A stretch of DNA of 64,000 bases. It comes from Utricularia gibba (Eukaryota > Plantae > Magnoliophyta). Both the position numbers and the translations under genes were made by a program. Below the pieces are notes generated by a model. That model searched no databases, was not told the DNA's origin, and worked only from the letters and a program-made list of their open reading frames with translations. Below, one piece after another: positions 1-64,000 of this stretch; within the stretch, counting starts at the first letter, position 1, and each line of letters opens with the position of its first letter. The stretch spans positions 2,232,001 to 2,296,000 of the forward strand of contig NEEC01000007.1 in the NCBI GenBank assembly GCA_002189035.1, read 5' to 3'.

Positions 1-543
1 AAAAATCATTCTATATAAAATGTAATCCTATTCCATTCGTAATTAATGTTGTAAGATTAGTTTAAAGTCCTTATATCATTTTATGGGTTGAGCCCTTCAT
101 TTTTGTGAAAAAATTACAACTAGATAACGATTCTTTTTGGTTTGTTTTCGAAAAACAACTTTGAAAATGTCGTGTGACCTCACCGACCACTCTTTTGATT
201 GGCTTTTAGGTAAAACTACATTATAATAACCATTTAAATTCAAATAGATAATTTTATTAAAATGAATATCCGTATTAAATTTAATCATGAATTTCAGGGC
301 ATAGAAAAGTCAATCATTCCAGAGCTATAGTTAGAAAAGGGTGAAGTGTGTGTTGGAGTGAAGGGAAGGAGAGCAGCGGCAGCCCTGAACAAGAGGAGTT
401 CGCTGCAACGACGCCTCCCACTTATTCCGGGACTCTCCACTTTTACTCAGTCTCCGAGCACCTCCTTTTTCCCTGCCACAAATGCCTGCTATGATCCATC
501 TTCTTCTCGGCATCGCCCTCCTGTTTTGGCCCATGATCCCGCC

Positions 544-1410
544 ATGACCGTCAAGAGCGGCACCAGCCAAGCCTGCGCTGCCTGTAAATATCAACGACGC
601 CGGTGCACCTCCGAGTGCCTCCTCGCCCCATTTTTCCCGGCGGACGATCCCAAGATGTTTCAGAATGTGCACCGTCTCTTTGGCGTCAAGAACATACAGA
701 ACCTTCTCAAGGAGCTGAGCCCTCGAGACAAGCCAGAAGCCATCAAGTCCATCAAGTACCATGCTGATATGCGCGATAAGTATCCTGTTCGGGGATGCCT
801 TGTGGAGATTCAGCAGCTCACTTATTACCTGCATCTGGCGCAGAAGGAACTCCAAAACACTCTGCATCAGCTTTCTTATTATCGCCGGCATGAAGTGTCT
901 CCGATACCCCCAACCGGCGACGACTACATATCGGAGCTGCAGCTGGGTATCTCCCCTCCGGGGGACACCCTTTTTGCGTCCAACAACGGGAATGGGGATT
1001 ACTGCATGAAGTACCTAGACTTCAAGGAGGAGAACTATCCCCAATCTCAATGCCTACCAACGTGTTCCAGTAGCAATGAGAACAACCCACAGAACTCGAG
1101 TGTCATCATCTCTCAAACGTTCCTCCCTCAGAGCCCCTGTTTGCAGGAAGAAACCCACCTGGATTTCAGTCTTTTCGATCATATGGACGACACGCAATCA
1201 TCCTACATTGGGTACAAGGAGGCGTACGAGTCGAGGTGATCGATCATCCGTCTCCTCTCCTCTTCACCATGCTCCCTCCTTTTCATCTTGACTGATTTCT
1301 TGATGTACAACAGCTTGGAGTCTCCATTGAGGGATCATTCCCGGCAGCAGTTTGATGAGAACGAACTCAAGAACGCAGCGGCTTGTTTCAGCCTCACCAG
1401 CGTCAACTGA
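544..1410 (+). CDS. LOB-domain (LBD/ASL) transcription factor, class I, LBD27-like; 2 exons (544-1235, 1314-1410)
   Basis: C-block CAACKYQRRRCTSEC, GAS block FQNVHRLFGVKNI and YPVRGC. Splicing tcgag|gt at 1236 to caacag at 1313 gives the in-frame tail SSLESPLRDHSRQQFDENELKNAAACFSLTSVN* (TGA 1408-1410). Confidence 0.9.
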
Positions 1411-2216
1411 TGGATGAAGAGCAAGGGTTGTGCAAATGGAACATGGCTGTTAGATTTTCACAGTCTAGAGGTAACCTTCCTCCATTTTTGAGCAGACATT
1501 CACACCGGATACCTTATAAAACAGATAATCTTCTGGCAAAAACAAGAACAGCCTTAGCATTCACCACCTAATGAGATAATGAGCTCACAAGTTCACTGGT
1601 TAATTCTTTAGAATAACTTCTAAAAACCCTGCAAAAGTAAATTGATTATCAAACATTCTCTAGAAAGAAAGCAACTTTAGAATTTTTTTTATTTTTAATA
1701 ATATATTTGAAATAGTATATGCGTTTAAAATATTTAGAAGTAATTTTATTATAACAGTTTTTATCAACAAGTCTTTTTTTATAAAAAGTTTTAGAGATCA
1801 AACTCCTATTTTATTTGAATCACTTCTCGAAAATTCATTTTCGAGAAATAGAGTCGAGTAGAATTTTATGAAATTACAATTTTATTTTATTAGAATCACT
1901 TATTGAAAGTAAGTTTTTGAGAATTGCTGATTTAATTTAAATATAAATTCTCCGCACCGCTTGTAAATATTATCATTTTCATAATTTTCAATTAGTTTCT
2001 TGTGCTATTAAATGTTAAATGAAAAAAAATTACTATTCAATAAAAAATGAGTAAAAAATTACCATTTTACTCATAATTATTCACGGAATAAAAATATGTC
2101 TTAATTTCTGGAATTAATTATACACATAATTTACAAATTAAAGCCATTCTGTAGAGTTTATTTCAAAACTTAAAAGAAAATACTTATCATAAATGTGAAC
2201 GGAAAATAAAGCTAAT

Positions 2217-2280
2217 GACACGTGGTAACACGCCATTTGATAAGACTGGACAGAGTCGTTTGGTTCTCTCCTCTATAAAA
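2217..2280 (+). promoter_or_regulatory. G-box/ABRE (GACACGTGG) and TATA (CTATAAAA) upstream of B12D
   Basis: CACGTG at 2219-2224 and TATAAAA at ~2274-2280, about 85-145 nt upstream of ATG 2363. Motif match only. Confidence 0.4.
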
Positions 2281-2362
2281 TATGAAACGGTGTGGTATTT
2301 CAAGGGAATTATTCTTTAGCAATACGACGACTCTTCTCCCGCTTTTGTGGCGCCGGCAAACA

Positions 2363-3122
2363 ATGGCTTCCTCCGCCGCCGCCTCCTACCGCTGGATCAG
2401 GCCTGAGGTTTATGTTCTTCTTGACTCTTCCGAATCGCGAATAACTTTTTGTTGAACTTTTGCTGTTTTTTCCTTAGGCGTATCCGCTTTTCGCGGCCAC
2501 CGGTGTCGCCGTAGGTATATGCGTTTTTTCGCTGTTTCGCAACATCACCATCAATCCTGAAGTCCGGTATTAACCTTCTTTATCTTAGCGGCGATTCAGT
2601 TAAATTTTTAGTTGGAAATTTGTGAGTTTCTTTTAAATTTGGATGTCAGATGTTTTTCTTTTCATCATGTACATAATTTTTCTCGTATTGGAGAGGCTCA
2701 AATCTGTTCCTCTGTTTAAGGCTGAAATATTTTGCTTAAATGTAGAATCTTGTGAAGAAGATTTGTTGATAAAACGAGGGATTGGGTCACAGATGTGTAG
2801 ACAATACCTTGATATTTTTGGGGGCTCTGTAATGCTCAAAGTATGTCCTACCTCAACCATATACTTTGTGGCGCAGGGCCTCCTTGTTGCGTCACTCTGG
2901 TCTAACATTTGACAATAAAGCATGTTGGTTCTGTTGAATAGAACTTGATTGAATGACATATTGAACAGTGTGAGCAAGGAAGCTAGAGCTGCAGGTGTCC
3001 TGGAGAACTTTCAGGAAGGGCAGAAGTACAGGGAGCATTCACTGAGGAAGTTTGTGGCGAACAAGAAACCAGAGATCATGCCTACCCTCAACAGCTTCTT
3101 CAGTGATCCACCGAAGAACTAA
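2363..3122 (+). CDS. B12D: B12D (NDUFA4-like) small mitochondrial membrane protein; 3 exons, absent from the ORF track
   Basis: Spliced translation MASSAAASYRWIRPE|AYPLFAATGVAVGICVFSLFRNITINPEVR|VSKEARAAGVLENFQEGQKYREHSLRKFVANKKPEIMPTLNSFFSDPPKN*. Canonical GT-AG introns and the RWIRPExYPLF family signature. Confidence 0.92.
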
Positions 3123-3527
3123 GCTACCAATGACATATACAAGGATTAATGAAAGGAAAACATTGCAATCCTTGACAGATTGTCTTGAGAATGGTTCCCT
3201 ATGCTTGTGTCATTTTCGTTTGAGTGATTTTATTGAGTATTCCTAATGAAAACTTTTGATGGATCCGTAGAGTAGCCGAGCTGCTGGCATGTTGCCTATG
3301 AATGGTTTCGTGAGCTTTCCTTGTGAATCAGTTGCTTCAATGCCCCAAATGCCCAGGTCCAACTGTTTTTCAAGAATTGCCCCTAATTGAAGAATATTTT
3401 ATATCCACACTCCTCCCATGTCCCTGACACGTTCATAATTTATTCTTCTCCCTAGTTGAAGACTATTTATATGTACATTCCTCCTAGGAGTAGGTCCGTT
3501 CCCCGATGTGGGACACATAACCGCCTA

Positions 3528-4919
3528 CTACCTCAGCGCATCAAGAATCCTCCTCGCCATCTCTCTCGCCGGTGCACTTCCCGTAGCTGTTACCATCGCC
3601 AGAACCTCCGCCGCCGCCGCGTCCCTCGCCAGGCGTTTAAATCTCCGGCACTCAACACTCAGCATGCTCAGGCCCACGATAGAATTTACACGCGTGACTT
3701 CGTCACCGCCGCCGTTTCTCAGTATTCCCACCAGACATTCCACCGCATTCGCGTCTAGCAGCGCCGTCCTCCCTTTGCTACTTCCTGCCAAATTGCATAC
3801 CACCAGCACGGCGGCTGCCGCCACCTCCGCGTCCTTGAGCAGCCCTACTATAACTCCGGCGGCTCCTAGATTTATGAGTCTAGTTGCGTTGGCGTTTAAC
3901 AGCGTTAGGTGATACAGCGCCGCTGTGGAGTCGCGGCGGACCTGTGCTGTTCCTGATCTTAGAAGGTGCAGCAATGCCGGGAGAGCGCCGAGAAAGCCCA
4001 TGGCAGCTTTATTTTCGTTTTCGATTGCTAGACTGAAGATTGCACCCACTGCGTGCTCGCGAGATTCGTCGAAACCGTTTTTCATGATTTCGATTAAACT
4101 CGGAATCAATCCCGTCCGACGGATCTTGGCCTTGTTTTCTTTTAGCAGTGAAAGATTTACCAGAGCCGCCGCCGCGTTGCTCTGCACGGCGGCGTATTTT
4201 GAATTAAGGAGCTGCTTTAGGGAAAGCAAAAGCTTCTCGGTGCAGAGCATTGCCCTAGATTCCTCATCGGTACGGGTGGTGCTCCGGAGTTGAATCACGG
4301 CCTGTTCCTGCTCGAAAACATCCAAACTCTGCAACCTCGTCACGAAACTCTCATCTTCAGAGCATGAAATCGACGATGAAGCGGAAACGTAGTTTGACGA
4401 CGGCGGAGACGGAGACGGACACAGAGACAGAGACTCCGAGGTTTCAAAAAGAAGCGGCGGCGAAGAGTTGGCGATGACAGATTTCTCCGAGCTCGAGGAG
4501 GAACACGAATTCCTAGGAGTAAATTCCCCGGGCAACTCCGATTCCCATTCCGAATCCATAGCTCTAATTCTTGACGTGGAAGCGGCGGAGTCGCTGATCG
4601 GGACAACAACCGATTCGTTATCAGAATATTCAGGCTCGGCGGAGGGTTTCTTCCCTAACCTGTACCACCAATCGGAAATTACAGCCTTGGCGGCGACATT
4701 AGGAGCCACCGCGGAAAAATCGGGTATCAAGCCGCCGTCGGGAACCGTTGGCGTGAAATCCAAATCCCCGCAGACCTGAACACACACTCCGTCGAAACTG
4801 TGGCCGGATGAAACGACGGCTGGATCGAACATCAACGTGTTCGAAATGGGGTAAAAGAGCTCCTTTGGCGGCTTCGCAGTACGCCGGAAAAGACACCTCC
4901 AGCCTCGGAATGGGGCCAT
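3528..4919 (-). CDS. U-box/ARM-repeat E3 ubiquitin ligase, PUB38-41 type; intronless
   Basis: U-box PKELFYPISNTLMFDPAVVSSGHSFDGVCVQVC...PNVAAKAVISDW, Ser-rich linker, ARM repeats (AAAALVNLSL, HAVGAIFSLA, DSTAALYHLTL). First ATG at 4919. Confidence 0.88.
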   Translation of the reverse strand: MAPFRGWRCLFRRTAKPPKELFYPISNTLMFDPAVVSSGHSFDGVCVQVCGDLDFTPTVPDGGLIPDFSAVAPNVAAKAVISDWWYRLGKKPSAEPEYSDNESVVVPISDSAASTSRIRAMDSEWESELPGEFTPRNSCSSSSSEKSVIANSSPPLLFETSESLSLCPSPSPPSSNYVSASSSISCSEDESFVTRLQSLDVFEQEQAVIQLRSTTRTDEESRAMLCTEKLLLSLKQLLNSKYAAVQSNAAAALVNLSLLKENKAKIRRTGLIPSLIEIMKNGFDESREHAVGAIFSLAIENENKAAMGFLGALPALLHLLRSGTAQVRRDSTAALYHLTLLNANATRLINLGAAGVIVGLLKDAEVAAAAVLVVCNLAGSSKGRTALLDANAVECLVGILRNGGGDEVTRVNSIVGLSMLSVECRRFKRLARDAAAAEVLAMVTATGSAPAREMARRILDALR

Positions 4920-5533
4920 TTTTCCATTCCTTGTTGTACCCAGGCGACGACGAGAATCTAAGAAAAGCTCGAAGAAATCAATCCATGGCGGATCACTCGA
5001 GAAAAAAGGCAGCAATTTGCAGCAGCATCCGATGATGATTACTTCACCAGTAAGATTGCCGTTCACGGTATCTCCTCCGCATTTTCTACTTTTTATCTTT
5101 TGTCAACCCTCTTTCTTCTCTAAAGCCAAACACAAAATTTCCTTAATTATTATATTTATATAAATTATTTTGGGAAATATAATATTAAATAAATGAAAAA
5201 TGAGAATTGGGAAAATTATTTATAGATATTAATGAAATAAAATAAAATAATTTTCCATTTTTTAGATTTAGTAAATTTAAAAAATATAAATAAAATGGTA
5301 AAAATTCTAAAAGCTACTTATTGAGTAGCTTTTCCCATTGTCAAAGGAAGTTGGATCCCATGTAGAGATTGAAGTGCCTGGAGGACTTGCTTTTTTCTTC
5401 TTCCGTGGCTCGGGGTTCCACATCGGGTGAGGTGGAGATTGCGGTGGCCGTGGTCTGCGTCGGCGATGGCCGATGGGCAATCGTGAATCTGAAGTTGGAA
5501 GTGTGTCAGGAGAGAACGCGAAGGGAATAATCC

Positions 5534-7789
5534 ATGGCTGGACTTGAGGAACTGAAGAAGAAGTTAGTCCCACTCTTTGACGCCGAAAAGGGTCTCCCAT
5601 CCGAGTCTACTTTCGAACCTTCTGATTCCTCCTCCTATGTGGTACTTGGTTTTTTCTGGATTTCTCAACTTTCCCTCTTCTTTCTTGAATAGTTCATTTT
5701 GTTTTTGTTTGGATCAGTTATCTGGTGGCGGGGCGGTGAATCTGCTGAGCAAATCGTATAATATATACAATATAAACGAGCTTGGGTTGCAGAAATGCTC
5801 ATCATCATCATCGTCATCGTCGTTTTCTCCGGATGATGGGGAGAAAACTTATAGATGTGCTTCTCATGAAATGAGGGTATTTGGATCAATAGGCAGTGGT
5901 GCAAGCAGTGTTGTTCAGAGGGCTATTCATATTCCCAATCACCGGGTTATTGCCCTCAAGAAGATTAATATCTTTGAGAAGGTTTTATTTTTGATCCAGT
6001 CCCTGCCTTTAGAGCTTTCTTTGTTGATCTGCCCCGTGTGTTTTAACTGTATTTGACTTTCCTATCCAATTGCTATCGTCTGGGTCTTGAGATGTTCTTC
6101 ATTCTGTGATTCTCCTTCCTTTGTGTGATTCAGGAGAAGAGGAAACAGCTTCTTACAGAAATAAGAACATTGTGCGAGGCCCCTTGCTCTGAAGGACTTG
6201 TCGAATTTTATGGGGCTTTCTATACTCCAGAATCAGGACATATAAGTATAGCATTAGAGTATGTGGATGGTGGATCTTTGGCAGACATTGTTTCCTTGTG
6301 CAAGAGCATACCGGAGCCAATTCTTTCAGCGATGGTGAAAAAGCTTTTAATGGTAAGCTTCTTTTAGTTTTAAGTTCAGCTACAAATAAAATATGGTGTC
6401 TAACTGTTCATCTCTTCTTACAGGGGCTTAATTATCTCCATGGAGTTAGACATTTAGTTCACAGGGACATCAAGCCAGCAAATTTGCTCGTGAGTTTGAA
6501 GGGAGAGCCCAAGATTACAGACTTTGGAATTAGTGCTGGCTTAGATGATTCAATGGCTATGGTATGGCTTATGGTATCTTCAATTTAAATTCGACTACCT
6601 TGTTCATGAAATGCATCTTGTATTTTCAGTGTGCAACTTTCATTGGGACGGTTACATACATGTCACCAGAACGAATTCGTAACGAGAGTTACTCATATCC
6701 AGCAGATATTTGGAGCCTTGGCCTAGCGCTTTTTGAATGTGCGACTGGTCAATTTCCGTACTCAGCTAATGAAGGGCCTGTTAGTCTCATGCTACAGGCA
6801 AGCAATTTATTTGTCTTTTGCTCTTCTCGTTGAGCTTGCAGTTGCACCCGTCTTGGAAATTCTTCCCTTGTTAGAGTAACCTGTTTTTAAAGATTTTAGA
6901 TGATCCATCTCCATCATTACCGAAGGACCGTTTCTCCTCAGAGTTGTGTTCATTCATCGACATTTGCCTCCTAAAAAATCCCCTTGAACGTCCAACAGCA
7001 GAGCAGGTGACTGATCTTGTCTTTTTTGTGTATTGTAAGACTCCGCTTTGATATTTTCCATTGAATGGCACCTGTTTTCAGCTACTTTCACATCCTTTCA
7101 TAAAGAAACATGAAGACAGCAGAGTTGATCTGAGTGCTTTTGTTCAAAATATTTTCAACCCAACCTGGAGGATGAAGGAGCTGGTGGATGTAAGCCTTAC
7201 GATCATCTCCTTCGAGTTACCACAAAAATGATATGCCGATTGTTTCATGTGATGCCTCTCTTCACAGATGCTGACAATACACTATTACATGCTCTTTGAC
7301 GGACCAGATAATCTTTGGCATCATGCCAAGAACTTGTACAAGGACTCCTCTGTCTTCAGGTAAGCATTCCGCCAACACCCATATCTCATAAAAAGGCCTA
7401 ATCATGACACCATGATTTTCAGCTTCTGCAAGAAAGAATCAGTGGGAGTGACTGAGATTTTCACTGCTCTCTCGAGCATCCGGAGGACATTGGCCGGAGA
7501 TTGGCCACCGGAGAAGCTGGTTCACGTTGTTGAGAAGCTTCAGTGTCGACCGCATGGCTGTGATGGGTTCTCCATACGTGCAATGGGATCATTTATCGTT
7601 GGGAACCAGTTCTTAATATGCGGAGACGGTGTTCAGGCAGAGGGCCTGCCCAACTTCCGCGATGTCTCCATTGATGTTTTGAGAAGGAGAATGGGAAGGT
7701 TTCAGGAGCAGTTTGTTGTAGAACGGGGAAGCATGCTTGGGCAGTACTTCATAGCTGAGCAGGAGCTCTACATTTCTCAGCAACAGTAA
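5534..7789 (+). CDS. MKK3: MAP kinase kinase 3 (group B MAPKK with C-terminal NTF2 domain); multi-exon
   Basis: [20 protein letters not shown] start, [33 protein letters not shown] and the NTF2-like last exon [18 protein letters not shown]...[10 protein letters not shown]. Confidence 0.95.
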
Positions 7790-8277
7790 ATCATGGACTA
7801 GAATTATACAGCACACCTTCCTGTTATAATGACAGCACACCTTCGGCATATATTCTTCCTGTTGTTTTTGTAATTATTATGATCTTAAAGAATGAATAGG
7901 ATCAGTATTTTTTCATAGTTTAATTACTAATATTTTTTCAATCACATTTCATTAGTTGCTAATCTGTGAAGCAGTAGCATATCCTAGAAAAGTGACACCA
8001 TAAGATAGACATCCCAAACACCACAGCGCACTGCTGGAATCAGGAAACAATCATAACGGGAACTGAACAGAAAACCATTAGGATCACGGAAACAGTTATG
8101 GTGTTTCACTGAACAACCATCAATGTTGTGGACTACTCCCACACCCCTCTACTCCTGCTTGAACCAACACACACTGAATGGGGATAAAATCTAGGCTGGG
8201 AGATACGGAACTACGAATTGGGCAAAGCCAAGGACGTACCTGGAAGATTAACCAGCAAAAATAGTGGTAGCCCCTTC

Positions 8278-11200
8278 TCATCCGGTAGCACCGACATCGG
8301 CAGAAGGTGGGGAGCTTTGCCGCCTGTAATAGTTTCCTACACGTCTGGTCTGGCTCTGAACTTTCCTTGGACCTTGACGCTGACTACTGTTGGACGCAGC
8401 AGCCTGATCATTGGCCGTTTCAACTTTGTTACCCACTGGATGATCAGGGCGCACGTTCTGCCTTGGCTTTTCCTGTGCGGTTGTACTATGCCAGTTATCA
8501 TGTACAGAAGGCCACTCTCCACGAGAATCATGGACTCTGGAAGAACGATTATTCTGCCTGACATTACCCCTCGCCCCAGAATGGAAGTTTCTCTCGCGTT
8601 GATGGCCATCGTTGCTGGAATTTGGAGCTGGTTCTGGATTCTCAGATGGTGAACAATCCTGAGCGCTTTCGGGTAAAAGCCTTTTATCCTGCCCAAAATC
8701 TTTTAGTTGGCCTGCATTTGACACAGTTGTATCCCTTTTTGCATTGGCATGTTCCTGCAGTGACTGACCAACTCTGCTACTCTCAGTGCTATGTGCAAGC
8801 TCCTCGTGAACCTTGCGTTGCTGATGATGAACTTTCCTAGAGTGCTTATTAACCTCTGCAGCAGATTCACTCTCTAAACCTTGCGTTCTATTTTGTTCAT
8901 TACTAGGATTTGCTTGACTCTTGGGCTGCCAATGAGTAGATATCCTTTCCCCAAAGCTTCTGTTTTCTCTAGTAACGTTACCTCTATCTGTTTGGTTCCC
9001 ATCAGTAGCCCTAGACTGTACAAAATTCCCATCGACCTCATTCCCTGAGGCAAATTCAGAATCATGATGATTGAAAGTGCTTCTAGAGCCCCTATTAATT
9101 TGTCTCTTGGCCCTACTAGCCAGTAATGGAGCTTTCGTTGACTGGTTTCTGTTCATTGCAGGTGCTGCATCACTAAGCAATTCATTGCCATAACTACTCA
9201 GATCACAGGGAGGCTTGGTTTCATGGCCTGATGGCTGCAAGTTACTTTTCACGGATTGGGGAGGTTCCTTGGACTGTTGAAGCCCCTTCTCAGGATGGGG
9301 TTCAGTAACCTTGGTTTCAGATGAGTCCGCTCTTCGCCTCCAAGTAACACTATCCTTTTTGTGCTTAACAGGCCTAACCTCTCCTTCGTCAGTATTTAAA
9401 TCAGATCCAACATTCGTAACAGTCGTCCTGGTCGTTGCCATACTTCCAGAACTTGTCATGCCTGACTGTTCTTTTTGGGGCCCCCCAACAGATTTAGATG
9501 AGGAAAGGTGTTGGGTGCCGCTCTGCTGAGCCAGCTCCATCGCAATAGGTTTAGGTACATATCTCTCCATTTCAGCCCTCTTGCCCTTGGGAGCGTTCTG
9601 AGCCGTGCTATCATCGTTGGTAGAATTTGCGGAAACCTCTGCAGGCTTTTTACTAGATTCAACATTAGCTTCAGCCTTGGTATGATTCCTCACCGGAGCC
9701 CAGATAACATTATCATTGCTATGCAGCTTTTCTACAAATCTGTTTCCTTGTTGACTTTTTTGGAATCTGCGATGGTGTGGTTTCCACTGAGCAGAAACCT
9801 TGCGATCAGATTCCTCATTGGGTACAGGATCTTCTTGTACAATAGTGTCTGCCGTCTCACTGCTTAATAAGTGGCTCTCAATAGAGTTCTTCAACTCAGC
9901 ATTCTCAATTGACACCTCCCCAGAATCCGTAGAAGGCATTGCTTCTGAATGAGCTGAAGCTGCAAAGGTCTCATTCGACTGATGTTTATACCTAATGTTT
10001 CTGATATTTCTCTTTCTATGAGTAGCAGATGAAAGAGCGACAGCCTTGGATGTCTTTGCTATGGTCATTTTAGCTTCACTCTGAAGGTTGTATGACAAAG
10101 CTGCATCCCTATCATCAATTTCAGTATCAGAAACCACCGTACCAGATTTTGCTGTCATGCTCTTCAAGAACGTATTGTCTTCTGTCTGATAATTAGTGAT
10201 CCCCACATCACCAGATTCAGATGCTTCGTGTTTCGGACAACCAAAATGAACATCTACAAGTATTTGCACAGGTGAGATAACAAATACTGACAAAGTGATT
10301 TTCACCTTTAAGGAAATTCAACCAATGTATCACCTTGCTTTTCACTGCAGGATGGATTCACGGCGGTGTCATCTTGGATTAAAAGATCATCCCTTCCAAG
10401 CTCCACGGAGTTAATATCAACCATGCCTGGTTCACCAAACCGTTGTACCTCTCCTGAGGTGTGGTTCTCACCCATGGCTACCATCTTCTCAACCTTATGA
10501 CCTGCAGAATCACTAGAAAGGGTTCTCCGGTTCAGTTCTTCCAATTTAGCTAAAGCCTTGGCCTTCTGTTCTCTCATTCGTTCTTCCTCTTCCTTCTCCA
10601 GTTGCATTGCTCGTTGCTTTGCTAGCTCTCTCATTTTGGTGCGCTGACAGATTTCTTTTATATAAGTTCACGAGAAACCAGAATAAACAATTTAACAAGC
10701 TTGGTGTATAGAGAATGGTGTTAAGAACCTGCTCCTGAATATCAATTGAAACGTGTGTTTCAACCAAATCCCCTTCATTTCCTGATGGATTCATCACCAA
10801 GCTACATCCATACTCACCAGAGTCATCGGGTGCGTGTGTATTGGCATTGGTTATTGACCCTGTTTGTCTAGCTGAACCAGCAGACCAGGATTCAGAACTC
10901 AAAGGTCTCCTCTTCTGATTATCAACAAGATGGTCAGCAATTTGCTTCGAGTGGTAAGGTTTTCTGCATGATAAAACAGATATGGTCATAAAGCAGTCCA
11001 CATAAAAGGGAAGAGAAACAAAATTATGCTATCACTTGAACTGAACCTAGACAACACAGCAGTTGGCTGAGCCTTACGACCAACTGGAGCCTTCAATCCA
11101 TGGGCAACCGAGGAAACCCCTTTGGAAACACAACTTTCGGCAAACTGAGATTCATTTCTGTCATCTTCTTGATAATGATCACTAGAGGGGCCAGTTTGTC

Positions 11201-13679
11201 CATCAGACATGCGGACCTTTGCATTCAAAGAGTTGATTTTTTGAATTAAAGTTGAATTTTTCGCTCCAGCTGCATATGATGAATCCCTTTCACTCATTAC
11301 GGGATTTGGAAGCATTCCTTGAGGGATTGACAGAACCCCCCCAGATTCAATCATGGACTTAGAATCTGTATCTTCTTTCACACGCTGCACACCTACATGC
11401 AATTTCTTCATCTCATTTTCAGCAGAATGACCCGCATGCTGATGCTCAGGTGAAGTGGCATGGTTTGGTGTTTCACTGTTGGAAAATGTCACTTCGGCCG
11501 TTTCCTCCTCAGCACCCCATTCACTCTTCCTGGAATGTATCATAGGAAGCTTTCTCCCAGAATGTATGACTCCATCTCTATGGATATACTCGTCATGGTT
11601 CCCTTCAGGGGATCTTTTTGGTGCTTGACTATGCACGGGGTAGCCAACCTCTGTCTGTTCTGATGATGCTTTAGTAGAGGGAACATGCGAAGCTGGTCTG
11701 CCATGAGAAACACTAGTATCACCACCAGGGCCTCTAAAACCGTTGTACACAGGGTGACCTGCGGCAATGCCTATGAATGGTGGAACATCCCGCTCATTGT
11801 TACAATAACCCATTGGCGGTCTATAATAGCCTTCAAAAAGCATAGGAGCAGGGGGTCCTGGATAGAATCCTGGTCTGAAAGGAGGCATATTTGGAGAAGC
11901 AAAGGCATCTGGCATATGTGGTCTGAATGCATCACCACCTTTTGGATGGGGTCCTCTAGGACCAGTCCCAGGTGGAGGTGGTTGTGAACTCGCTAATGGT
12001 GGAGGGTGCATTTGATGATGATAATAAGGAAATGCATCTACCGGAAAGCCTCCTGGGGTATTAGGAATCCCTACAGCAGGTCCACCAGGGTGGCCCCCAT
12101 ACCAAATTCCTGCAGGTCCATTCATAGGAGGTCCACGCCAAGTATCAAATGGCTGACGTGAAGGATTGGCATTGAAACACTGAGGGGGTTCTCCACGCCT
12201 TTTCCCAGTAGCAAGATTTTTCCCATCCTCAAACCTTGGGGAGCTATCAGTACTCGGAATAATCAGAAATTCAGACTTCAAATCTGCACTAAAATTAAGG
12301 GCGTGCAAGTTATTTATGACAAATCTGCAAGGATTCAGATTATCACTATAGAAAATGAATGCTGACCAGTCTTTTCTTCATTAGTTTGAGTAACTTGGCT
12401 GGAAGCTGATGTGGGACGGCTGTAGCCTAGGGGAAAAAACCTTGAGGAAATCAGGCTGAATACCAGAATAAGATATACCAGATATAACCAAGAATATTTA
12501 AATTTTACTCAATCGCATTTAACATTACCAATACTTATTGACACATCAAGTGCAGAACAAAAAGATGCTCAGAGTGCTGAATACCAGAATAAGAGACAGC
12601 AATCAGAGAGAAAGCCAGAAAATCAGGACGACAAGCATACCTTCACATTCATTATTCTTTGTTACATTGTCCCTCCCAGAACCAAGATTGGGAAAATCTC
12701 CAGAACTCAAAGAGAAGCCATCCTCTTTCACGGATTTCACACCCTGAATAAATAAAAAAGAAAGGGAAATAATCTAGCCTTGATATTTATGTGTAGAAGA
12801 GACTTTAGAAAAAAAAAAAAAACCAAAATTACTACGCACCTCATACCAGAGGCTAAAAAATCATAATTTTTTACATAGCTGCAGCAATAACTAGAAAACC
12901 AATTTAACAACCAGATAAAAGACCTTATTGACTAAAAAAAAATACCATTTTTTCAGCTGCGATACTAGGGCCCCAAGCCATAGGGCGTTTGGGGACTGGC
13001 TCAGCAAACCTTGAAAGATGAGAGCTGGTGGGCCTGTTTTCGGCACTCCTAGGGCGCAGTGGTGTTGATGATGTATGGTTTGATGACAATGTCCCAGAAG
13101 ATGATGATGGTCTAGAAGTGGAAACCATACTAGTATCGGTGATGGTTTCATGTTGTTTATCACTCCCAGAGGTGGATGGTCTAGTAGCACTTCCACCAGA
13201 TGATGGCCGGCCACTGGGGTGACCAGGTGAACCAGGAACACCATCAGCACTTGGTGATGCCACGGATACCCATGGGTTGGAACCTGAGGAAGATGGGCGG
13301 CTTCCCCAGCTCAAAGTACCCCTGTTTTGTAAATAACAGTAATTAATTACAGTGGAAAAGAAAAAGCTGTGCATGAAAAAATCTTGCAATGGATGCCATT
13401 GATGATGAACTACATCAAGAGCCAATCTAAGAACTAAAAGCCTAATTGCAAAATAGGTTCTACTCACTTGGGAACAATTTCCACATTTGGATCCAATCCG
13501 TGATTCTCATGCCTTCGAATACAGCCATAGCGTTATCAAAAAGGCAAATGATATGACAGAGTAAATAAAAAATTAGCTGAATTTAAAAATGCACTTACCG
13601 CTGACTTGGAAGGTTCAGGGGCTTTGGAACAGCAACTTTTCCAAACACAGTCATACCCCCCCTTCTTGCAGATGCCCAT
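8278..13679 (-). CDS. MOS1: MODIFIER OF SNC1 1 (BAT2/PRRC2 N-terminal domain protein); multi-exon
   Basis: Exons read WASARRGGMTVFGKVAVPKPLNLPSQR, ENHGLDPNVEIVPK and GTLSWGSRPSSSGSNPW, then RELAKQRAMQLEKEEEERMREQKAKALAKLEELNRR and RMERYVPKP. First in-frame ATG seen is at 13654. Confidence 0.9.
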
Positions 13680-15218
13680 CTAAGAATAAATATCAGCAAC
13701 ATTGAAAAGTGTGTGAATCCAATGACAATCTAATCAAACAAGGAAAAGAACTCGAAATACTCATATGAATGAAAGAGGATAGCAAAAGTATGTCTCAGGA
13801 TTGCACAAGATATGCTATGACTGCTAGAAATCCAGGTATAATTAAGGCGTCTAACACAGTTTAACTCTTCACAGTTAAAAAAAATAAACGACAAGCCTTT
13901 CTAAACTATCACATTCACAAACCTTCGGTCTCCAGAAAGAATATTTGAACTCATTGTCTAATCCCACTGCACAGGTCATCAAATTAACTTGATACGGTCT
14001 GAATAAGAAAGGAAAATATATTAATGAGAGGCTAAAGGGGGACAAATGGCGATATCCACATTCCCCAGTTAGTACTACAGGGTTTGACTTGACCACAAAA
14101 CCAAAGAACCAACAACTCAATCTTCAATAGTTAACATTTAAACAAGTAGGAGAATCAGGCTAAATAGCATAAAAGTAGGCGTTTTACAGAACTGCCAGAG
14201 TTCAGTTTTTTCAGGGGAATTCTGCAAGGTTTTCAGACTTTCGGCAAATAGAAATAAAATATAGACTCAAAACCCCCTCAAGTACTAACCACCCCAGCAA
14301 TTTCCACCACTAATGAGTGTAAACGTGAAAAATAAAACACTGAAACCCTAAACCAACTAACATCCACAGCAATCAAGCGTACATCGAGCACACAAAAACG
14401 AGATCCATGGATAGAAAACTAAAAATCACCAGAATAAAGATTCGATGGGATCGATAAGCGAGATATTAAGATCAGCCAAGCGTGTATTTTGAACTAAGAA
14501 AAGCGAGAACAATCCTGTCAGAATAAAGATAAAATTGGCTCCGACGGAAAACTCAAACAGTAGATGGAGTCGCAGCGGTGTTCCGGTTGATAGGAGCACG
14601 GCTGGGCTGTGTCGCGGTGGAAGCACGAAGATCGGTGAAGAGGAAGAAGCCGGGGAATGAAACGAAGCAATCTCACGGTAAAAATATAAACAATAGGGAT
14701 AATAATATCGTCATATAACCATCGTTAAGCTTAAGCGTGATTAACCGTTAACACGATTATTACTTCTAAGTATCTTAACCCTTTCAGGGCTGCGCTTACA
14801 TTGGTGTGCAAGATTTACGCGGTAATGCACGATTAAACTTTTAAGTAGTATTATTAACTTACTGAATGTTTTAAATTACAACTTTAAAAAAAACGCATTT
14901 TCTTAACAATCATTACAAAAACTATTTATTGCCTGCATGGGAGCCCGATGGCGGAACTAACCAGACTGAGTTTCATTCATATTGTGCACTTATTCAGGTC
15001 ACCTAGGATGGATAATATATGTAAACCTGGTCATCGTTTTGGGAACAGTTGATGGGAGGCATTTTGAAGCACAAGCTTGGGAAAAATCTAGCATCATTCA
15101 ACACAATGATTTGGTGGTCAAATCTAGGATTCACACTTTCGCTAGCCTTTTTTTTAGGAAGTTTGTACCTGTGATTTATGCTTGCTTTCATGCCGTTTTT
15201 CTTTTTCTTCGAGCTTCT

Positions 15219-17290
15219 CTACGTAAGTTTTTCAGTGTCCTCATCCTCGGATTCATCATCCACCTCACCGTTCCATAGCCGGGGTTTTTGTCTTGCTTCA
15301 ATGCCATCTTCTCTCTGAAAAGGGAAGACAATTCTGAAATCGAATATGGAGAACACGGCGATATGGCAGTTCAAGGAGGTGGACGTTACCTCATCTGGAA
15401 CATCTGCTGTCGCAGGCATCACTTGGAAGGGGACACTAGGGACATGTTGGATTTTAGAAATTTGTTCCAGTATCATGTTCCTGAAAATTCAAGAAATACA
15501 TCAATAAACATATATATATGACTGTGCTACTAAAGCCCAAACAAAAGCAGAGACAGCATTCTTGGCACTACCTTGAAATGCAATTCAGATATTTTGTAGT
15601 CCTAAGTGCACGAATGAACAGGATTGCGGAACAAATCACCCAAAAGATACTAAAAAATATACTTTTACTAAACTAAAAAAATATGTACCTTTACTAATTC
15701 CGATTATTCCTCTTATTTAATAACCAATAAAAATAAGCAGCTGATAACCATTACGTGCAGAAGTATAGACCAGATTTGTGTAATCGATTGTGTAAGAAAG
15801 AAGGCTACCGTATCTTTTCAAGATCTCTCTCTGTATTCAGATTTTCCATTCGTTTTGGCTCAATATGAAGGGTATAATCCGGCCCAAAGTACTCATAGTA
15901 CTCATTGTATGGCAAGTTATTTGATGGTTCCACATCCACAGCAACTGCAGTCTACGCAAAGGAAAAGCATGCTAAGTCAGGACACCACTAGACAAAAATG
16001 ACTGTCATTGTTATTCCAAGGCATTGCCAAAGGCTTTCATTTTCAAACAAAGCCATGGTTTCCTATGCGATTGCAGATTCAATAAGATTTGTGCATTCGT
16101 TATTTAAATATATCTACACAAATTTGAAAAGAGTTTTGAACGAATATTTTGGATAAAAACAGAAGTTAGCCTGCTCAAGAATTAATCTTAAAAGCAAATA
16201 AACAAGGAGAAGAAAACAAACCAAGAGGGTAAAGACTGACCTCATAGCACCAGCAACGAGCAACATTCCGGATCGTATATCCCCCACCACCCAAAACCAT
16301 GAGGGGTACATTGAACGACCTCAAGAAACGAAGGCAGTCTGCATGACCTTTCACAGACAAATTAAAACACCCTAACCTGTCACCAGCTAATGAATCCGCC
16401 CCACATTGAAGCACAACAGCTCCAGGCTGATAAACCTCCATAACTTTCTGGATAATCGGACGAAACAAACTTCTGAAATTATCATCATCTACCCCATCAT
16501 TTAGTGGAACATTAACAGCATAATACTTCCCTGATCCCGCCCCAGTGTCCTTAATATGCCCAGTTCCAGGGAAAAAATCTCCAAATTTGTGAAATGATAC
16601 TGTCATCACTCTGTCTGTGACGTAAAATGCCTCCTCGACGCCATCACCATGATGAATATCAATGTCTACGTACAGTACACGCTGCCACGGAGCATAGGAC
16701 ATTAGCAACTAATTGAAAGAAAGGGGTCGAGTTCACAGATTAGTTGGCACCTGGTGAACTTTTAGTAGTTCGAGAATTCCAAGAACAATGTCATTAACGT
16801 AGCAAAACCCCGAAGCCTCGCTCTTCTTCGCATGGTGCAAACCCCCTGCCCAATTGATAGCAATATCAGCATCCTGCCTGTTGAGCTTCACGGCAGCACC
16901 GATTGAACCGCCGGCTGAGGCCTGGCAGAAGTTGAAAAGGCCGTCAAATACGGGACAATCCTCTCCAACACTGAAACGCTTGAGATGGCGCGTATGAACG
17001 TAGTCTTGAACTGCATCAGGGGAAACGGTTGCCAGAAAATCGACGTACTCCGTCGAGTGAAAGCGGCGTATGTCGTCCCTTTCAGCAGGGAAAGGGCGAC
17101 TGATCTCCATGCGCCGGTGAAGGGAGTAATGCACGATTAGGTTGTGCGCCATGCGTATGCGGTGAGGCTTCATCGGATGACCTTGCCCGTAGTAGTAATC
17201 CCCAATTGATGGCTCGTAGAAGTACGACACGCGCCGCTTACGCGCGTCCGGGCAAGAGGACGGCAGCGAATTGCCGCCGCCAGAGTCCAT
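15219..17290 (-). CDS. HDA6: RPD3-class histone deacetylase, HDA6-like; multi-exon
   Basis: [79 protein letters not shown]; acidic tail ending in TAG at 15219-15221. Confidence 0.92.
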
Positions 17291-18536
17291 CTTGAAATTC
17301 CCACGATTTTATAATGGGATAAGAAACGGGAAAGTCTACTCCTCCGTGCGCTTCTTGGAACCTAGGGTTCCGGCCGATTTTGCAGTGCCGAAATTGGGCG
17401 TGTAATTAAATTTTTTGATATAAACGTCAGTCCGTAAGGAAGCCGTTGGTTTGACTAAACCTGTTTTGACACATTATAATATAGTTAAAATAATTGAATG
17501 AATATAAATAAAATATGTAATAAATTTTTATTTATAATAATAAAACTATTTGAATTTACGGCAAATATACATTTGTTATAAATGTTTAAAAATGAATATT
17601 TATGAATAAATCACTAATTAAAAATTTTACACAAATTTAGAAAAATCCGAAATGTATTTGTGTAAATCATCATGAGTTATGAACATATTCAGAAAAAAGA
17701 TTCGCATATTTACCTTAGATACGTAAGTTAAAAAATAAAATTATAAATTATAAGGTATTGAGAATATAAATTTAAATAAGTTCAAGACTACACTGTCCTT
17801 TTTAATTTCATGATACCTAGCTTTATTTAAAATTATATATCCATTTTTAATCCCGACAATATTATTCAAAAAAATTAATTTAACCAGATCATCTTTATTT
17901 AAATCTAAGTAAATTAAACTCATTTTATCCCATTTTGATCAACCAAAAACTATCTAAATGTATTTTGATTCCTAAACTTATGGATTCACCTCTCTAAATT
18001 TACTTATCCAAGGTGTATTTTCTCTTAAAGACAAAAACATATTTGTCAATGAATTATTTATAAAAGAGACAGAAAACGACTCATAACTAGACGCTTCGTC
18101 GGGGACAGGCTCTGGGTGGGTTAGCTTCTCGGGTAAGAAAACTTGGCATTTTCTCAATATTTTATTATTTTTTATTTCTTGGCTTGGGAAGGACGTCAGG
18201 TCTTGAACAAGTATTTTGTCCAATTACATTTCTACCCCGCCGCGAGACTACTCCTCGACTGTCTTTTTATAGATCGTTTCTCCCATTGTCTTGCTATCTC
18301 GGACACGCGGCTCACGGCTACGCGACGATCGCCAGAGAAATCATTCGTCGGTGAGGGGACTCTGACATCTTCTACTGTTTCTATATCATCGGAGTTTCTT
18401 TGTTGTTTGATTCCGGATTGAAAGGTTTTCGTTTGATTTGATTTGATTTGTGGATGGAACAAACCAGGGCGGGACACTGTGTTTTTAATCTGCGGCTTAC
18501 TCGGAACGCGGTTGAAAGCTTTTGATTTATCTAGCT

Positions 18537-21500
18537 ATGGCGAGCTCTTCTTCTATTGTCGTTAAGGTATTCTCTCCACTTCTTGCAATCTCTACACCTC
18601 ATGCTTTTTCTTTCGTAGCCCGTAGGTGTTATGGTGTGTGACTATAGCTAGAGCTTTCGAGTGGGTGTTTTCAGAGTTCTGATTTCACTTGGTCTCGAAG
18701 GAATTTTACTCCCTTTCGTAAATTTCTGTTCTGGCTGTTTTTTTTGTAAATATAAGTTTTCTTGATGATCCCAGGTTTTTTCGTCTGGGGGTCAAATTTT
18801 TCATCCTTTTTTTGCCCTCAGCTCCCCACATCTTTCTGTGTGCTGTTTAACAATATATGCGTAACAATAACTGTGAGGAGTTTCAGTATTTGAGATATTT
18901 TCTGATTGCATGACGCAGGAGTATCATGCATCTGATGAGTGGATTAATTCCTGTTGTTTCACGGAATTTCGTTAATATCTGTTCTTAATGATGATAATGC
19001 ATTTAGTAGGTTTTTTAATAATGTTTAAAGGTTGATGAGTTTTTTTTCTTATTTTTTTTAAACGTTTTGATAGCTGTTTTTCATTTTGTAATGAACCATG
19101 GATCATAATTATGTTGCACCTCTTCACTATTTCGTCAATAATTTTTGTACAGGTGAAGTATGAAGATATTCTTAGGCGTTTCACCACACAGATTGCTGAT
19201 GGAAAACTCGTTCTCAATATGTCTGAACTGAAAGAGAAGATTCGTTCTTTCTTCAACTTTGGTCCTGGTGCTGATATTTCGCTGACATATATCGATGAAG
19301 ATAATGATACGGTTAACCTTGTTAATGATGATGATCTTCACGATGCGGTTCAGCAGGCCCTGAATCCATTGAGGATCACGGTGAAACTCAATTCTGATGT
19401 GAATGGTAAAAAGCACATTGATACGAATGGGAAATTAGCTCGGGATCTCGGGGATACCATTTCTGCTGTTGTTTCTGAACATCTAGATAATGTTCATGAG
19501 CCTCTAAGAGGAATGCTGTCACAGATTTCAAATGATTTGGCATCTAATTTATCCTCAATTCCACCTGGACCTATCTCTGAGCTTGTTGATCATTTCTCAA
19601 AAGCGGGCATTTCCTACTTGGGTAAGCATTCAGGAAACCAACCTAGCCAGAGGGATCCCAGTACTACTGAGAACACTCCACCTCAATTCTCGGACTTTTC
19701 TGGTGGTGTTGTGAAGATTCTATCCGAAGTAATGACTGAGCTGTCTTCCAAAGGCAAAGAAAAATTCCAAACTGGGATGGGAGGAAATATGCCAAGTTCT
19801 TCTGCAACTGCAAATGGTGCGGTTGGTGCTGAAAACACTAACTTTGCACATCCTAGCAGTGTTTGCCCACCAGTGCAAACCAAATCAGGTCCGTTTCCAG
19901 ATTAATGAAGCTAAAGTCCTGTTATGATTCAAATATGCGCAAAGAGTTCTTTTTTTCTCGTACTCATGTAATTATTTGCTTATTCTTGAAAAGTGCAGAT
20001 GAAGTCGGGGATGCTGGAAGGGAGGCGCATGAGCCTAGCGCTCCTAGCTCAATACAATTTCCCTTTGATAATTGGCTTCCTATTCCTGCACAGTTATCTG
20101 GCTCATCTTATAGAAATGGACCTCCATTTGGCTGTCCTTTTTCTGGAATTCCAGTTAATGATGAATGTGCTGCCCCAACCGCTCAATTGTGGAAACATGG
20201 ATTTGGAAATAATGGTAAATGCATCCATCGAGGGATCCGATGTGATGGTTGTGGCGCCTACCCCATAGTAGGACCTAGATACAAGTCAAATGTGTGAGTG
20301 AAGTGGTCGCTTGATAAGTATCCCTTTGAGCTAGCTAGTTAACAAGAATTTTCAGCTGATGCTGTTCCATTGTGCAGGAAACACGACTATGATCTGTGCA
20401 GCACTTGCTTTGACAAAGAGGGAAATGACAATGATTACACTAGAATGGATTTACCTGGTGTTTACTTTCCGCATTTCAAGGGTCATCATGATGGTGTATG
20501 GGTCTAACATTTCACTTTACAAATATAACAGCGTCATTACTTATGTTTTCTTTATGAATGACAGCGAGGCAGACACCGAGCTGGATTACACCAACGTCTA
20601 CACAGAGGCTGCAAGGCCAAAAATGGTGCTGTGAAGCTCGACAGTCGCTTCATTATGGATGTCAATGTGTTTGATGGCACTGTTATGCCACCTTTGACCT
20701 CATTTACAAAGATATGGAGGATGAGAAACAACGGATCTGTGGCATGGCCTCCAAAAACGCAACTCGTTTGGTTGGGAGGAGATAAATTGAGCCATGCAAA
20801 TGCTGTTGAAGTAGAGGTGAGTTCTGACGCTTCTTTTTTATGTATTTTAATTTTTTCTACTTAGTTGAATACGTTATTTCACGTCCTTTTTCTGTGGTAC
20901 TGTTACCGGTTAGTCTGTTTTTAAGTTTCCGAGTGGACTGTCGTACAATCGGTGTTATGATACTGTCCTTTCCCTGGTACAGCATAACATTTTATCATAT
21001 TTTTCCAGATTCCTTCTGCTGGCTTGCCGGTGGATCAGGAGCTTGATGTGGCAGTTGATTTCGTTTCACCTACCCTTCCTGGTCGATATGTCTCATACTG
21101 GAGAATGGCTTCTCCATTTGGCCAAAAGTTTGGACAGCGTGTCTGGGTTCTAATTCAGGTAAACCACATTTAGTTCTCTCATTCAAGCTCATATATGATT
21201 GTTATCTCAAGGCTTTCTTTTCTTCTGCCCCATCAGGTGGACGCTTCTGCTAATGAGTCACCAAACGGAAGCGTTAGGGACCTGAACCTGAATATGCCTC
21301 CTCTGAACCCCGGTGATACCCTCCAAGTAGTTCCGGAAACTGGTGGCACTGCTCAAGAACCTCCAGTTCTGGACAGCCACTCCAAAACCGATAGGCTCAA
21401 GAAAATGGTGAATGTTGAGGAGGAAGCACCTGTGGATCCAAAGGCAAACAACTTTGACCAGGAGTTGCAGTTCCCCATCAACAACACCTTGCTAGTTGGT

Positions 21501-22009
21501 GACGGTGCATCAACATCAGCCCCCCCTCCTGTCACCCCATCAGCTCCATACCCTATCATTGATCTGTCTGATGTTCGTGCCCCATCACCAACCGGGGCAC
21601 CGGAAAATATTCCACAAAAACCAGATGAAGAACCTGGCGCACTTGAGGAAATGCTCCTCAAGGAGCTGGATGAGATGGGGTTCGAGCACATCGACCTGAA
21701 CAAGGAGGTACTCAGGATGAAGGAGTACGATATGGAACAGACTGTGGATCAGCTCTGCGGCGCTTCCGACTGGGATCCTCTCCTTGAGGAGCTTCAAGAA
21801 ATGGTGAGTCCCTCCCTCCCCATTAAAACATTCTCTTGATGGCTGGCTGGTCAGGTCACCTTCCCACATAGAAACCGGTGGCTTTCAGTTAACAAATGAA
21901 GTGTCTGCAGGGCTTTCACGATAAGGACCTAAACAAGAAGCTGCTGGAGAAGAACAACGGGAGCATACAGCGTGTTGTCCTGGATCTCGTTGCTGGTGAG
22001 AGAGCTTGA
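18537..22009 (+). CDS. NBR1: Selective autophagy receptor NBR1/Joka2 (PB1, ZZ, FW, 2x UBA)
   Basis: First exon MASSSSIVVK, PB1 LTYIDEDNDTV, ZZ HRGIRCDGC...DYDLCSTC, FW FTKIWRMRNNG/YWRMASPFGQKFGQRVWVLIQ, LIR-containing WDPLLEELQEM, final UBA GFHDKDLNKKLLEKNNGSIQRVVLDL. Confidence 0.95.
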
Positions 22010-22047
22010 TGATGTCCATGGACACAAGATACATATCTTGTGTCTGC

Positions 22048-22095
22048 CTACTACTACTACTACTACTACTACTACGTGCGTGCGTGCGTGCGTGC
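22048..22095. repeat. Compound microsatellite (CTA)9-(GTGC)5 in the NBR1 3' UTR
   Basis: Read directly from the sequence. Confidence 0.9.
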
Positions 22096-22602
22096 TGAAT
22101 AAGGGCGGTTCTCGTTGATCCTACTCGTCCCCTGGGGTGCTCAGTGTTCATCCCCCATGCTCATCGCTATCCTCCTTGTGTGCCATGGGAATGGTCTTGT
22201 ACTTTTATGTGATTAATCACCAGACTGTGTGATGTTATGTTGTGTGTAAATGCTGGTAAATAATCATAAAAAAACAAAATTCGAGTTGATTATGTTCATA
22301 TTTCCATTTAATAGTTTTAAAATTGAAATTCAAATCATTTTATGATTTATTTAAGATTTTAAATTAAATTCCATTTATCAAAAATGAAATATTTTTATAT
22401 TTAATTTGAATTGAATTTACCTCGGATTTCAAATTTTAAAACACTGCATTCTACCTTATTGAATGATACAATCACTCATTTCAGAGGGTTACGTAGAAAT
22501 TAACTGCGCACGTTCAAATTAACCTGCTGACTCGGCTTACGTGCACATGCATGCACCACCAACTCGCCAAGTCTCCTTTTACATATGTGTTATCTTACGC
22601 AG

Positions 22603-25296
22603 TCAGTGTCTCCGTGAATGATCCCTCGTGAAAAACGGATGTCTTAGCGCTTCCAAAGCAGACAGCCTCTCGTATGGATCGAACTTGAGAAGTCCCTTCA
22701 GGAGGTGTATAAGGTCACCGGCGGAGTGATCAACGTGTTCCATGATCAGATTCTGAAGCCTGGGCAACTTCATGACCGCTTTTATGCTGTCTGACGAGGT
22801 TGCTCCATCCGGCCAGTTCAACTCCCCCCTACGGATGTATTTCTCTGAATGTCGGCTGCAAATCCTTGTAGTCACACAACCATCAGCAACGCTGAGCGGA
22901 GAATGTTTAATAAGTGAGAGCTGAGATGCTTCTGTTGCTTACTCTGCTTTCCTAAGCATGTGTGAGGAGAAGGTCCCAAGGACTCGTTCCATCATCGCAA
23001 GGTGCTCCAGATTTTCATGCGTCTGGAACAATGCCTCGCCCTGGAGACAGACGTCAACCAATTTAAATTTAGGATGGAGAAACTAAAACATGTTAGCCAA
23101 CATATCATGCAAATAGTGTACCGAGCAAAGCTCCACTAAAATACATCCCACACTCCATATGTCACATGGATAACTCCATCCCAACCCTGTTCAGCAGACG
23201 CAAGGATTACACATTGCGGTTCATAGGAAGCTAAAAAGGATGAGCAATTTATTTGATCTCAAATCACCTAAAATCACTTCAGGCGCTCGGTAGTGTCGAG
23301 TTGAAACAATATATGTCTGATCCTGCCTATCGTATATTGTGCTACCGAAGTCAATTACTTTGATTGCACTTGACTTTGGGATTCTCTTGTATGAACTATC
23401 TTTCAATGAGCGTGACGAGACCTGAAGATATGTCATTAGGCAATAATTTCAATATCAACATAGCAGGTGAGGCTGAAGGTTAAACAACATGCAACTACCT
23501 TGAAGTCCGGCACTTTCAGGTACTCCGATGATACAAGAAGAATATTTTCAGGCTTCAAGTCCGTATGTATGAGACGCAACTCGTGCATGACTGAGTGTGC
23601 AAGACACATGGGGAAAAATATAAGATAGCAGGCCTTGAGCCCATGCTAAAAGCTGAGATGTAAATAATCTTCAAGGTTTCCAGGCATCAAATAATCACCA
23701 AGGCCTACTGGCTGGTTTTGAATAAGAGCATTATGCTAGGTGTAAGAAACTATTTACACACATGCTACACATTCCAGCAGTTGTCTGCCAATCTCACGGA
23801 CAAGATCAATGGGAAATGGGCGATAATTGTTTTTGCGTAGAAAATCATATAAACTTGGCCCAAGCTTCTCAAAGACCTGTTGAAACCATTTAAGCCCACT
23901 GACAACTTTAATTCCTGTTTATTGGTTAGGTGGGTAAATGAATCCACCAAGTCAACTATGTACTTACAATACAGATATGGTTACGATAGTCAAACCAGTT
24001 CCGTATTTGAACACAACTGCAAGGAATAAATTTGTTCAACAACAAGAAGACCACACGAGCATGTTGCATCTAGCAAGTACTAAATAAGGAACTTACTGAT
24101 TTCCAGCTCTGAAATGTTTACCAAGTTGCTGTAGCACTTCTACCTCCATCATTGCTGCCTCACGATACTTCTTAATACCACGAACAATCTTAATAGCTAC
24201 CATTTCCTTTCTTTCCCTATCCCAGCACTCAAGGACTTGGCCAAAAGTGCCTGAGCGGAAGCCACTATCATTACATTCGGAAAATACCACCATTCAACTA
24301 AATAAATGAGCGAACAACTGCAGTATCATACCTTCACCCATCTTGCCATGAATTTTATCTGCGAAAAGATCAAATCATATACGTATCAGGATCGCGCAAT
24401 ATACACATGCCCACAAACTCACAACTATTTCACTTCATGCTGTGCAATTCAAACTAGGTAAAGCATGATAAAGTATTCTACACAATCTAAAAATAATTTA
24501 CGCAATAAGGTTCTAATGATGGTGGAAGCAGTTACAGCGAGGGGTTAGATTTTCTCCAATCTCAAATTTATAGTGGCCATCTTTATCATCTTCTCGCCAA
24601 GGTGGGGAACCATTTCGAGCAACGCCCTTAGCAAGCATAAAACTTGGATGATCTGAAAGTGTAGTTGCACTTTCATATCTTGGCATATTCCCAATCTCGT
24701 GTCCAGAAAACAACGTTATCTGAGCCTACACATAGGCATCCATTTACATTTTCCACGAAATAGATAAAATCATCAATATTTTACCTCTACGGTTTGTATC
24801 ACTGCACCAACAAACCAAAAAAAAAAAAAAAAAAAAAAACAGAGAGCAAGAGTTCTTGAAGAATAGCATAACTTCATGTAGATACTTCTCTGGATTGACT
24901 CTCAGGATTATCCGCAAAAACGAACAACAGAAGAGATTCAATCGTGTCCAGTGTGAAAAAAAAAGTTAATATCATGTCAAAAACGGAAAAGGATCCATCA
25001 AAAACCACACGAACCACCATCTCCAAGGACCAACCTCAAGATTACTTTTCTATTCGTTTTTTAAATGGAAAAAAACATATTACCACTTTATCCATACCTG
25101 ATCCAAAGCAAAACCCTACAGCCCAATCAGATATACAAAAAAAAAAAAAAAGCTGCAAACCAAACGTGAAAAATGCAAATTTCAATTATCTGATAAAATT
25201 TACCTGAGGAGGTTGAGGAAGAACATCCCAGCCCAAACGCACCCTCTTCTTCGGACGCCGATCCATGGAAAGCTCCATCAGTTGTTCCATTTCCAT
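22603..25296 (-). CDS. AFC2: LAMMER/CLK SR-protein kinase, AFC2-like; multi-exon
   Basis: Exon 1 [93 protein letters not shown]. Confidence 0.92.
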
Positions 25297-26322
25297 ATCC
25301 TGATAGAGAATTATTCCGGACAGCCCCAATTTCTAAAGAGATAATTCTAGGGTTTCGAGAGAGAGAACCGCACAAAAGAAATATTCGCGTTGCATTGAGG
25401 CTGAGGCTCCAAAGACACTACTACTGTATTTATATTGACTTTAAAGTTCCCAAACAAATGGGTTGAAAAGAATCGAGCCGTCCACGTGGCAAATCCCACT
25501 TGCTTTTCTTTTCCTTTTTTTTTAAATCTTATTCAATGCATAAATATTTTTAGAAGTAATTTTGATGAGAAACAGAAAAAAAAGAAATAATTCTGAAAAG
25601 GGGATGCAGTAATTAATTTTTCAAATAAGAAATAAAATATGATGTACATTTTGGTTTTTTAATATTAAGCATAGTAATTGAAAATGGACTAGTATAATGA
25701 TGCATGTAATTACTTAAGACATGTTTTAAATTTTTCTTCTTTCACTTTTTCCTTTATTGAACAACAGATGTGCAACATGACATGTATCTCTCAGGCATGT
25801 CATGCAAATGCTAGAATATAATTTTTCTAAAGGGATTTTTTTAATTTTTAATTATTTGTACCAAAATCAAAAATTTAAATTCTATGATTAATTTTAAAAA
25901 TTATTGAATATATTTTAGTAATTAAATATGTTATTCATTTTTTATCTAATCTAAAAATATATTTATATATGTAGTATTGAATTATATAAACTTTTATAAT
26001 ATATATTTTATTTTATTCAATTTTATAATATAATTTTATATTATCCCAAAAAAAAATTTTACAATCTTAAAATAATTTGTATTCTACTTACATAATAGAT
26101 CCAAGGAACTTCAATCAAATCCATCTATTCAGATGCTAGGACATGATTTTTTTTATTTATGATCATTTATTTTGTAAGAACGACTTCATGTAAGAAGCAA
26201 ATTGCCTTTAGTTTGAGCATAAGAAAAAAATGTTGCTTTCTTTTAGTGACAAAGCATTTCCCTCACCTTATCTAACCCCTGAAAGATCCCATGGTTAAAC
26301 TCAAGCAACTTTTCATCTTTTT

Positions 26323-26871
26323 CTATGGCAATGCAGCTTCCAGTTTGGTTGCAATGAACAGAGTCTCTAGCAGATCAGTGTAGCAATCCTGCCCCTGCCC
26401 ATCTTTCCCCTTGCTGCATGCCTGGACCTGAGAGTACGCAGCAGCAACAGACGCCTTCAGCTCATCACGGCGGTTGTCCTTGAGGCTCGCGACAGCTTTG
26501 TTGATGTTTTCTTGGAGACTGGGACCCTGGGTAGCGTCTGTAACGCAGGAACCCGCGCCTGCAGCCTCTGGCTTTGCATTCGCCGCGAGCGCATCCGCCA
26601 CCTTCTTGGCGGAGTCTAAGGTGTATTGAGTGAATCCCATGACATTGGTCTTGAGGTTTTCCGGGGCGCCTTCCAGGAAGAGATCGCAGTCCATTCCATC
26701 GACAGGAGGATTCGCGTCCTTGTAGAGGCAGGCCTGGTTTATGTACTTGGTCCCGGTGGGATCCAGCCGCAGAGTGGTTTTAATCGGAGGTTGGTTTCCG
26801 GCGCTCGACGATGGGTTGATGCAGGCGATACAGAGGAGCACTGCGTAGGCGTAGAAGGATGACGGCGGCAT
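26323..26871 (-). CDS. Secreted cysteine-containing protein, probable divergent PMEI/invertase-inhibitor fold; intronless
   Basis: ATG 26871 followed by a hydrophobic signal-like segment (FYAYAVLLCIAC). Cys spacing INQAC...MDCDLFL, GSC...NINKAVASL, AAAYSQVQAC resembles the four PMEI cysteines. GC-rich ORF inside AT-rich flanks. Confidence 0.6.
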   Translation of the reverse strand: MPPSSFYAYAVLLCIACINPSSSAGNQPPIKTTLRLDPTGTKYINQACLYKDANPPVDGMDCDLFLEGAPENLKTNVMGFTQYTLDSAKKVADALAANAKPEAAGAGSCVTDATQGPSLQENINKAVASLKDNRRDELKASVAAAYSQVQACSKGKDGQGQDCYTDLLETLFIATKLEAALP

Positions 26872-28563
26872 GGTCGATGATGCACTGCGATTTCTGAGCA
26901 CTGTTCGGTTTTGTGCCGATGACAAGCTTTTATGTTGCTTGGATTGCTTTTATGGAGGAAACCAAATGCTTCTGCACCTCCAGAATGTTTTCGTGGCCAT
27001 GCGAGGTTCTTCCCACATTCATGTACGGCCAATCATATATGAACTTGGGATTATTTACAAAATTGGTCATTAATGTTTATTTTTTAAAATGAAATATGAT
27101 TATTATTCTTATACATGTCACGAAAATGGATAATTTTGATAAATAATCATATCAAAACTCATTCGTGATCACTGTCATTTTCTTTTATAGATATTAAAAT
27201 ACAAATATTACATATAGAATAATAATTATTTTTTAAATAGTTATTGATAGAGAATCATTTCAAAAATTGACTACTATTAATTTCTCTTTTATATACTTAG
27301 ATAAAAAAAAATTACATATAGAATGATCGTTTTTTTATATAACGTTTTAACACATATCCACTTTTTAATTCATCCTCCGTGTGGGTGTCCACTTTTGACT
27401 CATTTAGTAAAATGGCTATCTATACAATCTTTTACATATAATTAGTCCGTGTTTGGTAATAAGTATAATATGAGATATACCAACATATAAAATAATAATA
27501 ATATATTTAGTAATCAGTAATAAATTTTTTTGTGATATTTTTTTATTTTCTATAAATCATAAAATTGTCATCATTAACATTCTTGTTTATTTTTATAACT
27601 TCAATCAGGAGAAATTTATATCGGAATAATATATTCTGATATATCTATGAAACACACCCTTAACTTAAAATTTTTACGATGATAATTATTTTTCTCACAC
27701 ATTGAGGGGATGCGCATTTTTCTAATACGTCCCGCTAATACACTCTCCTATCAACGAGTGAGTTGCATGGAGTAGCTTAACATAATTAAAAACAATTAAT
27801 AGTTAATAATTTTTTAAATCTGAAAAAAAGATAATGAACTAATATCTTTTATGTGACTGCGACTTTGCAAAAGAATATCTAATATAGGATTTCTTTAGGT
27901 GTAATATAGTAAATATATCGTATATTATATATTGAATTAGATGTAATTAAAATTTAAGATATGCGATTAAAATTTGAAATTTGGATTTATTTGGTGGTTT
28001 AATGATTGACCCGAAATTTGAGCATCGTGGTGGCTATGGAAGATGCAAGCAGTACAAAATTGGGGGGTGATGTGTTTCTTCCAAAACTTGCCTAAATAAC
28101 ATGAAGGTGATCAAAAGGAAAGAAGGAACAAGCAACGGGGAGCCGTTGTTCCCCATTCCCTCTTCTCAAACAAACAAACAAAAAAGGATTTTTCCCATCC
28201 CCGAGATGCTGCTGCGTTGTAAGTAAATTCTCGTGCTCCAAATCGGTTCAAATGATTGTGGTAATTTCCAGAAGCTCTTGCTTTGGTTCTTGTTTTTTTA
28301 TATGAATTCAGGATTGTTTGTTTAATGGGTAATGCCTGCATTGTTTAATGAATAATGTTGTTCACGATCTCCATTTGTTTCCGTTGTTCCATGGTATTGT
28401 AGATGTCAACGTTCATTCCTTTGCTGTTCGCTGAGGTTCATTTCTTGGACATGGGGTTGGTTCGATGAACGCTTAGATATTTTGGTCGGTTTAAGAGCCC
28501 CTTTATTGTGAGAATTCTGCAGCACTTGAGTTGTTCATCTGCCCAAAATATTGTTGTGATCAA

Positions 28564-29908
28564 ATGGCTAATGGTAGAGTGGAATCACCCCGGTTGGAGA
28601 TTTCATCTTTAAAGGAGACTCTGTGTTTACAGCAGAAGCTTTTGCAAAAGCTTTCCAATGAGTTGGATGCTGAAAGAGAAGCTTCGGCTAGTGCTGCTAG
28701 TGAAGCGTTATCTGTGATATTACGCCTTCAACGAGAAAAGGCAGCGGTTAAGATGGAGGCTGAGCAGTACAAAAGATTGGCTGAGGAGAAAATTTGTCAT
28801 GCTGAAGAATCTTTTGCAATAATTGAAGATATCATAACTCAGAAAGAAATGGAGGTGGCCTCTCTTGAATACCAAGTTCAGAAATACAGATATACATTGT
28901 CAACAATGGGCTGTGCTGATTTCAATGGCGATGAGCTTACTACGTATCAGGAAACTGTTTTGCTAGTGAAGGAACATTTGGCTCGGGATACAGGAGTTTT
29001 AGGGAGGAGAAATTCGGCTCCTGCATTTGATAAGAACATGAAGTTTGTGAATGAGAAGGAGAATGGTGTTATCCCAATGATAAATATGAACTCCATGACA
29101 CTAGAGGAGGAAAATGAGCAAGAAATAGAGAGGTCTATCTCAGATTGTGACAAGATATGTAGTGATTTCACCCCACATGAAGGATTCACTTCTTATGGAG
29201 ATGAGATTAAGAAATTGGATGCACGTATAAAGGAGATTGCAGGAGATAATTATTTGAGGTTTATGAAGGAAAATCAAAGCAATGTTAAGGAAAAGAGTTC
29301 AGGTTCCAAGAAAACAGGTTCAGGTTCAATAAGAAACAGTCCATGTGGTGATCAGTCACCTAATCTTAAATTTCATGATGTTTTTGAAGTACCGGATGCT
29401 AATCATGAATGCAGATCTGGTGAAGTGTCTACAAAAACACAAGCAAAACTGCTAAAAAGACCCTTATTCAGGATAGATGAGAAAAGCATGTGGAAATCAT
29501 CTGATTATCAATACAATGAAACTCCAGAGATTTGTGAACTACAAGGTGCAGGAGCATCAAGTAGCAGGGGCAAAAAAACACCAAAGTTGAACAAAATCAA
29601 AGAGCAACTCAGATTGTTGCATGAGATTATTGTTGGAGGTCACGATTTTAATGAACAAGAAGAACGAGAGTTGCTAAGACAAATCAAACTCTTTGTAAAT
29701 GTATTAGAGAATGAGATTTGGAATCAGAAGCATTGGAGTGCCAAGAGAACTTCTTGGCAATATGAGCCACTTGAATGCCTTCTCCAGGAGGTTAGTTGTC
29801 TCCCAAAGTTAGCATTATGCAAGTATAAACTTGCTGCAAAATAAAACTGATCCAGTGCTTTTATGCTGTTGTATCTCAAAACAGGCGATGCTTTCATTCT
29901 GGCTTTGA
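28564..29908 (+). CDS. GTD-binding (DUF593/zein-binding) myosin-binding protein, MyoB7-like; 2 exons
   Basis: ELDAEREASASAASEALSVILRLQREKAAVKMEAEQYKRLAEEK; the last exon AMLSFWL* follows an intron after CLLQE. Confidence 0.88.
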
Positions 29909-30697
29909 TCTACAGAAACAAAACCTCCAAGACTCACAGCCTGATCTTCTTAAAAAAATACCACGCACCTTCTGTGTATATATTCTGTTCCACAAAACAA
30001 TTGATTTCAGTAAAACCTTCCCATCCACATTGCAATGTCATTGTACAGTGTCTTTTGAAGTACACTTATTCTTTATAGTGGTGCTACATATCACACTCAT
30101 GCCATTTCTTAGTGTTTTCATTGCGTTTGATGAAGTTGGTTGCTTATTTTATGCAAATCATGCTAAGTTTTCATGCGTTCTTTTTCAAGATAAAAAAATT
30201 CATCAATTAAATGGTGTATTCTTTCTTACATGTTTACTATTGTAATCATTATATTTTTCAATATATTACATCATTATACATGGAATGTGTCTTGTAATCA
30301 CTGTTTTAAAACTACATTTAATCTATGCTACAATTTACTTATGATTAGATTGAACTCAATTATTATAAATATATTATGAAAAATAAAAAGAATTGTTTAA
30401 ATTTAATATTTTTATAGGAAATGATAGAAATGAATGAAAATTGTATTCTTTTTTATAAATTTCAATCAATATATAAAGTAGATTTTTAAAGAATGAAATA
30501 TGGCAATAAAATAAAAAAGGAGAAATAAAATATCTGGCGTTAAAAGGAAGAGATACCAGCAGTGGGCAGTGGGCACACAGGGTTTACTTGAGGTTTTGAA
30601 TCCTTTCCTCTGGAGCGTTCGTTATCCACTGGGGTGGAGAAGGAACGCCATCTTCCCCGCTTCCAACTCCATTGTCTTCTGAGGGGGTTCATGAGCC

Positions 30698-33600
30698 ATG
30701 GCTTCCCCAGCTTATCTTTCCCCGAGTTCTACAACTCCATTTCACCGTCGCCAGAATTGCTTCCCGCGGGGGTTGGGAGGACGCCAAATGCCAAGGACAT
30801 GGCGACCTCGGAGGCTTCACTTTCGCAATTCCCTCAGCTTTGCACTTCTTTTCCTCACAACCTGAAACTTCCTACAGTCCATAGTGTTGCGCCGCTTCTA
30901 TCTCCTCCTGTCTCGGACGCGACTGATGATAATTTCCCTGAAAACTCCGACAAGGTGGCAACTTTGCTTGAAGCTCCACATGGGTTTTCTTCAGCGTTCT
31001 CGAAGGGGTCAAGTGAAAAGGTGATCATTCAAGACCCGCCATGGATTTCGTCTCTTGTTCTTAAAAGTTTGCTTTTTAGAACTAAGAAGAGAGGTGGGGT
31101 TAGAATGGAGTTTCAAGAAATGGAGAGCCGCAAGTATTATGAATTGAAAAGAAGGCAGATAAAACGTGAAACTGAGGCATGGGAGAATATGGTGGAGGAG
31201 TATCATGAACTGCAGAGGGAAATGTGTGAGAAAAAAATGGCCCCGAATCTTCCGTACTTTAAGAAATTGATGTTGGACTGGTTTGAACCTTTTCATAAAG
31301 CTATTAAGAAGGAGCAGAACTCGAAGAGGTCCGAGAAGAGTAAGAAAGCTTATTCACCATACATCGATGCTTTGCCAGCAGACAAAATGGCTGTTATTGT
31401 GATGCATAGAATGATGGGGCTGTTGATGATGGGGGAAAGGAGGATAGGTGTGTCCGTGTAGTGGAAGCAGCCATCCAAGTTGGGAAAGCAATCGAACAGG
31501 AAGTGAGTATTCATGAAATTTTGCTTTCGAGTTACCTTTTGTCTGTTTATTTGAAATTAATCGGACTTGGTGCGTCTGGCTGACATTTGGTGTCTCACGC
31601 ATCATTGTCGTCAACCAGCCAATGAGATAGAAACGTCTACCATGGGTCACTATATGCATATGCTGGATAACACCTTGAGCTTTTCTTCAGGTCAGGGTTC
31701 ACAGGTTCTTGGAGAAAACCAGAAAACATCATGATGCATTAGCTTCTGAAGGTCAAGAAAAAACACGGAATGAAGCTGCAATTTTGAGGAAACGAATTGG
31801 AAGCTTAATTCGAAGAAACAGGGTTACTGAAGTACATAGGCTGATTAGAAATGAAGATTTTGAGCCATGGAGTCAAGAAAACCAGGCAAAGGTTTGGCTT
31901 GGTCTATTTTTGTTTTTCAGGGAACTTATTCGTAATGCATCATTATCATATCCTTTCACTTATTGGGTGACTTCTGTTATGCAGTTGGGATCTTTTCTAA
32001 TAGATTTATTGACTCAAAGTGCTTATGTTCACCCTCCAGTCTGTCAATCAGCTGATAGTCCACCTGTTGTTTGCCCTGCATTTAGGCACACCCTCAAGAT
32101 TGCCCCAAGAGAACCCGGGTAAGTTTAATTTTCCCATAAATGATGCTGTTTTATAGAAAACTAGTAATAATAGTAGATTTATATTGAAGAGGGGGAGGAA
32201 ACCATGTATAACTGGCTTATCTCACCTTTTTCTACGCTATGTTTTGATGCCATTGTGTCTGTGTATGTGCAACCTTTTCCCGGTAAAGTGAAATATTCAT
32301 GAAATTCAAAGACAGTATCAAGGGGAGTACCTATATAGAATCCCAAACAAGAGATCACTCTTTCTTATCTTTTATAAGGAGTACCTATATAGAAACCTTA
32401 ATGGAGAACACTTGTAATTGACTTTTCCTTGTCTTTTATGATGGGATCACTCTTTCGTGTGTTTTATGTTCCTGTACCATCCACTCATCAAATTGTCTTG
32501 TTTCAGGCAAACCCTTGTTAAGCGGTATGGAGTGATAGAATGTGATCCAGTGGTCCTTACTGGGTTTGAGAAAAACGTGAGCCCCTCAACTGCTGTTTTC
32601 ACTTTTATTGGAAGTTAATTCTGACTGTAGGCCTTCAATTGGTTCCCCTCTCTAACAGTCAAGTTGTCTGTTTTTCGTTTTCATTAACCTGCAGTGTCTA
32701 ATAATCTGTCTATGCATTTTCCAGAAAATGCAAGCCCACCAAGAACCCATTATACTTTATAGGCATCTTTTCGTGCATGTTTTCCTGAATGTTATTTAAC
32801 CATGAACGGGTGTTTCCAAAATTATATTTGAGTACCAGGTCCATATTTTTCTCCTTTGACAATGTTTTGATCTTGTATTTTTTTTTTTTAAGTTTTTGTT
32901 CTTTCTTTCTTCATTGGTAGAAATTATGATTTAGTTAGGTATATATTTCACCACAGTTTGCACTTGATGAGAATGGCATAAAACAATAGGTTTGACAATA
33001 GAAGACAAACCATAATGGTGATGATCGTGCAAGAATGACTGAACTATTGCTGTTGAATATTTCTAGCTAGGAAGAGCTATAAGAAAGATTTATACATATA
33101 CATCACATCTTGTGAATATGGTTGAGTGTTTTTTGTTTCTGTTGTATATTTTGTGCAAACTCAGAGTATATTTCTATATGCAGATTCGGCATATTTTGGT
33201 CCCTTACATCCCCATGCTGGTGCCACCTAAGAAATGGAAAGGGTGAGATGCATTTCTACCATGTATCTTTACATTTACGTTGTAAGAGATGGAAATTATG
33301 CAGGATCACATGTTTGATTATTCTTTGTTTATCTGTGTGTGCTCATTGCTTTTAGGTATGACAAGGGAGGCTACTTCTTTTTGCCTTCATACTTGATGCG
33401 TACCCATGGATCACGAAAGCAGCGAGATGCTTTAAGAACTGTTTCTCCCAGACAAATGCAGAAGGTGTTCGAGGTGGTAGCTGAATTAATTTATTCATGC
33501 TACAAATTACTTTGTGATTTCAACCTTCAATTGTAACGTTGAATTTTTCTACCTCCTCTTTCTCATATTATGCCTCCTTTTAATGAACTCACTCAAAATA

Positions 33601-36600
33601 TTTTTCATCATAGAATCAAAATCAGTTCACTATAAGAGCCTTTGGATAAATTTTGAGATTACACAGTCTTCTGCTTATTTAATACAGCATTGGTGGCAGC
33701 ATATACTTAAGTGCAATGTAATAATTCTATGCTTATCTAATTTGCAGGCTCTTGATACTTTAGGAAATACCAAATGGAGAGTTAATAAATCGATCTTAAG
33801 TGTTGTGGAGAATATTTGGGCTGCAGGTGGTAATGTTGCTGGCCTGGTCAACTGTGAGGATGTAAGAGCGCCTCTTACATGTTTGTGTGCACATACATAC
33901 TCACCTGTAACTAAGAGATTTCTTGTTTTGAAAGAAGTTGATTTTGTGCAGCTCCCATTACCTGATTTAGTCTCTGACGATGTAAATGAAATAAAGAAGT
34001 GGAAGTGGAGTGTCAGGAAGGTAAAGAAAGTCAATCGAGAGAGGCATTCTCAAAGATGTGATACTGAATTAAAGCTCTCTGTAAGTCTGCATGATTTTTA
34101 CGTTATATTTTTTCCCTGGTTTTCTCTTATCGAATTAAAAATGGGCATGACAGAAGTGACTAATCTTTTCATCAGTTATTGTTACGTTGTTGTACCTGAT
34201 ATCATTCACCAAGTAGGGTTTCTTACATCTTTTAGCTTCTATTTTGTTTTTGTTATCTAGGATGCGGTTTCTTCTTCCTTGGGTCCTGCCTTCGATTATT
34301 TAAAGCTTTTAATGTTTTTTCCGTATTACGTTTTGGATGGATATGGGATTCAATCCACCCTGCTTGCCATCGTTTTTTAATTTGAAGGATGGGTTTTAGT
34401 TGAAATCTGAGCAGGAAACTTTTCTAACAGGTTGCTCGGGAAATGAAAGATGAAGAAGGTTTCTATTATCCTCATAATCTTGACTTCAGAGGCCGTGCAT
34501 ATCCTATGCACCCACATTTAAATCACCTAAGCTCTGATCTCTGCAGAGGAATTCTTGAGTTCTGTGAAGGAAGGCCATTAGGAAAGTCTGGGCTATATTG
34601 GTTAAAATTACAGTTAGCCAATCTCTATGGAGGTGGTGTTCAAAAACTTTCTTATGATCACCGCCTATCCTTCGTAGAGAAAAACATCGCAGAAATATTG
34701 GATTCTGCTGAGAACCCACTCTCTGGAAATCGGTGGTGGTTGAAGGCTGAGGACCCTTTTCAATGCTTAGCTGCCTGCATCAACCTTTCTGATGCTTTGA
34801 AAAGCTCCTCACCACAAACTTTCATCTCTCACTTGCCTATTCATCAAGTATGCCAATGCAACTTACTGCTAAAACTCATTTTAATGCAAAGAGATTCAAT
34901 TATTTTATTCTTGTATGAGATTGTTGTTGATGCTACATTTCTTTTTACTTGGTTTGAATTGCTTGTTCATCAAACCAAAATGTATGTTCCTGACTAATAC
35001 TACTATTAAGTAATAAAAACACCATGCACATTCCATCATATCATGGGTAAGAATGCGTTGATATGGTTGCTCGTGTCTTAATTTTGATTCTCTAAGCATA
35101 TTAATATACGTCATCATTGCATTTGGATGTTTATTTCCTGGGACTTGTCTTGAAATGCTAGGTCGAAGACTTGTTTACTAGACAAAAAACAATATGTAAT
35201 AATGTCATGTTTATTCTACAATCTCTATGGATGTTACTTAAAGTCTGTGATATGCTTTATGCATGATTTTTTATCCTAGTTTTCTTTTCTTTTTTCAGGA
35301 TGGCTCGTGCAATGGACTACAACATTATGCTGCTCTTGGAAGAGATAGTGTAAGTGCCGTTATTCAGATTTAGTGTAGCTTCTGTTTTTTTTTTTTCGAA
35401 TATTGATGCAAATGTGACTTTCCATCAATTATAAGATTCCCATTTCCTTCGGAATACATTTAATGTTCTCATTGCATGTCTTCATTGTGGTTTTTAAGGT
35501 CAGCAGTCTTGTCACTCCTGAAAGCATCTATAGCCACTACTCATAGTTTCAGTGTTTTCTCTCATTTTTGTTATTTCTTTATATATTTGTTTAGCATAGT
35601 GCCACTTTTTTTTCCCAGTTTGAAGCTGCTGCTGTAAACTTAGTTGCCGGCGACAAACCAGCAGATGTTTACTCCGAAATTGCTGAGAGGTATTTGGATC
35701 TGATTCCCATGACACGCCCATGGCTTCTTTTCCTTTCTGTGGCGTTTGTTGGGTCCAAGTTTTTCTAAAGATGTACCGGAAAACTGTTTACAACATTACA
35801 TTTCTATGTGTAGGGTTCTCAGTATTATGAAAAAAGATAGTGAGATGGATCCTCCAGTAGAAAGAAATTCTTCTCTGGCCAAGCTCTTAATTGGTCAGGT
35901 CAGTATTTCTAGTCCTCTCTTTTTTTTTTCCTTTTTTGTAGAAAGAATGAAGTTGTTGCTCATGAATGCTCTTTTCTCGTGGCATCAGGTGGATAGGAAA
36001 CTTGTAAAACAGACAGTGATGACTTCGGTTTATGGTGTCACTTATATTGGTGCTCGTGATCAGATTAGACGAAGATTGGAGGAGAAGGGCTTTATCAATG
36101 ATGACAGACTGCTCTACTCTGCCTCAAGTTATGCTGCTAAAGTGAGTAATGCTATCCTAAAAAGTTCTATGTTGCTTCACTTGGCTCTATTTTTGCGTCA
36201 ATAGTTTGTTGCAGGTGACAATGACTGCCCTTGGACAACTTTTTCAAGCTGCCCGTGAAATAATGGCTTGGCTTGGTGACTGTGCAAAGGTTCTTTTTCT
36301 TTATACATTATCCTAGTAAATTCTGCATTTGATAATGTATAATGTTTTCCATGTCTCATGATATCCCACAGTTAATTGCTTCAGAAAATGAACCTGTGCG
36401 TTGGACCACTCCCCTTGGACTTCCTGTTGTTCAGCCATACTTCAAAACTAAGAATTATGTTGTAAGTGCATGCTCCTTCAAAGAAATCTCGCATTTACAA
36501 ATGATTTTGAACCAAAGTACACTACTGGTTCAGTGCATACAGTACGTGATGTCTTCATTCTCTCCCTCTGTTAATTATATGTAATAAAATCCTTTTCCTT

Positions 36601-37656
36601 GCTCTTGTCAATGCAGGTAAAAACATCACTCCAGATTTTGGCTTTACAGCGTGAGAGTGATTCTGTATGTTGACAGTAACATTCTCCCTTTCTTCTTTTG
36701 ATGGGCCTGCAAGTTCTGAAGCACATCTATATGACTAATCGTAGGTTGAAATCAGAAAGCAAAGAACTGCTTTTCCACCAAACTTCGTGCACTCTCTTGA
36801 TGGAACACACATGATGATGACAGCTGTCGCCTGTCGTGATGCTGGTTTGAACTTCGCAGGTCCTTTTTCCTTAATATCTCTTAACATGTTAACTCACTGA
36901 CTTTTAGCTGTGGGAGAATCATCTGATCTGTAAATGAAAAATGTTCCTGCTAGTTTACCGTTCATAAGGTTCCCAAAAGTCACAGCCTACTGTTTAAATT
37001 GGGCTTTGCCTACTGTTAGTATTTTTTAGAATTGGCGCCTAACTTCTCTTGGTTCTTGTTAATGCAAGTTCATGTCATGTTGGTTAGGGTGGTGAAGCTA
37101 GTCTGATTTCTATTTGGTCGGCCTCTTGAGTGACCCTTCTTGGAACCGTCCATCAATATTGATCCCATGCTTCTGTTTGGTCGTTTCTGTTGCTTATGCC
37201 TCATGAGTATGCCATGCTGTTTGCAAGTAACCATTCTGAGATTTTAGAAAGTATGCTTCAACATACCTCCTACGATTGCAGGGGTGCACGATTCATTCTG
37301 GACACATGCGTGTGATGTTGATAAAATGAACCAGATACTACGGGAGAAGTTTGTGGATCTCTATGAAATGCCTATTCTTGAAAATGTAAGCATCTCATCC
37401 TCACTGCCAAGTTGCAAGTTATTTCTTTTTTTGTTGTCATTCTCGTTTTTTTGCTGCTTCTCCAAGAAACTGCAATCCATAAATTCCTGATGCGGCAAGA
37501 TATGGTGCTCATTTATCTGAATCCTCTTGTTTACTCTGGTTGCAGCTGCTAGAAGGCTTCCAGACAGCATATCCAACGCTCAAATTTCCTCCTCTTCCAA
37601 AAAGGGGAGACTTCGATCTCACAAAAGTTTTGGATTCTCCATACTTCTTCAACTGA
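30698..37656 (+). CDS. RPOTp: Phage-type (T3/T7-like) plastid RNA polymerase RPOTp/RpoT3; many exons, two apparent 1-nt deletions in exon 1
   Basis: QDPPWISSL (RpoTp-type N-terminus), [73 protein letters not shown]-terminal SPYFFN* (TGA 37654-37656). Confidence 0.93.
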
Positions 37657-37722
37657 TTCACTGCCCATCTCCCACCACATTTGCCACACGAAAACCAACT
37701 GCGGTAAATGCCATATTTGAGT

Positions 37723-37920
37723 TCAAAACCAACCGTTTCTCTTCCCAACATGCGCTAAATATAACTTGGCTTCATCCTTTATCTTTTCCCTACTCCCTGT
37801 GAAGTGAAAGGAGGTGCCAAAGGCCTTGGAGTTAGTTATAAAGCACTTCAGCCACCCCCTTTGTGGATGTTTCTTCTTCTCCTTCTGCTGGCCAAGGATC
37901 AACCTCTTCTTCTTCTCCAT
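37723..37920 (-). CDS. Candidate 65-aa basic small ORF, unknown family
   Basis: gcagcATGG context, TA-rich box and a CA-rich leader upstream. No family recognised. Confidence 0.25.
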   Translation of the reverse strand: MEKKKRLILGQQKEKKKHPQRGWLKCFITNSKAFGTSFHFTGSREKIKDEAKLYLAHVGKRNGWF

Positions 37921-38953
37921 GCTGCTGCATCATCTGGGATCTCTGCACTGTAGTGGTTTTGATAGTTGTTATGTATATATATATGTCTCTCGAATATGGA
38001 TCATCGTCGTCGTCGATGTCTCCTCTCATGTTAGATCAAGATTTGTGATGATATAAGGAGCATATTCCATGGTATATAAACAACAATGTAATTTCATGCC
38101 TATGTTTGGGCGTTGGTCACCTCATGTGTGGATGAAGGATTTGTTGGTTTTTAAGATATATTTAAATAATATATTAGTTGTGGAATAAGATATTATTAAT
38201 AAGGGGCGATGGGAGAAAATATGTGTAAATATTTGAAAATTGGGGAAATGGGGTCCAAAGCTCGCACGCCATCACCGACGCGGTGGAAGTAAAGAGTAGA
38301 AAGCCAGGGCCTGGGCCTTCGTCTACTGCTATTTGCTTCTATCTCATCTCATGGCTTACTCTTTTTCTACACGCAATTACTACCTTCGCGTGGTTCGGTT
38401 TCCCTTCTAGCCAAGAGCAGTTCTCGACATTTTTCTTTGGGAGGACAGCACGCACGCCAAGGTATCTGGATATTCGGTTGTGATCCCACGTTTCGTGCTC
38501 GATCGTTTCTTTTTTTATGCGGAATTGCAGGACCCAAGTCTCGTGAGTAGTCGTGGAAGTTCGGGTTCTTCCGTAATTCTTGTTGTCGGGTTTGGGATTT
38601 TGAAACGCGTGTGTTTCATTGATATTGTTCTGTTCTTCCTTTTTTTTTTTTTTCTTAAAGGGGGGCGCTTTATGAGGAGTGGATTTGAGTTTCCCGGGCT
38701 AGGAACTAATCTGTGGTTATGGTTTATAGAATTGGCGGAATATTGAAGGTAACGTATGGGCTTTCGGATTTTTCCAAGTGGGTTTGAGGAATTGGCGAAA
38801 TCTCATACTCGGTTTGCTGCTGATTTGTTATATCCGAGTATCAGGATTTTTGGGTTCTTATTTGGAAGAGAATGAAATTCAATTGAACTTGCCCACAAGA
38901 GCTTGTGTTGATTCAAGTGTATGCCTTAGTTTGTCTCAGGAGATATTGTCTAA

Positions 38954-41900
38954 ATGGGAAAACTTGTGGTTCATGTCGCTGAGAATGGGCACTCGTATGA
39001 GCTCGATTGTCATGAATATAGTCTTGTTGAGGAAGTTCAAAGGTATCTAGATCCTGTTTGTGGCATACCTGTTAGTGATCAGCTTCTTTTGTGCTTGGAC
39101 ATGAAATTAGATTCTCAGCGTCCTCTATCAACCTATAAACTCCCATCTGGGGACCGTGAAGTATTTATGTTCAACAAGGGGAGAATGCGGAGTAACTCTG
39201 CACCTCCTCCTCCTGAGCAGGTCCAGATTATTGATATCCCTGATCCCCCAATGCCCTTCTCATCCAGACACCCTCATCCTCTTGACGATGCTCCGGATCC
39301 TGCCTTGAAGGCCTTGTCTTTGTACGAAAGACAATTTGTACATCACTTTCAGTGTGCTCATGCAGTTTACAGTCGCACTTCAGCAAAACTCCAAATGTGC
39401 GAGAAGCTGCTGCAACAACAGAAGGTTCAAGAAAGGGCCTTGGAAATTGCTAGGGCAAATTTGGATCATTTTTACAAAATTGTGCTCCAGAACTATACAG
39501 ATTTTATCAAATGTTACTCACAACAGCATCAGACGCATGTCCATCTGTTAGCAAACTTTTCCAGGGATATTGAGAAACTGAGATCCATCAAGCTTATTCC
39601 GTTTCTGCAAACTTCTAATCGGAAATGCTTGATAGATTTTGTGAAAGAAGAGAACTTGCACAAAACAGTAGATGAGTGCAGCAGTTCGCACAGGCAGTTT
39701 GAAAAGAAGGTTTCTGAATTCAAACTTGAGTTTGCAGAACTAAAATGCTATACAGAATCTTTGTTTTCTGCAAGAGAATCTTTTTTGGTAAAGGACATGT
39801 ATATGGCAATAAAAGATCACCAGCAATTCATCAATGAGCAGAAGAGCATAATGCAGGCATTAAGGTACCTCTCATTCTTGGTATTTCAATGCTTGTCCGG
39901 TGTTATGTTTATGGATTTTTCCGAAAGAATGGCAGTATGACGCTCATGGATTGTTTTCAAAGAATGACGTTATGTTTTCCATATAATAGCAGTCGATTGT
40001 TTTAGGCTTGCATATCATAATTCTAGACAATCATGGATCTGCATGGTAATGTGGCCTTCAGTATATTGAAAGACCGATGCATGTGTTCTGCTTTAAAGAT
40101 ATTGTTTTGAACTGTCAAATCAAATTTTCACAACGAGATCCAGATGATCCTCAGAGTAATGATGCAACAAAAAAAAAACGAAAAATAAAAATGTGCTGAT
40201 CCAAATTTACATGGATTAAAATTGAACTTATAGGTGAAATGCATGATCGTCAAAAGTTTGAAGTCCCTAGCTTTTGCTTCACCTATAAAATTGAACTTGT
40301 TGTTTCGTCCATATTATGCTGTTTTGGTTTAGTTCTTGTTTTTTGTGGATGCAAAAGAGAATACTCAGGTGAAAATTGTTTTAAATATCTTCTGCATGGT
40401 GCCATTTCGTTTAAATCAAATCAAATTATTTAGTCATTGTTAATCAGGTTATTTTCCCTGTGATACAGCAAAGATGTAAGCACCGTAAAGAATCTTGTGG
40501 ATGAAAGCATTCCCAATGAATTGTCATCCTCATTGCGTCCTCATGATGCTGTTTCAGCGCTGGGACCTATGTATGACAGCCATGAGAAAACCCACCTTCC
40601 AAGGATGCAGGCTTGCGACAATGCGATTTCTACTTTGTTTGATTATTGCAGGGAGAAAAAGAATGAAATGAATGCATTTGTGCACAATTATATGCAAAAG
40701 ATTGCCTATATCCAGTACACTATTAAAGATGCACGCTACAAGTTCCCTGTATTCCAGGAGGCCTTGAATCGTCAGAGTGATCAATTTGAGCACTTAAAAG
40801 TTGTGCGTGGCATCGGTCCCGCATATAGGGCTTGTCTAGCTGAAGTTGTGAGAAGAAAAGCTGCCATGAAGATTTATATGGGAAAGGCTGGACAGTTTGC
40901 TGAAAGACTTGCAACAGAGAGGGTTGCTGAAATTCAGAGGCGCGAGGAGTTTCTGAAAGTGCAGAGTGCCTATATTCCTCGAGACATATTAGCAGCAATG
41001 GGGTTATATGATACTCCTAATTCATGTAATGTGAATATAGCCCCTTTTGATTCAGACCTGATCGACATAGATCTTTCAGACATTGACCGTTATGCTCCTG
41101 AATCCGTAGTAGGAACCACGGTAAAGAATAAGAAGCCTGGACTTTTAAAGGCTTCCCAGCCAATGACCAGTGATGGGTCGCAGTCAGGTGAAGTTGAAGA
41201 AACCAGGGGATTCGATTTGGATTTTAATGAAGTTATTGAGGGTTCAGAGCTAATTGAGATTGCTGGTACTTGCAAGATGGAAGTTGAGAATGCAAAACTG
41301 AAGGCTGAACTTGCCTCAAAAATTGCTTTATTATGCTCCGTGGGATCCGAACTTGATTATGAGTCACTTGACGACAGCAAGGTGGAAACTTTATTGAAAA
41401 ATGCTGCACAGAAAACAAGTGAGGCCTTGCAATTGAAGGAGGAATATGAAAAGCAACTCCATTCATTGCTCAAGGATAAGCAGAGGCAGTGTGAGTCATA
41501 TGAAAAACGTATTCAAGAATTAGAAGAAAGGTTGTGTACTGTGCCCATGGGAGGATATAAAACCTTTGCAGAGGAAGATGAAATTCAATCTGCAGTTTTG
41601 AATTCTAAGCCTATTGCAAAAAAATCACAGGTAATTCCCCAAGAAATGGATGAAGTCTCCTGTGCATCTAACACATTAAAATCAGAAATTGGTGCTGATA
41701 CTGATAAGACCATTGAAGGACTGGATGATAATATGGATGATTCCTCTAGTATTCTGAATAATCAATTAAGCTCATCATTGATGGACCTTAATCGAGACTG
41801 GGGAAATTTTTATGAAAAAGACAAGAAGGAAACTTCATTGCCTGATGAAGGCACTAGATTAGCAGCAGTCATAACAGCTAGCCAACCTGTAGATATTGCA

Positions 41901-43668
41901 TCGTATGAAGCATCTGGTGAATCATGCTTCGAACCTGGTGGGAATCAAAAACTAGTACGTGAAATTAAAGATGCCCTGACGGAGAAATCAACTCAGTTAG
42001 GCGATGCACAAGAAAAGATTCAAGAGTTAATGGATGATATCATGAAGCTTGGGAAGGAGTTGGATGCCAAGCGAAAGTTACTTGAGGAATCTCAGGTATT
42101 GAAATTTGAATCAAGATTCCACAGTGTTTGGTTTTTATACTTTTTTCTTGTTCCTTTCTTTTTTTCATTTTTGGGAGCAGTGAATTATGGGCTTGTGGCT
42201 ATGTAATCTTGATCATTTTTCCACCTTCAATTTTCCCTGACCAAAATCTTTTGATGTTTTTTTTTTTTTTCCATCACAGTTGAATTGCGCTCATCTAGAG
42301 AATTGCCTGCACGAAGCAAGAGAGGAGGCTCAAATCCATCTTTGTGCTGCTGAGCGCAGAGCTTCAGAATATAGTGCTTTGCGCCTCTCTGCTGTAAAAG
42401 TGCGTGGTCTTTTTGAAAGACTTCGGAGTTGCATTATGTCCAATGGCGTGGCAGCGTTTGCTGATTCTCTTCGTGTTTTAGCTCAGTCTTTAGGAAGGTA
42501 AGTGGCTACTGTTTCTCTTCTTAGTTTAGTTTTGGAAGTTTTGCATTTAAAAGGGCTGCATGAGTTTTTTCATGTAATCCCAATAGTTTTCGCAAGTTCA
42601 GCATGCCAAGGTGATCCGTGAAATAAAACTTGACAAACCCAAATGACGTTCATCCTTCAACCTACTTTTATTGCTGTTTTTTTACTTACCAAAGATATCT
42701 TATCAATCTCTCGGTGGGCCTAACTAATGTTCTTATCTGTCATGTTCGAGTTCAGTTCTGCCGGAGAAAATGAAGATGATGGCATCACTGAGTTTCGAGA
42801 ATGTGTACGGGTGCTTGCAGATAAAGTTGGTGTTCTGTCAATGCAGCGTTTGGAATTGCTCGACAGATACGGAAAAACACAAGCTACTAATGAGCAACTC
42901 AGTAAGGAGCTAGAAGAAAAGAAAGAGCTGGTCAATACACTCTACCTTAAGCTTCAACTGGAGAAGCAGGTAAACCAACACATTAATATGATGATAACAT
43001 CATACATTTATAAACTTGATATTAGCATTATCCCATTCCCTGAATCGTGTTTACATGAAAGCTGTCTCGCTGAACTCTTGTGCTCGTTTTCATACATTAT
43101 CCAGCAAATGTTAGTTTTGAACGCCGCCTCAAATAAACAAAACCTTGCTTGCCCCTAGCAACAATTAGGGACTAGCTTTTCTTTTCTTTTTTTTTTTTTT
43201 TTGAGTACTCTCATTTCCATTATTGTTTTTGGGACTGAACTAGAAATTGTATGACAGGCAAGTAAGGAGAAGATATCTTTTAGTCGACTTGAAGTCCATG
43301 AGATAGCTGCTTTCGTCGTCAACTCCACAGGCTATTATGAGGCCATCAACCGTAACTGCCAATACTATTATCTATCTACTGAATCTGTGGCATTATTCAC
43401 AGAACATCTACCAAGCCGCCCCATCTACATCGTCGGGCAGGTTGTGCATATTGAACAGAAAACTGTAAAGCCTTCACAATCAGCCTCGGAGGACAGCGAG
43501 AGCATTAGAGATCAGGTAGATGCACAGACCCCTGAAATCGGAACTAAATTATCACCTGTGACCTCAGGTTCAGCCTCAAATCCCTTTGGTCTTCCGGTTG
43601 GGTGTGAGTACTTCCTAGTGACCATAGCCATGTTACCTGACACTACAATTCATTCACCTCCTTCCTGA
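38954..43668 (+). CDS. ATG11: Autophagy-related protein 11 (FIP200-like scaffold); multi-exon
   Basis: GKLVVHVAENGHSYEL...DQLLLCLDMKL, YRACLAEVVRRKA, MNCAHLENCLHEAREEA, YIVGQVVHIE, NPFGLPVGCEYFLVTIAMLP. Confidence 0.95.
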
Positions 43669-43959
43669 TCTTGTTGCAAATGGCAGATAGATGTGATGGA
43701 AGAACCTGATGTAAATATGGTTGTTTTCTTTGTTACTTCTGCAACTAGAACGCTCATTATTTGGAGTCGGGACACTTAACTCTTTTTGTATATAGCTACA
43801 AATGATGTTCAATCCATCTCTTTGTAAATAATGATCATCCGTACTCGGGTTCTTGTTGCCTTGGCATAATGGGAAATTTTAGTCTAGCAAACCATGTTGC
43901 TGTTATTTGCTATTGTCCTAGTTGTATAGTAGAGAACAATGCTACTGTTTTTTAGTGGA

Positions 43960-45106
43960 CTAGAGTAATTGTTTAGCATAAGAACATTCACAAATGCCAC
44001 TGATGGATATAGCATCGGGAACTTGCTGTTCTTGTAATGATTCTGAGCCTTGACAAAGATCCTCGCATTTTGTTGGATCCAAAGGTAGGTCTTCTAGTTG
44101 TGGGAGTGATTCCATCAGCCAAGCTCCCTTCAGAAAGCTTCTGCAAATTACTTCCCAGTATTTCCTGTCAGCCTGTGTTTCTTTCAACTGCAACTTGGCC
44201 TTTTCTGCAAGGATATTCTATCAAGCAGAGAGCAAGACATTTAGGAAAATCCCCCATTCAAATGACAGGTCGAATTTGCTTACGTCAATCAAGTTGCTGC
44301 CAAGCAAACGGTCGACAAGATGTTCAAGAATGCCGTTGGTGTACTCAGGGTGTCCCTGAATCCCCAAAACATGGTCTCTGAATGCAAAGATTTCGTTTGC
44401 AGTTTTTTCAGAAGACGCAAGAACCCGAGCCCCTTCCGGCATCACGGTCACCTGCAACGCCATGGAACATCCCCCATCAGCAGAATCACCAGAAGATATG
44501 AATGCAGGAGGAAGAAGAAGAAGAAAAGATCTCAATGCACTTCATCTTGATGGCACTCAATGATGGCAAGGTCTGGTGAGGCTCCTTCATATCCCAGAAG
44601 ATTTGTCTGGAAATCTGGAGCAAAGCTCACTCTTCTGATACCAACATCCCATCCACTTTCCGACCTTGAAACCATGCCACCCAGTGCACGGCACAAGATC
44701 TAAAAAAAGCAGCTGCAGCTTATCAAATATTTAGAAGGAACTGATACATCGAGAACCTTCATAATCTGTGCTGCTGCAAAAATGATACCTGATGGCCAAA
44801 GCAAACACCGAGGACTTTCTTCTCCATGGAGATCAAAGTTTGCAGCAGACTGCAGAGATCAACGATCCATCCTTCATCACTGTAGGCATCATAAGGGCTA
44901 CCACTAATCACAAAACCATCGTAGTACTGAAGCTCTTCTCCTTTAGGGAATTCCCCTTCAACTACACGAAACAGATCCCACTCCTCCCCTTCATCAGCCA
45001 AAGCATACAAGAAGACATTGAAGTACCCCCCATACGCCTTCACAACATAATCTGAATCACTGGCCGCAAGTAGAAGAGCGTATCTTTTACTCTCTTGGAA
45101 CCCCAT
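43960..45106 (-). CDS. Gamma-glutamyl peptidase (class I glutamine amidotransferase-like, GGP family); 4 exons
   Basis: RYALLLAASDSDYVVKAYGGYF, GFVISGSP, nucleophile motif LGVCFGHQ, IIECHQDE, LGIQGHPE. Confidence 0.9.
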
Positions 45107-46028
45107 CAGAACTCTCCAACTCCTGCGGCTTCAAATGACTCGAGAGACCTGCTGAGGACGAGAAGAGAAGAAATCCCCTACTTATAAAAGAGTAAGGGAA
45201 TCCAAGTTGTCGTTGCATGGGCATGAAGTACAAGGTTCTGCTTTATTAGGAATGAACTCAACAACTTCCCATGATTCTTGCACCAAATCAGGGTAATCAA
45301 GAAAGATAATCGTGCAGCAAGATGGCTCTTGAACATAGCATCAGCATGGAATGGAGAACTGCCAACTTTTATTCTATCTTTTTCCTTTGTTGATGTCGAA
45401 GGTTCGTCTATTGCTCACATAACCTGCATGGGGATTGTGGCATTGGTGCCAGCATCGCCTCTTTTTTCTAGTAGATGAATTAAAACTTTTAGTAAACATT
45501 CTTAATTCAAATTTTCAAATGTAAATAACTCATATATCTTATATAATTTTTCTTCTTATTGCCACGTATTATTTCATACAATCTCTTCATATATTCATTG
45601 TTTGCTACACAATTCTTCGTATACATTTTACGTTTTTCATTCTTACACTTATTTTGGTTTCAAATCACGATTTCGGATTTCATACCATGAATATCAACTA
45701 ATTTTGTATGTTTGATAGATATATGGTTGTCCTTTCCCTTATATGAACGTTTGAATTCCATATTCTATAAAAAAATATATATGTTTTTAACTTGTACTTT
45801 TCTTAATTTTTGTAAGTTTAATTGAAATTTTATCATTCTATTTTAAAATCGGGTTAAATTCATTTCTTGAATTATTTATGATTTTCGATTGAAATATTTT
45901 TTATAATAGATTAAATATATTATTAAAAAATAAAAAATAATTATCTAAAATTTAATATTTTTCAATTTTGTTAAAATATTATAAAAGTTATTCCCTGCCC
46001 TGCCTCCCTTCCCTTACCTACTCACCTA

Positions 46029-46048
46029 GGGAGGGGGAGGGGCGAGGG
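46029..46048 (+). promoter_or_regulatory. G-quadruplex-forming motif beside a MYB/AC-type element in the UGT copy 1 promoter
   Basis: GGG-A-GGGGG-A-GGGG-CGA-GGG, immediately after CCTACTCACCTA. Motif match only. Confidence 0.4.
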
Positions 46049-46192
46049 AGGAAAGCGTACCCGACTGGTAAGTGGCTTCACTTCTCGTGCCACCTGAAAC
46101 CGATACTCCGCCGGCCATATGTGTATGTATATAGGTGGAATGCCTCCTCCTTCTCCGGCGCCTTCTCAATCTGAAGCTGCGATCGCGCTGGC

Positions 46193-47607
46193 ATGGGTTT
46201 CGATCTGCACATCGGAGTTCTGGCGTTCCCCTTCGGCACGCACGCGGCTCCTCTGCTCAGCCTCGTGCGCCGCCTAGCCGATGCGCTTCCGCGCGCTCGA
46301 TTTTCCTTCTTCAGTAGCGCCGCTTCCAACGGAGTCGTGGGCGTCCATCGCCAAACGTTTCCGAACATTAGGGGATACGATGTTTGGGACGGAACCCCCG
46401 AGGGATTCGCGGGGAGTCATTTTGAGGCTGTAGGGCTTTTTCTCAAGGCGTCGCCGGGGAATTTCGAGCAAGTTGTTCGGGAGGCTGAAATTGAAGTGGG
46501 TTTACCTGTTAGTTGCTTGATTACTGATTCTTTCTTGTGGTTTTGTGGTGAATTGTCGGAGAGGTTGCAAGTTCCCTGGGTTTCCTTTTGGACCGCAGCT
46601 TCCTGCTCTCTCTCGGCTCATGCCTACACTGATCGACTGATTCAAGCTAAGGGCCTGTTACCAGGTAAAATTAGAACAGAGCTTCCTGAGATCTGGGTGC
46701 TTTTCCGTGTGCTTGAACTGCGTATCTATCTCTTATTTTGCTGCAGAGGAGAAAATTTCATTCATCCCTGGGTTAGAAAACGTCCGTGTGAGTGATGTTC
46801 CTCCTGAAGTTTTTCTAGAAGAGAATCCAACACCTCTGGCTGTCACACTGAACAAGATGTTTGAGAATCTCCCCAAATGCACAGCTCTGGTCGTTAACTC
46901 CTTCGAAGAGATCGACCCAAGGATCACTACCGACCTTCAGGCGAAGTTCCAACATTTCCTCAACGTTGGCCCCTCCCTTTTAGCCTCGTCTGCCACGGCG
47001 GCCGCCCCAGGTGACAAGTCAGGCTGCCTAGAATGGCTGGACAAGCAAACAACAACACGATCAGTTGTGTACGTCAGCTTTGGGACCGTGATTGTGCCCC
47101 CTTAAACGAACTCCTGGCCCTGGCTGATGCTCTTGAAGACTTCGGAGCTCCATTCCTGTGGTCACTGAAACCGGAAGCCCAGAAATCCCTTCCCGAGGGG
47201 TTCCTGGAGCGCACAAGCGGAACAGGAAAGATTGTCCCTTGGGCACCCCAGCCCCAAGTCCTTGCACACAAGAGCGTAGGTGTTTTCATCACACACTGCG
47301 GGTGGAACTCGATCCTGGAAAGCATTTGCAGCGGCGTGCCGTTGATATGCAGGCCCTTCTTCGGTGATCAGAAGCTGAACGGGAGAATGGTGCACGAGTC
47401 ATGGAAGATTGGTGTCAAAGTTGAAGATGGAGTTTTCACCAAGAGCAGCACAACGGAAGCTCTGGTTTTGTTGATGAAGAGTGAAGCCGGGAGCAAATGA
47501 GAGAAAACGTTGGCAGCTTGAAGGAGAAGGCAGTGAAGGCAATGGCGCCTGAGGGGAGCTCCATCAAGAATTTCCAACAGCTGCTCAAAATAGTGGGAAA
47601 ACAATGA
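46193..47607 (+). CDS. UGT78-family flavonoid/anthocyanidin 3-O-glycosyltransferase, copy 1; 2 exons, two 1-nt homopolymer frameshifts (47097-47101, 47489-47491)
   Basis: [15 protein letters not shown] (catalytic His), ITDSFLWF (Asp), PSPG box [44 protein letters not shown]. Frameshifts are defined by comparison with copy 2. Confidence 0.88.
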
Positions 47608-48300
47608 CAATGGTACTAAGCTCCTGCTCCCTGTTACCACCTCTCCATTTTTAGTCAAATAATTTACAAAAAAAAATCAAAATAATCATATACTTATATA
47701 TTATATTTATTAAATAATCATATTATTTATATACGCAATGTATTTCTTAAATTAAAAATAACTCATTATATTCATAATTATACAATGAGTAATAATATAA
47801 GAGTATATTTTCTATGTATGCAAAGAATAATAATATAAGCATATAATTGTAATAACAATTTTTAGTAATATGTATAGTAATTGATTATAGATTAATAATT
47901 AAACACAAAAAAAGCTTATATTGAAGTTAATTTATTCTATAAATTTTTTTTAAATGAACATTGTAGAATATTAAAAAAGAATTAATTTTGATAAATAAAT
48001 AACGTATACATGATACATAATTTTAAAAAATATATCTTATGGATAATTTTATATTATAGATATTAATTTATTAATAAATAATAGTAGTTGTAAATGATTA
48101 TAATTCTAAAGTATCTTTCATGCTTTTAAAATAATTCTTAAAAACAAGAATTCGACATACTTTTCAAAATTAGAAGCTATTTGGAATTGCTACTTTTATT
48201 CTTGGGCAGGAGTGGGCGGTACTTTATATTTCATACAATATAACCAATATTTTACACATACGATAGATATTTTTATCAGGAAAATGGGATAGGCTCCTTG

Positions 48301-50780
48301 TTAGGGAGGCGGGACTTCGATTGCAGTTAGAGTCTTCCTCAAAAATTTTCCGGCTGCGGACTTTGGGATTTCATCTCTGAAAAACACCCGCCGGATCCTC
48401 TTGTAAGACGCCACCTGCACAGAACACATAAACAATCCTCAACTGTGAAGCACAGCGCGGTTTCAATCCCTGCGTATTTTCCTTCATTCAGGTACCTGGT
48501 TTGCTACGTACTCCATGATTTCACGGTCTGAAACGGCGGAACCATTTGCCCGAACCACATACGCGATCGGAACTTCTCCTGCCAGCTCGTCCTTGGCACT
48601 ACAAGGAAAACAGAGTCATGTCTTAACTCAATTGGCTTAGCTTTCTGTCTTTTGTAGCAAGAGGTTGGATACGTAACGGGACAACTGCAGCATCGGCGAT
48701 CTCGGATGGGCGAGTAGCAGAGCCTCAAGTTCCGCAGGCGCCACTTGAAACCCTTTCACTTTGATCAACTCCTTCAGTCTGTCGACGATGAAGAGCTCGC
48801 CGTCATCATCCAGATACCCCAAGTCGCCTGTGTGAAACCATCCCCCGAGTCGATGCTTCTCCTGGTTGCCTCCTCGTCATTCAGGTACCCTACAGTGAGT
48901 CCAATTCAGTCATTTTCTTTCAAACAACAAGATAAACAAATGAAGGTGACGCAGGCAGGGGCTACTCGTCACCCCTCCATTGGCTGCTACTACTGATGAC
49001 CACACACATGAGGATGAATGTGATGTGTTTAAATAGAAATACTCTGCGATACCTTCTTCTAGGAGTGGAAGAATATAAATGTTTAGAATTATATGTTTGA
49101 AACGAATAATATTATGCAAGTTATAAATTAATTATAATATTTAATATTTGAACGAAACACGAGTTATACACAGGTGACACTCTAAAGATAAAGAATGTAC
49201 GAATATGTTTAAATATAGAAATTTTGGAAAACATAAATTTATGAGAATTGTATAATTGAAATGAATAATATTATGCAAAGTAATAATGAATCATGACCCT
49301 AAGCTTAATGATATCGCCCCACACTCGGTCATGCCATAACCCTGACCCCCCCTCCAAGTCAAACCCGACCCCCGGTTGCGGGAAACAAGAAACTAAAGTC
49401 AACCCAAATTCCAATTGGACGAAGGCAAATGACAACGTCAAACCAATGCACGTGCACTATAATTCAATCAAGGTCAACTCAAATTCCAATTGGAACAGAA
49501 TTTAGAAAACAAAGTCAAACCAATGCACATGCACTGCATTATTAGAGACCCTCTTTGAAATAATTTAATTTTATGAAAAAATGCGTTTTATTATCAAATA
49601 ATTTTATTCATAATATATACAATCTACTGGAATTAGGTGTTAATGGAAGATTAGAGACATTAATTACCTGCCCGATAGTAGCATTCGGAAGCTTAGGTTG
49701 AACGGAGGCGATGAGGTGGTCGCTGACCGGCGCAGCCCCGATCATGAGACTCCTGACGACGGAGGAGAGGTCGTATCGGGACGTGGCCGGAGTGTTTGCG
49801 ATGTGGAGTAGAACCGGGGCACGAGGGGTGCGATGGTAACTCGATATCGTTGTATCATATCTAGCATTTGATTTATGTCGAACTTGGACATGATCACCAG
49901 CGCAGCACCGGCGCGGAGGTTGCAAAGGAGCAGCGCTGTCAACCCGAACACATGGAACATGGGCAAGAGGCAGAGCGTGACGTCCTCAACTTTGATGTGG
50001 TGATTAGGGTTTTCGCCGTCGACTTGCTGTGCGATCGACGTCACGACGTTCTTGTGGCTGAGAATCACTCCTTTAGGAAGTCCGGTGGTGCCGGAGGAGA
50101 AAAGAAGGGTCGACGTGTCGTCCGGATCTATTGTCACCTGCAGTAAAAAAACAGAATTATCAAACCTGAAACACTGCTCAGTCAATCTTACGGATTTACC
50201 GGTTCAAATCGTGTCTCATCGGAATTCATCAACTGAGATAGATCTGTGAACCCGGCAGAGGGTTCAACGGTGACCGTCTTTGCATGGGAGATGCCTTTGA
50301 CCTGAGGAGAATAAAGGTAATTCTGATATTTTCCACCAGCTTTGAAAATCATTTCAACCTCACCTTCCCCACATACGCTGCGTGTGTAACTATGAGTTTG
50401 GGGTTCGAAATCTTGGCCATCTTCACGATGTCCTCTGCGGTAAGCGCCGGATTCGTGGGTACAGCGACGGCGCCGGCGAAGGAGGTTGCCAGGAAGGTTG
50501 CGGCGAACTCGGGAGAGTTGTGCAAGAGGATGAAGACCGCATCGTTTTTTCTTATACCCAGGTCCTGCAAGCCGGCGGCCAGTCTCCTGGCCATGAGATC
50601 CAGTCCGCCATAGGTCACCACTCGGGAGGTTACCCCGTCGATGAGGGCGGGGCGTGAGTAGTTCTCCCGAAGGTTCTGGAAGCAGTAGGTGTGGACAGGG
50701 AGATGACTCGGAATCGGGATACCAGGAAGCTCCCATCGGAATATGATGTCCTTGCCTTGCCTCACTTCCTCCACTCCCAT
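48301..50780 (-). pseudogene. 4CL-derived acyl-CoA ligase, copy 1; disrupted
   Basis: [11 protein letters not shown] is present, but the GYGMTE exon stops after ...ISLSLG (~49297) and the GEIC-containing remainder is missing. A 14-nt deletion removes the normal stop. Three 1-nt G/C-run deletions also occur. Confidence 0.85.
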
Positions 50781-51599
50781 CCTGCCCAATTTCTTCTCTC
50801 TTCATTTCCCAATATGCATATTAATATCATACGAATGGGGCCATTTTCGCAATTACAAAGACTACAGGGGGCAGAACTTCATTTCAAAAAAACAACTGGG
50901 ACTGAAAGACAAACATTTCATGTAAACCATTAAATCGTATTCAAGGGTTGACAAATTCTGATTTGTTTAACATTAATTATTTTACTTCTTTTCATAGACT
51001 CAACTATATATTATTGGGGGAGTGGGTACCAGTGGAGGGGGACAAGTATGGGTATTCTTTATTCTTTTTCCCCTATTAAATTACTCAATATTAAATCGAA
51101 AAAATTATAATTAATTGTACGGAAGAATCCCAAATATAATATAATATTTTTTTTAATTAAGTTGACATACGTATTAATTGTACTAGTTATTTGTTAATTG
51201 GATGAAGGGTGAAAAGCACATTGTTTTCATTATCTCAGAAAAAGAGTGAAGCACCAAACTAGGTGCGTTGGGCAACGCCCTTTAGTCGATATTAGCTACA
51301 TGTCATCACCATTCCTCTTTTTTTTTTTTTTTTGGAGGTGAGGGTGTCTCAATCAAATATTGAAAATAAAAAAGGGTTGATTATTTTTAACTATAGTTAT
51401 AAAAAAAAATTAAAGAAATGATTCTATAAAAATTTTATAAACCTCACAATTGATTAATTATTCACTCGTATTAATTTAGCCATAAAAAAATTAATTAGTA
51501 ACCTCATATTCATTGATATATATTATAAATCGTACCTTTTCAAATAACTCTATTAAAGAAAATTCAACTTGTCTAAAAATGCCTACAAAACAAAACTAA

Positions 51600-52690
51600 G
51601 TGGAAGTTTTTGCCATTTCCCAGTTTGGAATGAGAAGTTTGATTAATACCTAAAGGTTATTGGTTTTTCAAAGACTTATAGAGATCATAATCTATACTAC
51701 AAGAAAAATAATTTATCAGTTTTCATTTTGAGACTTTATGTAGATGACATTTTGCTCAACTCCAACTATATGGAAGAAATTGATAAAACGAAGAAAAATC
51801 GATGCAAGAATTTGAAATGAGTAATTTGGGTGAAGTTAGTTTCTATGTGAGGTTGGAAATTGAACAAATTCCTAATTAAGTAATGTTTATCTCACATAAA
51901 AAAATACTGTAAAGAATTACTAGAAAGATCTGGTTTATTAAAAGCCAATATTGCCAAAATACCAATGGATTACAAACTTCAACTCACCAAAGATGATAGT
52001 GAAAAGGATGCTGATATAAATATTTATAGAAGCATGATTGGTTATCTAACCACTTATTACATACCAGACCAGATATCTGCTATTCAGTAAATGTTTTATT
52101 CAGTACATGAAAAATCCTGAGCAAACTCACATGATAGCAGCCAAGAGATTATTAAGGTACATAAAATCTACTTTAAAATTTGGAATCTTATATCCTTATG
52201 AAAGTGATATTCACAACTCACATTGAAGGCCTTTTTTTATGCCGATTATGCTATGGCAGAAGATTCAAAAAGTGCATCGGGGTTCATCATTTTCTTGAAC
52301 TAATATCCAATTTCCTGGTATACAAAACAGCAAAATGTGATTACTCAATCAACTGCAGAATTTGAATATATCGCAGCAACTCGAGTAACAAATCCCTATA
52401 TTTGGTTGAGTCAAACTCTCAAAGAACTAAGATTTATATAGATGCATAACATTCCGTTGAACATTGATAATAAGGCAACAATATGGATTGCGAAGGATCC
52501 AACTCATTTTGGGAAGGCAAAACATATTCGTATTAGATACCATGTGATTAGAGATTATGTCAAGAAAGTAGAAATCTCACTGAAGTATATACCTAGATAC
52601 TCTCAAATTGTAGATCCTCTCACGAAATCATTAGGATGAAACCAATTTCTTGGTTTCAGATCCAAATTGTGGATGATATATGGAAAAAGA
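51600..52690 (+). mobile_element. Decayed Ty1/copia retrotransposon fragment (RT-RNase H)
   Basis: Fragmented translations LYVDDIL, EFEMSNLGEV, YRSMIGYL, TRPDI, QNVITQSTAEFEYIA and IDNKATIWIAKDPTHFGKAKHIRIRYH, with many stops and frameshifts. No LTR seen. Confidence 0.88.
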
Positions 52691-53979
52691 ATTTAGGGAT
52701 TTAACAATCTACGACGATGAGAGGAGTGATGGAGATAATAGAGATTACCGTAGAGCAATTAAAAATAAATCAATAGAAATAAACGATAAATCCGAAATCT
52801 AAAAATTAGAAAGTAAATTATTTTATCATTATATTTATTTGCATTCTACCATGTTAGATCCACGTGAACATTAAATATAAAAGTAATGAATGTAATAGAT
52901 ATATGAAATATCGTATATATTTGAGTTATTTCCTTTTCTTTGCTCAGATATTGTACAAGAATGCATTATAGGAGCTTGTTGATTTTCTAATATGTATTTG
53001 TTCTTCTATTTTTACAAATCATCAACCCCATCAGAACTCTCCAACTCCTGCTGCTCTCCACGCCTTCGATGGACTCTAGAGACCTGCGAAGGACGAGAAA
53101 AGAAGAAGTCCCCTTCTTATAGAAGAGTTAAGGAATCCAAGTTGTCGTTGCATGGGCATCAGGTACAAGGTTCTGCTTTATTAGGAATGAACTCAACAAC
53201 TTCCCATGATTCTTGCACCAAATCAGGGCAAGCAAGAAAGATAATCGTGCAGCAAGATGGCTCTTGAACATGACATCAGCATGGAATGGAGGACTGCCTA
53301 CTTTTATTCTATATTTTTACTTTGTTGATACCGAAGGTTCGTTCAATGCTCACAGAACCTGCATGGGGATTGTGGCACTGGTGCCAGCATCGCCTGTTTT
53401 TTTTTTCGTGGATGAATTAAAACTTTTAATAAATATTCTTAATTCAAAATCTCAAATATAAATAACTCATACATCTTATATAATTTTTCTTCTTTTTTTC
53501 ATGTATTATTCATTCAATCTCTCCATATATTCTTTTGTTTTCTATGTAATTCTTCATATACATTTTACGTTTTTCATTCTTATAGCTATTTTGATTTCAA
53601 ATCACGATTTCGGATTTCATACCACGAATATCAACTTATTTTGTGAATGCCAATGTTTGATAGACGTAAGAAGGTTGTTCTTTCCTTTATATGAATGCTT
53701 GAATTTCATATTCTATAAAAAATATATTTTCTTTTTAGCTTGTACTTTTCTCAATTTTCCCCAAATTGAATTGAAAATTTATCATTTTATTTTAAAATCG
53801 GAATAAATCCATTATATGAATTATTTATGATTTGAGATTTGAAATATTTCTTTTATAATAGATTAAATATATTATACTATAAAATTTATTCCCAGCCCGG
53901 CCATGTCCCCCCTCCCTCACCTACTCACCTAGGGAAGCGTAGCTGACTGGTAAGTGGCTTTATTTCTCGGGCGTGCCAA

Positions 53980-54680
53980 CAGGGTTCCCAGAAAATTATA
54001 AAAATACCCACCGACATAAAAACTGTTTACAAAATTACTCACTGCCATGTGCGTGAGTCTGACATGTGCGTTAGTGTGTGTATATACATTTACGAAATTG
54101 TCCTTTTTTAAATTATATATGTTAATATTATATGTTAAATATTATAACTTGTATTTTTATAATAATTGATGATGATTTTCAATAAAATGTTTTTAGTAAA
54201 TAATATTTTATATTTTTTCAGAAATTATTTTGATCTTATGAAACATATATTATTAGTATTAAAATTATTTAAAAAGTATTGTTTATTATAAAAACAAGTT
54301 GATTTTAGATTAAAAATTATTTTAATCTTATAAAATGTATATTGTTGGTATTAAAATTATTTAAAAACTACTATTTATTACAAAAACGAGTTGGTTTTAA
54401 GTTAAAAATTATTTTGAGATTACGAAATATATATTATTAATGTTAAGATTATTTAAAAAGTATTGTTTATTACAAAAAATTATTTGATTTTAATTGATGA
54501 TTTTCAATAAAAATATTCTACTGAAAATCATTATTTAGTATTATAAAAATATAAATTATAATATTTATAACATAATATTTACATATATAGTAATAAAGGG
54601 TAATTTCGTAAAGTTATACACACAGTGGGTAATTTTATAACGTAATTCTATGACATCGGGTATATTTAAAAATGACCCCA
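53980..54680. mobile_element. Non-autonomous TIR element (MULE/foldback-like MITE) in the UGT copy 2 promoter
   Basis: Absent from copy 1. Degenerate inverted ends (left ttataaaaatacccac...ttacaaaattactcactg; right cagtgggtaattttataa...gggtatattt...gacccc). Internal ~91-nt AT-rich unit repeated ~2.6 times (54246-54490). No clear TSD. Confidence 0.6.
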
Positions 54681-54787
54681 CCAGAACCGGTACTCCGCCA
54701 ACCATAAAGTGTACGTATACGGTACACAGGTGGAATGCCCCGCTCTCCTCCGGCGCCTCCTCAATCTGAAGCTGCGATCGCGCTGAC

Positions 54788-56199
54788 ATGGGTTTCGATC
54801 AGCACATCGGAGTTCTGGCGTTCCCTTTCGGCACGCACGCGGCTCCTATGCTCAGCCTCGTGCGCCGCCTAGCCGATGCGCTTCCGCGCGCTCGATTTTC
54901 CTTCTTCAGTAGCGCCGCTTCCAACGGAGTCGTGGGCGTCCATCGCCAAACGTTTCCGAACATTAGGGGATACGATGTTTGGGACGGAACCCCGGAGGGG
55001 TTTGCGGGGAGTCATTTTGAGGCTGCGGACCTTTTTGTCGAGGCGTCGCCGGGGAATTACGAGGAAGTTGTTCGGGAGGCTGAAGTTGAAGTGGGTTTGC
55101 CTATTAGTTGTTTGATTGCTGATTCTTTCTTGTGCTTTTGTGGTGAATTGTCGGAGAGGTTGCAAGTTCCCTGGGTTTCCTTTTGGACCGCTGCTTCCTG
55201 CTCTCTCTCGGCTCATGCCTACACTGATCGACTGATTCAAGCTAAGGGGCTGTTACCAGGTAAATCAGAACAGAGCTTCCTGAGATCTGGGTGCTTTTCC
55301 TTGTGCTTGAACTGCGTATCTATTGCTTTGCTGCAGAGGAGAAAATTTCATTCATCCCTGGGTTAGAAAACGTCCGTGTGAGTGATGTTCCTCCTGAAGT
55401 TTTCCTAGAAGAGAATCCAACACCTATGGCTGTCACACTGAACAAGATGTTTGAGAATCTCCCCAAATGCACAGCTCTGGTCGTTAACTCCTTCGAAGAG
55501 ATCGACCCAAGGATCACTACCGACCTTCAGGCGAAGTTCCAACATTTCCTCAACGTTGGCCCCTCCCTTTTAGCCTCCCCTGCCACGGCGGCCGCCCCAG
55601 GTGACAAGTCAGGCTGCCTAGAATGGCTGGACAAGCAAACAACAACACGATCAGTTGTGTACGTCAGCTTTGGGACCGTGATTGTGCCCCCCTTAAACGA
55701 ACTCCTGGCCCTGGCTGATGCTCTTGAAGACTTCGGAGCTCCATTCCTGTGGTCACTGAAACCGGAAGCCCAGAAATCCCTTCCCGAGGGGTTCCTGGAG
55801 CGCACAAGCGGAACAGGAAAGATTGTCCCTTGGGCACCCCAGCCCCAAGTCCTTGCACACAAGAGCGTAGGTGTTTTCATCACACACTGCGGGTGGAACT
55901 CGATCCTGGAAAGCATTTGCAGCGGCGTGCCGTTGATATGCAGGCCCTTCTTCGGTGATCAGAAGCTGAACGGGAGAATGGTGCACGAGTCATGGAAGAT
56001 TGGTGTCAAAGTTGAAGATGGAGTTTTCACCAAGAGCAGCACAACGGAAGCTCTGGTTTTGTTGATGAAGAGTGAAGCCGGGGAGCAAATGAGAGAAAAC
56101 GTTGGCAGCTTGAAGGAGAAGGCAGTGAAGGCAATGGCGCCTGAGGGGAGCTCCATCAAGAATTTCCAACAGCTGCTCAAAATAGTGGGAAAACAATGA
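54788..56199 (+). CDS. UGT78-family flavonoid 3-O-glycosyltransferase, copy 2; intact, 2 exons
   Basis: Same motifs as copy 1 with open frames. The PSPG box ends in GDQ, the Gln usually associated with UDP-glucose use. Confidence 0.93.
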
Positions 56200-56680
56200 C
56201 AATGGTACTAAGCTCCTGCTCCCTGTTACCACCTCTCCATTTTTAGTCAAATAATTTACAAAAAAAAATCAAAATAATCATATACTTATATATTATATTT
56301 ATTAAATAATCATATATTTTATACACACAATAAGAGATCGTATTTCTTAAAATAAAAATAACTAGTTATTTTAGGAATGACTATTGTAGAATATTTAAAA
56401 AATAAGAATTAATTTTGATAAATAAATAACATATACATGTATATTTATATTTTAAAAAGCTATAAATATTAAGATATATTTTATAGATAATTTTATATTA
56501 TAGAAATTAATTTATTTGATAAATAATAGTAGTTGTAAATGGCTATAAATCTAAACTATCTTTCATTTTAAAAAAAAATTCTTAAAATCAAGAATTTGAC
56601 ATACTTTTCAAAATTAGAAGCTGAATCTTTTTATTTCATACATTAACATCAAAATTTTACACATCGGACTTCGATTGCAG

Positions 56681-59380
56681 TTAGAGCTTTGGCCTTAGAG
56701 TCTTCTTCAAAATTTTTCCGGCTGCGGACTTGGGGATTTCATCTCTGAAAAACACCCGCCGGATCCTCTTGTAAGACGCCACCTGCACAGAGCACAAAAA
56801 CAATCCTCAACTGTGAAGCACAGCGGGGTTTCAATCCCTGCGTATTTTCCTTCATTCAGGTACCTGGTTTGCTACGTACTCCATGATTTCACGGTCTGAA
56901 ACGGTGGAACCGTTTGCCCGAACCACATACGCGATCGGAACTTCTCCTGCCAGCTCGTCCTTGGCACTAAAAGGAAAACGGAGTCATTTCTTAATTCAAT
57001 TGGCTTAGCTTTCTGTGTTTTGTAGCAAGAGGTTGGATACGTAACGGGACAACTGCAGCATCGGCGATCTCGGGATGGGCGAGTAGCAGAGCCTCAAGTT
57101 CCGCAGGCGCCACTTGAAACCCTTTCACTTTGATCAACTCCTTCAGTCTGTCGATGATGAAGAGCTCGCCGTCATCATCCAGATACCCCAAGTCGCCTGT
57201 GTGAAACCATCCCCCCGAGTCGATGCTTCTCCTGGTTGCCTCCTCGTCATTCAGGTACCCTACAGTGAGTCCAATTCAGTCATTTTCTTTCAAACAACAA
57301 GATAAACAAATGAAGGTGACGCAGGCAGGGGCTTCTGGGCACCCAGCTTCTATTGATGATTAGATGCAGGTCTAATCACCATATTCTGAGATATGTTTAA
57401 ATAACTAAACTATGCTAATATTGTATGATTTTTTTTTTTACAAAATAGAAAAACGTAAAACAATAAGAATTAGATATTCGTATCAAACAATATCATGTAA
57501 GATTCTTATCTTAATATTTGATATCAAAACCAAATTTGATTTCATTCCAATTATAAGATGAGGTGGCATTCTACTAATATGTTGAATGTCTAAGAGAGAA
57601 AAAATGTAAGAACATGAATTTAGTCACGAAACACTATATTGGTTATAAACGAAATAGAATATATGTTTAAATAGAAATATTTTGAAGAACTTAAACATAT
57701 AAAAATTGGAGTTACAAAACGAATAATATCATATAATATGAGTGTTACTCAAGACACTAGATGTGTTTTGTGCACCTTTCATGACGGAATCACTCTTGAC
57801 GCAAATCTCGCCGACTTGGTGTCGAGGGAGGGAGGCCCCTGAGGAGGGCGCCACGATCTTCAAGCGGAAGTTTCTGATGAGGGTGCCACATGATCCGCTT
57901 TTGAATCGCGAAGGCCTCTTAGCAAACCCTAAGCTTAATGATATCGCCCCACACTCGGTCATGCCATAACCCTGACCCCCCACCAAGTCAAACCCGACCC
58001 CGGTTGCGGGAAACAAGAAACTAAAGTCAACCCAAATTCCAATTGGACGAAGGCAAATGACAACGTCAAACCAATGCACGTGCACTATAATTCAATCAAG
58101 GTCAACTCAAATTCCAATTGGAACAGAATTTAGAAAACAAAGTCAAACCAATGCACATGCACTGCATTATTAAAGACCCTCTTTGAAATAATTTTATTTT
58201 ATGAAAAAATGCGTTTTATTATCAAATAATTTTATTCATAAATTCAGAATCACAAGTTAAATTTTTAATATTTCAAAATATATACAATCTACTAGAATTA
58301 GGTGTTAATGAAAGATTAGAGACATTAATTACCTGCCCGATAGTAGCATTCGGAAGCTTAGGTTGAACGGAGGCGATGAGGTGCTCGCTGACCGGCGCCG
58401 CCCCGATCATGACTCTCCTGACGGAGGAGAGGTCGTATCGGGAAGTCGCCGGAGTGTTTGCGATGTGGAGTAGAACCGGGGGCACGAGGAATGCGATGGT
58501 AACACGATATCGTTGTATCATCTCTAGCATTTGATTTACGTCGAACTTGGACATGATCACCAGCGCAGCACCGGCGCGGAGGTTGCAAAGGAGCAGCGCT
58601 GTCAACCCGAACACATGGAACATGGGCAAGAGGCAGAGCGTGACGTCCTCAACTTTGATGTGGTGATTAGGGTTTTCGCCGTCGACTTGCTGTGCGATCG
58701 ACGTCACGACGTTCTTGTGGCTGAGCATCACTCCTTTAGGAAGTCCGGTGGTGCCGGAGGAGAAAAGAAGGGTCGACGTATCGTCCGGATCTGTTGTCAC
58801 CTGCAGTAAAAAAACAGAAATATCAAACCTGAAAAACTGCCCAGTCAATCTTACAGATTTACCGGTTCAAATCGTGTCTCATCGGAATTCATCATCTGAG
58901 ATATATCTGTGAACCCGGCAGAGGGTTCAACGGTGACCGTCTTTGCATGGGAGATGCCTTTCACCTTCCCCACATATGCTGCGTGGGCAACTATGAGTTT
59001 GGAGTTCGAAATCTTGGCCATCTTCACGATGTCCTCTGATGTCAGCGCCGGATTCGTGGGTACAGCGACGGCGCCGGCGAAGGAGATAGCCAGGAAGGTT
59101 GCGGCGAACTCGGGAGAGTTGCGCAAGAGGATCATGACCGCATCGTTTTTCCGAATACCCAGGTTCTGCAAGCCGGCGGCCAGTCTCCTGGCCATGAGAT
59201 CCAGTCCGCCATAGGTCACCACTCGGGAGGTTGCCCCGTCGATGAGGGCGGGCGTGAGTAGTTCTCCGGAAGGTTCTGGAAGCAGTAGGTGTGGACAGGG
59301 AGATGACTCGGAATAGCGATATCGGGAAGCTCCGATCGGAATATGATGTCCTTGCCCTGCCTCACTTCCGCCACTCCCAT
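56681..59380 (-). CDS. Divergent 4-coumarate:CoA-ligase-derived acyl-activating enzyme, copy 2; 6 exons, one apparent 1-nt deletion at ~59250
   Basis: [18 protein letters not shown] start, [13 protein letters not shown]|[49 protein letters not shown]. The 3' intron positions match true 4CL genes. Confidence 0.88.
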
Positions 59381-60907
59381 CCTGCCCAATTTCTTCTCTT
59401 CATTTCCGAATATGCATATTAATATCATAGATGGGGCCATTTTCGCAATTACAAAAACTACAGGGGCAGAACTTCACTTCAAAAAACAACTGCGACTGAA
59501 AAACAAACATTTCATGTAAATTATTAAAACCTATTAAAGGGTTGACAAATTCTGATTTGTTTAAAACACACATTAATTATTTTACTCTATTTTCATAGAC
59601 TCTGGTGGAGGGGGGCAAGTAGGGGTATTCTTTATTCTATTTCCCCTATTAAATTATTCAATATTAAATCGAAAAATTCCAAGTAATTGTACGGAAGAAT
59701 CCTAAATATAATATAATATACTTTTTTATTAAAGTTGGCATACGTATTAATTGTACTAATTATTTGTTAATTGGATGAAGAGTGAAAAGCACATTGTTTT
59801 CATTCTCCAAACAACGTGCGTTGGGCAAGGCCCTTTAGTCGATATTAGGTAAACGTCATCACCATTCCTCTTTCTTTTTATTTGCAGGTGAGGGATCTCA
59901 ATCAAATATCGAAAATAAAAAAGTGTTGATTATTTTTAACTATAGTTATAAATTTTTTGTAAAAAAATTATTCTATAAAAATTTTATAAAACTCACAATA
60001 GATTAATTATTCATTCGTATCAATTTAACCATAAAAAACATTAATTAGTAACACTCATAGTCATTAATATATATTATAAATTGTACTTTTTCGAATAACT
60101 CTATTAAAGAAAATTTAATTGGTGTAAAACTTATGATTGAATGGGGATTAAACGTATTAGGGAGCATGCTTACTATATTTAATGTAAATGGTTATAGAGA
60201 GGATTATTCTCTGTCTTCTTCCTATTTTTTTTCTGATTATGGCACTAACACAAAATATTTATTTAATTTTATATAATTAATCTATTTTTTAAAATTGAAT
60301 CTCTTATAGGAGGACAAGAAGGGCACCTACCCGTGAGTTTCACTCCGCCGGGCCTCGACACCCAACCGGCCCATTTTCTTCACGTTTATTTCATTTATAT
60401 ATTAATGTTTTCAATTTAATTGATGTTTTTTTAAAATAAAAAATATTTTCTAAAATATATCATAAGAATAATAGAGGGCACTTGATGATTTTTTTGAATT
60501 TTGTCCCCTCCAGGCTCCAGCCTAGAAGATAATAATATAAAATTAATATTAATTTACAATAATTGAGAATTAATATATGAAGAGAATACAACAACACAGA
60601 CTGGAATATCCAATTTCTATAAATGACACTTGGGACTATGTTTACTTGGTTTGTATTCCATTTATACCCTGTCTTCTGTGGGCTCAAAGTGGAATGAGAA
60701 GGCGTGTGTTTCTTGTTTGTGAGTCGTCGTGCTTGTCCTGAAGATGAACCTGTTGCTGTTGGCTATTTGTTCTGTTCTGGGAGTGAATGGGAATCGCCTG
60801 TTGCCGTGACTCTTTCTGGGTTCAGGGGATGGACATTTCTCGGCTACGCGTTGCATTGGACCGCCATTGCGGTTGAGTTGCAACTACTGTTTTCTCGTTC
60901 TGGGGCA

Positions 60908-62965
60908 ATGCGGATGAGGGGATACATTCGAACTTCCAGTTTCAGGCGTCTGTTCTCCTTCCGACGCCACACATTGGACGATGGGCTCGCGCCGGAGAAA
61001 TTATGCAATGAGCCCAGAAGACCCAGTTGGAGATGCTTTTCGTACGACGAACTTTTCATCGCTACTCATGGGTTTTCTCCCGGTGGGTCTGATTTCTACT
61101 CTCGTATTGTCTAGTGTAATTAATTAATGTTCTGTTTGGTATCACGCTTGATTTTTGCTGTCCTTTTCTTGTGTTGTTCAGGAAACTTGGTTGGGAGAGG
61201 CGGATGTGCTGAGGTTTACAGGGAGTGCTGGGAGATGGGCAAACAATTGCGGTGAAAAGAATGGCAAAAGGGGCGAATGAGAAGGACTTTTTGACTGAAA
61301 TTGGAACTTTGGGGCATGTTTCTCACCCAAATATCATGGCTTTGCTTGGGTGCTGTGTTGATAATGGCCTTTATCTCGTATTCAACTTCTCTCCAGTGGG
61401 TTCTGTTGCTTCACTTCTCCATGGTAAGTAAAGTTAAAAGAACGTATACATGGATGAACAATGATCTAATCTCATTTTCCTTGTTCTGCGTAGATGACGC
61501 ATTGGGTCCAATAGACTGGAAAACTAGATACAAAATTGCTGTTGGAACTGCTAGAGGCTTGCACTATTTGCACAACGTTTGTCCCAGAAGAATCATCCAC
61601 AGAGATGTCAAGTCCTCCAACATCTTGTTGGCTGAGGATTTTGAACCGCAGGTGCGGTTGCAGTGCAACTTCCTTTCTGCTCTAGTTTATGGGATGGTCA
61701 CTTGACAGACAATTCTTTGCTTCAGATATCGGACTTTGGTCTGGCTAAATGGCTGCCTTCGCAATGGACTCATCATTCAATTGCCCAATAGAAGGAACTT
61801 TTGGGTAAGTAAATAAATGCGTCATAAGAATTCACTACAAAATGTGTATCTAATCCATGCTTTGCTATGTCATGAAAGGCACATCGCACCAGAGTACCTA
61901 CGGCAGGGATTTGTGGATGAGAAGACTGATGTTTTTGCATTTGGGGTGTTTTTACTGGAGCTTATTTCCGGAAAGGAGCCAGTAGATAGTTGTCACCAGA
62001 GTCTGCATGGTTGGGTGGGTGAACAGATCGACACTAAAACAAAAAACTACGCAGAGCAGCACATGCTTGACATCGTTGCTTGTGTGTCTCCAGGCTAGAC
62101 CCATTTTAAAACGAGGAGATGTAAAGCAGGTGGTTGATCCAAGGTTAGGACCCCATTACAACGTGGCTCAACTCACAAAACTCGCTTTCGCTGCCTCCCT
62201 TTGCATTCGACCATCTCCGGTCTGCCGGCCGGCAATCAGCAAGGTGACTATTAGCGCTTTTTGGTTGCTGATTTCAGAAAATTACTCTGCTTTCAGGAAT
62301 TTGAAGTCCCATTAGTGAGTGTGCAAGCAGTCTGAGTTGTGCCATTATTTTATCAGTAGCATTATTGTGTGTGTAATTTAGTGCAAGCATAGCCATATCA
62401 GATGGGGACTAGTATTGATGCGAAGCAAGTGGAACTGGTATGAGTGGGTGAGACGACAGTGATATCACTGTGAGCAAGTTGATTATTTTATAGCGACAAT
62501 ACGATACTTTTAGATAGACATTGGCATGCATGTGAACTTCCAGCTCGGATTGTTGGAAGAACTTGGTTGTAGTTGAAGAGTCCCCGCCCGTGTCTTGTTT
62601 TTTTGCTTCTCGAACTGTTCCTGTCATCACCACTTGCGTGTGGATGTACGCAGTCTGATGGCATTCGCCCCACCTCATCTGAGCAAGTTGAGATTTATAG
62701 GTGTCATTGTGTTAAGAAAACGAGAAATCCCAGGTGTTGGGTGAAGGATTTGATAAGGTTGGCGTGTCATGGTTCATAGGTATTGGAGATAATTGAGATG
62801 GAAGAAGAGATTGTGATGGATGCGCAGAGATGGAAATCCCAAGTAGAAGGAGAAGAAGAGGAAGAAGAAGAAGAGGAAGAAGATGCATGGGTGTGGGGGC
62901 TGGAGCTCGGAGATGAAGATTATGATTGGGACACGTGTTCAACCATTTCTCGTGGATCTAATTAG
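60908..62965 (+). CDS. Receptor-like cytoplasmic kinase, RLCK-VI (RBK/ROP-binding kinase-like); multi-exon
   Basis: [68 protein letters not shown]; acidic last exon 62780-62965. One apparent C-run deletion at 61784-61786. Confidence 0.9.
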
Positions 62966-63768
62966 TATCATGCATTTTGTAAAAAAAAAAAAAATCTGTG
63001 AAATTGAATAAGATTCTTTTTTTAGAATATATTATTTATTCAATATTTCCAACTACATTGTATTAGTGTTTTAATTTTCCAAATATTTAATTTGATGTAA
63101 CATACATAGAGTTGATTTAACTTTGATTATATTGGAAATCAGTGTTTTAAAAATGAGTTGAATCCATTTCACCTAGTGTTGCGCCAAAGAAGCAACTATA
63201 GTATATTTTTTGAGTTGAATCTAATCCAACATTGGATTAAATTCATGATTTTAAATCAATACTACAAAATACTATTCATTTATATGCTAATTTTGTATGT
63301 TTTATTTTTAGAACTCCATCTAAATGTTTTACATATTCTTAATTTGGTTATAAAGAAAATATTCTAATACATTATGTTTCATATAATAATTGTGAGACAA
63401 ATGCCTTGTTTAGTATTTTTGTTATTTAGGTTTGTATTATATTTTTTTATTTATTTTTCATTAATAATTGCATATTGCAATTATAAGGGAAAACTAGCAC
63501 TTACGGATATTGATGTACATAAATAGTAATTGTTTGACTATTATTAAAATAAATGAAAATTACTTCAGCTGATATTGTTTTTAATGGCGCCGGGAAAGAA
63601 GGGATGGCATCTGGGCGACGGCGATGTTGAATGAATCATCCGGCAAGCACGCACCACCGTCTATTGTTGCGTCTGTATTTTATTGGGTTGACTTTCACGG
63701 TATCTTAATGGCAGTTGGGTTTCATAAAACCCCCCGATCTCGGATTCTCCGCTGACTCCAGGGCAGCG

Positions 63769-64000
63769 ATGGCGATGGCGAAGCACGCGCACCCTGTTTC
63801 TGAAGCAAACGAGAGCAGCCCATTTGGTGGCTTAACCGCTGAGGAATTCTACGCCCGTCACTCGGTCACCCACTCCTCCGACTACATCACAAGCCGCACT
63901 CTGAAACTCAAGCTCTTCACTCAATGGTGGCTTCCCGAGAGCAGTCCACGCTGCTCAAAGGTATGGTCTGCGTCGTCCATGGCTACACCGGCGAGTCCAG
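63769..64000 (+). CDS. Alpha/beta-hydrolase, monoacylglycerol lipase / caffeoyl-shikimate-esterase-like; 5' part only
   Basis: HPVSEANESSPFGGLTAEEFYARHSVTHSS...KLFTQWW, then (after a 1-nt shift at ~63946) GMVCVVHGYTGES. Runs off the window, so not in the ORF track. Confidence 0.85.
   Translation, partial: MAMAKHAHPVSEANESSPFGGLTAEEFYARHSVTHSSDYITSRTLKLKLFTQWWLPESSPRCSKVWSASSMATPASP

Follow-up and report, generated by a model that had tools for sequence, protein, structure and literature searches.

A tandemly duplicated UGT78-type and 4CL-type gene pair in Utricularia gibba

Gene content and layout

The window is a 64,000-nucleotide stretch of Utricularia gibba contig NEEC01000007.1, and the features described here lie in its right-hand third (Table 1). 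Each of two tandem units holds a UGT78-type gene (plus strand) tail-to-tail with a 4CL-derived ligase gene (minus strand), the two genes being 0.5-0.7 kb apart. A GGP-like gene lies to the left of the units, and a protein kinase gene and the start of a putative esterase gene lie to the right.

Table 1. Coordinates of features in the window
Feature	Position	Strand	Details
GGP-like class-I glutamine amidotransferase gene	43960-45106	-	~4 exons, apparently intact
Duplication unit 1	45099-51578	.	GGP/UGT intergenic region, UGT copy 1, ligase copy 1 and ligase upstream region; self-blastn, identity profile
UGT78 copy 1	46193-47607	+	exon 1 46193-46664, intron 46665-46746, exon 2 46747-47607
Ligase copy 1, pseudogene	48301-50780	-	4CL-type
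Inter-unit spacer	51579-53023	.	boundaries from self-blastn; contains the copia-like fragment
Copia-like pol C-terminal fragment (presumed)	~52259-52690		in spacer; tblastx to repeat in Sesamum locus; ORF 52442-52639
Duplication unit 2	53024-60129	.	self-blastn, identity profile
UGT78 copy 2	54788-56199	+	exon 1 54788-55259, intron 55260-55336, exon 2 55337-56199; intact 444-codon model
Ligase copy 2	56681-59380	-	exons 59380-58863, 58800-58333, 57971-57776, 57259-57046, 56966-56864, 56782-56681
Protein kinase gene	60704-62315	+	Pfam Pkinase/PK_Tyr_Ser-Thr on three exon ORFs
CSE/MAGL-like alpha/beta-hydrolase gene (presumed), exon-1 fragment	63769-64000	+	~76 first codons, rest beyond window end

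In the GGP-like gene, Pfam PF00117 (GATase) matches exon 1 at 25 bits (cut-off 22.8), Atlas gives GATase/Peptidase_C26, and the CFGHQ and GHPE motifs of the Cys-His-Glu triad are readable in the ORF translations; we presume membership of the GGP subfamily from its resemblance to AtGGP1. The kinase, which we take to be of RLCK class VI, is not a metabolic enzyme. The esterase fragment has no match in Pfam, PDB or Atlas, and its CSE/MAGL family is our assumption from a motif only. The spacer fragment, presumably copia, has no Pfam match.

A preliminary description of this locus had counted four non-homologous enzyme families within 20 kb. The GGP-like gene and both copies of the UGT78 and ligase genes could be placed; the esterase is an unconfirmed exon-1 fragment, and the kinase gene stands between it and ligase copy 2. 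Gene density here is about one gene per 4-5 kb, and four enzyme families in 20 kb of a gene-dense plant genome are by themselves not beyond chance.

Tandem duplication

Units 1 and 2 match each other by self-blastn and identity profile at 95-100% identity in the genes and ~85-89% in the flanks, in a mosaic pattern. The UGT and the ligase were thus copied as a single unit, as had been proposed, and they were probably copied together because they were adjacent; co-duplication shows adjacency only. Unit 2 contains an AT-rich insertion of ~640 bp upstream of UGT copy 2 (~53990-54640). By self-blastn the GGP coding sequence and the esterase lie outside the duplicated unit, the GGP start codon falling 7 nt inside the left edge of unit 1.

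The glycosyltransferase copies

Pfam PF00201 (UDPGT) matches copy 2 with an E-value of 7.7e-33 and copy 1 with 4.3e-28. The best PDB matches are all UGT78-type 3GTs, headed by 8i0e, to which the PSPG stretch aligns; the PSPG box of copy 2 ends in Q. Identity is 51-62% to proteins named UGT78D2 (family membership being taken as at least 40% identity plus clade placement) and 65-70% to Lamiales 3GTs, with the best match in the protein collection at 70%, and the tree places the UGT inside the core-Lamiales 3GT clade. His17 and Asp112 of both copies align to the catalytic His20 and Asp119 of VvGT1 and to the corresponding residues of 8i0e. Through this dyad the enzyme is predicted to glycosylate a flavonoid 3-OH, with a UDP-sugar, probably UDP-glucose, as donor.

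The N-domain of copy 1 is of ancestral type. Copy 2 has nine derived replacements, clustered in codons 80-116; W116C, L84V and F91Y among them alter positions that 20-21 of 22 relatives keep unchanged. The earlier suggestion that the substrate-pocket region is altered is borne out by this derived acceptor-domain patch.

The ligase copies

Pfam PF00501 (AMP-binding) matches four ligase exon ORFs, and Box I (11 residues) is exact in both copies. The best PDB matches are Nt4CL2, At4CL1 and Pt4CL1, and the best matches overall are named 4CLs only, not members of the 4CL-like/ACS families. Exon 1b and exon 2 each join a Lamiales 4CL subclade in trees, beside Andrographis, a placement to which long-branch attraction may contribute.

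The exons of ligase copy 2 sum to 1601 nt (3n-1), or 534 codons with one added base: there is a single -1 shift, in a C run at ~59253, and the 1.6 kb are otherwise free of indels and stops. PKL are the last three residues of the protein. Its Box II reads GEICVKS, not the 4CL form GEICIRG, and its G-to-S change affects a column whose conservation across 94 4CLs is 97% or more. The pocket has VF..A instead of IY..S, with Phe and Ala in place of Nt4CL2 Tyr239 and Ser243 (among the 94 reference 4CLs five have Phe and three have Ala, and active enzymes with either residue are known); in Nt4CL2 numbering the changes are Y239F, S240G, N242T and S243A. In the ligase lineage as a whole, 15 of 144 near-invariant 4CL columns are changed, the maximum among the 94 references being 11. 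The description of the ligase as remodelled therefore stands in so far as the pocket is not that of canonical 4CL; the loss of one pocket residue is clade-wide in Lamiales and is no local remodelling. The expected reaction would be the two-step, ATP-dependent activation of a cinnamate-type acid, by adenylation followed by thioesterification, with the pocket being more hydrophobic.

Ligase copy 1 has genuinely become a pseudogene. Its exon 3 is about 47-58 codons short, being truncated after 49297 with Box II and the splice donor gone; 14 nt are deleted in the C-terminal part, 3 nt have been inserted, and three homopolymer runs carry -1 shifts (~49819, 48846 and 48705). This copy carries a 62-nt GT-AG insert A (50363-50302) and an insert B (50199-50138). 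Between the two ligases dN/dS is ~0.5-0.6, and replacements are evenly shared by the dead and the complete copy (11 versus 12).

Single-nucleotide frameshifts

All eight 1-nt coding frameshifts in the region are -1 changes in G/C runs: two in UGT copy 1, three in ligase copy 1 and one each in ligase copy 2, the kinase and the esterase, the last two genes (two of the eight shifts) being outside the duplication. Those of UGT copy 1 lie in a C run at ~47097 and a G run at ~47489, within a stretch otherwise 100% identical to copy 2: the 730 nt holding them contain no substitution. In the kinase the shift lies in the GGG run 61221-61223 and interrupts the conserved glycine-loop/VAIK region, and three-frame translation of the esterase fragment shows a change of frame at the CCC run 63934-63936. 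Since all are -1 in G/C runs, occur in unrelated genes too, accompany zero substitutions in 730 nt of UGT copy 1 and leave the ligase copy 2 exons at 3n-1, these shifts appear most likely to be assembly errors rather than signs of gene death, and UGT copy 1 and ligase copy 2 are presumed to be intact.

Synteny and metabolic context

In other asterids, genes of the ligase subclade lie 19-31 genes (0.17-3.4 Mb) from a UGT78 gene; the same-chromosome distances are 172 kb in Paulownia, 0.5 Mb in Cinchona and 3.4 Mb in Rehmannia. No partner gene was found within 10 kb on either side in Sesamum, Paulownia, Erythranthe or Andrographis, and tight UGT-ligase adjacency is absent from the five other species examined. 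Given the linkage in Paulownia, Rehmannia and Cinchona, the neighbourhood appears to have been inherited, not assembled: UGT78 and 4CL were loosely linked ancestrally, and what is specific to this lineage is only their spacing of 0.5-0.7 kb. Microsynteny in relatives had been put forward in the preliminary description as a check; the tight arrangement is not seen in the relatives examined, and the loose one is old.

Among the ORFs of the 64 kb we found no scaffold or signature enzyme (CHS, terpene synthase, OSC or P450) and no acyltransferase, nor did the window contain CHI or F3H/FLS intermediates. The promoters examined showed no enrichment of AC elements or G-boxes. The UGT and the ligase share no promoter because they are convergent. 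The GGP, UGT and ligase genes are contiguous, the esterase fragment lying beyond the kinase. We found no evidence of functional coupling of UGT, ligase and neighbours, nor any biochemical logic linking the GGP or the esterase to the pair.

These results leave much of the earlier metabolic proposal unsupported. A co-inherited UGT-ligase module is unsupported as to coupling, its genes being convergent, its unit 1 ligase lost and its loose linkage inherited. Acylated phenolic glycosides would need an acyltransferase, of which the 64 kb holds none. Nothing ties the GGP or the esterase, listed as weaker cluster members, to the pair, and the kinase interrupts the run.

Interpretation

The locus is probably an ordinary tandem segmental duplication with diverging paralogues, in which the frameshifts are assembly errors and the genes are not functionally coupled. 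The UGT78 and 4CL families would have been loosely linked, tens of genes apart, already in the asterid ancestor; in this lineage a UGT and a ligase would have come to 0.5-0.7 kb spacing and then been copied jointly. What was duplicated would be a convergent pair formed by a core-Lamiales UGT78-clade flavonoid 3-O-glycosyltransferase and a fast-evolving member of the Lamiales 4CL subclade, in a lineage-specific unit of ~6.5-7 kb with ~12-15% non-coding divergence, parts of which gene conversion may later have homogenised. The copies would then have diverged, unit 1 being left with an ancestral-type UGT and a dead ligase and unit 2 with the only complete ligase and a UGT bearing about nine derived replacements around the acceptor pocket; the GGP, kinase and esterase genes would be ordinary neighbours. 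UGT and ligase would each carry out the reaction typical of their own family, independently of one another. Some observations sit less easily with plain duplication. The tight adjacency is derived, as cluster formation would look; the complete ligase adjoins the UGT copy with the derived acceptor patch; UGT and ligase are both on long branches; and the ligase copy 2 frame is open with no non-homopolymer indel, while ligase copy 1 has several.

Such observations bear on the idea that UGT copy 2 and ligase copy 2 are a true two-gene metabolic module, in which a neo-functionalised ligase (acting, for example, on cinnamate or another non-4-hydroxylated acid) supplies a pathway branch and the diverged UGT78 adds sugar to what that branch makes, tight linkage holding co-adapted alleles together. 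The lineage-specific adjacency, the preserved ligase 2 frame, the replacements of UGT copy 2 at near-invariant sites, and the ligase VF pair with S240G and S243A speak for it; pine Ps4CL2, which prefers cinnamate, has this VF pair as well (PMC12917453), and Ala at position 243 is present in active Pp4CL1 (PMC5239791). We nevertheless consider it unlikely: the convergent genes have no common promoter, CHS, CHI, F3H/FLS and acyltransferase are absent from the window, the loose linkage of both families is ancestral, the ligase dN/dS and the 11 versus 12 replacements point to relaxed constraint rather than refinement, and in pine mutagenesis exchanging VF and IY was not by itself enough to transfer affinity for cinnamate (PMC12917453). 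A more specific form is more doubtful still, namely that ligase copy 2 is a 4CL derivative that has recently become specialised, with a hydrophobic VF..A pocket as in the cinnamate-preferring Ps4CL2, one or two 62-nt introns of recent gain and a shortened C-terminus in PKL as a possible weak peroxisomal signal, working with an acceptor-remodelled UGT78 copy 2 as a young module; were it true, the pair would make glycosides of unusual flavonoids or phenolics, e.g. those lacking the B-ring 4'-hydroxyl.

A decaying locus, with real frameshifts, UGT copy 1 and both ligases as pseudogenes and only UGT copy 2 (and the GGP) working, is likewise improbable. It would account for the shifts in UGT copy 1 (two), ligase copy 2 (one) and ligase copy 1 (three), the excess of changed near-invariant columns, the degenerate Box II, and a dN/dS with replacements equal in both ligases; but every shift is -1 in a G/C homopolymer, the unrelated kinase and esterase genes show the same defect, real mutation would not plausibly leave UGT copy 1 with two deletions and not one substitution over 730 nt, and ligase copy 2 is otherwise free of indels and stops. 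As for a full five-family biosynthetic gene cluster, with GGP, UGT78, ligase and esterase in one pathway, we regard it as extremely improbable. Only physical proximity within 20 kb speaks for it, against which the kinase breaks the run, the unconfirmed esterase begins 4.4 kb past the ligase 2 start, no scaffold-forming enzyme is present and neither the esterase nor the GGP coding sequence was duplicated. The action of GGPs on glutathione conjugates belongs to sulfur-metabolite pathways, a chemistry with no known tie to flavonoid glycosylation.

Comparison with known systems

The closest known counterpart of the UGT is the Sb3GT1-type flavonoid 3-O-glycosyltransferase of Scutellaria baicalensis (PDB 8i0e/8i0d; protein P0009), at ~65-70% identity over both exons (8i0e). 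With it and with VvGT1 (2c1x), UGT78G1 (3hbf) and UGT78K6 (3wc4) the UGT shares the GT1 fold signature, the PSPG box ending in Q, the catalytic His and Asp, and one intron at the same place. Its branch is longer than those of core Lamiales 3GTs (65% identity to them versus 73-76% among them), copy 2 differs from known 3GTs by derived L21M, L84V, F91Y and W116C at conserved acceptor-domain sites, and the CAP-gene neighbour present in Paulownia and Erythranthe is missing here.

The ligase resembles the Lamiales 4CL subclade (531-540 aa) that includes Paulownia Pfo_000813, Salvia miltiorrhiza 'CCL1-like', Sesamum/Perilla '4CL2' and two tandem copies of Andrographis paniculata. Box I, the catalytic Lys/Gln motifs, a one-residue deletion after TEAG and a VRRV..GAAP motif are common to both, four ancestral intron positions are kept, and the predicted length of 533 aa fits. 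It differs in being only 58-61% identical to the subclade (~77% within it), in one or two extra 62-nt GT-AG introns in the ancestral exon 1, and in Box II and the four pocket residues. VF likewise stands in for the conserved IY, at the tyrosine that contacts the substrate, in Ps4CL2 of Pinus sylvestris, a bona fide 4CL whose affinity for cinnamate is high (PMC12917453). Ps4CL2 is a gymnosperm enzyme of an unrelated lineage, and mutagenesis showed its specificity to depend on more than VF.

Plant biosynthetic gene clusters include those for avenacin, thalianol and noscapine. As in these, non-homologous enzyme genes are adjacent here and their tight arrangement is lineage-specific; unlike them, the locus has no scaffold-forming enzyme, its run is broken by a kinase, and its core is a two-family tandem duplicate.

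Gene order and duplication

Gene order for 43.9-64 kb of the window was taken from the ORF listing and Pfam scans and is given in the table, together with the frameshift sites. The preliminary description had proposed a specialised-metabolism neighbourhood of four enzyme families; its core observation was right, but it missed the kinase, its esterase is unconfirmed and its two ligase copies are unequal. The amidotransferase is presumably of the GGP (gamma-glutamyl peptidase) subfamily, and the fragment that leaves the window is taken by us to be CSE/MAGL-like, both labels depending partly on motif resemblance. Searches with the ~76 N-terminal codons of this esterase fragment gave no match in Pfam, PDB or ESM-Atlas.

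Genes and coding frameshift sites, in window coordinates
Feature	Position	Strand	Basis or remark
GGP-like class-I amidotransferase	43960-45106	-	ORF and Pfam
UGT copy 1 (UGT1)	46193-47607	+	ORF and Pfam
Ligase copy 1 (ligase 1)	48301-50780	-	ORF and Pfam
UGT copy 2 (UGT2)	54788-56199	+	ORF and Pfam
Ligase copy 2 (ligase 2)	56681-59380	-	ORF and Pfam
Protein kinase	60704-62315	+	ORF and Pfam
Further gene ('esterase'), first ~76 codons, leaves window	63769-64000	+	ORF
Frameshifts, UGT1	47097, 47489		-1, G/C runs
Frameshift, ligase 2	59253		-1, G/C run
Frameshifts, ligase 1	49819, 48846, 48705		-1, G/C runs
Frameshift, kinase	61221-61223		GGG, between glycine loop and conserved lysine stretch
Frameshift, esterase fragment	63934-63936		CCC

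Self-blastn and a sliding identity profile found 45099-51578 tandemly duplicated as 53024-60129, bearing out the earlier claim that the UGT and ligase were copied as one unit. At its left edge the duplication reaches 7 nt into the start codon region of GGP; it took in the DNA between GGP and the UGT but not GGP itself. The duplicates are 85-89% identical in unconverted non-coding DNA and 95-100% in coding DNA. The UGT 3′ half (46990-47724 versus 55590-56316) has no substitution between units, and a ligase intron tract (49298-49500 versus 57928-58130) is 99.5% identical. Lying within so much more divergent a non-coding background, these tracts point to later exchange of sequence between the units by gene conversion.

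The 1.4-kb spacer between the units holds a copia-like pol C-terminal fragment (52259-52690), which may be related to the origin of the duplication or may be a later insertion. Directly upstream of UGT2 lies a ~640-bp AT-rich insertion (~53990-54640), absent upstream of UGT1, that has an internal direct repeat (54222-54386 / 54314-54478) and may alter UGT2 regulation.

Frameshifts and pseudogenes

Paralogue alignments place two 1-nt frameshifts in UGT1, one in ligase 2 and three in ligase 1, each in a run of G or C that is one base longer in the paralogue. The kinase and esterase frameshifts sit outside the duplication, and all eight coding frameshifts in the region are G/C homopolymers one base short, which looks like systematic homopolymer under-calling by the assembly. 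Both UGT1 deletions fall inside 730 nt otherwise without difference from UGT2, and the six exons of ligase 2 total 1601 nt, that is, 534 codons minus one base. On this pattern we treat UGT1, UGT2 and ligase 2 as putatively intact. Our first reading of the frameshifts was pseudogenisation, dropped because the kinase and esterase have the equal -1 G/C-run defect; that the frameshifts are real and the locus is decaying we consider unlikely. Homopolymer under-calling means that pseudogene calls in this Utricularia gibba assembly need read support. At 8.2-12.4 kb, a long gene on the minus strand has junctions resembling ordinary introns and is uninformative on frameshifts.

Ligase 1 has further lesions. 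About 47-58 codons of its exon 3 are missing, with Box II and the splice donor among the losses, the intron after exon 3 is rearranged, and there are a 14-nt C-terminal deletion and a 3-nt insertion; it is a true pseudogene. At the 3′ ends (56681-56720 versus 48301-48340), ligase 2 stops early at PKL, and ligase 1, minus 14 nt, reads on to another end.

UGT copies

All protein searches ran exon by exon; exon lengths alone were summed. Both UGT exons match flavonoid 3-O-glycosyltransferases. The top solved structure is 8i0e/8i0d (E 7e-127, exon 2), which has the sequence of the Scutellaria baicalensis 3GT protein (P0009), followed by VvGT1, UGT78G1 and UGT78K6. Among database sequences the closest, at 65-70% identity, are Lamiales 'anthocyanidin/flavonol 3-O-glucosyltransferases', and in the tree the window's exons nest on a long branch within a core-Lamiales clade. 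Catalytic His17 and Asp112 are kept, and Gln closes the PSPG box.

Exon 1 differs between UGT1 and UGT2 at 12 residues, 10 of them within codons 80-116, where dN is 0.12 and dS 0.14 (dN 0.011 in the remaining exon 1). Polarised on 22 relatives, nine of the 12 sites, including W116C, L84V, F91Y and L21M, have the derived state in UGT2, so that UGT1 is the conservative copy and UGT2 the diverging one. With a ratio close to 1 and small counts, the UGT2 patch would fit either relaxed or diversifying selection.

Synteny

The UGT78 gene and the gene of the ligase's 4CL subclade lie on one chromosome in Paulownia (172 kb, 19 locus tags apart), Cinchona (0.5 Mb, 30 tags) and Rehmannia (3.4 Mb, 31 tags), and at ~18.89 and 19.06 Mb of Erythranthe chromosome 10 in two sister-species assemblies. 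Shared contigs and neighbouring locus tags suggest the same linkage in Buddleja, Sesamum alatum, Henckelia, Dorcoceras, Diospyros and Vaccinium. The same-chromosome linkage makes the loose UGT78-4CL association at least as old as the Lamiales-Gentianales ancestor.

No ligase was found within ±10 kb of the UGT loci examined in Sesamum and Paulownia, and no UGT within ±10 kb of the ligase in Paulownia, Erythranthe or either Andrographis copy. Neither GGP, the kinase nor other window neighbours occur at the compared relatives' loci; a CAP gene ~6 kb upstream of the UGT in Paulownia and Erythranthe is absent here. The 0.5-0.7 kb tail-to-tail UGT-ligase adjacency is thus apparently peculiar to the window's lineage.

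Ligase relationships and introns

The ligase exon ORFs contain an AMP-binding domain (Pfam), with Nt4CL2, At4CL1 and Pt4CL1 as best solved-structure matches. Fragment-length relatives gave only ~60% identity, and one of them (P0122) was reused as a query for full-length relatives. This uncovered a Lamiales 4CL subclade of 531-540 aa (Paulownia, Salvia, Sesamum, Perilla, Rehmannia, Erythranthe, Andrographis and Olea), to which the ligase is nearest at 58-61% identity. An assignment to class II (At4CL3-like), from the N-terminal motif, was rejected, the closest relatives being this class-I-type subclade. The two largest exons each independently group with the subclade, beside the Andrographis copies, a placement possibly due to long-branch attraction; because long window branches distorted midpoint rooting, we took only nearest neighbours from the tree.

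In Andrographis paniculata (WJEG01000017.1, ~110-137 kb; loci L005 and L006) two subclade copies lie ~22 kb apart amid XTH genes. Of all the references these two diverge most, being changed at 11 and 8 of the near-invariant 4CL columns, which hints that the subclade has relaxed or specialised repeatedly.

Ligase 1 and ligase 2 differ with dN/dS ~0.5-0.6. Polarised replacements number 12 in copy 2 and 11 in copy 1, so the complete copy has not been slower in protein evolution. The sole sign of apparent constraint on ligase 2 is that it has no stop and no indel beyond the homopolymer one, whereas ligase 1 gathered several.

The Paulownia, Erythranthe and Andrographis orthologues have four introns, all at positions kept in the window's ligase, and an unbroken exon 1 (residues 1-332). 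Both ligases carry a 62-nt GT-AG insert (50199-50138 in copy 1, 58862-58801 in copy 2), and ligase 1 alone has a second one, also of 62 nt (50363-50302). The two are mutually unrelated, each has a polypyrimidine tract, and removal of either exactly restores frame and alignment; no further copy of either was found within the window. They look like candidate recent intron gains, the second reflecting either gain in ligase 1 or precise loss from ligase 2.

Cluster or tandem duplication

The account that we favour, and consider probable, is ordinary tandem duplication of two genes that act independently; adjacency alone explains their co-duplication. That UGT and ligase form a real two-gene module is improbable, even though their tight adjacency is derived, the diverging UGT2 adjoins the complete ligase 2, and pocket residues have changed in both enzymes. 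The pair is convergent and so has no shared promoter, UGT2 alone has the insertion just upstream, MYB AC elements and G-boxes were not enriched in a promoter scan, and one ligase was allowed to die after duplication. The full multi-family cluster of the preliminary description is very unlikely indeed: the ORFs of the 64 kb include no scaffold-forming enzyme, P450 or acyltransferase, the run is broken by the kinase, and GGP chemistry, the processing of glutathione conjugates, has no evident tie to flavonoid glycosylation. A literature search returned no relevant report on a UGT78-4CL cluster or on the 8I0E entry.

As it stands, this is a routine case of phenylpropanoid genes that were duplicated in tandem and then diverged. 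It cautions against calling a cluster from proximity alone and against pseudogene calls where an assembly under-calls homopolymers. Of modest value are the loose UGT78-4CL synteny conserved across asterids, the apparent recent intron gains where orthologues have an unbroken exon 1, and a fast-evolving 4CL paralogue with a pocket like that of a cinnamate-preferring 4CL. Should co-expression and a biochemical link be demonstrated for the pair, it would merit characterisation as a minimal plant metabolic module of very recent origin.

Comparison with characterised 4CLs

Among 144 columns at least 97% conserved in 94 4CLs, the ligase has 15 changes and any reference at most 11. A one-residue pocket deletion after TEAG, earlier taken for local remodelling, is common to the whole Lamiales subclade. 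Specific to the ligase are Y239F, S240G, N242T and S243A (Nt4CL2 numbering) and a Box II of GEICVKS. The active Pp4CL1 has Ala at 243, and Y239F there reduced activity (PMC5239791). At the pocket tyrosine, the window's ligase shares a VF pair with the cinnamate-preferring Pinus Ps4CL2, for which a VF swap did not transfer specificity (PMC12917453).

What the first reader, a model, noticed from the sequence alone, without database searches (positions are those of the whole stretch)
57772..58800. 4CL-derived ligase with a rebuilt substrate pocket, including a sinapate-type one-residue deletion
Seen: the protein reads [11 protein letters not shown] where 4CLs have FHIYxLNS, MIGAAP for (K/M)[21 protein letters not shown] (one residue shorter than GYGMTEAGPVLAMCLAF) and GEICVKS for the near-invariant GEICIRG. 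Knowledge (recalled): the Tyr/Ser of HIYxLNS (Populus 4CL1 Y236/S240) contact the hydroxycinnamate 4-OH. A single Val/Leu deletion at this loop marks the sinapate-activating At4CL4 and Gm4CL1. Inference: this is a true-4CL-clade enzyme (4CL intron pattern) with a new acyl substrate, such as sinapate, unsubstituted cinnamate, benzoate or a non-phenylpropanoid acid.
Basis: partly seen in the sequence, partly recalled or inferred. Interest (0 to 1): 0.75.

Follow-up and report, generated by a model that had tools for sequence, protein, structure and literature searches.

The report
Divergent 4CL-type ligase gene, probably broken
This plant gene descends from the lignin and flavonoid enzyme 4-coumarate:CoA ligase and really has the unusual substrate-pocket changes described, but as assembled it is cut short by a one-base loss and sits beside a more decayed twin, so it is probably a recently dead gene.

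Summary
All four motifs are present as described, on the minus strand: [33 protein letters not shown] and GEICVKS. The one-residue loop deletion is real. Exon 3 aligns without a gap to the engineered tobacco mutant that lacks Val341. None of 142 reference 4CLs has the short loop.

The gene has six exons (56681-59380) with GT-AG introns and intact catalytic motifs. Its best matches among solved structures are 4CLs, not 4CL-like ligases.

Three things weaken the "new enzyme" reading:
- **Frameshift.** Exon 1 lacks one C of a C-run (59250-59252) compared with a tandem twin. Translation stops after 54 residues.
- **Decay in the pair.** The twin (48.3-50.8 kb) has at least five lesions. dN/dS between the copies is 0.62, and both copies gained similar numbers of replacements at conserved sites.
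- **Changes are protein-wide.** 51 of 216 4CL-invariant positions differ, with no enrichment in the substrate-binding region.

No close relative or transcript-derived protein turned up in the searches that could be run.

Best reading: a lineage-specific, fast-evolving 4CL-derived ligase that worked until recently and is now decaying. It probably had a more hydrophobic, enlarged pocket and a weak peroxisomal PKL tail.

The parts
59264..59380 (-). Exon 1, first piece (ATG at 59378-59380), 39 codons in the starting frame, up to ...CFQNLPE
   Evidence: It resembles the 4CL N-terminus ([10 protein letters not shown]).
59250..59252 (-). Frameshift site: a run of three C where the tandem twin has four (CACGCCCGCCC against CACGCCCCGCCC)
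   Evidence: Copy 1 against copy 2 alignment; sequence read.
59216..59218 (-). Premature TGA reached in the starting frame. The product as assembled is 54 residues.
58863..59261 (-). Exon 1, second piece (133 codons), readable only in the shifted frame
   Evidence: Pfam AMP-binding E = 3e-24; matches At4CL1 and Nt4CL2.
58801..58862 (-). Intron 1, 62 nt, GT-AG
58333..58800 (-). Exon 2 (156 codons): Box [32 protein letters not shown] and MIGAAP
   Evidence: Pfam AMP-binding E = 1e-41; Nt4CL2 E = 2e-57.
58597..58629 (-). [11 protein letters not shown], where 4CLs have PLFHI(Y/F)SLNS. In Nt4CL2 numbering these are Y239F, S240G, N242T and S243A.
58393..58410 (-). MIGAAP, where 4CLs have (K/M)SGAAP. 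This Ser is at least 97% conserved (shown as 1.0) in the 136-protein panel.
57972..58332 (-). Intron 2, 361 nt, GT-AG, at the GQ|GYG junction
   Evidence: A database 4CL model (P0086) reads through an intron at the same position.
57776..57971 (-). Exon 3 (65 codons plus 1 nt)
57924..57971 (-). [16 protein letters not shown] loop, one residue shorter than in 4CLs, with Pro340 replaced by Ala
57792..57812 (-). Box II reads GEICVKS instead of GEICIRG
   Evidence: Arg is kept in 8 of 8 and Gly in 7 of 8 non-4CL outgroups.
57260..57775 (-). Intron 3, 516 nt, GT-AG
57046..57259 (-). Exon 4: hinge and C-domain motifs [26 protein letters not shown]
   Evidence: Populus 4CL1 E = 3e-33, about 80% identical.
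56967..57045 (-). Intron 4, 79 nt, GT-AG
56864..56966 (-). Exon 5
   Evidence: AMP-binding_C, weak.
56783..56863 (-). Intron 5, 81 nt, GT-AG
56681..56782 (-). Exon 6 with the catalytic-lysine motif [11 protein letters not shown]. It ends ...LRPKL then stop (PKL at 56684-56692).
   Evidence: PKL> is an established weak plant PTS1 (PMC9542071).
48328..50780 (-). Copy 1, the tandem twin, a clear pseudogene. It has one-base deletions in exon 2 and twice in exon 4, a 3-nt insertion, loss of most of exon 3 and an altered 3' end. It shares [11 protein letters not shown] and MIGAAP.
54788..56199 (+). UGT78-type glycosyltransferase B, tail to tail with the ligase, apparently intact. It is part of the duplicated unit.
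46193..47500 (+). UGT78-type glycosyltransferase A, partner of copy 1, with two one-base deletions in homopolymers (about 47097 and 47489)

Best explanation
The locus is a six-exon, minus-strand gene derived from plant 4-coumarate:CoA ligase. It evolved several times faster than its relatives. It was then duplicated in tandem, together with a neighbouring UGT78 glycosyltransferase, as a unit of about 8.6 kb.

The upstream copy is dead beyond doubt. The copy in the finding still has every adenylation and thioesterification motif and five GT-AG introns. It has lost one C in exon 1, so translation stops after 54 residues. It is most likely a recently inactivated pseudogene.

Inferred, not shown: before that, the gene encoded a working acyl-CoA ligase. 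About one amino-acid change per site accumulated in exon 2 with only one in-frame codon loss found in the loop. That would not happen without selection for an open frame.

That ancestral enzyme would have had:
- a more hydrophobic pocket (Tyr to Phe, and loss of the Ser said to bind the 4-hydroxyl);
- a pocket enlarged at the loop that blocks 3,5-substituted rings (one-residue deletion, Pro to Ala);
- a weak peroxisomal PKL end.

These features point away from 4-coumarate. They point towards unhydroxylated or bulkier acids such as cinnamate.
For: Ancestry:
- Every exon's best solved-structure hits are plant 4CLs.
- Identity is 55-60% to 4CLs against 39-46% to 4CL-like and other ligases.

Frameshift:
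- Two reading frames are needed in exon 1.
- Copy 1 has CCCC where copy 2 has CCC.
- The assembled product is 54 residues.

Decay of the pair:
- Copy 1 has at least five lesions, and its UGT partner has two.
- dN/dS between the copies is 0.62. This does not differ from 1 (p = 0.16) and is far above 0.15 (p = 3e-6).
- About 9 replacements at conserved sites are derived in copy 2 and about 7 in copy 1, by my hand count after dropping alignment artefacts at piece ends (the raw script tally is 10 and 9).

Fast evolution across the whole protein:
- Terminal branches are 0.95-1.67 against medians of 0.08-0.22 in exons 1b, 2 and 3, and 0.21 against 0.075 in exon 4.
- 51 of 216 invariant positions are changed.

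No close relative found:
-. One search shows that an identical protein would have ranked second.

Catalytic motifs and splice sites are intact.

Literature:
- The VF pair occurs in a cinnamate-preferring pine 4CL (PMC12917453).
- Y239F raises the Km for coumarate (preprint 10.1101/2021.07.06.451337).
- PKL> is a weak PTS1.
Against: - The frameshift is a single-base length difference in a homopolymer, the typical residual error of long-read assemblies. No reads could be checked.
- Copy 2's replacements are mostly conservative (I/V, R/K, L/M). Everything except the one base is intact, which also fits a living gene.
- Absence of relatives and transcripts rests on searches limited by query length and by a ceiling of 8000 candidates.
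- The substrate inference rests on residue roles recalled from the literature, not on a model. No joined protein was folded.
Confidence: 0.6

Rival explanations
1. Copy 2 is alive. The missing C is an assembly error or a polymorphism of the sequenced individual. The gene encodes a working, divergent 4CL-derived ligase with a changed acyl preference, and is possibly peroxisomal.
For: - There is only one lesion, and it lies in a C-run.
- All five introns are GT-AG, and Box I, GYGMTE, TGD, the hinge and the catalytic lysine are intact.
- Copy 2's derived changes are conservative, whereas copy 1 has S to W, D to G, M to F and I to F.
- All six one-base indels in the duplicated units are homopolymer deletions.
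Against: - Other genes in the window show long unbroken frames of 437-675 codons, so indel errors are not frequent.
- The six one-base deletions split five in unit A to one in unit B. That looks like real decay rather than uniform error.
- dN/dS is 0.62, and copy 2 has as many derived replacements as the dead twin.
- No identical or near-identical protein exists in a collection where other genes of this genome were reportedly found as transcripts.
Confidence: 0.22
2. There was never a new function. A redundant 4CL duplicate drifted for a long time under weak constraint. The pocket changes are part of that drift, and many are reversions to the generic ligase state. The gene is now dying.
For: - Changes are spread over all exons and are not enriched in the substrate-binding region (Fisher p = 0.20).
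- 27 of the 51 deviations match residues seen in non-4CL ligases, including FHVFGL.
- Residues conserved even outside 4CLs are hit, namely Box II Arg and Gly, and Pro340.
Against: - About one change per site with only a single in-frame codon loss found, and no stop until the recent frameshift, argues for long selection on an open frame.
- Substitutions are mostly conservative.
- Catalytic residues are untouched.
Confidence: 0.15

Closest known systems
Sinapate-activating 4CLs (Arabidopsis At4CL4, soybean Gm4CL1) and the engineered Nt4CL2 Val341-deletion mutant (PDB 5BSW)
   Same: A one-residue deletion in the GPVL loop after GYGMTE. Exon 3 aligns without a gap to 5BSW. The link between the deletion and sinapate use is described in preprint 10.1101/2021.07.06.451337.
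   Different: Those enzymes keep the rest of the pocket and GEICIRG. This gene also has Y to F, S to G, N to T, S to A, S to I and P to A, and a GEICVKS box. No kinship with them was shown, and the gene is frameshifted.
Scots pine Ps4CL2, a 4CL with high affinity for cinnamate
   Same: FH-VF instead of FH-IY at the ring-stacking position (PMC12917453).
   Different: In pine the VF pair alone did not explain the preference. Ps4CL2 is otherwise a normal 4CL, without the loop deletion or the Box II change.
[quoted passage not shown]
   Same: They are the best matches for every exon, share Box I and QQVDGENPN, and share the GQ|GYG intron position.
   Different: 51 of 216 family-invariant positions are changed. 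The branch is 3-10 times longer than the panel median. Class placement is unresolved, with weak hints of class I in exons 1b, 2 and 4.
Peroxisomal 4CL-like ligases (OPCL1, cinnamate:CoA ligase CNL, class III 4CL)
   Same: An FHVFGL-type motif and a C-terminal PTS1-type tripeptide.
   Different: Identity to representatives of those groups is only 39-46% in exon 2, against 55-60% to 4CLs. The resemblance is convergence or reversion, not membership.
Tandemly duplicated, unprocessed pseudogenes
   Same: A frameshift, a more decayed twin, and dN/dS near 1.
   Different: This copy has a single lesion, which could still be an assembly error.

Membership tests
Bona fide 4-coumarate:CoA ligase (class I/II) | Box I AMP-binding motif [11 protein letters not shown] | tested here: met
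   Present in exon 2; Pfam AMP-binding E = 1e-41.
Bona fide 4-coumarate:CoA ligase (class I/II) | Box II GEICIRG | tested here: not met
   Reads GEICVKS. Arg and Gly are at least 97% conserved (shown as 1.0) in the 136-protein 4CL panel, which was itself selected on this Box II motif. They are also kept in 8 of 8 and 7 of 8 non-4CL outgroups.
Bona fide 4-coumarate:CoA ligase (class I/II) | Closer to characterised 4CLs than to any other adenylate-forming ligase | tested here: met
   The top solved-structure hits for exons 1b, 2, 3 and 4 are Nt4CL2, Populus 4CL1 and At4CL1.
Bona fide 4-coumarate:CoA ligase (class I/II) | Conserved hydroxycinnamate pocket residues (Nt4CL2 Tyr239, Ser243, Pro340-Val341) | tested here: not met
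   These are Phe, Ala, Ala and a one-residue deletion. The roles of these residues are taken from the literature and from memory.
Bona fide 4-coumarate:CoA ligase (class I/II) | Falls inside the class I or class II clade | tested here: inconclusive
   Per-exon trees place it outside the class II clade (support 98). It sits unresolved at the base on a very long branch that is pulled towards the outgroups. Few class I sequences were available.
Bona fide 4-coumarate:CoA ligase (class I/II) | Intact open reading frame | tested here: not met
   A one-base deletion in exon 1 brings a stop after 54 codons.
Bona fide 4-coumarate:CoA ligase (class I/II) | 4-coumarate:CoA ligase activity | not testable with these tools
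   Needs a recombinant assay.
Sinapate-activating 4CL (At4CL4/Gm4CL1 type) | Single-residue deletion in the loop after GYGMTE | tested here: met
   Gap-free alignment to 5BSW and a one-residue gap to the wild-type structures. The loop is 17 residues against 18 in 140 of 142 panel proteins.
Sinapate-activating 4CL (At4CL4/Gm4CL1 type) | Common descent with At4CL4 or Gm4CL1, and sinapate turnover | not tested
   Neither sequence was available as a reference here, and activity needs an assay.
4CL-like acyl-CoA synthetases (OPCL1, CNL, ACOS5, class III) | Sequence nearer to 4CL-like proteins than to 4CLs | tested here: not met
   Identity in exon 2 is 39-46% to the 4CL-like and other ligase representatives (such as P0191 and P0190), against 55-60% to 4CLs.
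4CL-like acyl-CoA synthetases (OPCL1, CNL, ACOS5, class III) | C-terminal PTS1 (for the peroxisomal members) | tested here: met
   The protein ends in PKL after basic residues. PKL> is listed as an established weak plant PTS1 (PMC9542071). Targeting itself was not tested.
Duplicated unprocessed pseudogene | Disabling mutation relative to a close paralogue | tested here: met
   CCC against CCCC at 59250-59252. This is true of the assembly and was not verified in reads.
Duplicated unprocessed pseudogene | Relaxed selective constraint | tested here: met
   dN/dS is 0.62. It is not different from 1 (p = 0.16) and is far above 0.15 (p = 3e-6). About 9 derived replacements fall in copy 2 and about 7 in copy 1 (hand count).
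Duplicated unprocessed pseudogene | No functional transcript | not testable with these tools
No identical protein was found in the protein collection.

The most novel reading that the evidence does not exclude
Copy 2 is, or was until very recently, a working peroxisome-directed ligase that evolved from a cytosolic 4CL in this Lamiales lineage. On this reading the missing C is an assembly error or a private mutation. The enzyme lost the residue that binds the 4-hydroxyl, widened the meta-position loop and gained a PKL end. It would then activate unhydroxylated or bulky acids such as cinnamate. That would make it an independent, convergent route to a cinnamate:CoA-ligase-like enzyme, paired with a UGT78 in a small duplicated module.
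Probability: 0.15. Interest if true: 0.6.

Novelty: new variant of a known kind. Interest (0 to 1): 0.3.

Why it matters
If the gene were alive, it would be a natural experiment in re-tuning 4CL. It combines the sinapate-type loop deletion with loss of the 4-hydroxyl contact, an altered Box II and a peroxisomal tail. That would be useful for understanding and engineering CoA-ligase specificity.

As it stands, it mainly shows how a specialised paralogue is born, duplicated and lost in a compact plant genome. It also warns against reading a rebuilt pocket from two exons without checking the whole gene.

Tried and rejected
- **Membership in a 4CL-like clade with the same FHVFGL motif.** Rejected: identity is only 39-46%.
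- **Rescue of the frameshift by a downstream start or a small intron.** Rejected by reading the sequence. There is no ATG in the second frame before the Met of DLMARR. The one plausible donor-acceptor pair runs straight into TGA (my own reading).
- **Word search with exon 2 alone.** It sees only proteins of 86-273 residues. The best hit was 61% identical.
- **Representatives search.** The best hit was 56% identical. Clusters at 50% identity merge all 4CLs, so this is not informative about close kin.
- **Profile searches with a full-length scaffold plus exon pieces.** The first was not decisive: an identical protein would have scored about 810 bits against a cut-off of 801. The second was better: an identical protein would score about 576 bits and the best generic 4CL 538. 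Nothing was found.
- **Alignment A6, with all columns kept.** It ranked our pieces worse, so it was not used.
- **MAFFT placement of short exon pieces.** They were misplaced in A2 and A4.
- **Exact look-up of ten window ORFs.** None is in the collection.
- **The look-up of encoding contigs.** Closed.
- **Primary papers on the specificity code and on At4CL4.** Not held.
- **The search of earlier findings by sequence.** Blank.

Full report
**What is there**

The finding's coordinates cover exons 2 and 3 of a six-exon gene on the minus strand, spanning 56681-59380. All five introns are GT-AG and measure 62, 361, 516, 79 and 81 nt.

Translated exon by exon, the gene carries the expected motifs:
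- Box [12 protein letters not shown]
- QQVDGENPN
- GYGMTE
- WFHTGD
- [20 protein letters not shown]
- [11 protein letters not shown], the catalytic-lysine motif

Pfam assigns AMP-binding to exon 1b (E = 3e-24), exon 2 (E = 1e-41) and exon 3 (E = 2e-13).

The four motifs are read exactly as described.

Exon 3 aligns without a gap to 5BSW, the 541-residue Nt4CL2 chain. I take 5BSW from memory to be the Val341-deletion mutant. Exon 3 needs a one-residue gap against wild-type Nt4CL2 and Populus 4CL1.

In 142 database 4CLs, the stretch from GYGMTE to KSGSCG is 18 residues in 140, and 19 or 20 in two. Here it is 17.

**It is 4CL-derived, not 4CL-like**

The best solved relatives of every exon are plant 4CLs. 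Exon 2 is 55-60% identical to 4CLs but only 39-46% identical to 4CL-like and other ligases. Many of those carry the same FHVFGL-type motif. The motif is therefore a reversion or convergence, not a sign of membership.

A database 4CL model that reads through an intron at GQ|GYG shows that this intron position is shared.

Exon 1 needs two reading frames. Aligning the two copies showed that copy 2 has CCC at 59250-59252 where copy 1 has CCCC. As assembled, copy 2 encodes 54 residues and then TGA. I found no downstream start or small intron that rescues the frame.

Copy 1 (48328-50780) is clearly dead. It has:
- one-base deletions in exon 2 and twice in exon 4;
- a 3-nt insertion;
- loss of most of exon 3;
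- a 14-nt deletion that removes the PKL end.

The ligase is duplicated together with a UGT78-type glycosyltransferase. The UGT next to copy 1 has two one-base deletions, while the one next to copy 2 looks intact.

**Constraint since the duplication**

Synonymous divergence between the copies is 0.046 and non-synonymous divergence is 0.029, which gives dN/dS of 0.62. This is not distinguishable from 1 (p = 0.16) and is far above a typical 0.15 (p = 3e-6).

I polarised the differences with a panel of 136 4CLs. About 9 replacements at conserved sites are derived in copy 2 and about 7 in copy 1. That is my hand count after dropping alignment artefacts at piece ends; the raw script tally is 10 and 9. 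Copy 2's changes are milder in kind than copy 1's.

**Constraint before the duplication**

Copy 2 differs at 51 of 216 positions that are near-invariant across class I, class II and Ginkgo 4CLs. Panel members deviate at a median of one such position.

The changes occur in every exon. [quoted passage not shown] 27 of the 51 match residues seen in non-4CL ligases.

Per-exon trees give terminal branches of 0.95-1.67 against medians of 0.08-0.22 in exons 1b, 2 and 3. In exon 4 the branch is 0.21 against a median of 0.075. The row falls outside the class II clade (support 98) but is otherwise unresolved and is attracted to the outgroups. Exons 1b, 2 and 4 are nearest to class I sequences.

So much change, with only one in-frame codon loss found and no stop until the recent frameshift, implies long selection for an open frame. 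This is an inference. The pocket changes are real, but they are part of a protein-wide acceleration.

**Relatives**

- The word search with exon 2 reached only fragments, and the best was 61% identical.
- The representatives search reached 56%.
- Two profile searches used a full-length class II scaffold plus exon pieces.

Rebuilding the same profiles locally reproduced the tool's scores. The local rebuild also showed that, in the second search, a protein identical to our pieces would score about 576 bits. That lies between the scaffold (609) and the best generic 4CL (538). Nothing appeared there.

Notes from other agents place the genome in Lamiales, probably the bladderwort Utricularia gibba, and report transcripts for other genes. 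I did not test that.

**How it most likely works or worked**

Shown:
- The catalytic apparatus is intact.
- Tyr239 is Phe, Ser243 is Ala, and the Ser in SGAAP is Ile.
- Pro340 is Ala, the loop is one residue short, and Box II is altered.
- The protein would end in PKL after basic residues.

From the literature:
- Y239F raises the Km for coumarate and is typical of class II (preprint 10.1101/2021.07.06.451337).
- The same VF pair occurs in a cinnamate-preferring pine 4CL, although it does not explain the preference by itself (PMC12917453).
- The Gly339-Leu342 stretch blocks 3,5-substituted acids (PMC13341628).
- PKL> is an established weak PTS1 (PMC9542071).

Inferred: the ancestral enzyme preferred less hydroxylated or bulkier acids than 4-coumarate and may have been peroxisomal.

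**Is the frameshift real?**

All six one-base indels in the two duplicated units are deletions in homopolymers, which is the signature of long-read consensus errors. However, five of them lie in the unit that also has large, unquestionable lesions, and only one lies in this unit. Other genes of the window have unbroken frames of 437-675 codons.

I put the chance of an assembly error at about one in five.

**Verdict**

- Observation: confirmed.
- Interpretation: partly supported.
- Best reading: a lineage-specific, fast-evolving 4CL-derived ligase, recently inactivated.
- Interest: modest unless reads restore the frame.

Noticed in passing
window 46193-50790 and 54788-59380: A UGT78-type glycosyltransferase and the ligase lie tail to tail and were duplicated together as a unit of about 8.6 kb. 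In the upstream unit both genes are broken. In the downstream unit the UGT looks intact.
   Followed up: partly
window 50302-50363 (copy 1) against about 58985 (copy 2): Copy 1 has a 62-nt GT-AG stretch inside exon 1 that copy 2 lacks. The junction allows a genomic deletion between GTGA and GTCA, which leaves a synonymous Val codon. That would be a frame-preserving deletion rather than a clean reverse-transcript-type intron loss.
   Followed up: partly
window 56681-56692 and 48300-48330: Copy 2 ends in PKL, a weak plant PTS1, preceded by several basic residues. Copy 1 lacks 14 nt between two CTCTA repeats and so has lost that ending.
   Followed up: partly
window about 59251, 49819, 48800, 48700, 47097 and 47489: All six one-base indels that separate the duplicated units in coding sequence are deletions in C or G runs. 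Five are in the upstream unit and one is in the downstream unit. This is either slippage in decaying DNA or residual long-read error.
   Followed up: partly
window 52442-52639: A short ORF resembling the end of a copia-type retrotransposon polyprotein lies between the two duplicated units.
   Followed up: no
protein P0086 (database 4CL model): This public 4CL gene model reads through an intron at GQ|GYG and is frameshifted afterwards. It is a mis-annotation, but it shows that the intron position is shared with the window's gene.
   Followed up: no
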